The position numbers and the translations under genes are program-made. The notes below the pieces were generated by a model. That model did no database searches. It saw only the letters and a program-made list of their open reading frames with translations, and was not told the origin of the DNA. A stretch of 60,933 nucleotides of DNA, the filler included. It is 8 parts of 8 records of this genome, joined end to end, with 100 filler letters (N's around TTAATTAATTAA, not from the genome) between each part and the next. Parts side by side here need not be neighbours in the genome. Positions count along the whole stretch, not along the records: positions 30,416 to 41,572 come from SRR31156797_61564; 7 more parts are not named here. The stretch is one strand, 5' to 3'. Below are positions 1 through 60,933 of this stretch, piece after piece; the stretch's first letter is position 1, and each line of letters opens with the position of its first letter.

Positions 1-1037
1 CCGATTTCGATACCGTCGATCCGCAGTTTTCGAACGAACGCGGCACGACGCATCTTTTCGGAAGCGGCCTGATCGAGCTGCTGGCCCGTGAAATGACCGG
101 CGATCTGCGCGGCCAACGCGACGCCGCCCGCGCCCGCGCCCGGACCGAAGGTGCGCCGGTAACGATCGCGCTTTCCAGCAAGGGCGTGGATTTCGGCGAA
201 CTGACGGTGTTGCCGGACGGCTTTGCCGATGTTTCCGGCCTCGACGGCGTCGATCAGGACCTGATCGTGCGGCCGTTCAGCCAGAAGGGCGTATTCGTCT
301 CGATCCGGCAGTTCACGATCAACGCGTTCAACGCCCATCACGGCATCCAGGCTTCCGAACGGTTCGGGGCGCGCTATACCGGTACCGACGATTTCGACGA
401 AGACGGCGTCGCCGACGAGGCCAGCCCCGGCGATGTGACCGCCGCCGTTGCCTTCCAGGCGACCCTGCCGCCGCCCGGCCAGGTGCTGCCGGCGGACGAA
501 GATCGCCGTGCCGCCGTTGCCGCCGGCGCCGAGCTGTTCGACCAGGTCGGATGCGCCGAATGCCATGTTCCGGCATTGCCGCTGGAACGGACCGTGTTCG
601 TCGAGCCCAATCCGTTCAATCCGGCCGGCAATCTGCGCCAGGGCGACGTCGGACGGCCGCTCCGGATCGATCTGGCGAAGCTGTCCGAGGCCGCCGGCCT
701 GAAGCGTGACGGGCAGGGCCGCCTGCTGGTGCCGGCATTCACCGATTTGAAACGCCACGTCATTGCCGATGACGAGCGGCCGCATTTTGCCAACGAACTG
801 CTGAGCCAGCGGTTCGTCGAACGCGACCAGTTTTTGACGGCACGCCTGTGGGGGCTTGGCAGCAGCGCCCCCTATGGCCACCGCGGAGACCTGACGACGA
901 TTGACGAGGCCATCGTCAATCACGGGGGGGCCGCCGCCGATTCCAGGACCTTATACGAAGCCCTCCAGGACCTGGATCGGCGGCGCATCGTTGAATTCCT
1001 GCTCAGCCTGCGGATCGGATCGGAGACGCCGCGATGA
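1..1037 (+). CDS. Di-heme oxidoreductase (DHOR / thiol oxidoreductase-like) cytochrome c family protein, 5'-truncated
   Basis: Frame is open from the window edge (DFDTVDPQFSNERGTTHLFGSGLIELLAREM...). C-terminal heme motif CAECH, plus FTDLKRH, LWG and PYGHRGD motifs. Confidence 0.75.
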   Translation, partial: DFDTVDPQFSNERGTTHLFGSGLIELLAREMTGDLRGQRDAARARARTEGAPVTIALSSKGVDFGELTVLPDGFADVSGLDGVDQDLIVRPFSQKGVFVSIRQFTINAFNAHHGIQASERFGARYTGTDDFDEDGVADEASPGDVTAAVAFQATLPPPGQVLPADEDRRAAVAAGAELFDQVGCAECHVPALPLERTVFVEPNPFNPAGNLRQGDVGRPLRIDLAKLSEAAGLKRDGQGRLLVPAFTDLKRHVIADDERPHFANELLSQRFVERDQFLTARLWGLGSSAPYGHRGDLTTIDEAIVNHGGAAADSRTLYEALQDLDRRRIVEFLLSLRIGSETPR

Positions 1038-2653
1038 AGCGCGCCGCCGCCCTTTCCGCGATATTGCTGCTGGCCCAACCGGCCGCCGCCATCGATGTGC
1101 CGACGTTCGTCGACGAGGCGGCAAAGGCCGGCATCGATCATACCTACGACGGCGGCTGGGAATTTTACGTCGGCGGCGGTGTCGCGGTTCTCGATTGCGA
1201 TGCCGACGGACGCCAGGACCTGTTCCTGGCCGGCGGTTCCTCCGGTGCCGGCCTATTCCGCAACCTAAGCCCGACCGGCGGGGCGTTTCGGTTCGAGCGC
1301 CTGGATACCGAACCGGGCGGGATCGATCAGGTCATCGGCGCCTATCCGGTGGACATGGACGGTGACGGCGTGCAGGACCTGGCCGTGCTGCGGGTCGGCG
1401 AGAACCTTCTTTTCAAGGGACTGGGCGATTGCCGGTTCGAGGCCGCCAACGAAGCCTGGAGCTTCGACGGCGGCGATGCCTGGAGCACCGCGTTTGCCGC
1501 CCGCTGGGAACAGGGCGCGAGTTGGCCGACGATGGCGATCGGCAATTACGTGGATAGGAATGCGCCGGGGTCGCCGTTCGGCACCTGCCACGAAAACGCG
1601 CTCTATCGCCCGGACGCGGACGGTGCCGGGTTTGGTCAGCGAATAGCCTTGAAACCGGGCTGGTGTGCGCTGTCGGCGATCTTCACCGATTGGAACCGCA
1701 AGGGCGATCCGGACCTGCGGTTCAGCAACGATCGGCACTATTACCGCGGCGGCCAGGAACAGCTGTGGCGGATTTCGAACGGCAAGGCGCCGAAGCGTTA
1801 TGACCGCCGCGACGGCTGGCGCAAGCTGACCATCTGGGGCATGGGCATCGCCAGCCACGACCTCAACGACGACGGCTATCCCGATTATTTCCTGACCAGC
1901 ATGGGCGACAACAAGCTGCGCGTCCTGGCCAAGGGGGCCGGCAAGCCTTCATACCGTGACGACGCCCTGAAGACGGGCATTACCGCCCATCGCCCCTATA
2001 CCGGTGACGATCTGCAGCCGTCGACGGCCTGGCACAGCGAATTCCGCGACGTCAACAACGACGGCTTCATCGACCTGTTCATTGCCAAGGGCAATGTCGA
2101 AGCGATGCAGGATTTCGCCCAGCGCGATCCCAACAACTTGCTGATCGGACAGCCCGGCGGCGGGTTTGCCGAAAGCGGCGAAGCCGCCGGCATCGTCAAT
2201 TTCAACCGCGCCCGCGGGGCCGCCCTGCCGGACCTCAATCTCGACGGATTGCCCGATCTGGTCGTCGTCAATCGATACGAGCCGGCCGAAATCCGGCGCA
2301 ATGTCGGGGTCGGTACGGCCGAAAACCCGGTGCCGCTGGGCAATTGGCTGCAGATCAAGCTGGTCCAGGACGATGCCAACCGGCACGCCATCGGGGCCTG
2401 GGTCGAGGTCCGCATCGGGACCCGCACGTTGCGCCGCGAGATCACCGCCGGCGGCGGCCATGCCGGCGGATCGTCGGGGTGGATTCATTTCGGAACCGGA
2501 ACCGCCGAACGGGCCCGGGTCCGGGTGCAGTGGCCGGACGGCGAGTGGGGCCCGTGGATAAGGCTTTATACCAATCAATTCGCGCGCATCACGCGGGGCA
2601 ACCCGAGGGCCGAGATCTGGCTGCCGCCGGCCGGCGAAGGAGGGACCGGATGA
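1034..2653 (+). CDS. CRTAC1-family secreted protein (FG-GAP/VCBS repeats + ASPIC/UnbV C-terminus)
   Basis: Signal peptide, repeated DxDxDGxxDL motifs, C-terminal NRHAIGAWV...WIHFGTG...VQWPDG. ATGA overlap with the upstream gene. Confidence 0.85.
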   Translation: MKRAAALSAILLLAQPAAAIDVPTFVDEAAKAGIDHTYDGGWEFYVGGGVAVLDCDADGRQDLFLAGGSSGAGLFRNLSPTGGAFRFERLDTEPGGIDQVIGAYPVDMDGDGVQDLAVLRVGENLLFKGLGDCRFEAANEAWSFDGGDAWSTAFAARWEQGASWPTMAIGNYVDRNAPGSPFGTCHENALYRPDADGAGFGQRIALKPGWCALSAIFTDWNRKGDPDLRFSNDRHYYRGGQEQLWRISNGKAPKRYDRRDGWRKLTIWGMGIASHDLNDDGYPDYFLTSMGDNKLRVLAKGAGKPSYRDDALKTGITAHRPYTGDDLQPSTAWHSEFRDVNNDGFIDLFIAKGNVEAMQDFAQRDPNNLLIGQPGGGFAESGEAAGIVNFNRARGAALPDLNLDGLPDLVVVNRYEPAEIRRNVGVGTAENPVPLGNWLQIKLVQDDANRHAIGAWVEVRIGTRTLRREITAGGGHAGGSSGWIHFGTGTAERARVRVQWPDGEWGPWIRLYTNQFARITRGNPRAEIWLPPAGEGGTG

Positions 2654-2866
2654 GCGCGGTTCGGCATCTTTGCTGCGTGTTTACCCCCTTTTTTGATGGA
2701 TCCGCGTCGTGTTGCGACGATGGCGCAAGCGGCCTGACAAAGGAGGGATAAGGATGACCGGCTTTTAATCGCCGGTCTTGGAGAGGGAGGTCACAAAAGG
2801 TGTTTTCCCACAGGGGTTGAAAAGCAAAAACAACTGCAACCGAACTACCACAATAGGAGAGGTGCT

Positions 2867-3922
2867 ATGTCGTTTAAACTATCCAAAACCATCGTATCGG
2901 GGGCGTTGATCAGCCTGGGCATGAGTGTCGCCCTGGTTGGCACCGCCGCCGCCAAGGACATGGTCATCGGCGTCAGCTGGGCCAACTTCCAGGAAGAACG
3001 CTGGAAAACCGACGAAGCGGCAATGAAGGGCGTTATCGATTCCATGGGCGCCAAATACATCAGCGCCGATGCCCAAAGCTCGAATGAGAAGCAGATCGCC
3101 GACATCGAAAGCCTGATCACGCGCGGGGCCGATGCCCTGATCGTTCTGGCTTGGGATTCCGCGGCCGTTCTGCCGGGCATCGAAAAGGCCGTCGCCGAGG
3201 GCATTCCGGTCGTCGGTTACGACCGCCTGATCGAAGACAAGCGGGTCTTCTATCTGACATTCGACAACGTCGAAGTCGGCCGCATCCAGGCCCGTGAAGT
3301 CTTCAAGAAGCAGCCCAAGGGCAACTACGTGTTCATCAAGGGCTACGATGCCGACCCCAACGCCGACTTCCTGCACGGCGGACAGCTTGAAGTTCTCAAG
3401 GCTGCCATCGACAAGGGCGACATCAAGATCGTCGGCGAGCAGTACACCGACGGCTGGAAGCCGGAAGTGGCACAGCGCAACATGGAACAGATTCTGACCG
3501 CCGCCAACAACAAGGTCGACGCGGTTGTCGCCTCCAACGACGGCACCGCCGGCGGCGTCGTCGCGGCGCTTTCCGCGGTTGGCATGGAAGGGATCCCGGT
3601 TTCCGGTCAGGACGGCGACCATGCCGCGCTGAACCGCGTTGCCAAGGGTCTGCAGACCGTCAGCGTCTGGAAAGACGCGCGTGAGCTTGGCAAGGCCGCG
3701 GCCGATATCGCCATTCAATTGGCCAAAGGCACCGCCATGGACAAGGTCAAGGGAAGTGTCCTGTTTTCCAACGGTCCGAAAAAAGTGGCGATGAATTCCG
3801 TTCTTCTGGCGCCGGTTCCGATCCGGTGGGACAACCTCAACCTCGTCATCGACGGCGGTTGGGTGAAGAAGGAAGTCGTCTGTCAGGGCGTGACCAAAAA
3901 CGTCCCGGCTGCCTGCAAGTAA
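2867..3922 (+). CDS. xylF: D-xylose ABC transporter substrate-binding protein
   Basis: [28 protein letters not shown] and VSGQDGD motifs; signal peptide; AGGAG SD. Confidence 0.85.
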
Positions 3923-3936
3923 AACCTTACTCTGAA

Positions 3937-3988
3937 CGGCCGGTGGAGACGCCGGGCCCTCGATTGGCCCGAAAATCTCCACCGGCCG
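3937..3988 (+). other. Strong intercistronic stem-loop after xylF (probable mRNA stabiliser)
   Basis: CGGCCGGTGGAGA...TCTCCACCGGCCG 13-bp stem with inner CGGGCC/GGCCCG; no U-tract. Confidence 0.55.
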
Positions 3989-4082
3989 CCCCGTTTCGAA
4001 TAAACTTGATGGAATCGAAGCCGCGCAACCTCAAAATCGCTGGGGTTCGCCGTTCTGTTTCGTCAGGGGGGAAAACGACAAC

Positions 4083-5312
4083 ATGAACGATAATGCAACA
4101 ACCGCGGCGCCGACCGAAGGCGCGGTCGAAAGGCTGGCCCGGATATTCGGTCTCGATATGCGCATGGCCGCCATGATCGCCGCCCTGTTGGTGATCTGGC
4201 TGGTTTTCCACGTCTTTACCGACTTCCTGTTCTTGAGCCCACGCAATCTTTACAACCTGGCCGTCCAAAGCACCGTCGTCGCGATCATGGCGACCGGCAT
4301 GGTGCTGGTCATCGTGGCCCGCCATATCGATCTGTCGGTGGGATCCCTGGTCGGTTTCTCGGGCATGATGCTGGCCTGGTTCCAGGTTGAGGTCTTTCCC
4401 ATCGAAACCGGTTGGAACTGGCCGGTGTCGATTCTTATCGGCCTGGCCATCGGCGGCGGCATCGGCCTCGTTCAGGGTGCCATCATCGCCTATGGCGGGG
4501 TTCCCGCCTTCGTCGTCACCCTGGCCGGCCTGCTGATCTGGCGCGGCGGCGCCTGGATGGTGACCGAGGGCCGCACCGTCGCCCCGATGGACACCACCTA
4601 CCAGATGCTCGGTGGCGGCATCAACGGCTCCATCGGCGAATTCTGGAGCTGGGTCGTCGGCCTTATCGCCATGGCCGTGGTCATCGTCATCAGCTTGCAG
4701 GCCCGGCGCAAAAAGCTGCAATACGGGTTTGCGGCGCGCCCGATGTGGGCAGAGATCACCATCATCGCGGTTTGGGTGGCGGTGATCGCCGGCTTCGTCC
4801 TGGTGATGAATTCCTATTACAAGCCGCGCACCGAAATCCCGCGCGGCATCCCGGTGCCGGTTCTGGTCCTGATCGTCGTCGTCATTGCCATGACGTTCCT
4901 GTCCCGGGCGACCAAGTTCGGCCGTTACGTTTTTGCCATGGGCGGCAATCCGGAGGCGGCCGAACTGGCCGGTATCAACACCAAGCGCGCGACCATGATG
5001 GTGTTTGCGTTGATGGGGGTCCTGTGCGCGGTGGCTGCCGTCATCACGACGGCGCGGCTGAACGCCGGGGCCAATTCGATGGGCCTGTTGGCCGAGCTCA
5101 GCGTCATCGCCGCGGCGGTTCTCGGCGGTACCACGTTCACGGGCGGCGTCGGCACGGTGCCGGGCGCGATCCTGGGCGCGGTTCTGATGCAAAGCCTCGA
5201 GAACGGCATGGTCCTGCTTGGCGTTCCCAGCGCCATGCAGCGCATGATCATCGGCGCCGTCTTGATCGCCGCCGTATTTGTCGACGTCATGTACCGCCGG
5301 CGAAACCGCTAG
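4083..5312 (+). CDS. xylH: Xylose ABC transporter permease
   Basis: IDLSVGS and [20 protein letters not shown] motifs; multiple TM segments; follows xylF. Confidence 0.85.
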
Positions 5313-5331
5313 GCGCGGGAGGAAACGAGAA

Positions 5332-6108
5332 ATGACAACCACTCCTCTTGTCGAGTTGCGCAACATCCACAAACGTTTCGGCGGCGTTCACGCCGTCAAC
5401 GATGTTTCGCTCGACCTCAACTCCGGCGAGGTGGTCGGCGTTCTGGGCCACAACGGCGCCGGAAAATCGGTTTTGATGAAGACCCTTTCGGGCGCCATCC
5501 TGCGGGATGCCGGCGAAATCCTGATCAACGGCAAGGCCGTCGAAATCAACGGCCCGCGCGATGCCCAGGCGCTCGGTATCGAAACCATCTATCAGACCCT
5601 GGCCCTGGCCGATAACCTGGATGCGCCCGCCAACCTGTTTCTGGGCCGCGAAATGCAGACCCGCTTCGGCACGCTGGATCACGACGCCATGGAATCGGCC
5701 AGCCGCAAGGTCATCAACCGGCTCAATCCCAACTTCACGAACGTGCTCGATCCGGTGCGCAACATGTCGGGCGGCCAGCGTCAATCGGTCGCCATCGCCC
5801 GGGCCATATTTTTCGATGCCAAGATCCTGATCATGGACGAACCGACCGCGGCCCTGGGCCCCCACGAAACGGCGATGGTGGCCGACCTGATCAAGCAGTT
5901 GAAGGCCGACGGCATCGGCATCTTCCTGATCAGCCACGATCTGCACGACGTGTTCGATCTGTCCGATCGGGTCACCGTGATGAAAAACGGCCAGAAGGTC
6001 GGGACCGTCAATACAGGCGATGTCACCAAGGACGAAGTCCTGGGCATGATCATTCTGGGCAAGATGCCGCATGAGGAAACCGCGGAGGAATTGAAGGGAT
6101 TTCACTAA
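5332..6108 (+). CDS. xylG: Sugar ABC transporter ATP-binding protein (single NBD)
   Basis: [33 protein letters not shown] precedes ATG 5332. Confidence 0.85.
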
Positions 6109-6876
6109 GTGACTGACTTTACGCGTTATCCCAGTCTCGCCGACGTGCCGGTCCTGATTACCGGCGGCGGGACCGGGATCGGGGCCAGCCTGGTCGAACA
6201 TTTCTGCCAGCAGTCCTCGCGGGTCGCATTCGTCGATGTCGCCGAGGAGCCGTCCGAAAAACTTGCCGATGAGATGCAATCGAAGGGATATCCGCGCCCC
6301 GTTTTTGCGCGCTGCGATTTGCGCGATATCGAAGCCCTGCGTGTCGTTGTGTCCCAGGTTGGCGAGGAACTCGGGCCAATCCGGGTTCTGGTGAATAACG
6401 CCGCCAACGACGACCGCCACGAGATCGACGAGGTGACGCCGGAATACTGGGACGACCGGTTTGCGGTCAATCTGCGCCATCAGTTCTTCGCGGCGCAGGC
6501 CGTGCATCCGCAGATGAAGGAAGCCGGCGGCGGTTCCATCGTCAATATGGGCTCGATCGTCTGGAAGATCGGCTATGGCGGGCTTCCCGGCTACAGTACG
6601 GCGAAGGCCGCGGTGTCGGGCATGACCCGCGGTTTGGCCCGCGATTTCGGGCCGGACAAGATCCGGGTCAATACGGTCCTGCCCGGCGCCATCCTGACGA
6701 GGCGTCAGCTCGACCTTTGGTTCACCGAGGACTTCAAGAAAGAGACCCTGGACCGCCAGTGCCTGAAGGAATTTCTGTATCCGCCCGATGTCGCCCGCAT
6801 GGTTTTGTTCCTGGCTTCGGACGACAGCCGGCTTTGTACCTCCCAGGAATATATTGTCGACGGCGGCTGGGTGTAA
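6109..6876 (+). CDS. SDR oxidoreductase, D-xylose 1-dehydrogenase-like (Caulobacter XylB type)
   Basis: YPSL..VLITGGGTGIG, NNAANDDRH, VNLRHQFF, YSTAK; GTG start abuts the xylG stop. Confidence 0.75.
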   Translation: MTDFTRYPSLADVPVLITGGGTGIGASLVEHFCQQSSRVAFVDVAEEPSEKLADEMQSKGYPRPVFARCDLRDIEALRVVVSQVGEELGPIRVLVNNAANDDRHEIDEVTPEYWDDRFAVNLRHQFFAAQAVHPQMKEAGGGSIVNMGSIVWKIGYGGLPGYSTAKAAVSGMTRGLARDFGPDKIRVNTVLPGAILTRRQLDLWFTEDFKKETLDRQCLKEFLYPPDVARMVLFLASDDSRLCTSQEYIVDGGWV

Positions 6877-6979
6877 TATCCCTTTGCCTGCATGCCGGTC
6901 GGCCGCATGAGCGGCCGATGCGGACGCGCGAACAACAATCAAGCCCCGGAGCAGCCGTCGGCGGCGGGAGGAAAAAAGA

Positions 6980-7915
6980 ATGGCCCTTATCGATCTTCGC
7001 AGCGACACCGTAACCCATCCGACCGAAGCCATGCGCCGCTCGATGGCCGAAGCCGAAGTCGGCGACGACGGCCGCGAGCGCGATCCGACGGCGCGCCGCC
7101 TGGAGATCCTGGCCGCCGACATGCTGGGCAAGGACGAAGGGCTGTTCGTGGTCAGCGGCACGGTTTCCAACACCGTCGCCATCATGGCCAATGTGCGCGA
7201 GCCGGGCACCGTTCTGGCCCATGAAAAGGCGCATATTCTGCGCTCGGAGATGGGCGCGTTAAGCACGATGGCGAGCCTGTTCTATATCCCGGTTCCGGGC
7301 GCGAACGGCGCCATGGATCTGGATGCGCTTCGCGGCGCGGTGCAGCCGACGCTCAAGGACGGGCAGCTACCGACCGTGCTGATCGAGGTCGAGAGCACCC
7401 ACAACTATGCCGGCGGCCGGGCCCTGGCGCTGGACCATCTGGCAGGCGTGCGCGAGATCGCCGACGAATTCGGCATCCCCGTGCACATGGACGGGGCCCG
7501 CATCTTCAATGCCGCCGTTGCCCTGGGCGTGCCGGTCCGCGAGATCGCCCAATACGCCGATACCGTCAGCTTCTGCCTGTCGAAGGGATTGAGCGCGCCG
7601 ATCGGTTCGCTGATCGTCGGCGGCGCCGAAGTGATGGCCCGGGCCCATGCCATCCGCAAGATGATCGGCGGCACCCTGCGTCAGGCCGGCGTCATCGCCG
7701 CACCCGGCATTATCGCCCTTGAGACCATGGTCGATCGCCTGGCCGAGGACCACGCCAACGCACAAATCCTGGCCGAGGGGTTGCATGCCGCCGATCCGGC
7801 CCTGGTCGATCCGGCCGACATCGACAGCAACATCATCATGGTCGATGTCTCGAAATCGGGGCGCAACACCGCCTGGTGGGCCGAAACCCTGAAAGCGAAG
7901 GGCGTCTGGACCCTG
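6980..7915 (+). CDS. ltaE: Low-specificity L-threonine aldolase family (PLP), 3'-truncated
   Basis: IDLRSDTVT, HMDGARIFNA, CLSKGLSAPIGS. Confidence 0.8.
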
Positions 7916-8015
7916 NNNNNNNNNNNNNNNNNNNNNNNNNNNNNNNNNNNNNNNNNNNNTTAATTAATTAANNNNNNNNNNNNNNNNNNNNNNNNNNNNN
8001 NNNNNNNNNNNNNNN
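7916..8015. other. Artificial contig spacer
   Basis: N-run + TTAATTAATTAA (stop in all six frames) + N-run. Confidence 0.99.
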
Positions 8016-8063
8016 CCACGACCCTCTTTTTTTAAACGTCATTCCCCAAAATGAGGTGCATCC

Positions 8064-8486
8064 ATGTACAAGGATGTTATAGAAATCGAACAGCTGCTTT
8101 ATCGTTGTTGCCACGCGGTGGACCAAGGCAATCTGGATAAGTTCATTGATGTTTTCCATCCCAATGCCAGGTTGATAATAAACTGGGAGGAAAATGGAAC
8201 ATATTCCGGACATGAAGCAATCGGCAACTGGCTAATGAACTACGATCAAGTCATCACGGACTCAATGAAATACCTGCGCCATAAAATCTCCTGTCCCATG
8301 ATCGAGGTCAATGGAGATACCGCCACCGCTTTTTCCTATCTCGATGTTGATGCGTCTCCCAAAGAAACCGGCAATGTAATCATAACAACCGGCCGCTATG
8401 AAGAAAAACTTGTCAAGGCCGAAGGACGCTGGTTCTTAAAAGAAAAATCGGTATTTATTGACGACACATACACCATAATGAAATAA
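8064..8486 (+). CDS. SnoaL-like / NTF2-family protein
   Basis: EIEQLLYRCCHAVD...RHKIS...GRYEEKLVKAEGRWF pattern; GAGG SD. Confidence 0.75.
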   Translation: MYKDVIEIEQLLYRCCHAVDQGNLDKFIDVFHPNARLIINWEENGTYSGHEAIGNWLMNYDQVITDSMKYLRHKISCPMIEVNGDTATAFSYLDVDASPKETGNVIITTGRYEEKLVKAEGRWFLKEKSVFIDDTYTIMK

Positions 8487-8666
8487 GGTGACCGAACCAT
8501 TTCCCGCACAGGAAGCGCACAAAGGTGCGCTTCTTCGGCCGCTCCGCTCTCTTTTGAACGACTTCCCCTTTTCCACAGATCATATTATCCCCATTTCGGA
8601 TGAAAAAACCTTGATTCACAATTTTTTCTTGAACGCCTCGACACACCGGCCCGAAACCAGCAATTG

Positions 8667-9014
8667 ATGGATCGGGTAAGCAATGGCATCGAGGAGATCA
8701 TTGGAGACTGGCCGGAAACATACGGGCGGCTGGTATTACCGGAGGATGTTCCGCCTCCGGGACCGGATGGACTTGCACCCGCGCTGCTGGACGAAGCGGC
8801 TGCGATTATCTTAGCCGGTTCCGACGAGTTGCTTCACGCTGAGCTTGACCTGGTTTTAAAAGGCTTATCTTTCCTGCTGGAAAATGAGGAAGATCCAGAC
8901 GCCATGGGCCTGCCTTCACGACTGATCCAGCGGTTGCCAAGCCAGCGGGAAAAAATCGTTGAAGCCCTGGAGCCCCTCTGCTCTGAGAAACAAAAGAAGC
9001 TTTTATTGGAATAG
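8667..9014 (+). CDS. Hypothetical protein
   Basis: Acidic, helical ORF with protein-like composition; start uncertain. Confidence 0.5.
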   Translation: MDRVSNGIEEIIGDWPETYGRLVLPEDVPPPGPDGLAPALLDEAAAIILAGSDELLHAELDLVLKGLSFLLENEEDPDAMGLPSRLIQRLPSQREKIVEALEPLCSEKQKKLLLE

Positions 9015-9195
9015 AATCAAATTGCAACTGCACGGCACGTTGATTCTCCCTGTTTTAACCATGCAGTTTTCTTCATGGTAAGCGCAGCTGCCGCTTCAAA
9101 GTAGACCCGGGAGGTTGAAAAACCGGTGTTCTTCAAAATGGTTTTCTGGTATAGATGCGAGCTGAACAACGTTGCTTTATTTTGAAAGGAGAACC

Positions 9196-10071
9196 ATGAA
9201 AAATCCCGTCCCACGAACCGCAGCCATCCACGACATGTCAGGCTTCGGCAGAGCCTCCCTCACGGTCATCATCCCGATCCTCTCTAACATGGGGGTCCAG
9301 GTATGCCCCTTGCCCACGGCGGTGCTCTCCACCCATACCGGCGGATTTGACAATTACACCTTTACGGACCTGAGCGATGCCATGCCGGCCATCATTGATC
9401 ACTGGAAGGAACTTGAGATATCGTTTGACGCGATCTACTCGGGATTTCTGGGCTCTTCAAAGCAGGTGGACATCGTCTCCGGATTCATAGACGACTTTTC
9501 AAGGCCCTCCCAGCTGGTGGTGGTGGACCCGGTCATGGGGGACAACGGCAAGCCCTACGCCACCATGACCCGGGAGCTGATGCTGAAGATGCGGACCTTG
9601 GTGAACAAGGCGGACATCATCACCCCCAACTTCACCGAGGCGGCCTTTCTTCTGGACGAGCCTGTCCTTGGGGAGGTGAGCGAATCAAAGGTCAAGGAGA
9701 TGCTCCTCAGGCTTTCGGAAATGGGGCCGGGAACGGTCATCATGACCAGTGTGCCCGTGCCGGGCAGGAAGAGCATGTCGTCGGTGGTGGCCTTTGACCG
9801 GGAGGACGGCCGGTTCTGGAAGGTGGACTGCACCTATATCCCGGCCCACTATCCCGGAACCGGGGACGCCTTTGCCAGCGTGCTCGTGGGAAGCCTTCTC
9901 CAGGGGGACAGCCTGCCCATCGCCCTGGACAGATCGGTGCATTTTGTGTCCACGGCCATCCGAACCACCTTTGGGTACTCCTGTCCTCCGAGGGAGGGAG
10001 TGTTCCTGGAACGGGTGCTTCCCAATCTTAACGCTCCGGTCACCGCTTCCAGCTATGAAATCCTGGACTAG
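9196..10071 (+). CDS. pdxK: Pyridoxal/pyridoxamine kinase
   Basis: HDMSGFGRASL, PTAVLSTHT, DPVMGDNG, ITPNFTEA, GTGD; AAGGAG SD. Confidence 0.88.
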   Translation: MKNPVPRTAAIHDMSGFGRASLTVIIPILSNMGVQVCPLPTAVLSTHTGGFDNYTFTDLSDAMPAIIDHWKELEISFDAIYSGFLGSSKQVDIVSGFIDDFSRPSQLVVVDPVMGDNGKPYATMTRELMLKMRTLVNKADIITPNFTEAAFLLDEPVLGEVSESKVKEMLLRLSEMGPGTVIMTSVPVPGRKSMSSVVAFDREDGRFWKVDCTYIPAHYPGTGDAFASVLVGSLLQGDSLPIALDRSVHFVSTAIRTTFGYSCPPREGVFLERVLPNLNAPVTASSYEILD

Positions 10072-10265
10072 TATTGATTTTTTGCTAATAAGCGATATCC
10101 CATAACCCGTAAAGGCGGACCAGACGGGCCTGTCAGCCGGTTACAGGCCCGGGGGCTCCGGCGACGGGACAGTTGACTTAATCCCCGGGATGCTGTATGT
10201 CAGTAGGAGGATTCACGATGCTGATTTGTTAGTTTGACTTGGATAATCTTGAGAAGGATTTCAAA

Positions 10266-10514
10266 ATGTTTTACGAAGCTATTTACGCACCGCAGGAAAC
10301 CTCAAAGCTGTCGGACAAGGCTTTGAAATTTGTTGGGAAACAGGTAGCCATACAGGATGGAGGTCAGGAGGAGCTGACACCCGGCCATGCAACGGTTGTC
10401 TATATAGCCTCCCCCAGTTTCGGACTCATACCGAATCACGATCTCAAGTCCATTACCTCCATCCCCCTCAGCCGATGGACAGAACTATCGGAGCGGAACA
10501 AAAAGGAAATTTAG
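10266..10514 (+). CDS. Small hypothetical protein (MFYEAIYAPQ...)
   Basis: AAGGA SD before ATG 10266; stop overlaps the convergent pyk stop. Confidence 0.6.
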   Translation: MFYEAIYAPQETSKLSDKALKFVGKQVAIQDGGQEELTPGHATVVYIASPSFGLIPNHDLKSITSIPLSRWTELSERNKKEI

Positions 10515-11926
10515 CATCCGCGTGTCACCATCTTTTTCGCCGCGCTTATTTCAATGTAGGACGCCCCATGGGTCGCTCCGAAATGACCGGCCAGAACCGT
10601 GATCAGGGTATCGTCATCGAGGCGGCCCTGATCCAGGAGCCGGGCGATCGCCTTTCGCAGGGGTATGGTCGTGCTCTCTTCCCTGTCGATGTAGTCGGCA
10701 TGGACCCCGAAGCTCAAGGCAAGTTCCCGCATCACCTGGCGGTCGTAAACCTGTGCATAGATGGGATTGTCTCCCCGGTAGGCCGCAATGGCCCGGATGG
10801 TGGTCCCGGAAATGGAGTCCGCGACAATGGCCTCGGTGTTGAGCCGGATGGATGCCTTTACTGCGGCCTTTGCCAGGTAACCGGTGACCATGTTGTCCTC
10901 GGCATAGGGCGTGTCGATAAACGTGCTGCGATTTGACTCGACCTCGGAAGCAATGCTTGCCATTGTCCGGACAGCCAGGACCGGGTAGTCGCCGTTGGCG
11001 GTTTCGCCGGAGAGCATCAGTGCGTCGGTGGAATCCAGGCAGGCATTGGCCACGTCGGAGACCTCGGCACGGGTGGGCCTGGGAGATTTGATCATGGAGT
11101 GGAGCATCTGGGTTGCAACGATAACGGGTGCGCGCTTCTCGATGCAGCGCCGGACCATGGATTTCTGAACCAGGGGAATCTTTTCCGCGGGAATTTCAAC
11201 GGCAAGGTCGCCACGGGCGATCATGATGCCGTAGGCTGACTCCAGGATCTCGTCCAGGTTTTCAACCCCTTCGCTGTTCTCAATCTTTGCGATAATCTTG
11301 ATGGGGCTGTTTGTTTCGTCCAGTATTTTCTGCACGGCCAGGACATCCTCCCTGTTACGCACAAACGAGTGGGCAATGAAGTCGACATTCTGCTCCGCTG
11401 CAAACCGGATGAACCCCTTGTCCTTTTCGCTCAGGGCAGGAAGCTTTACATGGACCGAGGGAATGTTGACGCTTTTCCTGCCGTGGATCACCCCGTCGTT
11501 CTCCACCACGCAGGTGAGGAACTCCTCGTCCTTTTCCATGACGGCAAGGGCCACATAGCCGTCATCGATGAGGATGGAGCTTCCCACCGGCACATCCTTG
11601 ACAAAATCCACGTGGGAAACGCACACCACGTTGCCCCGGGACTGCTCATCCGGTGCGCCCTTGATGCGAATGGAATCCCCGTAGGCGACCTTGAGGGGGG
11701 CTTCCGCCTCACAGGTCCTTATCTCCGGCCCCTTGGTGTCAATGAGGATGGCGATCTTATCCGAGACCTTCCGGACGTTCTCGATCACCTTGAGGGCCTC
11801 ATCATGGGTCTGGTGGGCGGTGTTGAGACGAACAACATCCATTCCCGCCTTATGAAGCTCTTCCAGGAACTCGGGCTCGCAGTTCCTGTCCGATATTGTG
11901 GCGACGATTTTGGTCTTTCTACTCAT
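10511..11926 (-). CDS. pyk: Pyruvate kinase
   Basis: RKTKIVATI, DTKGPEIRT, IARGDL, PTRAEVSDVANA, LSGETA; start MSRK with AGGAG SD. Confidence 0.95.
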   Translation of the reverse strand: MSRKTKIVATISDRNCEPEFLEELHKAGMDVVRLNTAHQTHDEALKVIENVRKVSDKIAILIDTKGPEIRTCEAEAPLKVAYGDSIRIKGAPDEQSRGNVVCVSHVDFVKDVPVGSSILIDDGYVALAVMEKDEEFLTCVVENDGVIHGRKSVNIPSVHVKLPALSEKDKGFIRFAAEQNVDFIAHSFVRNREDVLAVQKILDETNSPIKIIAKIENSEGVENLDEILESAYGIMIARGDLAVEIPAEKIPLVQKSMVRRCIEKRAPVIVATQMLHSMIKSPRPTRAEVSDVANACLDSTDALMLSGETANGDYPVLAVRTMASIASEVESNRSTFIDTPYAEDNMVTGYLAKAAVKASIRLNTEAIVADSISGTTIRAIAAYRGDNPIYAQVYDRQVMRELALSFGVHADYIDREESTTIPLRKAIARLLDQGRLDDDTLITVLAGHFGATHGASYIEISAAKKMVTRGC

Positions 11927-13172
11927 GGATCTCTCCTTTTGTACACAGCCGGATGACAAGGTCGTCCAGCATGATTTCAGGGTCATTTGCCGAACTCTTC
12001 ATCTTAAGATCGAGCTCGTTGAGCTGGATGAGCGCATTGAACAACTCCTCCAGGGTAAACTTATCGGATTTCAGGAAGGTATGGTAAACAGGATAGGTGT
12101 TTTTTTTGTTAGGGGCAATTAAAAGATCGGTTAACACCTTCTTTTTTTTCTTTGGCTCCCCCTCCCCCGGAACAGCCAGGGTTTCCTCCCACTGCTTTGC
12201 CTTTGCGGCCACGGCCGCGTCGGCCCGTTCCACTGCCGGCATTGCCTCCTGCCTGAACCGGTTGTAATCCATTCCCCGCTGCCAGCCGGGTATTCCCTTT
12301 GCCCGGCAGTCCGCGACAAAGAGCTTGACCAGGACCAGTTTTCTCATCTGGTTGACCAGGGCGGTGAGTATCTGCAGGGGATGAAATCCGCCCTTGAGCA
12401 GGGATTTCAGAAAAAACAGGGCCGTTGCCGGGTTCCGGTCGGTGACCGCGTTGGTCAGTTCGAAGATGGCATCCTTGCGGGTGCGCTTGACCACTCTTTT
12501 GACATCGTCGGCGGTGATGCGCTTGCGCTCCCCGACAAATGAAACCAGCTTCTCCAGGTTGTCGCTGAAGGTGCTGGGGTCAAACCCGGTATGGTCCACA
12601 AGGCAGGCGAATGCGTCGTTGGCCATGCCCTTGCCGGTCTTTGTAAGTACGGCCTCCATGGTGGTGCGAAGGAGTACCGTCTGCTGGTTCTTATCCGCCT
12701 GGCGGCTCCCCTTGGGAACGGTGCAGTCCACCACCAGGCCGATTTCCTTAATGGCCTTATAGAGGGCCCTGCGCTTATCCCCCGAGTCCGTGGTGAGAAC
12801 CAGGTAATGGCCGTCGGGAAAGGGGGTTTTGATGAACTCCTGGAACGCTTCGATCTCCGGCTTTGAAAATCCCGGCTGCTTCTGGGTGCCGGCCCCGGGA
12901 AAAATGGGCGCGTTTTTCACGGCTACCACCAGCAGCTCCTCAAAGGAGTAGGTGGAAATCCGCTCCATCACATTGGGAAGGGCCGCCTCGACACCCTCGA
13001 GGAGTTCGTAGGATAGCTCCCGTTTCTTGACCGGTACCAGCCGGTCAACGATCCGGTCAAAGGCTTTCCGGGTCAGAAACTCCTCCCCAAAAGCAAGAAA
13101 AAGCCGGGGAAGTGTTTCCGGCTTTTCAGATGCAAGGAACTGCGCAAGGTCGTTGTAATTAATCTCTGTCAT
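11919..13172 (-). CDS. holA: DNA polymerase III delta subunit
   Basis: LFLAFGEEFL, DKRRALYK, NLEKLVSF, IFELTNAV, ELDLKMKS. Confidence 0.8.
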   Translation of the reverse strand: MTEINYNDLAQFLASEKPETLPRLFLAFGEEFLTRKAFDRIVDRLVPVKKRELSYELLEGVEAALPNVMERISTYSFEELLVVAVKNAPIFPGAGTQKQPGFSKPEIEAFQEFIKTPFPDGHYLVLTTDSGDKRRALYKAIKEIGLVVDCTVPKGSRQADKNQQTVLLRTTMEAVLTKTGKGMANDAFACLVDHTGFDPSTFSDNLEKLVSFVGERKRITADDVKRVVKRTRKDAIFELTNAVTDRNPATALFFLKSLLKGGFHPLQILTALVNQMRKLVLVKLFVADCRAKGIPGWQRGMDYNRFRQEAMPAVERADAAVAAKAKQWEETLAVPGEGEPKKKKKVLTDLLIAPNKKNTYPVYHTFLKSDKFTLEELFNALIQLNELDLKMKSSANDPEIMLDDLVIRLCTKGEIHE

Positions 13173-13932
13173 GGAATCCCTGTCTTGAGAGCCGGACCAG
13201 CATGAAGGCTGCAAAAACCGACATCGCTATCCCGATGGTCTGGGAAACCGAAAGGGCCTCCAGGAAAAAGTCCCCCCTGAAATCCCCCCGGAACATCTCT
13301 ATAAAGGAGCGAAACAGCCCGTAAAGAAAAATGTAAGACCAGAACACCTGGCCCTTGAACATTTTTTTCCCGTCGATCCGGAGCAAAATCAGGAAAATCA
13401 TAAGGTTGGACAGGACCGAATAGATCTGGGTGGGATGGAGAAAAACCCCCAGGGGGGCCAGGGAATCCGGATTGTGAAACTCGATGGCCCAGGGAAGATG
13501 GCACTCCCTTCCGTAGCAGCATCCGGCGAACAGACATCCCAAACGGCCCACGGCATGGCCCAGGGCGATGGGCGGCCCAAGGAGATCGGCCATGTCCCAG
13601 AGGTCCAGGCCCTGTTTCTTCACCCAGGCCATGGCCGTCACAAGGGCAGTGATGAAGCCGCCGTAAAAGACGAGCCCGCCCTGCCAGATCTTGAATACGT
13701 TCAGGGGATCCGAGGTGAATTCCGAAAGGTTCAGCACCACGTAGAATAACCGGGCGCCGATAATGGATGCCACAAGCACCACAAAAAAGAGATCGGATAT
13801 CTTTTCGGACGGGATTCCCCTTACCGCGGCCCGCCGGTTGGAGAGCCACACGGCCACCATGAATCCGAGTCCCACAAAAAGTCCGTAGGTATAGAGGGTG
13901 ATGTCGCCGATTTTAAAGAGTACAGGATGCAT
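13159..13932 (-). CDS. lgt: Prolipoprotein diacylglyceryl transferase
   Basis: MHPVLF..YG, GARLFYV, GGLVFYGG, GRLGC, HPTQIY. Confidence 0.93.
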   Translation of the reverse strand: MHPVLFKIGDITLYTYGLFVGLGFMVAVWLSNRRAAVRGIPSEKISDLFFVVLVASIIGARLFYVVLNLSEFTSDPLNVFKIWQGGLVFYGGFITALVTAMAWVKKQGLDLWDMADLLGPPIALGHAVGRLGCLFAGCCYGRECHLPWAIEFHNPDSLAPLGVFLHPTQIYSVLSNLMIFLILLRIDGKKMFKGQVFWSYIFLYGLFRSFIEMFRGDFRGDFFLEALSVSQTIGIAMSVFAAFMLVRLSRQGFHDRD

Positions 13933-13940
13933 GGGATTTC

Positions 13941-14444
13941 CTAAAGTTCAGGGACCTTGTTGAGAACGACATGGTATACAAAGACCGCCATGCCGAGACA
14001 GATGGCCATATCAGCCACATTGAATGCAGGCCAGTGATAGGCGCCTAAATAAAAGTCCAGGAAATCCACCACCTTGCCGAACCTGAACCGGTCGATGAGG
14101 TTGCCCACGGCCCCGGCAAAGATGGCGGCAAGCCCGTAGGAGAGTGCCCTGTGGGTGGCGGCGGTTTTCTTGTAGAACCACAGGATCATCAGGGCCACCA
14201 GGGAGCTCACGAACAGAAAAAAGAAACGCCTGATCTCGGGAGAGTGTTCGGCAAACAGCCCGAACGCCCCCCCCGGGTTCAGTACGTGGGTCAGATTGAA
14301 ACAGCCCTCAATCAAGGGGACTGTTTCATGGAGAGCCAGCGTGTTTGTAACAATCGCCTTGGAGGCCTGGTCCAGGAGGACGATGACGGTGCTTACCAGA
14401 CCAAGCCTTACCAGGGCTTTTGTTTCTATGAAATTAATTTTCAA
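13941..14444 (-). CDS. lspA: Signal peptidase II
   Basis: DQASK, NPGGAFG, GNLIDR, VVDF, WPAFNVAD. Confidence 0.93.
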   Translation of the reverse strand: MKINFIETKALVRLGLVSTVIVLLDQASKAIVTNTLALHETVPLIEGCFNLTHVLNPGGAFGLFAEHSPEIRRFFFLFVSSLVALMILWFYKKTAATHRALSYGLAAIFAGAVGNLIDRFRFGKVVDFLDFYLGAYHWPAFNVADMAICLGMAVFVYHVVLNKVPEL

Positions 14445-16004
14445 TGTTTGCTATGGTATCCAGTGCGGTTGAACATCTCTTGCATGCGCCTTCGTGGCAT
14501 GCTTCGTCTCCCACGGTGGTGTCGTACTTCCAGCAGCGGTTGCACTTTTCACCCTGGGCTTTACTTACCTGCACGCCAAGGCCTTCCATCTCCTTGCTCA
14601 TGTAGCAGTCACCCTCCAGGGTATCGGCAAGGGCAGCGGAAGAGACGATGAAGATGTCCCTCAGGTCCTCGCCAAAGCCTGCCAGCAGCGCCTTAAGGTC
14701 GTCGTTGGGAACCATGATGGCAAGGCTTGCATCCAGGGGATGGCCGATCAGTTTTGCGGCCCGGGCTTCCTCGAGGGCCTTTGTCACCTCGGCCCTCACT
14801 TCAAGGATCTTGGTCCAGTCCGCTGCCAGGGCATCGTCTTTCCAGGCATCGTCAACCACCGGAAGCTCGGACAGGTGAACGCTCTCGGGACGTCCCTCAA
14901 CCTCGGGCATGTGCTTCCACACCTCTTCGGCCGTGAACGGAAGGATCGGGGCCATGAGCCGTGTGATGTTGTCCAGGATGATGTACATGGTGGTCTGGGC
15001 GTCCCGCCGGGCATCGTCAGTGGCAGGCGAGGTATAGAGCCTGTCCTTGATGATATCCAGGTAGAAGGCGGACAGATCCACAACACAGAAGTTATGGAGC
15101 GAGTGGTAGATGGTGTGGAACTCGTAGCTGTCATAGGCGGCAAGGCACCGTCCAAGGAGCTCGTGAAGCTTATGGAGGATGAACTTGTCAAGGCCGGCCA
15201 TGTCTGCCACGGGCCGTGCATCGGTCGCCGGGTTGAAGTCAGACAGGTTGCCCAGCATGAACCGGCAGGTGTTTCGAATCCGCCTGTATGCGTCGGACAG
15301 CTGCTTCACGATGTTGTCGGAGATCCTGACATCGTCCCGGTAGTCGGCGGATGCCACCCAGAGACGCAGGATGTCGGCGCCGTGGGTCTTGATGATCTTA
15401 TCCGGGGCAACAACGTTACCCACGGATTTTGACATTTTTTTACCCTGGGAGTCCACGACAAATCCGTGGGTGAGCACCGACTTGTACGGCGCGTGATCGG
15501 TTCTGCCAACCGCCGTCAGAAGGGAGCTGTGGAACCATCCCCGGTGCTGGTCGCTGCCTTCGAGGTAGAGATCCGCGGGCCGCTGAAGCCCCTCCCTCTC
15601 GTGGAGGACCGCTGCGTGGCTCACGCCGGAATCAAACCATACGTCCAGGATGTTGTGATCCTTCGTAAAGGAGTCGCTGCCGCATTTTTCACAGACCGCA
15701 CCCTCGGGCATGAGGAATTTTGCGTCTTTTTCAAACCAGATATCGGAGCTGTGCTCGGTGAAGAGCTCGTGGATCCTGTCCACGGACTCCCGGGTCACAT
15801 GGACCTCTCCGCACTTCTCGCAATGGAATACGGGAATGGGAACACCCCAGGAGCGCTGGCGGGACAGACACCAATCCGGACGGTGCTCGATCATGGAGTA
15901 GATCCGGTTCTTTCCCCAGGAGGGAATCCAGTTGACATTGTCGATCTCGGTGAGGCTCTGCTGACGGAGACCTTTCTTGTCCATGGAGATGAACCACTGG
16001 GGGG
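14434..16004 (-). CDS. ileS: Isoleucine--tRNA ligase, 5'-truncated
   Basis: DWCLSRQRSWG, LEGSDQHRGWF, KMSKS, C-terminal Zn finger; ileS-lspA linkage. Confidence 0.95.
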
Positions 16005-16104
16005 NNNNNNNNNNNNNNNNNNNNNNNNNNNNNNNNNNNNNNNNNNNNTTAATTAATTAANNNNNNNNNNNNNNNNNNNNNNNNNNNNNNNNNNNNNNNN
16101 NNNN
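16005..16104. other. Artificial contig spacer
   Basis: N-run + TTAATTAATTAA + N-run. Confidence 0.99.
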
Positions 16105-16848
16105 AATGCCCTCTGCGTCCGTATCCTTTCTCACGATGGAAAGGTACTGTTCCTTGAACTGTTCCACGCTTCCAATGTCCTTTTTCAACTGATCGAAGCG
16201 TATCTCTCCCCTGTCCATAATGAGCATGCGGTCACAGAGCTCAAAAGCACGCTCAATGTTGTGGGTTATCATAATACGAGTTACATCTGAGCTTCCTGTA
16301 GCCATAAGCACACGCTCAAAATTAGAAGCTGCATGCTGGTCGAGTCCGGTATATGGTTCATCCATGAGCAGAATTTCCGGCTGATGGAGTAATGCCCTTG
16401 CAATTGAGAGCCTCTGTTTCATTCCCCTGGAAAATGAGCTTGTCCTCTCATCTGCACGCTGTAAAAGGTCGACACTTTTCAGTATAGCATCGACCTTGCC
16501 ATCGATATTGTTCCTGTCTATGTCGTACATATTTGCAAAGAATACGAGGTTCTCCCTTGCAGTAAGCTCATCATAAAGATAGGTCTCATGGGATATGGCA
16601 CCGATCATATATCTTATTTTTTCAGGTCTTTTTTTGGCATCGATCCCATTCACAAATAAAGTTCCTTTAGAAGGAGCGATGATCGTGGACATTATCTTGA
16701 GGAGAGTGGTCTTTCCAGCACCATTGGGACCGAATATTGCAATGACTTCACCTTTTCCAATCTCAAGGTCTATATTGTTCAGTGCCTTTCTACGTCCGAA
16801 GCTCTTTGAAAGACCGGAAATTGAGATGATACTGTCCATTGGAGCCAT
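16105..16848 (-). CDS. ccmA: CcmA-like ABC ATP-binding protein (heme exporter type), 3' end at contig edge
   Basis: GPNGAGKTT, ISHETYLYDELTARENL, FSRGMKQR, DEPYTGLD. Confidence 0.65.
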
Positions 16849-16951
16849 TAGGGCTATATTTACATTTTCAGGTTATATAAATTAACGTTCTGTTGATTCC
16901 ATCTGAAAAGAAAAAAAGAAACCTGAAGGGATGAAAAAACAGAACTGTATC

Positions 16952-17620
16952 TCATCTCTCAAATGCAGGTCCGCCGACATCCGCAGCATTGCTGTATCCG
17001 GCAGTTTCCCAGTAACCTTTGTATGGTTCGTCGGTGACCTCAATTGAAGTTATCCATTTTGCCCACTTATAGCCATATTTGTCCTCGGCCACAAGCTGTA
17101 GTGGGAATCCCCTGTCAGCAGGCAGTGTTACATTGTTCAGTTCGTAGGCGAGCATGATATCGTTACCCATAAGATAGTCCAGTTCAAGACCTGTAGAATA
17201 GCCATCTGCACTGTAGAAGATCACCGTAGTTGCACTGTCGTTGATACCTGTATCATTGAACAGTGTGTTCAGTGTCACACCTTTCCACATTGCATTAAAT
17301 CCCCAGCCTTCAACGCAATCCATGCGCACAAACCGGGTGTCTGAAGGATATGCAAGCAACTGCTCATAGCTCAGGGTCATGGAATTATCCACCAATCCGT
17401 ATATCTTTAGCTCATAAGCATCCTGATCAATGTACTGGGTTCCTTTGATATCATTGTTCCTTTGTTCTGAAATGGGAGTGAGGTTCTTACCTTCAAATAC
17501 CGTAGTCTCAAGTATCATAGCTTCATCTGAAGTGTTTTCATCCTGCTGCTGGGTATCAAGGCATCCTGAAATAGAGATAATCAGGATCATAGTGGAAATT
17601 AATGCAAATATCGTTGTCAC
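16952..17620 (-). CDS. Molybdopterin-dependent oxidoreductase (sulfite oxidase/MsrP-like domain) lipoprotein
   Basis: ISGC lipobox, MDCVEGW, GFPLQLV, YGYKWAKWI, GYWETAGY. Confidence 0.8.
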   Translation of the reverse strand: MTTIFALISTMILIISISGCLDTQQQDENTSDEAMILETTVFEGKNLTPISEQRNNDIKGTQYIDQDAYELKIYGLVDNSMTLSYEQLLAYPSDTRFVRMDCVEGWGFNAMWKGVTLNTLFNDTGINDSATTVIFYSADGYSTGLELDYLMGNDIMLAYELNNVTLPADRGFPLQLVAEDKYGYKWAKWITSIEVTDEPYKGYWETAGYSNAADVGGPAFER

Positions 17621-17658
17621 TAAATACTTTGGAAAATGAATATGAATACCTCCTGAGT

Positions 17659-17958
17659 TTATATATTGTCCAGGAGTTCAATTCCCCTGTCGCTTAAAGA
17701 GTACTTACCCTCGATTAGGTTGAGAAACTCCCCGTTAATCAGGAATTCAGTATGATACTTGAAAACCCCTTCATCAAGTCCTGTTTTTTCAAGCAGTTCA
17801 GTCTTTGTAGAGCCAAAAACACCTATTTCCCTGATAAGTTGCCTTCTGATGGGGTGGGAAGCTGCCTTGTGTATCAATTCATGTTCAGCCTTAACGCGTT
17901 CCCTTTCAGTCGGTTGTGTATCTAAAAGATTATCCAGATCATCGTCATCATCCAGCAT
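17659..17958 (-). CDS. Winged helix-turn-helix protein (ArsR-like)
   Basis: HPIRRQLI...KYH...YSLSDRG pattern. Confidence 0.7.
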   Translation of the reverse strand: MLDDDDDLDNLLDTQPTERERVKAEHELIHKAASHPIRRQLIREIGVFGSTKTELLEKTGLDEGVFKYHTEFLINGEFLNLIEGKYSLSDRGIELLDNI

Positions 17959-18116
17959 ATTCCCATTCCTCCTTAAAATATCAATGAAGGTATCTTATAA
18001 TAAGCATTGCGCCAGATGAAACAGAAACTTAGTTCTCAGTTGTGAAAAAGGAAAAGCCTAAATTAAGGGTTAGATAATTAACGAAAAGAAAATCAGATGC
18101 TTGCTTTCTTAATTAG

Positions 18117-18208
18117 AATATAAATGCTGGCATTGTTGAAAGCAAACAATTTGTTAATGCAAGAGGGTGCATTTATCTGAGGGGATCGTTGGAGCCAGCA
18201 TTTATATT
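18117..18208. repeat. Perfect 15-bp inverted repeat enclosing two small hairpins
   Basis: AATATAAATGCTGGC (18117-18131) and GCCAGCATTTATATT (18194-18208). Confidence 0.75.
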
Positions 18209-18560
18209 AATGTGATAATGCCACTGAGGTTTCTGTTTTGGAAACATATTTAATCTCCGTTTCAGATGTTTTCTGTGACTCTTTTGCTATCATACCCGGG
18301 TCTGCAGGCAGGAATACAAGTTTTCCATCCTGGTATCTCATGGGAGAACCAATAGCTTTGTAATAATCATTCTTAAGGCTCTGCATTGCAGCTACCACGG
18401 TTTCAATGTCATACTCTGTGTTGCCAAGGTTTGCAGATGCTACACCCAGCAGCACGTCGTTGGCGTGCAGGGCAAGGTGCAGGTGCCACGTATCCTTGTT
18501 AACGAATTCATGAATTTTAATATCCATAACCATATTGCTTTCATTTTCCCTCATAATCAC
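18207..18560 (-). CDS. Hypothetical protein
   Basis: AGGAG SD and TTTATATG TATA-like box upstream; no recognised family. Confidence 0.6.
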   Translation of the reverse strand: MIMRENESNMVMDIKIHEFVNKDTWHLHLALHANDVLLGVASANLGNTEYDIETVVAAMQSLKNDYYKAIGSPMRYQDGKLVFLPADPGMIAKESQKTSETEIKYVSKTETSVALSH

Positions 18561-18690
18561 AATCTCCTATTAATTGACTGCAAACACTACTTTACATGAA
18601 CTCATATAAAAGCAGTTTGTTATTATATTTAGAATGATGTCCATGAATAAAATTAGCATGTACTCAATATGGACGTCTATGTTCATAGAA

Positions 18691-19737
18691 TCATTCGAAG
18701 AAGCTTATAGGTACTGTTTTTCCAGGCTGATCATTCCTTTTAACGTATACATGATATTTTTCACTATCAGTATCAAAAACAAAGACATATTCTGTCTTGA
18801 AATAAGCCCAATACTGAGCATATGAATTCCTCGCATCACTTATGGTGACCGTCACATTTTCCCCGGAAGAGGAAATATTGTATACAGGATAATCAATCTC
18901 ATTCGGCAGACTTCCTTCATAAAGCTTTTTTGCCCTCAGTAAATAAGGCATTGATTTTATTTCATCATCATGATGTATCCTTACAAGTCTGCTTTTTTCA
19001 ATGCCTGACCAGTAACTTAAAATTTGGATTTCATAGTAATTCTCATTGTATTGGTATGCAGACAGGAATTTACCTGGGGAAACCGGATACGAATCCTGAT
19101 AGTCAAGATCAATTCCTTCTCCTTTCTCAATCCCGGAAATCAGAAATGCTTTTGCAAAAGGATTAATCAAGCACCACAATGTAAAAATGATGAGAAGATG
19201 TCCGTATAGTTTCTTATGTTTGTTTGAAGTAAGGAATAAAAGCCAGTTATTTTGTCCATTTTGTCTTATGTTCTTCTTTGCACGCCCTTTTAGAATATAG
19301 AACAATGGTACAAAAGAGATAATTGTGACAACCGGGTCAAAGAAATCAATGGCACCTATTGTTGATGCATCTGTTATGAAAGGGAAAAAAGGTCGCATCT
19401 TCCAACTTGTGACATAATCAAGATATATATGACTAAATATTGCTGCTGCTGAAGCAATTGTTAGTGTTCTGTCCTTTTCCCTGAGAAATACATATAAAAT
19501 TACAAGGGCTACAAACACAAGGGAGTGCATGAATTCCCGATGTCCCATTAAATAATACAGGGTATTGTACGTCTGATGATTCAGGCTTTGGTCAATTACC
19601 AGCAGCAAAGCACTCAATAAAAAATCAAGATCAGGCAATACTGCCATAAAGGCAATTATTTTTATCTGTCTGCTGTTAAGACCAGCAACTGATGCTATAA
19701 GCAACCCGATTCCCAGATGGGATAGAGTATTTACCAT
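18691..19737 (-). CDS. Membrane-bound metal-dependent hydrolase (YdjM/DUF457-like)
   Basis: NTLSH, LPDLD, HREFMHS, SHIYLD motifs. Confidence 0.8.
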   Translation of the reverse strand: MVNTLSHLGIGLLIASVAGLNSRQIKIIAFMAVLPDLDFLLSALLLVIDQSLNHQTYNTLYYLMGHREFMHSLVFVALVILYVFLREKDRTLTIASAAAIFSHIYLDYVTSWKMRPFFPFITDASTIGAIDFFDPVVTIISFVPLFYILKGRAKKNIRQNGQNNWLLFLTSNKHKKLYGHLLIIFTLWCLINPFAKAFLISGIEKGEGIDLDYQDSYPVSPGKFLSAYQYNENYYEIQILSYWSGIEKSRLVRIHHDDEIKSMPYLLRAKKLYEGSLPNEIDYPVYNISSSGENVTVTISDARNSYAQYWAYFKTEYVFVFDTDSEKYHVYVKRNDQPGKTVPISFFE

Positions 19738-20032
19738 CCTTTTCTCTTCACCCTATGTAAAAGATATAACTATTTCTTTTTATATTTTAGGAGGAGTCTG
19801 GATAAAAAAAAGATTAGTACTTTCAGAGGATATTTGCGGCAAGTTTGTGGAAACCATGTATAGTTGAATTGTTGTCAGAATAGATCATCGGCCATCTTCT
19901 GGTTTGAAGTGTGCTAATTGAAAATGTAGTAAAATAACCATATTGTAATCTATAGGGAATTCTACAAACATTCACTTCAATATTTTGGATTTGTAGAAAT
20001 CCCTGCTATCACAAACTATAAATGTATAATTT

Positions 20033-21976
20033 TTATTGTTCTTCCTGTTTAGTTATATAGCACTGAATGTCTCCATTACTATAAACTAAATCAAAATTAC
20101 TTGATTCGAATTTCTCATAAAAATTTTCAGGCAATAGTATGTTCATCGTTAGTCCGAAAAGCTTGCCGTATGTAACAGTTATAGGTTCTTTTAATGTTGA
20201 CTTCCTAAAGACGACCAACAAGCCATTATCAACTTCCGTTGAGTTTGAGTCTATGTATTCCCGTGAAATATAATGAAACTTATCACCCGAACTATTACCA
20301 TAAGCTCTGACACAAGTTGCAAAAAGTGTATCTAGCCTTATGTCTCCGTAGTATGAATTGGTAATTGTATCTGCAGCAACAATTTCAGAAAATTTAAACT
20401 GGTTTCTAACTGTTCTTTCTTTTTCAATAATGGGAGTATCTTTATTTATTGCCGGTGTTATTAGCATTAATGATGTAAAAACAGATATTACCACAAGCAC
20501 GACCGCTAGTTTGCCCTTATTGGATTTAATAATATTTATAAAATCAAAAAGATATGCTGATACTACAATTACCAGCAAAATAGAAAGTAATGGGATCCAC
20601 CTTGTAGTTAATAGATTTCTCATTCCAATTAAAGGAACGACATATATGATTGCATACAATCCACTAATTGCAAATGCAAACGAATATTTTTGATAATCCT
20701 TTGAAGAAAACCATAATAAAACCCCACCAATCACTAAAAAGGGCATAATAAGATAGCACGATTGGATCAGAACTGTATCTAATAGTGGTCGTTGATATTC
20801 ATATCCGGTAAGTAATACTCCCATTTCATAGGAACTGCCAGATCGCAATACACTTAAAAGGGGAAGTAGTATCATCTCAAAAAATGATCTACCTGAATGA
20901 ACATATGTATACATCCAGTATGCCTGTACCGAAACAGCAAATAGTATAATGTAGTTCATGTTCATGCCCAAAAAACTACTAATTTTCCGGGAATGTAGCA
21001 TATTTGAAATGTATATGCCAACTAATAAAAACATAAAAACCATAAGTGAGACAAATGTAGACAATTGATGAGTAATTATCATTATAAAAGTTATTGTTAT
21101 CACTAATATTTTAGTTTCAACATTCTGATTTTTCCCAAAAATAAGGTATAGGCAAACTACTAAATAGCAGAGAACCAAAGACCCTGGGGTAATATTTGCA
21201 ACTCCTCTTACTATATTGTAATTATGCAAATTTATTAGCAAGGCACTAAAAAGACCTACTTGTGACCCTACAAATTTTTTGCCAATAAGGTACACAAAAA
21301 AAGTAGTGATCAAAATACTGGCAAATCCAATTGAATAGAAAATAGCATTTTTAATGTTTGCCTCGCAGAGCATTTTTGTTAAGGAAATAAAAAGGTGAAA
21401 TATCGGATAGGATGCATATTTTCCTATTATTTCAACAGGTGGTACAAATCCCCTGGAAATAATTGAATTACTTATGGATGCATGAACATAGGCATCATAT
21501 CCTATAAGACTTGGAAACGCATAATAAATTCCGATCCTTATGTTCAAAGATACTAGAATGATTTTTAATAGTGTTGAATAGAGATTTTCTTCATTCTTTG
21601 AATACAAGATTTCAATAGCAATTAATGCTACAAGGACAACTATCAGTATGAAGTAAGGAATAGATCTCTTGTATGACTGTGAATAATAAAGACCCATTGA
21701 AATAAGAAATACGCTGTAAAAAAGAATATCTAAGTATATTTTGTTTTGAGGATTAAAATTCACTACAAACTGCGTAATGGCGTCAGAACGATTCTTTATT
21801 TTTGACCTGACCAGCAAGTAAATTAAGGATGCAAAAAATACAGTCAGACCGATACCTTGTTGACTTATGCCAAGTACATAACACATGATAAGAATAACAA
21901 GACCAAGAATAACGCCAAGGATTCCAAAAATAAGATCCAGCTTGTCGTTTATCGTTTTTATGCTAATAGTTTTCAT
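20033..21976 (-). CDS. Polytopic membrane protein (GT-C-like, probably surface-glycan related)
   Basis: Many TM segments, GYDAYVH, YPIFH, THQLS motifs; AT-rich relative to neighbours. Confidence 0.65.
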   Translation of the reverse strand: MKTISIKTINDKLDLIFGILGVILGLVILIMCYVLGISQQGIGLTVFFASLIYLLVRSKIKNRSDAITQFVVNFNPQNKIYLDILFYSVFLISMGLYYSQSYKRSIPYFILIVVLVALIAIEILYSKNEENLYSTLLKIILVSLNIRIGIYYAFPSLIGYDAYVHASISNSIISRGFVPPVEIIGKYASYPIFHLFISLTKMLCEANIKNAIFYSIGFASILITTFFVYLIGKKFVGSQVGLFSALLINLHNYNIVRGVANITPGSLVLCYLVVCLYLIFGKNQNVETKILVITITFIMIITHQLSTFVSLMVFMFLLVGIYISNMLHSRKISSFLGMNMNYIILFAVSVQAYWMYTYVHSGRSFFEMILLPLLSVLRSGSSYEMGVLLTGYEYQRPLLDTVLIQSCYLIMPFLVIGGVLLWFSSKDYQKYSFAFAISGLYAIIYVVPLIGMRNLLTTRWIPLLSILLVIVVSAYLFDFINIIKSNKGKLAVVLVVISVFTSLMLITPAINKDTPIIEKERTVRNQFKFSEIVAADTITNSYYGDIRLDTLFATCVRAYGNSSGDKFHYISREYIDSNSTEVDNGLLVVFRKSTLKEPITVTYGKLFGLTMNILLPENFYEKFESSNFDLVYSNGDIQCYITKQEEQ

Positions 21977-22437
21977 AAAATCTCTTCCTCATCAGAAAGT
22001 AAATGTTGGAATAGATAATTTTAATTCATATATGAATATATTATTAAGCCATCTAATCTATAAAAAGTCATTCATTTATTAATTACAGTACTTCTATTGT
22101 CCTGCTTTGCGCCCCTTATTATTCTTGATGACTTTTATTTCTTTTGGATATACTTCAGAGGTGTTTGTTCCAGGTTATTGTTGACTAAAAGAGAGGATTC
22201 AGACTAATCACACTTAAGGTGGCAGATATTTCTTGAATAATTAGGAAATAGTGCAGGAATTGCACAAAAGCTGCCCTATTCAAAAGATTGGCCTACGACA
22301 CTAATAATATAATTTTTATTCATATAATACATAATTATTTATACAGTATCTGACTACTCTAACTACTTATATTAAAGTACCTTATTAGCTATCATATATG
22401 AAAGTATAGACGATTTTACATATGATAAGGGTTTTTG

Positions 22438-23103
22438 ATGAATATGATGTTAAAACGAGTTCTGTACATTCTAGTTTTTTTGTTTGTATTTCACACCTCT
22501 GTTGCCAGTGCCTCTGTTGTATATGTTGCTACTGACAAAAGCGGGGATTACAATTGCGATGGGACTGATGATCATGTGGAAATTAACCAGGCGCTTGACT
22601 ATGTTGAGTCCATTGGTGGTGGAACAGTCTATATGAAGTCAGGCACTTATGTAACAAGTGCTCCTCTTAATGTAGGTTCTAACACAGTTTTGACAGGCGA
22701 TTCTGATACTGTGCTTACATTAGATGACAATGTACGTTTCAAAAATGGTGTACCTGTAGTTCGGGTAGAAGACACTGAAAATGTCAAAATTCATGGTTTT
22801 GAAATAGATGGGAACTATGAAAACAACGATGAAAGGTATAAAGGATATCCTCAGTATTATATATTGATTTACAGCTCGAATGTCCATAATATCGAAGTTT
22901 ATGATATGTATTTGCATGACAATACGTATGATCTAATGCATTTCTCAGAGTGCACTGATGTCTCAGTCCATGATAGTGTAGGAAGGAATCCAGGGCACGA
23001 ATTTGTCTGGGTCTCTAAATGTGATGGTGTGGAAATCTTTAACAATGATATGTCTATTCAGATAAACTCCGGAGTTCGTAGTGAAGCAACTAATAATCTG
23101 AAA
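22438..23103 (+). CDS. Secreted right-handed beta-helix (disaggregatase-related/pectate-lyase-like) surface protein, 3'-truncated
   Basis: Signal peptide; VYVA.D.SGDYNCDGTDDHVEINQAL, GFEIDGN, DMYLHD as in Methanosarcinaceae surface proteins. Confidence 0.8.
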
Positions 23104-23203
23104 NNNNNNNNNNNNNNNNNNNNNNNNNNNNNNNNNNNNNNNNNNNNTTAATTAATTAANNNNNNNNNNNNNNNNNNNNNNNNNNNNNNNNNNNNNNNNN
23201 NNN
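23104..23203. other. Artificial contig spacer
   Basis: N-run + TTAATTAATTAA + N-run. Confidence 0.99.
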
Positions 23204-23299
23204 AATGAAGTGCTTTCTGCACAGGTGCATGCCGGAATATTTCTGAAAAATAATGGCATTGTTGTTGCATTTACTGCATTTAATTGTTTTGGCATCCAT
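23204..23299 (-). CDS. TIGR00269/TtuA-like tRNA thiolation protein, N-terminal fragment
   Basis: IKCSKC...[11 protein letters not shown] Zn-finger start. Confidence 0.7.
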
Positions 23300-23454
23300 T
23301 CCTGTAAGGACAGGAGATTTTATTATATAAAATTGTCCTGACAAAACTGGCATTCAGGATTTTTAATTTATCAAGGTATATTTATTATAAAGTTAAAAAG
23401 CAAAATTTAAGTACTAAACAAATATTTTTATGCAAAATACAAAGGAAAACGATA

Positions 23455-24795
23455 ATGAGTATACTTACCGATGTTTCAGTATGGGTATTTCTGATATCGG
23501 TGCTTGCAGGTTATTTTTTAGGTATTATTTCAGGTCTTGTTCCCGGGATCCATACCAACAATTTTGCACTTATATTGCTTGCAGTTTCACCACTTTTTTC
23601 CGATAAGGGAGTACCTGCTGTCTGTATTGCGGCAATGATACTGGCAAACAGTATCTCTCACACATTCCATGACATAATCCCATCTATCTTCCTGGGAGCA
23701 CCTGGTGAAGATACAGCACTGGCAGTACTTCCAGGTCATACTTTACTACTTGAAGGTCTGGGTTCACAGGCCATCCGTCTTTCAGCCTTAGGAAGTGCCG
23801 GTTCTGTTGTACTTTCCCTTCTGACCGTGATACCACTTTCATTTCTCTTTGTGAAAGGCTATCAGGTCATTCAGGAGAACATGGCCTATATCCTCATCTT
23901 TGTTGTCTTTATAATGCTCATAACAGAGAAGGGTGAATATCTCCATGGAGAAGGAAGGATAAATGTATGGAGAAAAAGAGCATTTGCACTTCTGCTTTTT
24001 GTAATGAGTGGAATGTTAGGCATTTTTGCATTCAGGATGGAATTCCTTTCTCATCCGATAATCGGCTGGTCAGAGGGTTCAATACTGCTTCCATTGTTAA
24101 GTGGTCTTTTTGGTGCATCTCAACTAATAATAAGCCTGTTCTCTGACCCAACGATTCCCATGCAGTATGATTCAAAACCGGACCTTGAAAGAAGCAGGAT
24201 TCTCAGGGGTATTGCAACCGGGAGTATATTCGGCTCGATTGTAGCATGGTTACCGGGAGTATCCTCTTCCATAGCAACGGTATTTGCCCGTATCTTCGTT
24301 AAAGAGAAAGCAGATTCAAAGGATGTATTGAATGAAGATGCCCCATCCCTGGATTCCTCAAAAGAGTTTATCGTGTCGATCTCAGGTGTCAACACAAGCA
24401 ATGCGATTTTTGGATTGATGGCACTGGCATTCATCGGCAAGACAAGAAGTGGTGCCATGGTGGCAATAGATGAGCTCATAGGTGGCATCTCCCTTGAGCT
24501 GTCAATGGTACTGCTATTCCTGTGTGCAATCCTACTGACATCTCTGTTGGCCTATTTCTCAACGATATATCTTGGTGACAATATCCATCATCTGCTGGAA
24601 AACATTGATTATCCCAAAATTTGCTATGGAATTATCACATTCCTTGCGTTAATGGTATTACTCTCAACAGGACTTTTTGGTTTACTCATCTTCATCATAT
24701 CCATTCCCATAGGGATGCTTGCACCGTTCCTTGGTGTGAAAAAGAGTCATTGCATGGGTGTGATATTGCTGCCTGTGATCCTGTACTTTATCTAG
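23455..24795 (+). CDS. TctA-family (tripartite tricarboxylate transporter) permease, archaeal type
   Basis: GLVPGIHTN, DIIPSIFLGAP, LAVLPGH, RSGAM. Confidence 0.8.
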   Translation: MSILTDVSVWVFLISVLAGYFLGIISGLVPGIHTNNFALILLAVSPLFSDKGVPAVCIAAMILANSISHTFHDIIPSIFLGAPGEDTALAVLPGHTLLLEGLGSQAIRLSALGSAGSVVLSLLTVIPLSFLFVKGYQVIQENMAYILIFVVFIMLITEKGEYLHGEGRINVWRKRAFALLLFVMSGMLGIFAFRMEFLSHPIIGWSEGSILLPLLSGLFGASQLIISLFSDPTIPMQYDSKPDLERSRILRGIATGSIFGSIVAWLPGVSSSIATVFARIFVKEKADSKDVLNEDAPSLDSSKEFIVSISGVNTSNAIFGLMALAFIGKTRSGAMVAIDELIGGISLELSMVLLFLCAILLTSLLAYFSTIYLGDNIHHLLENIDYPKICYGIITFLALMVLLSTGLFGLLIFIISIPIGMLAPFLGVKKSHCMGVILLPVILYFI

Positions 24796-24796
24796 T

Positions 24797-25162
24797 TCAT
24801 TCAAGGATCTCAGTGTCATCATGCGAATATGCAGGAGAACAGCAGCATAATATCCTGAGTTCTCCAATGCCTGTATTTTTTATATTGTGTGACATTCCGG
24901 GATGGATACAAATGGAATCGCCTTTTTTGATCTTGATTGTATTATCATCCAGTCTCAGCAGCCCGGAACCTGAGAGGATATGGTATACTTCTTCCGTTAT
25001 GTTGTGCCGGTGCAGAAGGGTAGAAGTTCCTGCAGGAACAGTAGCTTCAGCAATGCTCTGCGCAGAATTACCATGTACTTGAGGATGCATCAGCTCTTTG
25101 ATAGATGAACCATCTTTAGTTATGTAGGCTTCAACGTTCCTGCAGGAAGTTCTTGTTATCAT
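24797..25162 (-). CDS. Cupin domain protein
   Basis: YITKDGS.IKELMHP, HRH..TEEVYHIL.G.G, HNIKNTG, CCSPAYSH. Confidence 0.85.
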   Translation of the reverse strand: MITRTSCRNVEAYITKDGSSIKELMHPQVHGNSAQSIAEATVPAGTSTLLHRHNITEEVYHILSGSGLLRLDDNTIKIKKGDSICIHPGMSHNIKNTGIGELRILCCCSPAYSHDDTEILE

Positions 25163-25190
25163 GGTTTGTGGTGGATTTTGTGCTGCCAGC

Positions 25191-25961
25191 TTAATTATCC
25201 TTTTCAAAATGACCTATCATTTCAAGCATCTGATCCTTGATTTCATTGACTGAATCAACCCATTTACCACCTACATCGATGGGTGCAAGTCCATTAAAGT
25301 CTGCTTCCATGAGGTCAGGGTCATATGCCACTTCTCCAAGGACTGGTATTCCAAGTTCTTCCAGTTTCGGTTTGATATTCGCAGAAGTGCCTTTGTTGAT
25401 GATCGCAGCAAGGTGCTTTATGTCAATTCCCTCAGAAAGCTGTTTAATTCTCTGGGCTGTTTCAATGGAGCGCATACCCGGTTCAACGACTACGATCATA
25501 AGATCAATACCTCTGGTTGTGCCTCTTCCCAGATGCTCAATTCCTGCTTCCATGTCAAGAATGACCGCACTTGTATCCTTCAGCACAACGTGCCGCAGAA
25601 ATGCTTTAAGGAATGCAGAGGCTGGACACATGCAACCACTTCCTCCACGTTCAATTGTACCCATCACAAGCATTTTGACGTTGTCCGGTCCTATGACTCC
25701 GAATTTCTCAACAATGTCATCAACCTTCGGGTTAAATTTGAACATGCCCTCTTTTTCCCCGGCTCTCTCCTCGATAAGGTCTTGGTAATCAGTGAGAGGT
25801 TTTGGAGCATTCTCTATTCCAAGAGAAGATGCAAGGTTCATATCAGCATCGGCATCGATGGCAATGACGTCGTATCCATCCCGTGCCAGCATTCGTGCAA
25901 GGGTACCTGAGAGTGTTGTCTTGCCTACTCCGCCTTTCCCGGTAATTGCAATTTTAACCAT
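25191..25961 (-). CDS. cooC: CooC-family nickel-insertion ATPase
   Basis: GKGGVGKTT, GSGCMCP, DMEAGIEHLGRG. Confidence 0.88.
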   Translation of the reverse strand: MVKIAITGKGGVGKTTLSGTLARMLARDGYDVIAIDADADMNLASSLGIENAPKPLTDYQDLIEERAGEKEGMFKFNPKVDDIVEKFGVIGPDNVKMLVMGTIERGGSGCMCPASAFLKAFLRHVVLKDTSAVILDMEAGIEHLGRGTTRGIDLMIVVVEPGMRSIETAQRIKQLSEGIDIKHLAAIINKGTSANIKPKLEELGIPVLGEVAYDPDLMEADFNGLAPIDVGGKWVDSVNEIKDQMLEMIGHFEKDN

Positions 25962-26037
25962 GATCAGAACTGATAATTAATCTGAATTATATCTTCCGGT
26001 TACCTTGCCAGATACTTTGTCCTCAGTCAATGGAGTA

Positions 26038-26871
26038 TCAGACATCCTTTACAACCCTAAAACCAAGTACATATGAGATGCTATCAGCATCAAGACTGCC
26101 ACGGAAATGACTTTTACAGATATTTGGTCCATCCATCCAGCTCCCGCCTCGTCCAACACGAATGTAACTATTCTCTTTTTCCCAGGCGTTTCCATCTGCA
26201 GGCGCATTCTCATAATTGTCGTGCCAGTTATCCTGTACCCATTCCCAGACATTACCGTGCATGTCATAAAGACCCCATGGGTTAGCTTCCTTCTGACCTG
26301 CAGCGTGGGTAGTACTATTTGAATTGATGGCACAGAATCCATAACTATCGGACCATTCATAAGTGTCAAGGTCGGTAGCTTCATCTGTAAATGAAAAATC
26401 GGTAGTTGTTCCTGCACGACAGGCGTATTCCCATTCAGCTTCGGTTGGAAGACGATACTTATCGGTATTCTCCATTTCATTTAACCTGTTGATAAATTCC
26501 TGTGCATCGTACCATGATACCTGTTCAACCGGCAGGTCTTCTCCTTTGAAATAGGATGGATTCTGTCCCATAACTGCTGTCCATTGTGCCTGTGTGACTT
26601 CGTATTGTGCCATATAGAATGCCTTATCTATTGTTACTTTGTGCAGGGGATCATCAAAAGCTACAACAGGGGTTGAATTTGAACCCATGTAAAAATCTCC
26701 GGACTGGATAAGGACAAGTTCCATGCCAATTGAATTGTTCAGTTTTGCTGTTGCGTCTGCTGAACTATTTTCTTCAGTACATCCGGAAAAAAGGATTACT
26801 GTAAAGATTAATAAAAAAGTCCCTGAGAACCTAATCAGGCTTTTCTGGTGTTGGATTTTCAGATATGACAT
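26038..26871 (-). CDS. Formylglycine-generating enzyme (FGE/SUMF1)-family lipoprotein
   Basis: FSGC lipobox, YEVTQAQW, RLPTEAEWEYACRAG, NPWGLYDMHGNVWEW. Confidence 0.88.
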   Translation of the reverse strand: MSYLKIQHQKSLIRFSGTFLLIFTVILFSGCTEENSSADATAKLNNSIGMELVLIQSGDFYMGSNSTPVVAFDDPLHKVTIDKAFYMAQYEVTQAQWTAVMGQNPSYFKGEDLPVEQVSWYDAQEFINRLNEMENTDKYRLPTEAEWEYACRAGTTTDFSFTDEATDLDTYEWSDSYGFCAINSNSTTHAAGQKEANPWGLYDMHGNVWEWVQDNWHDNYENAPADGNAWEKENSYIRVGRGGSWMDGPNICKSHFRGSLDADSISYVLGFRVVKDV

Positions 26872-27005
26872 CTATCATGCGATTAAAAAAATCGCATAAA
26901 TAGATGATCTAAAGGATTTGTGTTCTTTACAATAGTCTATTGTTACTCTATAGTCTGCTGGATTTTTGTTGCTAGTATGCTGGTGGGTTGTTTCATTTTG
27001 TGGTT

Positions 27006-27746
27006 TTATTTTATGGTCTTTACCAGTTCCAGCATCTCATCGACCTCGCTCTCACCATCAACTGAGAACAAGGTACCGTTCACAATACCGGCTTCTATTA
27101 TGTGTTCCCCGTCCGGGGTAAAGCCCATTACAAATGTATTGGTATTCTCATCCTCAAAGGCAGTAACAAAACCGATCATTCTCAAGTCTGTATCTGTAGA
27201 ATTTCCTGATCCTGAGAATATTCTGACAACTGCTTCTGTGCCATCGTTAAGTGTAATTGTCCGTGTCTTGGTTTCCTGGAGTTCTTCGATGTCATTTCCT
27301 TCCTGAAGGTCATTGACCATTTTATCAGTTATTTCTGATATGAGGTCAGTCGGCAATTTTGCACCTGATGGAAGTGACAGGCGATATGTGATCACATGCG
27401 CGCTCATACTTTCCGGCATGTTTATTGAACCAGGCAAATTGTTTTCTTCCGCGAAGCTAAGTGCCTGTTTGTTGATGCTATTCATGAGCCTGTCGTTGTA
27501 GTATCCAACAGTGACTGAGCTTATGGTCATGCTCTTTGAATTGGTAAGATTCTGCTCAAAGGTTTTTTCTTCAATGGACACCTGTGACCACCCGTATGCT
27601 GCTAATGCGCTCTCATCTATAGTTGCAGGGCTGGCTTCTGGAGTTTCAAGGCATCCGGAACTTATTATCATTAAGGATATTAAGAAAAATAATGAAAATA
27701 TCAGGGTAAATTGTTTTGAATTTAAATCTAATATCATTGATATCAC
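27006..27746 (-). CDS. Archaeal lipoprotein (DUF6517-like)
   Basis: SSGCLE..ASPATI..GW N-terminus. Confidence 0.6.
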   Translation of the reverse strand: MISMILDLNSKQFTLIFSLFFLISLMIISSGCLETPEASPATIDESALAAYGWSQVSIEEKTFEQNLTNSKSMTISSVTVGYYNDRLMNSINKQALSFAEENNLPGSINMPESMSAHVITYRLSLPSGAKLPTDLISEITDKMVNDLQEGNDIEELQETKTRTITLNDGTEAVVRIFSGSGNSTDTDLRMIGFVTAFEDENTNTFVMGFTPDGEHIIEAGIVNGTLFSVDGESEVDEMLELVKTIK

Positions 27747-27869
27747 CGGTTTCTATTATTGATTTGTTAATATATTAAATTACATGATCTTAACGATTGT
27801 TGGCTTCCCTTCTTTTTTTAGATACAAAAATCATATAGTTTATATTGCTTTCATTCATAATTCCTATAG

Positions 27870-28751
27870 ATGTATGACATGGACCTGCGTTTCAGGAAAA
27901 TCAGAAAAGTGATGATTTATGTGCTTTTCCTGAATCTTGCTGTTTCGTTTGCCAAGATAGCGTACGGTTTTTTAACAGATGTTCTCAGTATGCAATCAGA
28001 TGGTTTCCATTCCCTTTTTGACGGTGTTTCCAACGTAGTTGGTCTCATCGGTATCCATATAGCTGCAAAGCCGCCCGATAAGGAGCACCCTTACGGACAC
28101 AGGAAATTTGAGACACTTGCATCTGTTTTTATTGCTGTTATACTGGCTGTTGTAGCTTTTGAAATTGTTCACTCGGCGTTTGAACGTTTTGGAAACGGTA
28201 ACAATCCTGAAGTAACTGCAATTAGTTTTGCTGTGATGCTTGGAACAATGTGTGTCAATTATGCTGTGACTACCTATGAACACAAGTCAGCTCATGAACT
28301 TAACAGTGAAGTTCTTCTTGCAGATTCTGCTCACACAAAAAGCGACATATATGTTTCACTCTCAGTTATAATTGGGCTGGTAGCGATTCATTTTGGATAT
28401 CCAATTATAGACCCTTTAATTGCGGTTTTAATCGCTATTGTCATATTGCATGCCGGTGCAGAGATTATTTTCCACAGCGTGTCCATTCTTGCTGATGAAT
28501 CACAGATGGACACCGATAAAATAGCAGAAGTAGTTCGTAATGTTGAGGGTGTGTTAGATTGTCACAAAATTCGAACACGCGGTCCTCCTGGGAATGTTTT
28601 TGTGGATCTTCATGTTGAAGTTGATCCGGAAATGACAACCTACAAATCCCATACTATATCCCATATTGTACAGTATCGTATCAAGGAGAATTTTGAAGGG
28701 GTAGAGGATGTTCTTGTACACGTAGAGCCGGCTCACACACGGTCGATATAA
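27870..28751 (+). CDS. Cation diffusion facilitator (FieF-like)
   Basis: [35 protein letters not shown]. Confidence 0.9.
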
Positions 28752-28776
28752 ATATTATCAGGAACTCTATACGATT

Positions 28777-29874
28777 ATGCCAGGAAATTCATTCGGACAT
28801 TCTTTCAGGATAACAACATGGGGCGAATCCCACGGAAAAGCCCTGGGAGTAGTTATTGACGGAATACCGGCAGGACTTGAGCTTTCAGAAGCTGATGTTC
28901 AGAAAGACCTTGATCGCCGCAGGCCAGGTCAGAGCGAAGTATCAACCCCGCGTTCAGAATCAGACTCAGTGGAAATTCTATCCGGTGTTATAGATGGCGT
29001 TACCACAGGTATGCCAGTATCCATGATGGTATGGAACAAAAATGCAAAACCCAGTGCGTATGACTACATCAGGAATATCCCGCGCCCAGGTCATGCAGAT
29101 CTTTCATATTCTGAGAAGTATGGCATCCGTGATCACAGGGGTGGTGGAAGGTCATCAGGCAGGGAAACCATAGGCAGGGTTGCAGGTGGCGCTGTTGCAA
29201 GAAAACTCCTTTCAATGGCAGGCGTTGAAGTGTTTGCCCATGTTACTGAGCTTGGCGGAATTAAGGCAAAACCTCTTTCTTTTGATGAGATTAAAAGTAA
29301 CGTTGACAAAAATGTTGTACGCTGCGCTGATCCACAGGCCGCTGAAAAAATGCTTGAAAAAGTAGCTGCTGCCCGTCTTGAAGGTGACAGCATCGGCGGT
29401 GCCGTTGAAATAATAGCTACCGGTGTACCGGCAGGTCTTGGAGAACCTGTGTTCAGTAAACTTGATGCTGACATTGCCTTTGCAATGATGGGTATTGGTG
29501 CTGTTAAAGGTGTGGAGATCGGTGCAGGCTTTGAATGTTCAAAAATGCAGGGAAGCCAGATGAACGATCCTATTGTGCTTAAAGATGGTAAACCAATTCC
29601 AAAAACCAATAATGCAGGTGGTATAACAGGAGGCATCTCAACAGGTATGCCAGTTACCTGCAGGATTGCAGTAAAACCAACACCCTCGATTTCAAAAACT
29701 CAGAGAAGCGTTGATATGTCTTCAATGGAAGAAATTGATGTAGAGATACATGGAAGGCATGATCCGACCATCCCACCAAGAATGGTACCTGTGGCCGAGT
29801 CCATGATGGCGCTTGTACTTGCAGACCATATGATAAGAAGCGGACGCATTGGTCTGGATTCCTTACTTAAATAG
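28777..29874 (+). CDS. aroC: Chorismate synthase
   Basis: [40 protein letters not shown]. Confidence 0.95.
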
Positions 29875-29886
29875 ACATTGCTTTAA

Positions 29887-30315
29887 TCAGTTGACAGGGA
29901 GATATCCAACTTCAGAAACTATGGATTGTCCCTGTTCACTTAACACGAATTCAATATATTCCCCGACGGTTCCCTCCGGATTTCCGTTTGTGTAATACTG
30001 CAATGGCCGTGAAAGAGGGTAACTTCCTTTCAGTATTGCGTCTTTTTCAGGGTAGAATGTTCCTTCTGATGTCCTCAAACCTATTGTTTTCACTGTATCA
30101 TCAGCATATGCAAGTCCGATGTACCCAATTGATGTCCGGTCGGATGCCACGGTCTTTACTACAGCTTCAGTGTTCGGCTCTGTTGTTGCACTCTCTGAAT
30201 ACTCTTTGTTATCAAGTACATGTTCTTTAAAAAATCCGTAGGTTCCTGAACTGCTATCTCGGATGAGGACATTTATTTCTTCATCGTTGCCACCAAGAGT
30301 TTTCCAGTTTGTAAC
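29887..30315 (-). CDS. pstS: Phosphate ABC substrate-binding protein, 5'-truncated
   Basis: Frame open to contig edge: NWKTLGG..RDSSSGTYGFF..IGYIG..YPLSRPL. Confidence 0.85.
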   Translation of the reverse strand, partial: VTNWKTLGGNDEEINVLIRDSSSGTYGFFKEHVLDNKEYSESATTEPNTEAVVKTVASDRTSIGYIGLAYADDTVKTIGLRTSEGTFYPEKDAILKGSYPLSRPLQYYTNGNPEGTVGEYIEFVLSEQGQSIVSEVGYLPVN

Positions 30316-30415
30316 NNNNNNNNNNNNNNNNNNNNNNNNNNNNNNNNNNNNNNNNNNNNTTAATTAATTAANNNNNNNNNNNNNNNNNNNNNNNNNNNNN
30401 NNNNNNNNNNNNNNN
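30316..30415. other. Artificial contig spacer
   Basis: N-run + TTAATTAATTAA + N-run. Confidence 0.99.
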
Positions 30416-31805
30416 GGCCTGTTGTGCCCGGTTCCTCGCCCCGGGTCCACCATTTGGCAGTCCAGGTTTTTCCGTTGTGGCAGACTTCATCGCCATTGGT
30501 GTAGATTTCAGACGGATCCCAGGTGGACAGTGACGCGCCTCCTCCCACGGTGATCCCGATGGCCGCGGAATGGCCTATGGCGCCCTGATCGTCGGTTGCT
30601 ACAACTGTAATCACATGAGCACCTTCGGGAGGGTTGATCCATGAAAAACGGTAAGGGGCATTGTACTCCACACCCAAGGATGCGCCATCCGCCAGGAATT
30701 CCACCTGAATAACGGATCCGTCAGTATCGGTTGCATCCGCTGAAAGTATCACCGTTTCACCCGATTCAAATATGTCACCTTCAAGCGGGGCGGTAATGAC
30801 GGCTTGAGGTGAGCGGTTTCCACCGGGATCATTGCCGAAGCCCGTGAAAATATCCATGAAAGCGAATTCCGCCTGATCAAGCCCGCTGCATGTGGGATCG
30901 GCCCAGGCTTTGCCGGCGCATTGACCGTTGTCGCGACCGGCTGACCACATGGACAGCATGGTGACCCGGTCCGTGGATTTTGCCCATGAAAGGAGTTCTT
31001 CCGCATCGGAAAGGTAGAAGCGCTCGGATAGCACATCGTTCTGCCCGATCATGGGGGTGACACCCATCAGGGGATTGAGCCCAAGCCCCAGTGCCTGTTG
31101 ATAGGTGTTAACCGTAGCGTCAATGGCATATTGCCCCATGTTCCCTTCCGGGTGGGGCGCGGCCCAGTCCCCGTAGTCCATGGCCATGACGTTCACCACG
31201 TCCACCCTGACGCCGTTGGCGAGGGCATTTTCCAGGACGTAAAGGCCGTCATGGGTCAGGCCCGAGGGAAGGACGGGGAGGCAGAACGCCACGGTCAGCT
31301 CCGGGTTTGCTTCCTGGAGGCCTTTAATGGCTTTATTCCTGAGATCGATGGAAACCCTGTCGCCAACGGCCCACCCCTCAATGTCAAAGTCCACCCAGGA
31401 AACCCGGTAACGGTCAATGACCGACTGGTAGGCGGCCTGAAGTGTGTCCACATCGTTATGGCACATGGCCAGTTCCGTGCCGTTGGCGCCGCCAAAGGAG
31501 ATGATGACATCTCCCCCCTTTTGTCTAAGGGCATTGATTTCATCCAAATAGAAATTTTCTTCCAGGTCGATGACGCCCCCCCATGCGGGTTTGCAAGCGG
31601 TATCGGCGGTGATGAAGGCGAGGGTGTAATACGGTTGTCCGGTTTGGTCGAAGGTGTCACTGACGGAAAAGGTCGGATAGAGTAGCACATCCACATAGGG
31701 TGCAAAGACTTTTTCCGGGGTCCGGCCGGGGGAAGGAGATGTGAAAAGCAGCAGTATGGCCATAAAGATCAATAGTGCAGAAATATTAAGGTGTGTTTTT
31801 TTCAT
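30416..31805 (-). CDS. Secreted GH18 chitinase with Ig-like and CBM5/12-like domains, 3'-truncated
   Basis: Signal peptide, FAPYVD, ISFGG, catalytic VDFDIEG, NVMAMDYG, Ig-like repeat, AKWWTRGEEPG. Confidence 0.85.
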
Positions 31806-31993
31806 GATAAATTTCCTTTCTCAAATGGAGGCTGCCGGAAAAAACGGTTCCGGTACTGACGGCTATACACCTGAACATGAGATTTGGTCACAACAAAAAA
31901 TCCGGTTTGCTCCAAATTTCTTTCTTCTTGACCATAAAAAGAGCATTCCCCACAGGTTTTACAGGGTTCTGTAAACCATTTTCAAATATCCCC

Positions 31994-32034
31994 TTGACAG
32001 GAAAATCCGTGTCATGGTAGAAAGGTATAACCTT
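31994..32034 (+). promoter_or_regulatory. Sigma70-like promoter with overlapping FadR-type palindrome
   Basis: TTGACA (31994) then TG-g-TAGAAA; AAGGT-ATA-ACCTT at 32022-32034. Confidence 0.6.
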
Positions 32035-32057
32035 AGAACATCAGCTTAGGAGGATAT

Positions 32058-32765
32058 ATGGCGGCGCAGGGAAATGATCACTTTACGGTTATCGATCGTA
32101 AGCGGGTATCCGATGTGGTCATCGACCAGATCAAGCAGTTACTCCTGGATGCCAAATTGAATGTGGGAGACAGGCTCCCTCCCGAGCGGGAGCTGGCAAA
32201 ACAGCTGGGGGTCAGCCGTGCCCCCCTGAGAGAAGCTTTGTTCAGTCTGGCAAACTCCGGATTACTGAAGATTAAGAGGGGCGCAGGGGGAGGGAATTTC
32301 GTGTCTGAACCCAACATGGAACCCTTCGCCGAATCCTTTGCCCTCATGTTGCAGATGGGAAAAGCCAGTGTTCGGGATTTGACGGAGGCTAGGTTGTTTC
32401 TTGAACCGAATACCGCAAAATTGGCTGCTGAAAGAGCCACATCCGAGGATTTGGAAAATATTGAACGGAGTATCTCGGAGTATGAAAAAAAGGTTGACCA
32501 GGATGCACCCCGAAGCCTTGGGGATATGGAATTTCATGTGAATGTGGCGGAGGCCTCAAAGAATATCGTCATGATTTTGATGATTAAAGGTTTAATGGGG
32601 CTCCTTTACAAAACCGTCAAGGACTTTGCTTTATCCCGTGAAGATAAGGAAAAGAGTGCCCATACCCATAGCAGAATTTTTGAAGCCATCCGGACCCGTG
32701 ATTCGGAGCGTGCTTCCGAACTGATGGCCGAGCATGTAAAAGAAATGGCCGTTTTTTGGAAATAG
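32058..32765 (+). CDS. GntR/FadR-family transcriptional regulator
   Basis: GDRLPPERELAKQLGVSRAPLREAL HTH; FCD domain (DMEFH, H..IFEAI, EH). Confidence 0.92.
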   Translation: MAAQGNDHFTVIDRKRVSDVVIDQIKQLLLDAKLNVGDRLPPERELAKQLGVSRAPLREALFSLANSGLLKIKRGAGGGNFVSEPNMEPFAESFALMLQMGKASVRDLTEARLFLEPNTAKLAAERATSEDLENIERSISEYEKKVDQDAPRSLGDMEFHVNVAEASKNIVMILMIKGLMGLLYKTVKDFALSREDKEKSAHTHSRIFEAIRTRDSERASELMAEHVKEMAVFWK

Positions 32766-32823
32766 ATTGAAGAAACGTTTTTAAATAACTGAAAATACAA
32801 GTATTTTACGGGAGATATTCCCA

Positions 32824-33705
32824 TTGCTTTTGCCCAAATTTCAGTATCACGAGCCGCGGACCCTGATGGAAGCCTGCCGGATTATGGCGGAGCTCAAGGA
32901 TCGTGCCAGGCCTCTTGCCGGGGGGACGGATCTCCTTGTCAATATGAAAAAGGGCATTCTCTCACCGGAATCCCTGGTCTCCCTGTCCCTGATTCCGGAA
33001 CTCTCCCGTATGGAGAGTACCGGAGCCATGCTCAGAATAGGGGCCTGTGGTGCCATTTCGAAGCTGGCCGCATCCCGGGTGGTATGTGAAAAATTCAAGG
33101 CGCTGCGTTCAAGCGCCGGGAGTCTCGGTTCGCCCCTCATCCGGAACCTTGCCACCGCCGGGGGAAATCTTGTGAGCGCAAGGCCCGCGGCCGATCTCCC
33201 GCCTGCCCTCATGGCCTACGGCGCAAGGGTGGTACTGAAAAAGGTATCCGGAGAAAAAATTCTGCCGCTTCACGATTTTTTCCTGGGACCGGGACAAACC
33301 GCCATGGAAGCGGACGAGATCCTTACGGAGATTCTGGTTCCCGATCCCCCACCCGGATCAGGTGCCGCCCATATGAAACTGGGGAATCGGAAATCCCTGG
33401 AGATATCGGTGGTCAATGCGGCTTCCTTTATCTCACTTAGTGGCAGCGGGGAGACCATCGGAAAAGCCCGCATTGTGCTTGGGGCCGTTGCCCCCGTCCC
33501 CATGCGGGCCGTTTTTACGGAACGGTTGCTCACGGGAAAGAAAGCCTCCGACCTTCTGTTTCGCCGGGCCGCGGACCTAGCCGCCGCGGAATGCAGACCC
33601 ATTGATGATTTCAGGGGTTCCGCCCGTTACAGACGCGCCATGGTAATGGTGCTTGTGGAAAGAACCCTGAAAAAGGCATGGAAAAGAGCTGTACAATGGC
33701 CGTGA
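32824..33705 (+). CDS. Xanthine dehydrogenase family FAD-binding (medium) subunit
   Basis: LAGGTDL, IRNLATAGGNL, PIDDFRGSARYR; TTG start. Confidence 0.9.
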   Translation: MLLPKFQYHEPRTLMEACRIMAELKDRARPLAGGTDLLVNMKKGILSPESLVSLSLIPELSRMESTGAMLRIGACGAISKLAASRVVCEKFKALRSSAGSLGSPLIRNLATAGGNLVSARPAADLPPALMAYGARVVLKKVSGEKILPLHDFFLGPGQTAMEADEILTEILVPDPPPGSGAAHMKLGNRKSLEISVVNAASFISLSGSGETIGKARIVLGAVAPVPMRAVFTERLLTGKKASDLLFRRAADLAAAECRPIDDFRGSARYRRAMVMVLVERTLKKAWKRAVQWP

Positions 33706-33732
33706 AAGAGTTGAAGCCAAAATGGGAACCAA

Positions 33733-34218
33733 ATGAAAAAAAGTGTGAAACTCAGGATTAACCATCGGGATTATGAACTGGCGGTTACGCCCAACGAGAC
33801 CCTCCTGGAGGTACTCAGGGACCGATTGGGATTGACCGGGACCAAAACGGGATGCAACACGGGTGATTGTGGTGCCTGCACGGTTTTGATGGACGGAAAG
33901 CCGGTCAATAGTTGCCTCGTCCTGGCCGTGAGGGCGGAGGATTGTCACATTGCCACGGTGGAAGGGTTGGCCCAAGGAGAGGCCTTGAACCCGCTACAGA
34001 CGGCCTTTCTGGACAAAGGGGCCGTCCAGTGCGGATTCTGCACGCCCGGAATGCTCATGACCGCAACGGGTCTTATTGCTGAAAATCCCAATGCTTCAAA
34101 AGATGAAATCAAGGAGGCTTTGTCCGGCAACCTGTGCCGATGCACCGGATATGTGAAAATCATGGAAGCCGTCGAATCCCTGACCCATAAGGAAAAGCCC
34201 CGGGTAACCGGAGAATAA
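33733..34218 (+). CDS. Xanthine dehydrogenase family 2x[2Fe-2S] (small) subunit
   Basis: GCNTGDCGAC...C and QCGFCTPG...CRCTGY. Confidence 0.93.
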   Translation: MKKSVKLRINHRDYELAVTPNETLLEVLRDRLGLTGTKTGCNTGDCGACTVLMDGKPVNSCLVLAVRAEDCHIATVEGLAQGEALNPLQTAFLDKGAVQCGFCTPGMLMTATGLIAENPNASKDEIKEALSGNLCRCTGYVKIMEAVESLTHKEKPRVTGE

Positions 34219-34234
34219 TCAGTGAGGTGTTTTT

Positions 34235-35626
34235 TTGAAAGATCTTAGACAATGGATGGAAACCTTAAAGCGTGAGGCGCCCGAGGAACTGTTGCGGGTT
34301 CGGAAACGGGTGGATCCCGATGGTTTTGAGGTGACCGCCGTCATGGAAAAAATGGAATCGGAAAAACGGTTTCAATCGGTTTTATTCGAATCTCCGCAAT
34401 CCCATGATCATGGAGACCACGGTTTTCAGCTCCTCCTGAACACCTTCGGCACCTTTCAAAAGATGGCCGTCGCCTTGGATCTCCCGCCCCATGCGTCCAA
34501 AAGCCGGCTCATGGAGGAAATCCTGAAAAGGCAGGACCGGGAGAAAGGTGTGACCGTGATCGCACCCGAGGATGCACCCGTCAAGGAGAATACCGTGAGC
34601 GGGGATGCGGTGAACCTCGATATCCTCCCCATGGTCAGGCACGTGGACATGGATGGGGATTGCTACCTGACGCCCATCGTGGTCTCCAGGAACCCGTTGA
34701 CGGGACGGTATAATGTTTCCTGGAACAGGATGATGTACATGGATCGGAACCATCTGGCCATCTACATGTCGCCCAGGCATTTGTGGTCTTATTCCCGGGA
34801 AGCCGAAGAAAGGAATGAAAATCTCCCCGTGGCCGTGGTCCTGGGTCACCATCCCGCATTCCATATGACAGGTGCCCTTCTGACAGCCATGGACCGGGAT
34901 GAATACCGGGCCGCGTCCAGTTTTCTGGGGGAAGAGATCCGCGTGACGCCTTCCATTGCCTACGGGGATGATCTCCTGATCCCCGCCCATGCGGAGATCG
35001 TCATTGAAGGGGAAATCGTGGCCGGGAAACGGACCGTGGAGGGCCCCTTCGGGGAGTATACCGGATATTCCGGCCCCCAGAGGGTCTCCTGGCTCTTTGA
35101 GGCCAAGGCCATCAATTACAGGTCCGGCGGTATCATCATCGATATCTTTCCCTGTAAGACCGAACATATGAATGCCCACCTTCCCATAGAGGCCAGCCTT
35201 TTGCGGACCATGAAAGGAGCGGTTCCCGGCGTCATGGATACGAGCTGGGTCGATTCCGGCGGCCCCTTGACCATTATCATCAGAATGAAAAAAAGGGTTG
35301 ACGGAGAACCCATGAGGGCTGCCATGGCGGCTTTCAGCGCCAGCAATTTCATCAAGATGGCCATCATCGTCGATGAGGACATCGATCCTTTCAATCTCAA
35401 GGAGGTCATGTGGGCCGTATCCACGCGGGTTCAGCCCGAAGCGGATGTGCAGATCCTGAAAAACCTGCAGGGACACGTTTTGGATCCCTCTTTGAGAAGC
35501 GAAATCGATGGGAGCGGCATGATCATTGACGCCACAAAGCCGTTGGATCGACCGTTCCCCCGAAAAGGGGCCGTACCCGACCACCTGTGGCGGAACATAT
35601 CGCTGAAGGACTACCTCTGTGAATAG
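34235..35626 (+). CDS. UbiD-family prFMN-dependent (de)carboxylase
   Basis: KDLRQW, APVKE, N.SWNR, PRH, EGPFGEYTGY, VDEDIDP, WAVSTR, LDPS, IIDATKP; TTG start. Confidence 0.9.
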   Translation: MKDLRQWMETLKREAPEELLRVRKRVDPDGFEVTAVMEKMESEKRFQSVLFESPQSHDHGDHGFQLLLNTFGTFQKMAVALDLPPHASKSRLMEEILKRQDREKGVTVIAPEDAPVKENTVSGDAVNLDILPMVRHVDMDGDCYLTPIVVSRNPLTGRYNVSWNRMMYMDRNHLAIYMSPRHLWSYSREAEERNENLPVAVVLGHHPAFHMTGALLTAMDRDEYRAASSFLGEEIRVTPSIAYGDDLLIPAHAEIVIEGEIVAGKRTVEGPFGEYTGYSGPQRVSWLFEAKAINYRSGGIIIDIFPCKTEHMNAHLPIEASLLRTMKGAVPGVMDTSWVDSGGPLTIIIRMKKRVDGEPMRAAMAAFSASNFIKMAIIVDEDIDPFNLKEVMWAVSTRVQPEADVQILKNLQGHVLDPSLRSEIDGSGMIIDATKPLDRPFPRKGAVPDHLWRNISLKDYLCE

Positions 35627-35643
35627 AGAGAAAAGGACGCAAG

Positions 35644-35874
35644 ATGGATATCATTAATTTGACCTGCCCCGGATGTTCCGGAAAATATTACGGTGACACG
35701 ACATTACTCTCCCTCGATGTGGAACTGCACTGCCCCTTCTGCGGGTCTTATTTCAAGAGGGAAGAGATAAAAGAGATGGCGGGCGGCGATGGGAAACTAT
35801 CGGCCATTGTTCGGCTCAACCGGAATATGAGCTTTTACCGGCCGAAAGAAGAGAAGCATGGGGAGGAAGCGTGA
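35644..35874 (+). CDS. Small Zn-ribbon protein (CPGC...CPFC)
   Basis: 76 aa with two CxxC motifs; AAGGA SD; fills the gap between UbiD and the Mo subunit. Confidence 0.75.
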   Translation: MDIINLTCPGCSGKYYGDTTLLSLDVELHCPFCGSYFKREEIKEMAGGDGKLSAIVRLNRNMSFYRPKEEKHGEEA

Positions 35875-35877
35875 TCC

Positions 35878-38139
35878 ATGGGGCGGACCGTTGGAAAGCC
35901 ATTTCGGAAGATGGATGCCGAAGACAAACTCAGGGGAAGAGCCCCATATGCAGCCGATTATGGTGCGCCGGGCATGCTCTGGGTCAAGGTCGTGAGAAGT
36001 CATGTGCCCAGGGCGAGAGTTGAAAGGATTGATACGGGTCCGGCCTTGGCCGTATCCGGTGTAAAGGGCGTTTATACCGCAAAAGACATTCCGGGATCCA
36101 ACCGGGTCGGTCCCAGGGTCAAAGATGAATTTCTTCTTTCAGAAGACATGGTTCATGCCGTGGGAGACCCCATGGCCGTCGTGGCCGCTGATTCCAGGGA
36201 AGCCGCGCAGGAAGCGGCGGAACATGTGGAGGTTCGGTTCCGGGAATTGCCGCCCGTTCTGACCATTGAAGAGGCCATCGATTCGGATGCTCCCGAAATT
36301 CACGAGGGGGGGAATCTGGTCAAGGTTCGATCCATTGTGTCGGGTCATGTTGAGGAAGCCCTTGGATCGGCCCCTATCGTGATCTCAAATACTTATACCA
36401 CCCAGATGATCGAACATGCCTATATGGAGCCCGAAGCCGCCTTTGCGGCTTACGAGAACGGCAAACTGACCGTCCGGATGCCCAGCAAGTACATCAATGC
36501 GGATCATGGGGAATTGGCTTCCATTCTCAACCTGGAACCGGCCGATCTCCGGCTTGTCTTATCCACGGTGGGGGGGTATTTCGGGGGTAAGTCCGGCATT
36601 TCACCGGCCTATTACTGTGCCCTGGTGACCCGTCTTACGGGCAGGCCTTCCAAGATGGTCTATACCCGTGAGGAGTCCTTCATCTCATCCACCAAGCGAC
36701 ACCCCTGTATCATCGAACATACCCTGGGTGCGGGGATCGACGGTCGGCTCATGGCGGCCAAAATCAGAATCCTGGCCGACGCCGGGGCCTATACGGGGTT
36801 CAGCCCTTCCGTATTGTCCCGGGCCGCTGTTCACGCGGCAGGCCCCTATGAGGTCCCCAATGTCTCCGTGGATGCCTATATGGTCCATACCAATAATATC
36901 AACAGCGGTGCCATGAGGGGCTTCGGGGTTCCCCAGACAGCCTTTGCCCATGAAGCCCAGATGGATCTCCTGGCTGCCAGAATCGGCATGGATCCCGTGC
37001 TCCTTAGAAAAATGAATTTTCTCAAAAAAGGCTCAAAAACCATCACGGGTCAGCCATTGGCGTACGGCCCGGGCCTGGAGAAAACCTGCCATGAAGTGGC
37101 CTCCCGGATTCGAAAGGAGAGGCAACCATCGGACCCGAACCATGAGCGGTATGTGTACGGGTGGGGGGTGGCCTCCATGTACTACGGCATCGGGTCCACC
37201 GGCGTTCCGAACCCGGCCCATGTGGCCCTAGAGTGCCGTGGGGACGGTACGGTGGAGATTCTGGCGGGCATCACCGACGGAGGGCAGGGGGCCGCAACGG
37301 CGCTGAGCCAGATCGTTTCGGAAAGTCTGGGAATTCCCTTTGAAATGATCCGCTTCAAGCAACCCTCCACGGATGTGACGCCGGACAGCGGTACTTCCAC
37401 GGCAAGCCGCTTGACCTATGTGGTGGGTAGAGCCCTGTATGAGGCGGGGCGTTCACTCAAAAAAAAATGGATCAGCTATGCGGCCCGGCTCCTTTGTTGT
37501 CCCGCCGAATCGGTGCGTTTTGAGGAAGGGCTTTTTTACGTGGAGCATGGAACCGCGAAAATGTCCCTTACCCGGCTTATGGAGCGTGGAATAAAAGAAG
37601 GCATTACCTTTCGGACCGAGGGTCGTTTTGATCCCCATACCACCGCCCTGGATCCGGAGTCGGGTCAGGGGGTCCCCTATGGTGCCTATGCTTTTGCCAC
37701 CCAGGGCGCCTCGGTCCGGGTGGATCGCAAAACCGGCCGGGTGGAGGTCCTGAAGGTGGTTGCGGCCCATGATGTGGGAAAAGCCGTCAATCCCAACACC
37801 ATTGAGGCCCAGGTGGAGGGCGGGGTCGTCATGGGGATGGGTTACGGCATCATGGAGCAGGTGAAGCGGGAGAAGGGAACGATTCTGAACCCGGGATTTC
37901 ACGGATACCTGATCCCCACCTCCATGGATATCCCTGAAATTGAAACCATTATCGTGGAGGATCCGGAACCGACGGGTCCCTACGGGGCAAAAGGGCTCGG
38001 CGAACCGGTGCTGATCCCCACGGCCCCCGCCGTCCGGAATGCCGTTAGCAGGGCCACGGGGTGCCAGTTTTTTGAACTCCCCCTGACCCCTGAAAAAGTC
38101 TGGAGCGGCATGTGCTCGTCTGTTGAGGTGAATGAATGA
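35878..38139 (+). CDS. Xanthine dehydrogenase family molybdopterin-binding (large) subunit
   Basis: EHAYMEPE, GGYFGGK, GPYEVPN, AMRGFGVPQ, GQG, ASRLT, GAKGLGEP. Confidence 0.92.
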   Translation: MGRTVGKPFRKMDAEDKLRGRAPYAADYGAPGMLWVKVVRSHVPRARVERIDTGPALAVSGVKGVYTAKDIPGSNRVGPRVKDEFLLSEDMVHAVGDPMAVVAADSREAAQEAAEHVEVRFRELPPVLTIEEAIDSDAPEIHEGGNLVKVRSIVSGHVEEALGSAPIVISNTYTTQMIEHAYMEPEAAFAAYENGKLTVRMPSKYINADHGELASILNLEPADLRLVLSTVGGYFGGKSGISPAYYCALVTRLTGRPSKMVYTREESFISSTKRHPCIIEHTLGAGIDGRLMAAKIRILADAGAYTGFSPSVLSRAAVHAAGPYEVPNVSVDAYMVHTNNINSGAMRGFGVPQTAFAHEAQMDLLAARIGMDPVLLRKMNFLKKGSKTITGQPLAYGPGLEKTCHEVASRIRKERQPSDPNHERYVYGWGVASMYYGIGSTGVPNPAHVALECRGDGTVEILAGITDGGQGAATALSQIVSESLGIPFEMIRFKQPSTDVTPDSGTSTASRLTYVVGRALYEAGRSLKKKWISYAARLLCCPAESVRFEEGLFYVEHGTAKMSLTRLMERGIKEGITFRTEGRFDPHTTALDPESGQGVPYGAYAFATQGASVRVDRKTGRVEVLKVVAAHDVGKAVNPNTIEAQVEGGVVMGMGYGIMEQVKREKGTILNPGFHGYLIPTSMDIPEIETIIVEDPEPTGPYGAKGLGEPVLIPTAPAVRNAVSRATGCQFFELPLTPEKVWSGMCSSVEVNE

Positions 38140-40040
38140 AAAGCTATGGCTGGAATGAATTTTGGACGTCCAGGCACTGGTCTCAGAAGGTGGCGGCCGT
38201 TGTGGCCGTGACCCTTACGGTTTTCCAGATCGCCACGGCCCTATTCGGAGCCTTTGATGCCATCATACAAAGGAGCATCCATCTGGGCCTCGGTTTGGTT
38301 TTGGTGTTTTTGGTCCATGCCTGGGGAAAGAAAAAAGGGAGACCGTTGCCGAACGGGCTGGATTGGGTTCTCATCCTTTTCTCCATTCTCTGTATCGGAT
38401 ACCTTCTGACCCACTATGAATGGGTCATGGTGGAACGTTTCAGGTTGATCACGCCCTTAGCGTGGTATGAAAAGATCCTGGGTGTGGCCATGATTGTTCT
38501 GGTGGTGGAGGCCACGCGGCGGGTTTTCGGTAAAGCCCTCTTCTATGTTGTTCTGGCCTTTATGGTCTACCCCTTTGCGGGTCCCTACCTGCCCGGTTTT
38601 CTTCACATGGCGCCGCTCTCATGGTTGGATCTGGTGGATTTCAACTATCTTTCGCTGGGCGGCATCTTCGGTGTCCCCTTGGGCGTTTCCGCCACGGAAA
38701 TCGCTCTTTTCATCATCTTCGGTTCCATCCTCATGCATACGGGAGGATCTCAGCTTTTCAGCAATCTTGCCTCCGGGCTGACCGGACGCATGGCGGGCGG
38801 ACCGGCCAAGGTGGCCATCATCGCCAGTTCCCTCATGGGCACCATTACAGGGAGCGGCGCCGCCAATGTGGCCACCACCGGGAGCGTTACCATCCCCATG
38901 ATGAAAAAGGCCGGCTATAAGCCCGAGTTCGCCGGTGCCGTGGAGGCCCTATCTTCAACGGGGGGGCAGCTCATGCCGCCCGTTATGGGTGCTGCCGCCT
39001 TCGTTATGGCGGCTTTCAGCGGCATCCCCTACCGAACCATCCTCGGTTATGCCCTGTTTCCGGCCATCCTCTTTTTCGTGTGTGTTTTCGTCTCGGTTCA
39101 TCTGGAGGCCAAAAAATACAACCTCTCCGGCGCTGAACCGGAACAATCATTTAAAAAGACTCTGAAAGATTACGGCCATATGATCATCCCCATCGGGGTT
39201 TTGGTCTATATACTGCTTGCCGGTTATTCGCCGCGGCTTGCGGGGGGGTATGGCGTTATCAGCGCCATCCTGGCTTGTCAGTGCCGACGGACCACCCGTC
39301 TGAGCATGCCCGGGCTCCTTTCGGCCCTGGAAGACGGGGCCAAGGGGATGCTCATTGTAGTGATCTCCACGGCGGCCGCGGGCATCATTGTGGGGATTGT
39401 GGATCTCAGCGGCCTCGGGAATCGCCTGGGGACCGTCTTTATCGATCTGGCCGCCGGAAATCTCCTGGTGGGGCTCATTTTAGGGATGCTCATCGCACTC
39501 CTTTTAGGCCTTGGAATACCCACGACCCCGGCCTACATCGTTCAGGTGGCAACGGTCATTCCCGCCCTCATCGCCTTGGGGTTACCCGACTACGTGGCCC
39601 ATCTTTTCGCTTTTTACTATTCCTGCCTGTCGTTGATTTCACCCCCCGTTGCCGCCGCGGCTTTTACGGCGGCCGCCATTGCCAAGGCGGACGGCTGGAA
39701 AACGGGCTGGATATCCATGAGAATCGGCGTGGTGGCCTTTGTGGTGCCCATCATGTTTGCCTATGACCAGGCTCTGCTTTTGGTGGGGCCTTTCTGGAAG
39801 ATCGTCCTGGTGGTTTTGACCGCGTGCCTGGGCACATCCTGTTTTGCCATTGCGGGAGAAGGATATCTCATGCGGCATCTCACGTGGTTTGAGCGGATGG
39901 TGGCTTTGGTGGCGGCGCTCCTGCTGATTTATCCCTCATTAACCAACAGTTTGGTGGGCCTAGGTCTGTTCGGCCTGCTGCTCGTGATGCAAATTTACGG
40001 CCGGGATCCCATGGCGCGGGCGAAAGTATCCCGATCATGA
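38136..40040 (+). CDS. TRAP transporter fused permease (4TM/12TM)
   Basis: EATRR, GIFGVPL, GGPAKVA, ANVATTGSVTIP, STGGQLMPPVMGAAAF. Confidence 0.92.
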   Translation: MKSYGWNEFWTSRHWSQKVAAVVAVTLTVFQIATALFGAFDAIIQRSIHLGLGLVLVFLVHAWGKKKGRPLPNGLDWVLILFSILCIGYLLTHYEWVMVERFRLITPLAWYEKILGVAMIVLVVEATRRVFGKALFYVVLAFMVYPFAGPYLPGFLHMAPLSWLDLVDFNYLSLGGIFGVPLGVSATEIALFIIFGSILMHTGGSQLFSNLASGLTGRMAGGPAKVAIIASSLMGTITGSGAANVATTGSVTIPMMKKAGYKPEFAGAVEALSSTGGQLMPPVMGAAAFVMAAFSGIPYRTILGYALFPAILFFVCVFVSVHLEAKKYNLSGAEPEQSFKKTLKDYGHMIIPIGVLVYILLAGYSPRLAGGYGVISAILACQCRRTTRLSMPGLLSALEDGAKGMLIVVISTAAAGIIVGIVDLSGLGNRLGTVFIDLAAGNLLVGLILGMLIALLLGLGIPTTPAYIVQVATVIPALIALGLPDYVAHLFAFYYSCLSLISPPVAAAAFTAAAIAKADGWKTGWISMRIGVVAFVVPIMFAYDQALLLVGPFWKIVLVVLTACLGTSCFAIAGEGYLMRHLTWFERMVALVAALLLIYPSLTNSLVGLGLFGLLLVMQIYGRDPMARAKVSRS

Positions 40041-40059
40041 ATGAGCGGCAAAAGGCCCA

Positions 40060-40095
40060 TGGGTCTGATTTGGGGTCTGATTCGGGGTCTGATTT
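40060..40095 (+). repeat. Three tandem ~12-bp repeats GGGGTCTGATT(T/C)
   Basis: TGGGTCTGATTT-GGGGTCTGATTC-GGGGTCTGATTT. Confidence 0.85.
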
Positions 40096-40160
40096 GCATA
40101 TCACGTAACCGTAAACCCGTTGTACCAACGAAGTGAAAGGCTTGAAAGGAGGAGAAAGGT

Positions 40161-41129
40161 ATGTTGAGGATGGGTAGGTTTTTCAAGATTTGTCTGGTTT
40201 TGGCCGTTTTTTTTACGGTGGGTGGCTTGGCTAAGGGGGCATCCGCATATGAAATTCGCTGGGGAACGGCGCCCGCGGGGGGTGTATGGCAGGCCCTGGG
40301 AACCGCCATGTTGAACGATGCCCTGAAGGCGAATCCGGATCTCAAGGGCTCCACTCTGCCCCTGGGGGGAGCGGCCAATGTGGTGGCCATCAATGTGGGG
40401 AAACTGAATGTATGCTTTTCCTTCTCCACCATGGCGGCGGAAGCCTGGGACGGGATCGCCTTTTTCAAGAAATACGGGGAAATGAAAAACATCCGGGGTC
40501 TTGCGGTCCTGTTTCCGGAGCCGACCCAGTTCGCGGTCTGGGCCGATTCCGGGATCGATGACGTCACACAGTTAAAAGGAAAATCAATGACGCCGGGGCC
40601 CAAAGGTTCCGCCATCGCACCCGTAACAAAGTATGTGCTGGAGGCCTACGGTTTGACCTTCAAGGATTTCAAGACCCGGTATATGAGTTTCAGAGAGGCC
40701 GGGCAGCAGATGATCGACGGTCATATCGATGCCATCCTGTACGGCGCCATGGCCTATCCGGCACCACCGCTCATTGCTGCCGGGAGCAGGCGGCAGATCA
40801 AACTCCTTTCTTTGTCGGACGATGCCATCGCGAGCGTGCTGAAGGCCCACAAGGGGCTGGATCCCTATACCCTGGCCAAGGGTTCCTATAAGGGCGTGGA
40901 TTATCCGGTGAAAGGGATTGTCGCCTATGTGGTGGTCCTTTGCAGCAAGGATATGCCGGATGAGGCGGCTTACGGTATCGCAAAGAGCATTTCGGAAAAT
41001 TTCGACAGTTATAAGACCATTTCAAAAGCCATCGCTCTCGGTAAAAAGGAGGATATGGGAAAAAATGTGGGGATTCCCATGCATGCCGGGGCCCTGAAGT
41101 ATTACAAGGAGAAGGGGTGGGTTCATTAA
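40161..41129 (+). CDS. TAXI-family TRAP solute-binding protein
   Basis: Signal peptide, GTAPAGGVW, NIRGLAVLFPE, GIPMHAGALKYYKEKG. Confidence 0.9.
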   Translation: MLRMGRFFKICLVLAVFFTVGGLAKGASAYEIRWGTAPAGGVWQALGTAMLNDALKANPDLKGSTLPLGGAANVVAINVGKLNVCFSFSTMAAEAWDGIAFFKKYGEMKNIRGLAVLFPEPTQFAVWADSGIDDVTQLKGKSMTPGPKGSAIAPVTKYVLEAYGLTFKDFKTRYMSFREAGQQMIDGHIDAILYGAMAYPAPPLIAAGSRRQIKLLSLSDDAIASVLKAHKGLDPYTLAKGSYKGVDYPVKGIVAYVVVLCSKDMPDEAAYGIAKSISENFDSYKTISKAIALGKKEDMGKNVGIPMHAGALKYYKEKGWVH

Positions 41130-41156
41130 GGTACCGATCCGACTTCTTCAGCACCG

Positions 41157-41198
41157 ACCGTGAGCTGGGCTTCGGCCCTGCTCACGGTTATGGTTTTT
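41157..41198 (+). terminator. Stem-loop after the TAXI gene (terminator or stabiliser)
   Basis: ACCGTGAGC-TGGGC-TTCG-GCCC-TGCTCACGGT followed by an imperfect T-rich tract. Confidence 0.5.
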
Positions 41199-41223
41199 GA
41201 AAAAGGAAAAAAGGAGGAGAATC

Positions 41224-41572
41224 ATGCCCGAAAGGGTCGAGGTTACCGTTCTTGTGGACAATTATATTGACATTTTTATTCCGTCCACTGAAATTACCGC
41301 ATATCCCGTCCCCGGGAACGGCTCCATGTTGTGGGCCGAGCAGGGACTTTCCCTCTGGATCCAAGTCTGGAATCGGGGAGAAAAATTCAGCCTTCTTTAT
41401 GACTTCGGAAGGAGTGAAGAGGTCCCGCTCCGCAATGCTCAACTTTTGGGGCTGGATTTCAGCGGTTTGGATGCCATGGCCCTGAGTCATGGGCACATCG
41501 ACCATTACGGTTGTCTGCTCCCGGTTCTTCAAAAAACAAAGGAGGAATGCCGTCTTTTTTGTCATCCCAAAG
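41224..41572 (+). CDS. MBL-fold metallo-hydrolase, 3'-truncated
   Basis: TVLVDN, AEQGLS, LYDFG, LSHGHIDHYG; AGGAGG SD. Confidence 0.85.
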
Positions 41573-41672
41573 NNNNNNNNNNNNNNNNNNNNNNNNNNNN
41601 NNNNNNNNNNNNNNNNTTAATTAATTAANNNNNNNNNNNNNNNNNNNNNNNNNNNNNNNNNNNNNNNNNNNN
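41573..41672. other. Artificial contig spacer
   Basis: N-run + TTAATTAATTAA + N-run. Confidence 0.99.
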
Positions 41673-42203
41673 GATCTTATTCTTTGTATCCAGGTCCAAT
41701 TCGGAAAATGTTTTATTCAATGGTTCATAATAAAAAACGGGGTCGTACCCAAATCCATCTTCCCCGTGTTGTTCTTCAAGTATACGACCTTCGACTGAAC
41801 CGTGAACGCTCCATTCTTCTTTATTGTCAACAAAGGCGATGGTTGTACGGAAGCGAGCGCCACGAAGTTCCTGCTTTAAGTCGTTTAGTTCAGATAATAA
41901 CTTGTTAACATTGTCTTGATATGATACGTTTTCTCCGGCGAATCTGCTTGAATATACTCCAGGGGCTCCGTCAAGTGCATCAACCTCCAGTCCGGTATCG
42001 TCTGCAACGGTCGGCAAACCGGTAAATTCATGAATTTCCCGAGCCTTTTTAAAGGCATTTTCTTCAAGTGTTTCACCATCTTCAACAACATCCGGAAGCT
42101 CGGGATAATCTTCAAGGGTTTTTAGGCAAATAGTTGCCCCGAGCTTACTTTTAAACTCTTTTATCTTATCGCGATTATGTGTTGCTAAAATATACGTTTT
42201 CAT
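41673..42203 (-). CDS. rdgB: Non-canonical purine NTP pyrophosphatase, 3'-truncated
   Basis: LATHNRDKIKE, ADDTGLEVDALDGAPGVYSSR, GFGYDPVF. Confidence 0.92.
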
Positions 42204-42245
42204 TTCATACCCACAATTGCAAAGAATTTAGCATTCATGGGCATA

Positions 42246-43193
42246 TTATTCAACATATTTCCTTTTTAATGCAAGTTTAAGCAATATGGGATAATGATCC
42301 GAATATCCACCCAGATTCTTAACACCCTTATAATATCTTAAGGGGCCGTTGGTCGCTTTTTCTCTGATCCAATGCGGCGCAATGGTTGAGCATTCATTGA
42401 TCTCTATGCCGGCGTTTTCAAAATTCGCGCATAAAAAATGATCAAAATGTATCCATTCTCCATTATGATAATATGTTCCCTTCACATTTTGCGGCATTGT
42501 TTTTTCCAAATAAGTGACTTTCGGGTGAGAGCATAATATCTCCAAACACGAGTCCTTTTTGTCGTCATTGAAATCACCTGTCATAACTATACAATGGTTA
42601 GGGTGCTCCTTCAGGGTTAGATCCAGTGCTTGGACCAGTACTCCCGCAGCATAATTTCGGAATTTATCCGAGAACTGTTTACCACCTCTTCTGGATGGCC
42701 AATGATTGATAAACACTGACAATGTATCACTGCTCTCGGATAGAGCCAGATCAACCCGCATAACAGGGCGACTATGATAGCCGCGCTCTTCAATATAAAC
42801 GGGATAATATTGATGTCCACAATAAATAAGTTTATCTTTTCTGTACATTAATGCAGGATCGATCCCCCGGATATCTTTTCCCTCATCTATAACAATACGC
42901 CAGTCTTCGGAATGAGAAAGCTCCTTGCGAAGATGCTCAAGTGCGTTTCTGTTTTCCACTTCCACCATGGCTAGAATGTGTGGATCGAGATGATCTATCA
43001 CATCGGCCAAATGCTGAACTTTTAAACAAAAGCTTCTGTAGGTATAACGTTTAATGCCGCCGGGAAGAAAAGCTTCATCTTTCTTTTTCGGATCATCCAG
43101 AATATCAAACAAATTTTCAACATTCCAGAACATCAGCTTAAGTTCACCTGCAAAACAAAATGAAATCAACAGGAATAGGAACAGCTTTTTCAT
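42246..43193 (-). CDS. Endonuclease/exonuclease/phosphatase family secreted protein
   Basis: WNVENLFD, EVEN, RGID, NHWPSR, GDFND, SDHYP. Confidence 0.88.
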   Translation of the reverse strand: MKKLFLFLLISFCFAGELKLMFWNVENLFDILDDPKKKDEAFLPGGIKRYTYRSFCLKVQHLADVIDHLDPHILAMVEVENRNALEHLRKELSHSEDWRIVIDEGKDIRGIDPALMYRKDKLIYCGHQYYPVYIEERGYHSRPVMRVDLALSESSDTLSVFINHWPSRRGGKQFSDKFRNYAAGVLVQALDLTLKEHPNHCIVMTGDFNDDKKDSCLEILCSHPKVTYLEKTMPQNVKGTYYHNGEWIHFDHFLCANFENAGIEINECSTIAPHWIREKATNGPLRYYKGVKNLGGYSDHYPILLKLALKRKYVE

Positions 43194-43219
43194 AACATCC
43201 CCCTCGATGTATTTTAAGC

Positions 43220-43891
43220 TTAAAAGTGGTTTTTCAATTCACTCAAATTATCAATAAACAGATCTGCGCCCTCTTCTTTAAGCACCGGCAAATCATTATA
43301 TCCATACGTTACGGCGATGGTTATTAATTTTGCTATTTTTCCAAAGCGAAGATCAGGAATACTGTCACCTATCATCAGGCCATTTACATTATCCTTAAGC
43401 TTCAGTTTATTCTTAACAAAATCCCATACTTTGCTATCGGGTTTACATACATCCAGAGTATCACCCCCGACGATCAAGTCAAAATAATCTCTTATCCCAT
43501 AATGATCCAACATGATCTCGACCATTTGCTGAGGTTTATTTGAAACAATGATTTGAGGCGTTCCCTTAAAATACTCCAAGATATCAACCGAATCTTCATA
43601 TAGATAAGAATTGTCCATCAAGTGGCGAGTATAATGCTCACCCATTTCTTTTGTAACTTTAGCTAATATTTCCTCCGGAACCGGATCATTCCCATCTCCT
43701 GCTAATGCACAGTAAACAGAGCGTGCGACGAGCTTAGAGATGCCACTGCCGATAAAACTTCTCACTTTACCGGAAGGTATGGCGGGATATCCATTGCGTT
43801 CCAGAACAATGTTCATGCTGTTTACAATATCCGGCAAAGTGTTGCACAAAGTACCGTCAAAATCATAAGATATCAGGTCGAGCTTTTTCAT
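43220..43891 (-). CDS. HAD hydrolase (phosphoglycolate phosphatase-like)
   Basis: DFDGTL, SNK, KP, IGDS..D. Confidence 0.85.
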   Translation of the reverse strand: MKKLDLISYDFDGTLCNTLPDIVNSMNIVLERNGYPAIPSGKVRSFIGSGISKLVARSVYCALAGDGNDPVPEEILAKVTKEMGEHYTRHLMDNSYLYEDSVDILEYFKGTPQIIVSNKPQQMVEIMLDHYGIRDYFDLIVGGDTLDVCKPDSKVWDFVKNKLKLKDNVNGLMIGDSIPDLRFGKIAKLITIAVTYGYNDLPVLKEEGADLFIDNLSELKNHF

Positions 43892-46083
43892 ATTTTCTCT
43901 ACAAATTTTTCCGCGATCGTTTTGTGTGTCCCGTTATCAAATTCGATCTTTAGCAAGGTCTGTGAAGAGCGAATAATACTTCTGACCCGGCCTTTGCCAA
44001 ACATTTTATGAGCAACTCTGTCCCCAACAGAAACTGAACCCGGCTTGGGTGATCTGACGGGAACAATGATGGGATCTTCTTTTTTAGTGACGGGCTGTTT
44101 ACTTCTGGTAACAGAAGGTTTTCTGCTAAACGAAGAACTGCCGGTGTCAACAAAGCTCCGCTTTCTTTTTATCGTTTGGCGTTCCATATATTGATCGGGT
44201 ATTTCTGAAATAAAGAGCGAAGGAGTTGCCCCCATTGTTGTTCCGAAACGCATTCTCATTTGTGTTGACGTAATAGTGACATTTTCCATAGCTCTGGTCA
44301 AAGCAACATAAAATAGGCGGCGCTCTTCTTCCATTTCCTTTGGATTTACACGTGTTCTTTCCAAGGGGAATAAGCCTTCTTCCATTCCGGCAATGAACAC
44401 ATGCCTGAATTCAAGTCCTTTTGCCGAATGTATGGTCATCATTGTCACTGCATCTGCCGTATCTTCCCAGGAGTCAATGTCCGTTTGCAAGGAAACTTCC
44501 TGAAGAAAATCTTCAATGGTCGCACCTTCATTATAATTTTCGAACATTTTTACACCATTGATGAATTCGTTCTGGTTCTCAAAACGCTCTCTGAGTTCGG
44601 GATCTTTTTTATCCTGATATTCAAACAGTAATTCGCTTTGTTCCAAAACTTCCATCACAAATTCCGAGGGACTCATCTCTCCCATTTTGGATTGCAATTC
44701 TGTCATCATGTGCATGAATTTATTAATTCGCTGTGACATTGCAGCTGCTATACCTGCCTGCTCTGGATACTGCATGGCTTCCCACAGAGTACGCTTGGTA
44801 TCCATGGCAAAGGCTTCAAGTTTCTCCATGCTGGTATCACCAATTCCACGCCGGGGTGTTTTTATGGCACGCTTTAGATTCACTACATCACGCGGATTGA
44901 TCATAATATTTAGATATGCCAGGATATCTTTGATCTCTTTTCGTTCGTAGAATTTCACACCACCGACAAGAACATATCGAATACCGCGTATCCTTAATGC
45001 TTCTTCAAGGAGCCTTGATTGGGCATTGGTTCTGTATAATATGGCAAAACTTCTCAGCGGTTTTCCTGAAAATCTTATGGTATCTGCAATGTAGTCGGCT
45101 TCTTTGAAATCCCGCTCACATTCCTTGTGAATGATCTTGTCGCCGTTCCCTGCCGCCGTCCAAAGATCTTTGTCCGCCCTGTGCCCATTCCCTTTGATCA
45201 TAGATGAAGCAGCTTCGATAATATTTTTAGTGCTTCTGTAATTTTGTTCTAATTTAACAACTTGAGCTTTTGGGAACGTTTTTTCAAAATCTAAAATGTT
45301 ACTGATGTCCGCCCCACGCCAACCGTAGATTGACTGATCATCATCTCCTACAACGCAGATATTATGTGTCTTTTCAGAAAAAAGTTTAACTAATTGAAAT
45401 TGAACATGGTTTGTATCTTGATACTCGTCAACCAGAATATAATCCCATCGATGCCTGTATTTTTCAGCAATTTCGGGATGCGCCCTAAACATTAGGATCG
45501 GACGCATAAGCAAATCGTCAAAATCATATGCATTATTGGTGCGCATACGCTTTTCATATTCTTTATATGCTGAACATAACTTCTCATAATTATAATCACT
45601 GCCCGACTTTGCTTCTACTTCTTTTGGTAGTAGCAGCTGTTGTTTTTGCTTACTTATAAAATGTGAAACCATTGACACCGGCAATATTTTGGGGTCGATA
45701 TTCAATGCTTTTAAGCTTTCATTTATCAATGATTTTTGATCTTTGGTATCGTAGATAGTGAAATCGGGAGAATAAGCTTCTACTGTTTTTTCACTGCGCA
45801 AAATCCGTGCTCCGATACTATGAAAGGTGCCGATATTGACGGTATTCCCCGCTCCCAATAGGGTGGTAACCCGTTCTTGCATTTCTTTAGCGGCTTTATT
45901 GGTAAACGTTACGGCAAGGATCCGATGCGGTACGGTTTTTTTCTGTTCAAGAAGATAAGCGATCTTACGTGTAAGGACACGGGTCTTTCCCGAGCCGGCT
46001 CCTGCAAAGATCAAAAGCGGGCCGTCTGTTATCATCACGGCTTCGCGTTGTTTATCATTAAGTCCTGTAAGTATATCTGTCAT
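43888..46083 (-). CDS. pcrA: UvrD/PcrA SF1 DNA helicase
   Basis: AGAGSGKT, DEYQD, GDDDQSIYGWRGA, TIHSAKGLEF, EERRLFYVALTRA; C-terminal Tudor-like domain. Confidence 0.9.
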   Translation of the reverse strand: MTDILTGLNDKQREAVMITDGPLLIFAGAGSGKTRVLTRKIAYLLEQKKTVPHRILAVTFTNKAAKEMQERVTTLLGAGNTVNIGTFHSIGARILRSEKTVEAYSPDFTIYDTKDQKSLINESLKALNIDPKILPVSMVSHFISKQKQQLLLPKEVEAKSGSDYNYEKLCSAYKEYEKRMRTNNAYDFDDLLMRPILMFRAHPEIAEKYRHRWDYILVDEYQDTNHVQFQLVKLFSEKTHNICVVGDDDQSIYGWRGADISNILDFEKTFPKAQVVKLEQNYRSTKNIIEAASSMIKGNGHRADKDLWTAAGNGDKIIHKECERDFKEADYIADTIRFSGKPLRSFAILYRTNAQSRLLEEALRIRGIRYVLVGGVKFYERKEIKDILAYLNIMINPRDVVNLKRAIKTPRRGIGDTSMEKLEAFAMDTKRTLWEAMQYPEQAGIAAAMSQRINKFMHMMTELQSKMGEMSPSEFVMEVLEQSELLFEYQDKKDPELRERFENQNEFINGVKMFENYNEGATIEDFLQEVSLQTDIDSWEDTADAVTMMTIHSAKGLEFRHVFIAGMEEGLFPLERTRVNPKEMEEERRLFYVALTRAMENVTITSTQMRMRFGTTMGATPSLFISEIPDQYMERQTIKRKRSFVDTGSSSFSRKPSVTRSKQPVTKKEDPIIVPVRSPKPGSVSVGDRVAHKMFGKGRVRSIIRSSQTLLKIEFDNGTHKTIAEKFVEKI

Positions 46084-46120
46084 TATTTCCCCGGTTATCA
46101 GCGAAAAATAAGGTATAAAT

Positions 46121-46151
46121 AAAAAAAGGAGAACTAAATTCTCCTTTTATT
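46121..46151 (-). terminator. Rho-independent terminator after ahcY
   Basis: AAAAGGAGAA-loop-TTCTCCTTTT with a T7 tract on the minus strand. Confidence 0.7.
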
Positions 46152-46165
46152 GAAAATATGTGACG

Positions 46166-47270
46166 TCAGTAACGATATTGGTCCGATTTATAGGGGCCTT
46201 CTTTAGAAATACCCAAATAGTTTGACTGCTTATCCGTCATTTTTGTCAATTTTACACCCAGTTTTTCCAAATGCATGCGGGCGACTTCTTCATCCAAATG
46301 CTTTGGAAGCGTATAAACACCAATTTCATGCTTCTTTTGCCAAAGTTCCATCTGTGCCAATACCTGGTTCGAAAATGAATTGCTCATAACAAAGGAAGGG
46401 TGTCCCGTTGCATTTCCAAGATTAACCAAACGGCCTTCTGACAAAAGAATGATCGAGTGTTTGTCCGGGAAAACAATCTGGTCCACCTGAGGCTTTATAT
46501 TTACTTTTTCAACACCCGGCAGGGCATATAATTCATCAACCTGGATCTCGTTATCAAAATGTCCGATATTGCAAACGATCGCCTTATCTTTCATTTTTTT
46601 CATGTGCTCTGTCGTAACCACATCACAATTACCGGTTGCTGTCACAAAGATATCGCCCAAAGCGGCAACATCATCCATTAAACCGACTTCATATCCTTCC
46701 ATTGCGGCCTGCAAGGCACAGATAGGATCGATCTCTGTAACGATCACGCGTGCACCCAGTCCGTGCATCGATTGTGCGCAACCCTTGCCAACATCGCCGT
46801 ACCCACACACCACAACCGTTTTACCGGCTACCATAACGTCCGTACCTCTTTTAATCCCGTCTGCAAGAGATTCCCGGCAACCGTAGAGATTATCAAATTT
46901 AGATTTTGTCACGGAGTTATTTACATTGATCGCCGGAAACAGCAGCTCCCCGTTTTCCATCATCTGGTATAATCTTGCAACTCCGGTAGTCGTTTCCTCG
47001 CTAACCCCGCGAAGGTTTTTTGCTATATTCTGCCAACGTGTCGGGAATTCTTCTATATCCTCAATAACAAGTTGCTGAACTATTTTCATCTCTTTGTTAT
47101 CGGATAGGGTTTTGGGTAGAACACCTGTTTCAGCATATGCTTTTTCAAGCCTTACACCTTCGTGGATCATCAAGGTTGCATCACCGCCGTCGTCGACCAT
47201 GACATCGGGTCCATTTTCTCCATGAAGCAGCGCTTGCTTGGTACACCACCAGTATTCTTCAAGGGTTTCA
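46166..47270 (-). CDS. ahcY: Adenosylhomocysteinase, 5'-truncated
   Basis: [42 protein letters not shown]. Confidence 0.95.
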
Positions 47271-47370
47271 NNNNNNNNNNNNNNNNNNNNNNNNNNNNNN
47301 NNNNNNNNNNNNNNTTAATTAATTAANNNNNNNNNNNNNNNNNNNNNNNNNNNNNNNNNNNNNNNNNNNN
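47271..47370. other. Artificial contig spacer
   Basis: N-run + TTAATTAATTAA + N-run. Confidence 0.99.
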
Positions 47371-47711
47371 ATATGAAGGGTGGACATATGGGAATGGAAA
47401 AATTATTAGCACAAAAAAGTGAAATAACAGCAGTATTTTGCATTAGTGATCGAGTTGCTATGGGTGCAATCAGTGCTTGCACAAATTCAAATATAAGTGT
47501 ACCGGGAGATATATCTATTATTTCGGTAAATGATATTGAGCTTGCCGAATATGTATCACCAGCTCTGACTACTATTCATATTCCAACGAAAGAGATGGGG
47601 GAACATGCAGTTCGAACGATGTTGAGTCGTTTAAAGGGAGAACATGTTTTACCACTTCAAGTTAGATTACCTTTTTATCTTGTAGAGCGAAATAGTTGTA
47701 GTGCAAGATAA
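47371..47711 (+). CDS. LacI-family regulator, C-terminal fragment
   Basis: TAVFCISD.VAMGA, VPGDISIIS.ND, PALTT, LVERNS. Confidence 0.85.
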
Positions 47712-47788
47712 AAATATTTGAGATTTAGAGAAATTTATTAATAAAAAAATATAGATTTTAGTAAAATTATTTTATTAAAATATTAAGA

Positions 47789-47850
47789 GACTGATAAAAA
47801 AGTTTATTTTCAATGAATAAATTTTTTCATCAGTCATTTTTTTTATTTTT
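47789..47850 (+). terminator. Probable intrinsic terminator
   Basis: GACTGAT...ATCAGTC long imperfect stem followed by a T-rich run. Confidence 0.55.
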
Positions 47851-48018
47851 TATTAGGCAAACTTTTTTGTCTTGATTTTGTCCATATAAACAAAGGTTTT
47901 CCTGACTGTTTCAGTAAATTTTATTTTTTATAATTGATAATGAAGTTTGAAAATATTTAATCCTTATAAATAAATGCGCCAATGTCGAAAATCTTGTTTT
48001 GTTTTACGACAATAAGTA

Positions 48019-48047
48019 TTGACATATGAGCATTTATATTATATACT
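48019..48047 (+). promoter_or_regulatory. Consensus sigma70 promoter P1
   Basis: TTGACA-17 bp-TATACT. Confidence 0.7.
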
Positions 48048-48405
48048 CCAATTACAACGAATAGGTTTGTTATTACCGAATTTTTTGAAAGAGTTATTTA
48101 GAAAAGGGAATGAAAAATAGTTTATATTTTTTTACTTACATTCCTTACATGACCAATCAGTTTTAATACTCCTGATTAAAATTTAAACAAATTTTTTTCT
48201 ATGCGAATAATTTAACTAAAAATAAACTAAAATTTTTCACTAAATATATAGGAAGAACATATACCGAATGAAAAACCAGCAAAATCAACATGATAAAAGA
48301 TAATTTGAGAGAAAATCGCTGAATAAAACAAGCTAAAACCATGTGAAAAATAGATAAAAACACCATGCAAAACCCATAACAATACAAGGTTAACTAAAAA
48401 AATAA

Positions 48406-48457
48406 ACTAAAATTTTAGTAAAACCGCCTTGACAATTAACTAAAAATGAAATATACT
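48406..48457 (+). promoter_or_regulatory. Operator palindrome plus consensus sigma70 promoter P2
   Basis: ACTAAAATTTTAGT (48406-48419) just upstream of TTGACA (48429)-17 bp-TATACT (48452). Confidence 0.75.
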
Positions 48458-48585
48458 TACAACAGAGATAAAGAAAGTGACCAAAAACGTGCCAGAATAA
48501 GAAACAAAGTGTTTCTCAACATGACATTTAAGAGAAAAAGTGAATGAAATGAATGTGTTGGACTTGGTAAAGAGTTGCTTAAAAG

Positions 48586-48606
48586 TTTTACTAAAATTTT
48601 AGTGAA
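48586..48606. promoter_or_regulatory. Second operator palindrome upstream of the SD
   Basis: TTTTACTAAAATTTTAGTGAA, containing the same 14-bp perfect palindrome. Confidence 0.7.
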
Positions 48607-48630
48607 GCTAAAACTAAAAGGAGGCTTTAA

Positions 48631-49812
48631 ATGAAAAAATTATTAAGAATTGGTGTTATTATGGTATTAATGGCAAGTTTTGTTATGACAGCGCAGGCAG
48701 GTATTTTCTCGAAAATGTTTGGTAAGAAAAAAGCAAAAAAAGATTCATCAATGGAACAAGCGCAAGCAATTGGTGATAAATTATTTGCTGATATAGAACC
48801 ACTTAGTGAAAAGCTTGAATTAAGCGTAGGAGCAAACAACTCGGCTCAAGCAGGTTTTATGACTCATTTAGTTGAAAAATTAGGTGGATTTGAAAAAGCT
48901 AACCTTGATGTAGATTTACATATCTTCGATAACGGTCCTGTAAACGTAGAAGCGATGGCAGCCGGAGAAACGGATATAACTGGTTACGGACTTGGTGGAA
49001 CATTATCAGGAACAATCGGTCAAGACTTCGTAAACATTGCTGCAGCGAACTGGGATTTCTACTCATTAATGTTCTTTGCACCAAATGATTCAGATATCGT
49101 TAAAGCAGGAAAAAATGTTCCTGAACATGCAGGTCTTTATGGTACTGCTGAAGAGTGGAGAGGAAAAGAGATCTTCTTACCTTTAGGAACTAACATGCAC
49201 TATGTTTTATATGAAGGATTAAAAGCTTTAGGTGTAGATCCAAGTGAAATCAAAATGACTCATATGAACGTACCTAATGTTAATACTGCATTAAGAGCTG
49301 GAAAAGCTGATGTTGGTGGAGTATGGACAAACTTTAGTTTCGGTACACTTAATGACATCGCTACACCTGTATTAAGAGCTGGAGATTTTGATATTCCAAT
49401 GGCAGTTACAATTCAAACAAGAAAAGACGTATTAGCTAAACCTGAAAAAAGAGAAGCAATTAAAAAATGGATGGAATTATACTACATGGCTATTGACTGG
49501 GTTTATGAATCAGAAGAAAACACTAAATTAGCTGTTGACTGGTATGTTTCATTTAATAAAGGTAACGGAGTTTCGTCAACTGTTCAAGAAATCTCAGCAT
49601 TAGTTGAAAATGATAGATGGTTAACTTTAGATCAAAACTTAGAAATGATTAATACTATGAGTGATAAAGGTGACTTCAATAAATATATTGAATCAAATGT
49701 TGAACCTCTTAAATTCTTCGTTAAGTTAGGAAACTATACAGAAGCAGATTTAGAAAAATTCGTTCAACCTCAATACTATGACTTCAGCATAATTAGAAGT
49801 TTAAGAAAATAA
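48631..49812 (+). CDS. ABC substrate-binding protein, NitT/TauT (SsuA/NMT1-like)
   Basis: Signal peptide, FDNGPVNVEAMAAGETDI, GTNMHYVL, ALRAGKADVG; AGGAGG SD; operon context. Confidence 0.8.
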   Translation: MKKLLRIGVIMVLMASFVMTAQAGIFSKMFGKKKAKKDSSMEQAQAIGDKLFADIEPLSEKLELSVGANNSAQAGFMTHLVEKLGGFEKANLDVDLHIFDNGPVNVEAMAAGETDITGYGLGGTLSGTIGQDFVNIAAANWDFYSLMFFAPNDSDIVKAGKNVPEHAGLYGTAEEWRGKEIFLPLGTNMHYVLYEGLKALGVDPSEIKMTHMNVPNVNTALRAGKADVGGVWTNFSFGTLNDIATPVLRAGDFDIPMAVTIQTRKDVLAKPEKREAIKKWMELYYMAIDWVYESEENTKLAVDWYVSFNKGNGVSSTVQEISALVENDRWLTLDQNLEMINTMSDKGDFNKYIESNVEPLKFFVKLGNYTEADLEKFVQPQYYDFSIIRSLRK

Positions 49813-49819
49813 TTTAATA

Positions 49820-49951
49820 CCCCCTCCTAACCTCCCTTGTTGGTATTTCGAAAAAAACATCGAAATATCCTTCGGGTAATACCCCCTTGTAAGGGGAGGG
49901 ATAAAGAAAAAAGAAAAAGTCTCCCCTTATCAGGGGGAGATTTAGAGGGGG
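49820..49951. repeat. GC-rich REP/REPIN-like palindromic element with a nested insert
   Basis: CCCCCTCCTAACCTCCC...AAGGGGAGGG...TCTCCCCTTATCAGGGGGAGATTTAGAGGGGG in AT-rich DNA. Confidence 0.7.
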
Positions 49952-50003
49952 AAGGTTTTTAAAGAGTTTAAAATATATTTAGAATGAAAGTCAGGAGGGC
50001 AAA

Positions 50004-50798
50004 ATGTTAAAGAAAAACGCACAACAAGATAATTTCTTTGTCAATGTTGTATTGCCGGTGATAACGGTGTTAGGATTTTTATTAATATGGCAGATTTGTA
50101 TGGATCAAGGAATTTTCCCAGCGAAGAAAATGTCATCACCATTAACGATCTTTAGTACGTTTATATTCAAATTAAGTAATACTGCTCCGGATGGTGCAAC
50201 ATTACAAGCGAATACACTACAAAGTGCTAAAATTTCATTAGCTGGTTTATTTATGGGAGTTTTCATTGGAACACCTTTGGGATTAGTTATGGGTTGGTAC
50301 AAGTCTGTGGATAGAATAGTGAAACCAATATTTGAATTAGTTAGACCTATTCCACCAATCGCATGGGTACCATTAACAATTATCTGGGTAGGAGTAGGAG
50401 ATACTGCAAAGATCTTCATTATTTTCTTATCAGCATTTATACCATGTGTACTTAACTCTCACGCAGGGATAAGACAAACAGCACCAGTACTTATCAATAT
50501 GTCAAAAACATTTGGAGCATCAAATTTTGAAACTTTCTACAAAATTGGAGTACCATCTGCTATACCTATGATATTTGCTGGAATCAGAATTGCTTTAGGT
50601 TTAGCTTGGTCTACACTGGTAGCCGCAGAACTATTAGCTGCAAATGCAGGACTAGGTTATATGATTACAATGGGTAGGCAATTCCAAAGAGCGGATATTA
50701 TTATGCTTGGAATGATAGTTATAGGTTTACTTGGATTTATTGTTACAACTGCATTTTCACAAATCGAGAAAAAATTTATGAAATGGAGTACGGTGTAA
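50004..50798 (+). CDS. NitT/TauT ABC permease 1
   Basis: RPIPPIAWVPL, IFAGIRIALGLAWSTLVAAELL. Confidence 0.9.
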   Translation: MLKKNAQQDNFFVNVVLPVITVLGFLLIWQICMDQGIFPAKKMSSPLTIFSTFIFKLSNTAPDGATLQANTLQSAKISLAGLFMGVFIGTPLGLVMGWYKSVDRIVKPIFELVRPIPPIAWVPLTIIWVGVGDTAKIFIIFLSAFIPCVLNSHAGIRQTAPVLINMSKTFGASNFETFYKIGVPSAIPMIFAGIRIALGLAWSTLVAAELLAANAGLGYMITMGRQFQRADIIMLGMIVIGLLGFIVTTAFSQIEKKFMKWSTV

Positions 50799-51634
50799 TG
50801 GAAAAGACAATAAAGATAAAGAAGAAAAGGGCGAATTTTATGACAAATATAAAAAAAATGTTTTCTGATGCAGAAACTAGATTGAGATTTATCTTGGGAC
50901 TTTGCTCGATCATGGGATTATTAGTAATTTGGATAGCTTTATCTAAGCTTTATCCGGTATTATTACCATCACCATTAAAAGTAATCGAGAGATGGTATGT
51001 ATTATCATATGATCCAATTGGTGGTTATGGTGTAACTGGTCATGTATTTGCAAGTTTAAGAAGAGTATTCATAGCTCTGTTTGCATCTATAATCGTAGGA
51101 ATTCCATTAGGTGTCTCTATCGGTTGGAATAAGATAGCGAGTAAAACTTTAGGTGTTTTATTTGAGCTTATCAGACCTATTCCACCTTTAGCATGGTTAC
51201 CATTAATTATCATGTTATTAGGAATTGGTGAATTACCTAAAATCGTAATGGTATTTATAGGAACATTGATGCCTATTACAATTAATTCATATACAGGAAT
51301 TAAAAATTCACATCAAGAACTGTTTGAAGTAGCAGAATCATTTAACGCTACAGAGATGCAGGTATTAACAAAAGTAGCTATACCATCAGCACTTCCATCA
51401 ATTATGGCAGGGATAAGAAACTCTGTAGGAGTAGGTTGGATGGTAGTATTAGCAGCAGAGATGATAGGGGCAAAAGAGGGTGTTGGATTCTTAATCACAA
51501 GAGGAACTGAGTTCTTTGATGTACCACTTATTATGGTTGGGATGATATCTATAGGTATAGTAGGAGCCATACTATCATTTGCAGTTGAGAAGATTGAAAG
51601 GAGAATCTGTCCATGGGCGTACAGAGCGGAGTAA
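50798..51634 (+). CDS. NitT/TauT ABC permease 2
   Basis: RPIPPLAWLPL, PSALPSIMAGIR, VLAAEM; start may be 50783 or 50798. Confidence 0.9.
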   Translation: MEKTIKIKKKRANFMTNIKKMFSDAETRLRFILGLCSIMGLLVIWIALSKLYPVLLPSPLKVIERWYVLSYDPIGGYGVTGHVFASLRRVFIALFASIIVGIPLGVSIGWNKIASKTLGVLFELIRPIPPLAWLPLIIMLLGIGELPKIVMVFIGTLMPITINSYTGIKNSHQELFEVAESFNATEMQVLTKVAIPSALPSIMAGIRNSVGVGWMVVLAAEMIGAKEGVGFLITRGTEFFDVPLIMVGMISIGIVGAILSFAVEKIERRICPWAYRAE

Positions 51635-52383
51635 AGCTTGAAGTAAAAAATATATCAAAGAGTTTTGTTAAAGATAATCAAAAAATGAAGGTTATAAATG
51701 ATTTATCATTTCAGGTTAAAAATAATGAGTTTTTAGTAATATTAGGACCTGGTTATTGTGGAAAAACAGTTTTATTAAATATGGTTATGAGTCTTTTACC
51801 ACATGATGAAGGAGTTATCTATCTAGATGGCGACGTTATGACTAAGGAAAAAAGAGGACATAAATTCAGTATGGTATTCCAAAAGTTAGGATTAATGCCT
51901 TGGATGACTGTAATGGAAAATGTAGAATTTGGACCTAAGATTCGTGGTGAAAAAGGTAAAAAGTTAAGAGAAAGAGCAGATAAATACATTGATTTAGTTG
52001 GACTTAAAGGATTTGAAAATAGTTTCCCACATCAATTATCAGGTGGAATGAAACAAAGAGTAGGAATAGCGAGAGCTTATACTAACGAACCGGAAGTAAT
52101 GATTATGGATGAACCATTTGGTCAATTAGATGCACAAACTCGTATCCAGATGGAAGAAGAGATTATCAATGTATGGGAAAAAGATAAAAGAACAGTAATA
52201 TTCGTTACTAATAATATAGAAGAAGCGCTTTACTTAGGAGAAAGAATAATTTTACTTTCAGCGTTACCTGGGAAAATCAAAGAGATTTATGAGATTGATC
52301 TTCCTAGACCTAGAAATACGACAAGTGTTGAATTTTTGGAGTTAAGAAAACAGATTTCAGAGAAGACAGATTTAGCATTATAG
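51613..52383 (+). CDS. NitT/TauT ABC ATPase 1 (atypical Walker A, H-loop His->Asn)
   Basis: GPGYCGKTV, LSGGMKQR, MDEPFGQLD, FVTNNIEEA. Confidence 0.88.
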   Translation: MGVQSGVKLEVKNISKSFVKDNQKMKVINDLSFQVKNNEFLVILGPGYCGKTVLLNMVMSLLPHDEGVIYLDGDVMTKEKRGHKFSMVFQKLGLMPWMTVMENVEFGPKIRGEKGKKLRERADKYIDLVGLKGFENSFPHQLSGGMKQRVGIARAYTNEPEVMIMDEPFGQLDAQTRIQMEEEIINVWEKDKRTVIFVTNNIEEALYLGERIILLSALPGKIKEIYEIDLPRPRNTTSVEFLELRKQISEKTDLAL

Positions 52384-52396
52384 ATGGAGGGTACAA

Positions 52397-53161
52397 ATGG
52401 AAAATGCAAGTACAAATGCAAATGAAAATGCAAAGATTGAAGTAGTCGGATTAAGTAAATCATTTGGTGACCTGAAAGTTTTAAATGATTTAAATTTCTC
52501 GATAAAAAAAGGTGAGTTTATTGTAGTAGTAGGACCTACGGGATGTGGGAAAACAACTTTCTTAAACTTATTAACTAGAATATATCAACCTACAGAAGGA
52601 GATCTATTGATCGATGGTACACCGGCAGATCCTAATAAACATAACATTGCTGCTGTGTTTCAGGAACCTTCTGCTATCCCTTGGCTTACTGTAGAAGAAA
52701 ACATAGCGTTTGGTTTGAAAATTAAAAAATTACCAAGTGATGAGGTTAAAGCTAGAACTAATAATATTATTGAATTATTAGGTATGGAAAATTTTAGAAC
52801 TCAATATCCTAGACAATTATCTGTAAGTGTTGAGCAACGTATCGTTATCGGTAGAGCGTTTGCACTTCATCCGGATTTATTATTAATGGATGAACCTTAC
52901 GGACAGATGGATATCAAGATGAGATATTATCTAGAAGATGAAGTATTAAAAATGTGGAAAAAACTAGATAGTACAGTTGTTTTCATTACACATAACGTTG
53001 AGGAAGCTGTATATTTAGCTGAAAAGATAATAATTCTTTCTGCTAAGCCAACAACAATTAAAGAGGTAGTAGATGTAAACTTACCTAGACCTAGAGATTT
53101 TACATCACCTGAATTTGTTGAGCTTAGAGATTATGTAACTTCTCAGATTAAATGGTGGTAA
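52397..53161 (+). CDS. NitT/TauT ABC ATPase 2 (degenerate signature motif)
   Basis: GPTGCGKTT, LSVSVEQR, MDEPYGQMD, FITHNVEEA. Confidence 0.88.
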   Translation: MENASTNANENAKIEVVGLSKSFGDLKVLNDLNFSIKKGEFIVVVGPTGCGKTTFLNLLTRIYQPTEGDLLIDGTPADPNKHNIAAVFQEPSAIPWLTVEENIAFGLKIKKLPSDEVKARTNNIIELLGMENFRTQYPRQLSVSVEQRIVIGRAFALHPDLLLMDEPYGQMDIKMRYYLEDEVLKMWKKLDSTVVFITHNVEEAVYLAEKIIILSAKPTTIKEVVDVNLPRPRDFTSPEFVELRDYVTSQIKWW

Positions 53162-53198
53162 TAGAGCTTTATTAATCTGAATAATCAAAGGAGAGTAT

Positions 53199-53718
53199 AT
53201 GATGAACGGAATTAAAGATAAAGTTGTTTTTCTTTCTGGAGGGACTTCTGGATTAGGTGCCGAAATTAGTAGAACCTTTGCTAAAGAGGGAGCAAAAGTA
53301 GTAATATTTTCGCCAGATGAAAAGGGCGGATTAGAGATAGAAAAAGAGTTAAACTCTATATCAGAGGGATTATATATTAAAGGTGACGTAAGAAGCATGG
53401 ATGATATAAATGCTGCTATGGATACTTTATTAGAAAAGTTTGGAAATTTACATTTTGCAATAAACTGTGCAGGTGTAAGTGGTAGACCTCATGAATTTAC
53501 AGAAGTTCCCGGAGATATGTATGACTTCGTAATGGATGTAAATGTAAAAGGTACTTTCCAATGTATGCAGGCACAAATTAAAATTATGGAAAAAAATGGT
53601 TTCGGTAAAATTGTTAATGTAAGTTCTGAAGCTGCATTCACTGCAGGGAACGGGAAGTTACCAGTTTACTGTGTGAGTAAACATGCACTAAATGGTTTAA
53701 CTAGAAGTGCAGCAGTTA
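53199..53718 (+). CDS. SDR oxidoreductase, 3'-truncated
   Basis: SGGTSGLG, NCAG, NVSS, YCVSK. Confidence 0.88.
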
Positions 53719-53818
53719 NNNNNNNNNNNNNNNNNNNNNNNNNNNNNNNNNNNNNNNNNNNNTTAATTAATTAANNNNNNNNNNNNNNNNNNNNNNNNNN
53801 NNNNNNNNNNNNNNNNNN
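53719..53818. other. Artificial contig spacer
   Basis: N-run + TTAATTAATTAA + N-run. Confidence 0.99.
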
Positions 53819-53910
53819 ATTCCTGGACAAGGTGTTCGGTACCCTGGGGGCCGATCCCCTGTTCAGACAGTAACGCATCTGAAGCCGGACAGGGGGCTTG
53901 CTCCCAGGAC

Positions 53911-55116
53911 TCAGCCCCCTGTTCCCTTACAAGGCAGCCTCAGGATAAACTCCGCTCCCCCCTCGGGATGGTTCTGCACAGAGAGTTCTCCGTCATGGGC
54001 TTCGGCAATGCGCCTGGACAGGGCCAGACCGATACCGAATCCGCCGGTCTCTCTGTTCCGTGAACCGTCCAGCCGGAAGAAAGGCTCGAAGACATTCTCC
54101 CGGTGTTCCGGGGGGACGCCCGGCCCGTAGTCCCGGAAACGCATGATAAGTTCGGACTCCCCTTTCTCCATAGTGATCAGGACGCCCTCCCCCGGGCTGT
54201 GCCTCAGGCCGTTCTCAATAAGATTCCGGATGACCCGGCCCAATTGAAAGGGATCGCAGAACAGCGGGCAGGCGTCCTCTGCCGGAGGGCAGCGGATCAA
54301 TTCGGGATTGTCGAAGCTACCCGCGACCTGTTCCAGAAGCGTGCCCGCATCGCTGAGCTCCCTGTTCAGCTGAAACACGTTCTCTCCCAGGCGGTAGAAG
54401 TCCAGGAGCCTTCCCGTCAGCTCTTCCATCTCCCTCAGGTCGTTGCGGATGGCTCCCGTCCGTGACGGTTCATTGATAAGAGCCAGGGCGACCTTCAGCC
54501 TGGCCAAAGGGCTTCTCAACTCATGACTGACATCCATGATCAGCTGATCCCTGTTCCTGATCATCCTCTCAAGATCATCAGCCATAAGGTTAAAGCTGTT
54601 CACCAGATCGCCCAGCTCATCCCGGCTTGTTCTGGGCAGCCTAACATCAAAATTCCCTTCAGAGATCCGGGTCGCCGCATTCTGCAGTTCTTTAACCGGT
54701 TTGAGAATTTTCCTGATGATAAAATAGAGAAAAACAAAGAAGCCCCCCAGAAAAAGGACGAACAGCAGCAGTCCCTTACGCCGGTCATCCTTCCGTCCGG
54801 CCCTGTAATAGACTGTATACTCCCCGATATGGATAGGTTTTTGAAATCTACGGGGCCTGGCATCGTCAGCACGAGCGTCCGTTTCCGACAGAACGAACTC
54901 AAGATTAAAGCCCTCGGCAATACGCTGAACCTTATCCATATCGGGAGGGTCGCCGATGTAATCGCCAATCAGTTCGGCTATGACCGCGGATCGCTTTTCC
55001 CATCGGTTCTCATCGAAATCCCTGGTGAAATTGAATACGATCCCCATGCTGACGCTTATGAATACCCATGAGAAAACAAGGAGAAAGACGATCTTCAGAT
55101 AGAGGGATATCTTCAC
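53911..55116 (-). CDS. HAMP-domain sensor histidine kinase
   Basis: Two TM segments, HAMP, DVSHELRSPL, NLIENG, DYGPG, GFGIGL. Confidence 0.92.
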   Translation of the reverse strand: MKISLYLKIVFLLVFSWVFISVSMGIVFNFTRDFDENRWEKRSAVIAELIGDYIGDPPDMDKVQRIAEGFNLEFVLSETDARADDARPRRFQKPIHIGEYTVYYRAGRKDDRRKGLLLFVLFLGGFFVFLYFIIRKILKPVKELQNAATRISEGNFDVRLPRTSRDELGDLVNSFNLMADDLERMIRNRDQLIMDVSHELRSPLARLKVALALINEPSRTGAIRNDLREMEELTGRLLDFYRLGENVFQLNRELSDAGTLLEQVAGSFDNPELIRCPPAEDACPLFCDPFQLGRVIRNLIENGLRHSPGEGVLITMEKGESELIMRFRDYGPGVPPEHRENVFEPFFRLDGSRNRETGGFGIGLALSRRIAEAHDGELSVQNHPEGGAEFILRLPCKGTGG

Positions 55117-55814
55117 GGGCTTTCCTCATTTCCGATGATGAACATGTAGCCGTTACCCCAGATGGTCTTGATATACTCTGCACCAGGTTCCGCCTGATGC
55201 AGCTTCTTCCTGAGACGGCTGATCAGCACGTCAACGGAGCGATCGAAACTGCTCCAGGAATTTCCCTTCAGACGCTCCATGATCCGATCGCGATTGAGGA
55301 CCTGTCCCGGATTATCTGCAAAGAGCACGAGCAGATCGTACTCCAGAGACGTCAGATCCAGAAGCGTCCCTTTCAAACGGACCTGACGGCTGTCCCTGGA
55401 AATGCTGAAATCTGCCGCCGGGATAGCGCTCGACGGCTCGCGTCCGGAGCTTCCGGCCCTCCTCAACAGGGCCTGGATCCTGGCCGCCAGCTCCCTGGGT
55501 TCGAAGGGCTTGGGCAGATAATCGTCAGCCCCCAGCTCCAAACCCACGATGCGGTCCGTGAGCTCTCCCCTCGCCGTAAGCATGAGGATGGGCACATTGG
55601 AAAATGTCCGGATAGTCCGACAGACCTCGAAACCGTCCATATCCGGAAGCATGATATCCAGAATAACAATGTCCGGCTTGTCATAGCGGACGGTCTCGAT
55701 CCCCCTGACGGGATGGTGCCGGGCGACGACCCTGTAGGAGTACTGTCCCAGATAGTCGCCCAGAAGTTCTGTCATTTTACGATCATCATCGATGATGAGA
55801 ACAGTGGATTTCAT
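55113..55814 (-). CDS. OmpR/CpxR-family response regulator
   Basis: IIDDD, LDIMLP, GADDYLPKPF, DRSVDVLISRLR, TIWGNGY. Confidence 0.93.
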   Translation of the reverse strand: MKSTVLIIDDDRKMTELLGDYLGQYSYRVVARHHPVRGIETVRYDKPDIVILDIMLPDMDGFEVCRTIRTFSNVPILMLTARGELTDRIVGLELGADDYLPKPFEPRELAARIQALLRRAGSSGREPSSAIPAADFSISRDSRQVRLKGTLLDLTSLEYDLLVLFADNPGQVLNRDRIMERLKGNSWSSFDRSVDVLISRLRKKLHQAEPGAEYIKTIWGNGYMFIIGNEESP

Positions 55815-55827
55815 AGAAGATAGTATA

Positions 55828-56256
55828 TCATCTAAAGCGCTCGCTCTTGCGTTTACTCATCTCATCAATGAATTCCTCTCTTTGCTCGGGAGTCAGGATG
55901 GCATGAAAACGCACCATCTGATCTGCCAAATAGGCCCTCATCTCCTTCCGGCCGCTCTCATACCCTTCCATCGCAGAAAGGATCTCCTCCGATTCAAGCT
56001 CATCCTTGAGAAACAGCTCCCGGGCAGATTCGAATCTGTCGCCGTATTCGCTTCTCCGGGCCTTCAGGGTTTCAAAGGTTTCTTCCGCCAGAAGAGAGAC
56101 CTCCTCTTTCTGCTCCCTTGTCAGGTCGAGGGTTCTGGAAACATGCTTGACCATCCTGTTGATATGTCTGGCAGACAATTCCCTTCTCTGTGTGCAAGAC
56201 GACACAGCCAGCACCGCAGCGATAAGCGAAACGGCAACAAGAACTTTCTTCTTCAT
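55828..56256 (-). CDS. Spy/CpxP-family periplasmic (lipo)protein
   Basis: Start MKKKVLV with GGAGG SD; LDLTREQ and ILTPEQR (LTxxQ) motifs; VSSC lipobox. Confidence 0.8.
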   Translation of the reverse strand: MKKKVLVAVSLIAAVLAVSSCTQRRELSARHINRMVKHVSRTLDLTREQKEEVSLLAEETFETLKARRSEYGDRFESARELFLKDELESEEILSAMEGYESGRKEMRAYLADQMVRFHAILTPEQREEFIDEMSKRKSERFR

Positions 56257-56319
56257 TACATTACCTCCGTAATCTGTTTGAACAGAATATACAAAGGGGG
56301 TATTTCCCAACTGTTTCTG

Positions 56320-56339
56320 AATTGTAACAAATTGTAACA
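56320..56339 (-). promoter_or_regulatory. OmpR-family direct-repeat binding site
   Basis: AATTGTAACA twice with 10-bp period, upstream of the cpxP-RR-HK operon. Confidence 0.6.
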
Positions 56340-56541
56340 CCGAACATATTGCCGGCAAAGCAGCATTGCCATACGGTCAAGGCAGATTGCCCTTTTCATC
56401 CTCACGGAGCCCCCCGGGATGAAGGATTCCAGTGAGACGACAATGGACAGGACCGGCTCCGGCTCCCGGATCAATCATATATTGATTCCCGGTGCGGAAA
56501 GAATTAAAATTCATGTTGAATCAGATTTTTCAGGAATTACA

Positions 56542-58458
56542 ATGCATGTAAAAAACTGGACAGAAAGACCGCTTCACAGAGATCAGAAGGAGCTGATTCA
56601 CTATCTGTCGACGGAAACCGGCAACGAGATATTCCTTACGAAGAAGAGAGTTCTCAGGTATTTCCTGCTGTTTATGCTTCTGCTGTACACATCTTCCCTC
56701 GTATTTACGATAACCGGCATTGAGGGCTACAGATCCGAAAACTGGCGCTATGGCGCGCTTGTCAGGATTATGATCCTGGCCCTGGCGATAGCGAGCCTGA
56801 TACAGGTCCAGCGCAACAAATCTGAACAGTCAGTAAATCTTCTCATTATCGCCCAGATCGCAAGCGCCTTCAACACGGCAATATGGGGCAATACAGCCAG
56901 AGATGCCTATGCCTATATGGGGGTGATCATACCCTTCGTCCTGGCCCTTCAGATCGTCAATTTCCTGAAGAGCGACCTGAAGTTCAAAATCATTCTCAAC
57001 ATCTTTCTTTTTGCCAGTACCATCATCATCGGGATGTGGTACATCAGCATATCCAAAGAGCAGGAATCGTCCCGGCTGGTAGCCACCCTGTACCTGGGAG
57101 TGATCCTCTTACTGATTATCATCATTACCACCATTCTGAGTTCCATCATCAGGGTATCCCTTGATAACGCCGTGGTCAGGAAAACCCTTTTTGACGACAA
57201 GACCGGTCTGCCCAATCATCTGGTATTGGAGATGGAGCTTTCCGAGTTGCTGGAAGAGATCAACAGAGGCGAGAGATCCATGGCCGTCTTCGGGATCCAC
57301 CTGGACAAACTCAACAGGATCAACCATAAATACGGATATCAGATGGGAGACAGAATCCTGCGTAAGATCGCGGAGAGAGCCGTCTCCCTGAAGGACAGCT
57401 ACCGCATCTATAAGGCGAAGGGGGCTCTCTTTATTCTCATCCCCCGATTCGACTGGACACCGGGATGCAACGATGAGTGCGGCAAAGAGCTCTTCGAGTT
57501 TACGGGGAAACCCGTGGTCATCAAAAACGATCCCATGGAGATGAAGCTTTCGGTTATCGGGACAGAGTGTCCCAATGACGGCAGGAGCGCACCCCGACTG
57601 ATAGCGAACCTATACAACGTCGTAGCCAGGCAAAGCAGCGGCCATGCGTATCAGACACGCAGCATCAACTGGTTTGATATGGAATCCTATAGGGAAACGG
57701 AGCGAAACTATCTGCTGGAAAAAGGCCTGAAGAAGATGATACGAAACAAAGAGTATTCTCTGCTGATTCAGCCCAAGTACTATGCGGGAGACGATACCCT
57801 CCACGGCGGTGAGCTTCTATCCAGATGGGACCATCCCGAACTGGGGCTTCTGTCTCCTCTGGAATTCATTCCCCTGCTGGAAGAGAACGGCTTGATGGTC
57901 GATTACACAGAATCCATAGTGGAGCATATCACCCAGGACCTTAACAGCAGAAAGCTGGATTGCAGCAAAGAGTACATCCTAGCGGTGGATTTCAATGCCA
58001 CGTCCATCATGAACAGGAAATTCATACACTACATAGTGGAGACGGCAAAGAGGATGAAGAAATTCAGTATCGAGATAGAACTGACAGAAGACCTCTTCCT
58101 AATGATCAACAGGCAGCTGCTGGAGAACCTGGAGTTTCTGAAGGCACATAATATCAGGCTGGCTCTCGATGACTTCGGAACGGGATTCTCAAATATGAGC
58201 TACCTCCAGGAACTGAAAGTAGATACGATAAAAATAGATAAAAGGTTCATCTCACCCCTTTCGGAGGACCGGAATTCCCTGGGGATCGTAAAGGCGTTGA
58301 TAGAGATGTCTCATTCCTTTGGAATAGAGGTCGTCGCCGAAGGTGTGGAGGATGACATCCAGAAGTCTATCCTGCGGGACCTCGGCTGCGACCTTATCCA
58401 GGGATACCTGTACTCCAGACCCGTCTCCCTGGACGACTATGTGAAGCTCCTGTCCTAA
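56542..58458 (+). CDS. Membrane GGDEF(degenerate)-EAL protein, probable c-di-GMP phosphodiesterase
   Basis: TM N-terminus; DDKTGLPN with GGDEF replaced by KGALF; QP, ELLSRW, DDFGTGFS, KID, AEGVE, QGY. Start 56542 or 56419. Confidence 0.85.
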   Translation: MHVKNWTERPLHRDQKELIHYLSTETGNEIFLTKKRVLRYFLLFMLLLYTSSLVFTITGIEGYRSENWRYGALVRIMILALAIASLIQVQRNKSEQSVNLLIIAQIASAFNTAIWGNTARDAYAYMGVIIPFVLALQIVNFLKSDLKFKIILNIFLFASTIIIGMWYISISKEQESSRLVATLYLGVILLLIIIITTILSSIIRVSLDNAVVRKTLFDDKTGLPNHLVLEMELSELLEEINRGERSMAVFGIHLDKLNRINHKYGYQMGDRILRKIAERAVSLKDSYRIYKAKGALFILIPRFDWTPGCNDECGKELFEFTGKPVVIKNDPMEMKLSVIGTECPNDGRSAPRLIANLYNVVARQSSGHAYQTRSINWFDMESYRETERNYLLEKGLKKMIRNKEYSLLIQPKYYAGDDTLHGGELLSRWDHPELGLLSPLEFIPLLEENGLMVDYTESIVEHITQDLNSRKLDCSKEYILAVDFNATSIMNRKFIHYIVETAKRMKKFSIEIELTEDLFLMINRQLLENLEFLKAHNIRLALDDFGTGFSNMSYLQELKVDTIKIDKRFISPLSEDRNSLGIVKALIEMSHSFGIEVVAEGVEDDIQKSILRDLGCDLIQGYLYSRPVSLDDYVKLLS

Positions 58459-58499
58459 CCGTATTCAGATCTGACGGCTTCCTCAATTTCAGGAAGCCC

Positions 58500-60401
58500 C
58501 TATTCTCCCCTTTTATCTGGGATGGCGAGTCTTTTATCAGGAAGTCTGAAAAAGCTGATGTTGTCAACAAGGGTATTTGACTGTTCCCTGAGCTCTGAGG
58601 CCGTGGCTGCCAGCTCCTCCGAGGAAGAGGCATTGTGCTGGATGACCTCGTCCAAAAGCAAAAGAGCCTGATTGATCTGATCGGTACCGGAATGCTGCTC
58701 CTGACTTGCCAGGGAGATCTCCTCAACCAGCTCTGCTGTCTTCTGAATATCCGGTATAAGAGACCGAAGCTTCTCTCCCGAATCACGGGAAAGGCTTACC
58801 GTCCTTTCCGAGGTTTCTACGATCTCCGCAGCAGCCTCCTGGGTTTGCTCCGCCAGTTTCCTGACCTCTGAAGCGACAACGGCAAATCCCTTTCCATGCT
58901 CCCCCGCCCTCGCCGCTTCGATGGCGGCATTCAAGGCGAGCATGTTGGTCTGGCGGGCTATGTCCGAGATAATCGTTATCCTCTCGGCGATTGTCGTCAT
59001 GGATTCAATGGCTTTCATCGCTGTATCCGCGCTGGATTTTGCATTGACCGCTCCCGATGAGGCGATCTTCTCAGTGGCCCGCGCATTCTCTGCGTTCTGA
59101 GCGATGTTCGAACTCATCTCTTCCATAGACGACGATACTTCCTCCGCACTGGAAGCCTGTTGGCTCGCTCCGCTGGACAACTGATTTGAAGATTCCTTTA
59201 GCTGGGCACTTCCCTTGTCAATATGTTCTGACACAGCCTTGACGCTGCCAATGAAATCCACAAGATTCTCTTTCATTTTGTCCAGAGAGCGGCTTAGCAT
59301 CCCCAACTCATCCGAGCGCTCTATGTTCCTGTTATCCAGCTGAATTGTCAAATCTCCGGTGGAAAGGATTTGCAAGGCTTCCGCTGATTCAACCAGTCCT
59401 GTAACAATCGTTCTGTTGATAAATAACGCGACCAGTCCCAAGGCGATAAGAATAATAAAAATGTTCAGAGCCGTAGTTCCGGCGATATTCTTGAAGATGG
59501 GCCTCAGGATATCCTCTTCCGCCACAGAGACGACAACGAACCATGGCGTGTATGGCACGGGATAGGTGATGATGAGGCTCCTCATGCCATCTCCCGTTTC
59601 GATAACAGTATCGTCAGGCTCCCGCTGCTGAAGGAATCCCTGAAACAGAGATTTCAGATTCTCTGATCCGATCAGTTTTAAATAATCGTCGATAGTAAAC
59701 AGATCATTCTCAGTGTCCAGGAGCCGGTTGTAAAGGACCGCACCCTTCTCGGTGTACACGGCTATGGAGGCATTATTCCTTTTCTCGAAATCGCTTATCA
59801 GCCTCTGGATCCCCCCCAGTCCGATATCAATGGCGGCAACTCCCAGAACAGCTCCGTCCTGACCCGTAACAGGAAAACTGAAGGTGATGGCAACGGGATC
59901 CGTATCCTCCACATCCTCGGGATTCAGATACGGTTCGGTCAGGAAAAAATCATTGCCCGATACAGGCCCCTGATAGTAATCGTTTGCACGACCGTCGTAA
60001 TCCGCCGGAAGGTCAATCCATACATTCAGACCGAGGATACCGTTTTCAGAGCTGACGGTATAGGCGAGGGAAACATTTTCGTCCACAAAGGTATTCATCG
60101 TATCCAGGTAATCCCGATAGGAGGCGATCCCTTCGAAGGCGTCCCTGTCATAGGAGCCGGGAATCTGCTGCAGGAAATCCAGAACCGTAGGGAGTTCCGA
60201 CATGATTCGGAGCTTGGCGCGCTGCTCCATGAGTTTGCCGCTGATTCCCCCTGCCAAATCACCGGCGAGGTACTTCTGCTGAAGGATCTTTTCATCCATA
60301 ACATAGTTCTTCTGCAGGAAGTATGAAAAGATACCCGATACGATGAGGATGGCAAGCGGAATGATAATCAGTAATACGAAAAATCTGCGCTTCAGTGACA
60401 T
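58500..60401 (-). CDS. Methyl-accepting chemotaxis protein (dCache-HAMP)
   Basis: [42 protein letters not shown] Cache motif. Confidence 0.93.
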
Positions 60402-60455
60402 GATCTCCCCCTTTAACAGCGAGTCCGGGAGACTACTGCTTCCCTAAAGACTAGG

Positions 60456-60463
60456 TCATCGGC
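60456..60463 (-). promoter_or_regulatory. Possible sigma28 -10 box upstream of the MCP
   Basis: GCCGATGA on the minus strand about 55 bp upstream of the ATG; the -35 match is poor. Confidence 0.35.
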
Positions 60464-60692
60464 AGTATCATTTCAAATAAACAAATATTTACTATTAAAA
60501 GAATTATCAATAAATGACTGAGCGATATCGGGATCTACAAACCGGACTGAGAACCTTTTCGAATATGGTAGAGCCGACAGGGAGAAGCAGAGCTTGTCAG
60601 GTCTCTCCCCATGTTGGATTTTTCGGCTGAGGAGGCTGGGAAGTATCCTTCTCCTCTGCCATAGGACAGGTCAGGAGGGGATGCGCTTCCCC

Positions 60693-60933
60693 TCAGCGGC
60701 TGAAAAACATCTCATGTGTCTCGGGCGTCCCGTACCCTTCGATCTCATCAATCCTCAGGCCCGGCTTTTCCACCGTGGAAAGGACGATCTTTCTATTGAA
60801 GGGATGGGTGTCCGGATGGTTCAGGTAATCCTCCAGAGGCATCCAGAGGGCCTCTGAGATCTCCGACGGATCGATGGTTATCTCAGAGCTCAAAGGCTTC
60901 AGCCGGCAGACGAAATAGATATCCGACTTGCCA
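60693..60933 (-). CDS. Nudix hydrolase (NUDT6-like), C-terminal fragment
   Basis: GKSDIYFVCRLKPLSSEI..D.SEI.EA.WMP. Confidence 0.75.
   Translation of the reverse strand, partial: GKSDIYFVCRLKPLSSEITIDPSEISEALWMPLEDYLNHPDTHPFNRKIVLSTVEKPGLRIDEIEGYGTPETHEMFFSR

Follow-up and report, generated by a model that had tools for sequence, protein, structure and literature searches.

The window, a stretch of 60,933 nucleotides with filler included, consists of eight unrelated contigs (GC 0.33 to 0.63) joined by 100-base spacers of the form N/TTAATTAATTAA/N, and seven of these contigs are not necessarily genomic neighbours of the one described here. That 11.2-kb contig (30416-41572) carries nine genes, all on the + strand and each assigned to a family.

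30316..30415, no strand: contig-join spacer (N run, TTAATTAATTAA, N run), the 5' limit of the cluster contig
31994..32036, +: putative promoter and operator-like site, with TTGACA at 31994-31999 and TAACCTTAG at 32028-32036
32058..32765, +: GntR/FadR-type (FCD) regulator, first gene (PF00392 E 9.7e-18; PF07729 E 2.8e-26)
32824..33705, +: FAD-binding (medium) subunit of a xanthine-oxidase-family Mo hydroxylase (FAD_binding_5 PF00941 E 1.2e-47; CO_deh_flav_C PF03450 E 1.8e-22)
33733..34218, +: 2x[2Fe-2S] (small) subunit (Fer2_2 PF01799 E 3.4e-33; Fer2 PF00111 E 3.6e-08)
34235..35626, +: UbiD-family (prFMN) decarboxylase, HmfF-like (UbiD_N/UbiD/UbiD_C; TIGR00148 282.8 bits, cutoff 244.85)
35644..35874, +: 76-aa zinc-ribbon protein, candidate UbiD small subunit (C8, C11, C30, C33; C-terminal Y-x-P)
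35878..38139, +: molybdopterin-binding (large) subunit (Ald_Xan_dh_C PF01315, MoCoBD_1 PF02738, MoCoBD_2 PF20256)
38136..40040, +: fused TRAP (DctQM-type) permease (TIGR02123 606.8 bits, cutoff 320.65)
40161..41129, +: TAXI-family periplasmic solute-binding protein (TIGR02122 204.2 bits, cutoff 84.35)
41224..41572, +: N-terminal third of an MBL-fold metallo-hydrolase (HGHIDH motif; PF00753 26.5 bits, cutoff 22.7)
41573..41672, no strand: contig-join spacer, the 3' limit of the cluster contig

The ORF and family calls agree with the first-pass annotation, which had described nine co-directional, tightly packed genes at 32058-41572 in which the UbiD and zinc-ribbon genes separate the FAD/FeS genes from the gene for the Mo subunit. 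Intergenic gaps are 58, 27, 16, 17, 3, -4, 120, and about 94 nt in gene order, with the permease gene overlapping the Mo gene by 4 nt. The TAXI protein begins with a signal-like segment and matches its nearest solved TAXI counterparts at E 4e-30 or weaker. The final ORF is open from 41197, with the likelier ATG at 41224, and is cut at 41572, leaving about 116-125 of roughly 314 residues; the fragment is 43% identical over 128 residues to a 314-aa protein of related locus L002. Full-length MBL orthologues close the operon in L001, L002, L084, L087, L163, L165, and L166. The earlier description of the operon as self-contained is not supported, as the contig stops within its last gene, UbiX is located elsewhere in relatives, and one subclade borrows FAD/FeS genes from a neighbouring module.

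Orthologues of the regulator (45-66% identity) lie upstream in L001, L002, L081-83, L090, and L092. The TAACCTTAG element, present as a single copy in the window 22 nt before the gntR ATG, is found at the corresponding position ahead of gntR in L081, L082, and L083, and otherwise in only three of the 157 other loci. This element may act as an operator.

The same gene order is found in 13 related loci. The complete order of the window is present in L002 and L166, and the portion from FAD through MBL in L084 and L087, while contig-limited pieces consistent with the order occur in L081-83, L085, L086, L088, L092, L093, and L110. Five more loci carry a variant that is devoid of its own FAD/FeS genes (L001, whose sequence is the same as L089, together with L090, L163, and L165). 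Because the split arrangement recurs in this manner, it is not due to chance, and the gene set represents a conserved unit, as had been proposed. The operon is conserved and probably catabolic, differs from the described clusters with which it was compared, and is carried by uncultured anaerobes; its named relatives are Desulfarculaceae and Thermodesulfobacteriota MAGs. Genes for aldehyde oxidation recur near the cluster, namely AOR in L084 and aldehyde dehydrogenases in L087, L091, and L108. Sister clusters carry TAXI, TTT, and DctP transporters.

The UbiD protein was expected to fall outside characterised groups. In a tree built with FastTree only, which contained no characterised UbiD sequence, it resides in a clade (clade A) of 15 leaves with support of 99, nested in a superclade of 39 leaves with support of 100 and apart from the clades that hold cultured Proteobacteria, Streptomyces, or Enterobacterales. 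Its best solved relative is HmfF of Pelotomaculum thermopropionicum (6h6v/6h6x), which aligns end to end at 215 bits (6h6x, E 1.2e-62, or 3.4e-88 with a profile), followed by VdcC (7ae4, E 4.2e-50); the score against the VdcC model is 277.5 bits, with a cutoff of 650. His311 aligns with a His of HmfF (chain position 296) that has been reported as key to furan specificity (PMC7976604, consulted in part), and is kept in all 17 clade-A-like rows of our alignment. The remaining eight rows have Asn at this position in six cases and His in the other two. Automatic names assigned by JGI label many homologues '2,5-furandicarboxylate decarboxylase 1'.

The 76-aa zinc-ribbon protein might have been an incidental ORF, but it is, judging from its gene context, a conserved UbiD-linked subunit. 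Among loci with at least 49% identity and sufficient room, it adjoins UbiD in 29 of 30 by a regular-expression search and in the 30th by tblastn, and it remains beside UbiD even where the downstream Mo gene is missing (L097-99, L103-106). It is homologous to a 49-aa form found in the clade of 38-43% identity (hhalign 98.6%). A complex prediction for UbiD with the zinc ribbon scored 0.58 versus 0.00 for the best control, a weakly supportive result. Of 78 solved complexes, 51 reach the mark, as do 2 of 108 mismatches; at 0.60 or below, only five of those 78 do so, together with all four mismatches that passed among 180. At least 83% of contacts are shared between runs, with partner pLDDT of at least 66. 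The protein is best regarded as a candidate small subunit of UbiD.

A precedent for such a partner is provided by VdcD, which is required for VdcC activity, and the VdcCD/VdcBCD systems of Sedimentibacter, Bacillus, and Streptomyces likewise pair a UbiD with an adjoining protein of about 70 aa bearing two CXXC knuckles (the accessible portion of PMC8379154). However, the knuckle spacing is 18 residues in the 76-aa protein compared to 21 in VdcD-like proteins, and hhalign detected no homology to VdcD-like ORFs (11.5%). Searches of PDB sequences gave no match, and all Foldseek hits were generic zinc ribbons with E values of 0.2 or above.

The nearest solved relatives of the Mo subunit are NdhL and NdhM of Eubacterium barkeri nicotinate dehydrogenase (3hrd_A, E 7.3e-100; 3hrd_B, E 5.4e-77), and the next solved match is 4-HBCR (1rm6, E 2e-91). 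The large subunit is divided between L and M in E. barkeri but is a single 753-aa chain in the window. In the nicotinate fermentation of that organism (NdhFSLM, 6-hydroxynicotinate reductase, enamidase), no UbiD, TAXI, or MBL protein is described in the portion of PMC9304392 consulted or, to our knowledge, elsewhere.

The earlier remark that the visible part encodes no CoA ligase can be extended, since the motif used, which we take to be the AMP-ligase signature in PROSITE style and which is blind to CoA transferases, had no match in any same-type (clade-A) locus. Among the clade B and C loci only L095 gave a match, and neither this signature nor UbiX is found across the eight contigs of the window. 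UbiX is encoded elsewhere in all five cluster-bearing genomes checked, and lies close to the cluster in L001, L091, and L096.

A second module, which includes an orthologue of enamidase, the ring-opening enzyme of anaerobic nicotinate breakdown (PMC9304392, as far as consulted), either borders the cluster or is fused with it in five related loci. The amidohydrolase of L087 matches enamidase 2vun at E 4e-160 as its sole PDB match and belongs to one co-directional string with the cluster, and the orthologues of related loci are 60-67% identical. In L163/L164 and L165 the module lies directly beside the cluster and comprises genes for FeS, FAD, and second Mo subunits, a 481-aa Fer4 protein, an ApbE-like protein, an HTH-cupin regulator, enamidase, AA_synth, and an aldehyde dehydrogenase. 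This second Mo subunit and the aldehyde dehydrogenase are also found in the clade-B loci L091 and L108, and enamidase is found in L091 as well. This lower part (AA_synth plus an MMSDH-like dehydrogenase) differs from the E. barkeri pathway, which the loci otherwise resemble in having enamidase and a second nicotinate-dehydrogenase-like set beside the cluster. Within one class, enamidase is present in 11 of 12 UbiD-positive and 34 of 83 UbiD-negative genomes (Fisher p 0.0012, relatedness ignored), and most of the UbiD-positive genomes are probably close kin. Enamidase and the cluster are separated by about 1 Mb or more in G060 and G093, and lie on different contigs in the remaining linked genomes; no enamidase module occurs in the window. 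A Mo hydroxylase is already part of the module, so the two gene sets could act on different substrates and be neighbours only through a shared island.

There is perhaps an even chance that the cluster carries out CoA-free uptake, hydroxylation, and decarboxylation of a pyridine-type carboxylate that feeds a nicotinate-type route. A GntR/FCD repressor would control the operon, probably via TAACCTTAG over its own promoter, and the TAXI-TRAP system would take up the organic acid. The cytoplasmic three-subunit molybdenum hydroxylase of the xanthine-oxidase family would then add a water-derived hydroxyl beside the ring heteroatom, the HmfF-like prFMN decarboxylase with its 76-aa subunit would strip the ring carboxylate, and the MBL-fold hydrolase might perform the last step, all without CoA activation. 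The most likely substrate would be a pyridine-type di-carboxylate or a hydroxypyridine carboxylate, whose product could enter the route that adjoins the cluster in relatives, from 6-hydroxynicotinate through ring reduction and enamidase to 2-formylglutarate. Pyridine, pyrrole, and furan dicarboxylates had all been offered initially, and the pyridine type now fits best because the cluster sits beside or inside the enamidase module in related loci. By sequence comparison, the nearest characterised UbiD is a furan rather than a pyridine enzyme, which counts against this reading, and none of the literature consulted describes a prFMN enzyme that acts on pyridine rings. The pyridine scheme also does not explain the MBL protein. 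If decarboxylation alone gave nicotinate, both the cluster's hydroxylase (Mo1) and the MBL protein would be unnecessary.

A CoA-independent furan route, in which UbiD would convert imported FDCA to 2-furoate, the Mo enzyme would hydroxylate C5 of the free acid, and MBL, as a lactonase, would open the enol-lactone tautomer to give 2-oxoglutarate, uses every enzyme and is redox-balanced by our own chemistry, but we consider it unlikely. The HmfF relationship with its conserved His, the JGI furandicarboxylate names, and the nearby aldehyde-oxidising genes speak for it. Furthermore, anaerobic furan pathways are given as unknown in the consulted part of a review (PMC3223595), and an 'Imp'-type TRAP system accompanies some proteobacterial hmf clusters (PMC8091172, in part). 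Like the window cluster, the hmf system pairs UbiD with a three-subunit enzyme of the xanthine-oxidase family that hydroxylates the carbon beside the heteroatom. The hmf furoate pathway comprises HmfABCDE/HmfG of Cupriavidus basilensis. Being electron-rich, furoate is poorly suited to nucleophilic hydroxylation by a Mo enzyme, and established furoate catabolism requires the CoA ester. Window-type loci lack CoA ligase and hydratase, possess TAXI-TRAP uptake and MBL, and reside in anaerobes. Judging from gene context and structural work, HmfF functions without a small subunit, whereas window-type UbiD is always accompanied by one and lies in a separate clade, outside those of cultured Proteobacteria, with a score of only 215 bits against HmfF. 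Among solved proteins, nicotinate dehydrogenase is the closest to the Mo subunit, and the adjacent enamidase module suggests N-heterocycles. This module and the absence of the ligase signature favour the CoA-free pyridine feeder route over furan catabolism.

A parallel nicotinate branch, with Mo1 producing 6-hydroxynicotinate, UbiD and the zinc ribbon yielding 2-pyridone, and MBL with other enzymes opening the ring, is rather unlikely. Its decarboxylation would be the aza-analogue of 4-hydroxybenzoate decarboxylation by VdcCD, whose two-subunit layout is similar, and prFMN chemistry prefers hydroxy-activated rings. The Mo subunit relationship agrees with this branch, and three homologues carry the JGI name 'nicotinate dehydrogenase large molybdopterin subunit'. 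However, its first step would duplicate the nicotinate-dehydrogenase-like set of the adjoining module, the VdcC model score is far below cutoff, and the transporters of the sister clusters weakly hint at di-acids.

Quite improbable is a route for spore-derived dipicolinate (pyridine-2,6-dicarboxylate) or picolinate, in which decarboxylation to picolinate would precede formation of 6-hydroxypicolinate at the vacated carbon. In dipicolinate, the aza-analogue of FDCA, both carboxylates flank the heteroatom, and His311 could contact the ring N; unactivated pyridine, however, is a poor prFMN substrate. According to PMC11472048 (in part), dipicolinate is plentiful in sediments and is sensed in aerobes by DipR, likewise a GntR/FadR-type regulator, but the known dip pathway employs a monooxygenase with no need for a Mo cofactor. 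Also, 6-hydroxypicolinate is not an input to the adjoining enamidase/2-formylglutarate route (PMC9304392, same portion).

Action on benzenoid phenolic acids by a VdcCD-like decarboxylase with a 4-hydroxybenzoyl-CoA-reductase-like enzyme, or carboxylation of an uncharged heterocycle, is very improbable despite the second-ranked matches to VdcC and 4-HBCR alpha and the reversibility of UbiD reactions (PMC8988006, in part), because the 4-HBCR models all fall far under cutoff (alpha, 463.6 versus 994.55 bits; beta, 126 versus 404.55 for the FAD subunit, in two stretches only), the CoA ligase signature is absent, and the presence of an acid importer speaks against an uncharged substrate. Anaerobic phthalate-isomer degradation (phthaloyl-CoA/isophthaloyl-CoA decarboxylases, TRAP uptake) also combines UbiD with carboxylate uptake in anaerobes, but its UbiDs are very distant (8oz5, E 3.8e-14) and take CoA esters as substrates, which are formed by ligases or transferases not present in the window cluster. 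Phthalate systems are also without a Mo hydroxylase, whereas the window cluster has one.

The cluster is a conserved, regulated operon that lacks a CoA-ligase signature and encodes predicted uptake of an acid, a prFMN decarboxylase of two-subunit appearance, a Mo hydroxylase, and an MBL hydrolase. All of its components are members of known families, and literature searches turned up no account of these genes occurring together. Nine co-directional genes had been claimed by the first-pass annotation, and open reading frames (ORFs) together with family models place them on the plus strand in the order proposed. They are listed here with the spacers that join the contigs of the window.

32058-32765, plus strand: GntR/FCD regulator
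32824-33705, plus strand: FAD subunit
33733-34218, plus strand: 2Fe-2S (FeS) subunit
34235-35626, plus strand: UbiD
35644-35874, plus strand: 76-aa zinc-ribbon ORF
35878-38139, plus strand: Mo subunit
38136-40040, plus strand: fused TRAP permease
40161-41129, plus strand: TAXI binding protein
41224-41572 (contig end), plus strand: MBL-fold gene, start at 41224 with AGGAGG 5' of the start
7916-8015, 16005-16104, 23104-23203, 30316-30415, 41573-41672, 47271-47370, and 53719-53818: seven 100-base contig-join spacers (N/TTAATTAATTAA/N)

The contig that carries the cluster (30416-41572) is 11,157 bp long with a GC content of 0.55. Most neighbouring genes are separated by 3-58 nt. The TRAP gene begins within the Mo gene (4-nt overlap), and longer gaps are limited to the last two, of 120 and about 94 nt. 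The operon had also been described as self-contained, but its proposed end at 41572 is simply the contig end and falls inside the MBL gene, which is broken off at about 116-125 codons, whereas its orthologues have about 310-314 aa. The opposite strand upstream of the cluster encodes part of a GH18/Big_7/CBM5_12 protein, which bears no relation to it. Eight contigs of 5.6-11.2 kb make up the 60,933-base window, and their GC spread (0.33 to 0.63) points to a bin that is mixed or contaminated. Where an ORF extends across a spacer, as does the minus-strand ORF 30360-31805, its end on that side is an artefact.

A putative target of the regulator is TAACCTTAG (32028-32036), located upstream of gntR within 31990-32057. 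A perfect 16-bp palindrome, AAAATACAAGTATTTT, is present at 32792-32807 between gntR and the FAD gene, and a small hairpin 3' of it overlaps the ribosome-binding site. The palindrome was dropped as an operator candidate, as it is without conservation in other loci.

The UbiD protein has three domains (PF20695, PF01977, and PF20696) and scores 282.8 bits against TIGR00148 (cutoff 244.85). Residues R165, E269, and E274, the last two in an EGPFGE stretch, are invariant in all 25 rows of the UbiD alignment, and we take them to be the residues of the E-R-E catalytic network. Such an ionic network is described as a feature of the UbiD family in parts of PMC8988006. The best solved match is HmfF from P. 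thermopropionicum (6h6x; E 1.2e-62, residues 3-461, 215 bits), followed by VdcC (7ae4; E 4.2e-50), indole-3-carboxylate decarboxylase, and AroY, with phthaloyl-CoA decarboxylase remote at E 3.8e-14. Orthology to VdcC was rejected on the basis of its model (NF041204; 277.5 bits, cutoff 650). In a FastTree phylogeny of 189 sequences from the collected loci, whose leaves include no characterised UbiD and thus not HmfF, the window protein and those of 14 same-type loci form one group (support 99) nested in a superclade of 39 leaves (support 100). On this tree without characterised UbiDs, the superclade stands apart from the clades with cultured Alpha- and Betaproteobacteria, Streptomyces, or Enterobacterales.

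One residue might offer a hint regarding the ring that is bound. His311 aligns with the HmfF histidine at chain position 296 (H297 in PMC7976604), which sections of that source present as key to furan specificity and as the counterpart of Asn318 in the pyrrole-2-carboxylate enzyme. This histidine is kept in all 17 alignment rows that resemble the window-type UbiDs (clade A), whereas the sister group carries Asn at the same site, which suggests that the ring is related but different.

The decarboxylase may not act by itself. Immediately 3' of its gene, the 76-aa protein displays knuckles at C8/C11 and C30/C33 and a conserved C-terminal Y-x-P. Of 30 loci with room and at least 49% identity, 29 have a zinc-ribbon gene with UbiD according to a regular-expression search. 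The gene was recovered by tblastn in the thirtieth, and it stays with UbiD even where the Mo gene is not adjacent. A 49-aa version in the clade with UbiDs of 38-43% identity is homologous to it (hhalign 98.6%). All 68 database relatives are annotated as "hypothetical", and matches in the ESM Atlas are confined to "hypothetical protein" clusters. From the gene linkage, we infer that the zinc ribbon serves UbiD as an accessory subunit and that it belongs to a new sequence family.

The arrangement resembles that of VdcCD in that a small protein with two CXXC knuckles is encoded adjacent to the UbiD gene. VdcD is a zinc ribbon (Cys3/6/28/31) that is required for VdcC activity, according to portions of PMC8379154, and ORFs with the exact VdcD cysteine pattern come after UbiX and UbiD in Streptomyces and Enterobacterales loci. 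Sequence searches of the PDB with the 76-aa protein and with the zinc-ribbon profile returned generic zinc fingers only, Foldseek gave no match at E 0.001 or better for the AlphaFold model (pLDDT 70.5), and hhalign against six VdcD-like ORFs detected no homology (11.5%). Homology to VdcD was dropped after these searches, leaving an analogy. Complex prediction for UbiD and the zinc ribbon gave 0.58 versus 0.00 for the best control, with at least 83% of contacts agreeing between runs and a partner pLDDT of at least 66. This lends weak support to an interaction: 51 of 78 solved complexes attain the mark used, as do 2 of 108 mismatches, and at 0.60 or below it is attained by only five of the 78 solved complexes and by all four of the mismatches that pass among 180.

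The large Mo, FAD, and 2x[2Fe-2S] subunits each carry xanthine-oxidase-family domains and provide a full set. None of the equivalog models was matched at its cutoff (the best, pucD, reached 532.5 vs 783.65), and the hydroxylase is therefore placed at the family level rather than by specificity. The solved relatives nearest to the Mo subunit are E. barkeri nicotinate dehydrogenase, matched through both halves (338.5 + 262.9 bits), and also 4-hydroxybenzoyl-CoA reductase (4-HBCR). Identity with 4-HBCR was rejected for all three subunits (alpha 463.6 vs 994.55, beta 126 vs 404.55, gamma 191 vs 257.8), and the FAD subunit matches the beta model in two stretches only; the beta subunit of 4-HBCR carries an extra cluster-binding insert. 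The importer genes are clear family members (TAXI protein, TIGR02122, 204.2 vs cutoff 84.35; TRAP permease, TIGR02123, 606.8 vs 320.65), and the TAXI protein is far from solved TAXI proteins (E 4e-30 at best). The MBL fragment has an HGHIDH metal motif of the HxHxDH type and a PF00753 score of 26.5 (cutoff 22.7). Regarding its function, searches of Pfam, NCBIfam (no model matched), and the PDB were uninformative. The nearest solved relatives of a full-length orthologue, 2p4z and 3h3e, are both uncharacterised, and ESM Atlas matches are to generic MBL clusters only.

Loci were collected with a UbiD profile, 80 each from species genomes and from metagenomes, and the window proteins were mapped onto them by tblastn; the synteny thus revealed shows that the arrangement singled out by the first-pass annotation is conserved in loci of other genomes. 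Fifteen loci encode a UbiD 54-75% identical to that of the window, with L089 being the same sequence as L001. Downstream of UbiD, the next gene encodes the zinc ribbon and the one after it the Mo subunit in 14 of 14 loci with room (L090 stops at UbiD), a TRAP permease comes after the Mo subunit in 8 of 8, and TAXI and then MBL genes come after TRAP in 5 of 5. Upstream, FeS precedes UbiD in 11 loci and FAD is also present in nine; L085 and L093 start inside FeS. Three extra genome regions display either the full window order (L166) or a variant (L163 and L165), shared with L001/L089 and L090, in which GntR is immediately 5' of UbiD without FAD and FeS genes of its own. Operons of this type are often encountered in metagenomes from sediment, groundwater, and digesters.

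In the sister clade (L091, L108, L096, L100, L094, and L003), the same parts are reshuffled as TRAP, TAXI, FeS, Mo, zinc ribbon, UbiD, FAD, MBL, and UbiX, and a remoter clade (UbiD 38-43% identity) has FeS, Mo, FAD, UbiD, the 49-aa zinc ribbon, and a second UbiD. This recurrence across the window-type, sister, and 38-43% clades indicates that the link between UbiD and the Mo hydroxylase is old and recurrent. Among soil and groundwater contigs, L119, L122, L128, L139, L144, L147, L154, and others (UbiD 38-40%) carry FeS, Mo, FAD, UbiD, the 49-aa zinc ribbon, and a UbiD paralogue; some of these two-UbiD loci also have an ORF with the AMP-ligase signature, and their small protein belongs to the same family. 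In sister clusters the uptake system swaps while UbiD, the zinc ribbon, and the Mo hydroxylase stay: TctCBA and DctPQM importers replace or accompany TAXI-TRAP at L109:2309-9893 and L108:11828-14729. At L087:17153-18087, the MBL gene appears as two overlapping ORFs (154 and 174 aa), reflecting a frameshift or a sequencing error.

Neither a CoA ligase nor UbiX had been seen in the visible part of the operon, and searches across the window likewise gave neither UbiX nor an AMP-ligase signature. The ligase test, a PROSITE-style AMP-binding signature that is blind to CoA transferases, gave no hit in clade-A loci or in the whole window. UbiX, a further Mo subunit, and the AMP-ligase signature are all absent from the other seven contigs, which are not necessarily neighbours of the cluster, and no CoA transferase was found among the Pfam-scanned neighbours. 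Outside clade A, the signature occurs in L095 and directly beside UbiD in several clades of 32-40% identity. UbiX is located about 1 kb past the MBL gene in L001, directly after it in L091, and near the cluster in L096, and it is encoded somewhere in the genome of all five cluster-bearing relatives tested.

Clues regarding the substrate come from genes that adjoin related clusters. In L087, whose UbiD is 75% identical to that of the window, a single long run of co-directional genes ends with the cluster: MMSDH-like aldehyde dehydrogenase, second Mo subunit, amidohydrolase, 115-aa ORF, 481-aa Fer4 protein, ApbE-like protein, AA_synth, FAD, FeS, and UbiD onward. The only PDB match of the amidohydrolase is E. 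barkeri enamidase (2vun; E 4e-160, full length), and the second Mo subunit is slightly nearer to E. barkeri nicotinate dehydrogenase (376 + 265 bits) than is that of the window. Enamidase converts 6-oxo-1,4,5,6-tetrahydronicotinate to 2-formylglutarate in anaerobic nicotinate breakdown, as outlined in a portion of PMC9304392. The module also abuts the cluster in L163/L164 and L165, where FeS, FAD, second Mo, Fer4-481, and ApbE-like genes are followed by HTH-cupin, enamidase, AA_synth, and aldehyde dehydrogenase. Its locations, with AA_synth corresponding to PF06684, are as follows.

L163:13781-19691 with L164:343-3045: enamidase module
L165:258-9142: enamidase module
L087:38-8397: enamidase module
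L161: enamidase module
L162: enamidase module

The second Mo subunit recurs at 48-49% identity in the sister-clade loci L091 and L108, together with the aldehyde dehydrogenase (58-59%), and L091 also has enamidase (56%). In the genomes of L001 and L002 (G001 and G002), enamidase, AA_synth, and aldehyde dehydrogenase occur as a trio on contigs other than that of the cluster. Within the class of G002, UbiD (55-58% identity) is found in 12 of 95 genomes and enamidase in 45; enamidase is present in 11 of the 12 UbiD-positive versus 34 of the 83 UbiD-negative genomes (Fisher p 0.0012, kinship ignored). In G060 and G093, about 1 Mb or more separates UbiD from enamidase. For 2-formylglutarate, the trio hints at a fate unlike that in E. 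barkeri, perhaps oxidative decarboxylation to glutaryl-CoA. Enamidase orthologues in G001 (C23:13839-15002), G062, G064, and G067 share a single in-frame TAA, seemingly at the same place, in an open frame of 385 aa, which could be a shared start/stop annotation effect or a genuine interruption.

Because the enamidase-type module is repeatedly linked and the Mo subunit is nicotinate-dehydrogenase-like, our best guess for the substrate is an N-heteroaromatic (pyridine) carboxylate. Electron-poor rings suit Mo hydroxylases, whereas prFMN needs electron-rich ones, and therefore hydroxylation could ready a pyridine dicarboxylate for decarboxylation. A more specific proposal, which we consider possible though rather doubtful, is that UbiD with its zinc ribbon and the Mo hydroxylase form an O2- and CoA-independent pair that swaps a ring carboxylate for a hydroxyl, or hydroxylates first so that the ring reacts with prFMN, thereby feeding pyridine dicarboxylates (for example quinolinate, isocinchomeronate, or dinicotinate) into the anaerobic nicotinate pathway. 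The pyridine reading assigns no role to the MBL protein.

An HmfF-like route from a furan stays alive as the main rival, given the similarity of UbiD to HmfF, the conserved specificity histidine, and the neat path by which three enzymes would lead to 2-oxoglutarate. HmfF itself, however, has hmfG (UbiX) and hmfABCDE alongside, including a furoyl-CoA ligase, whereas the window has no ligase signature and no adjacent UbiX. A furan substrate would require hydroxylation of free furoate without CoA activation, for which this route has no account, and the small zinc-ribbon subunit and the neighbouring enamidase module are also left unexplained by it.

To our knowledge, the gene-level picture of heteroaromatic-acid breakdown by strict anaerobes is largely missing. 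Such compounds include pyridine carboxylates, which originate in cofactors and spores, and furans, which originate in heated biomass. The operon supplies testable candidates in the form of a nicotinate-dehydrogenase-like hydroxylase and a new clade of UbiD enzymes that would have a small zinc subunit of their own, and the ligands of the TAXI protein and the regulator would identify the substrate. If the pair does act on pyridine dicarboxylates, it would include the first prFMN enzyme on a pyridine ring, together with a UbiD accessory subunit of a new class. The adjoining lower pathway (enamidase, AA_synth, and MMSDH-like dehydrogenase, possibly from 2-formylglutarate to glutaryl-CoA) would likewise be undescribed. 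UbiD enzymes are wanted as reversible carboxylation catalysts, and therefore a member that accepts rings of a new kind would be useful in practice.

A different set of clusters was considered as hmf clusters that might serve as HmfF anchors, but these lack a ligase and encode a nucleobase-type permease along with two Amidohydro_2 proteins. In Shinella fusca (L054:180-11944), the genes encode LysR, a xanthine/uracil-type permease, FAD, FeS, Mo, a CobW-like GTPase, two Amidohydro_2 proteins, UbiD, and UbiX, with no CoA ligase. Similar clusters are found in other cultured Alpha- and Betaproteobacteria (L055, L061, L062, L064, L051, L074, L066, and L045). They look like a further case of a Mo hydroxylase paired with UbiD, in hosts that are culturable, and the target may be an N-heterocycle.
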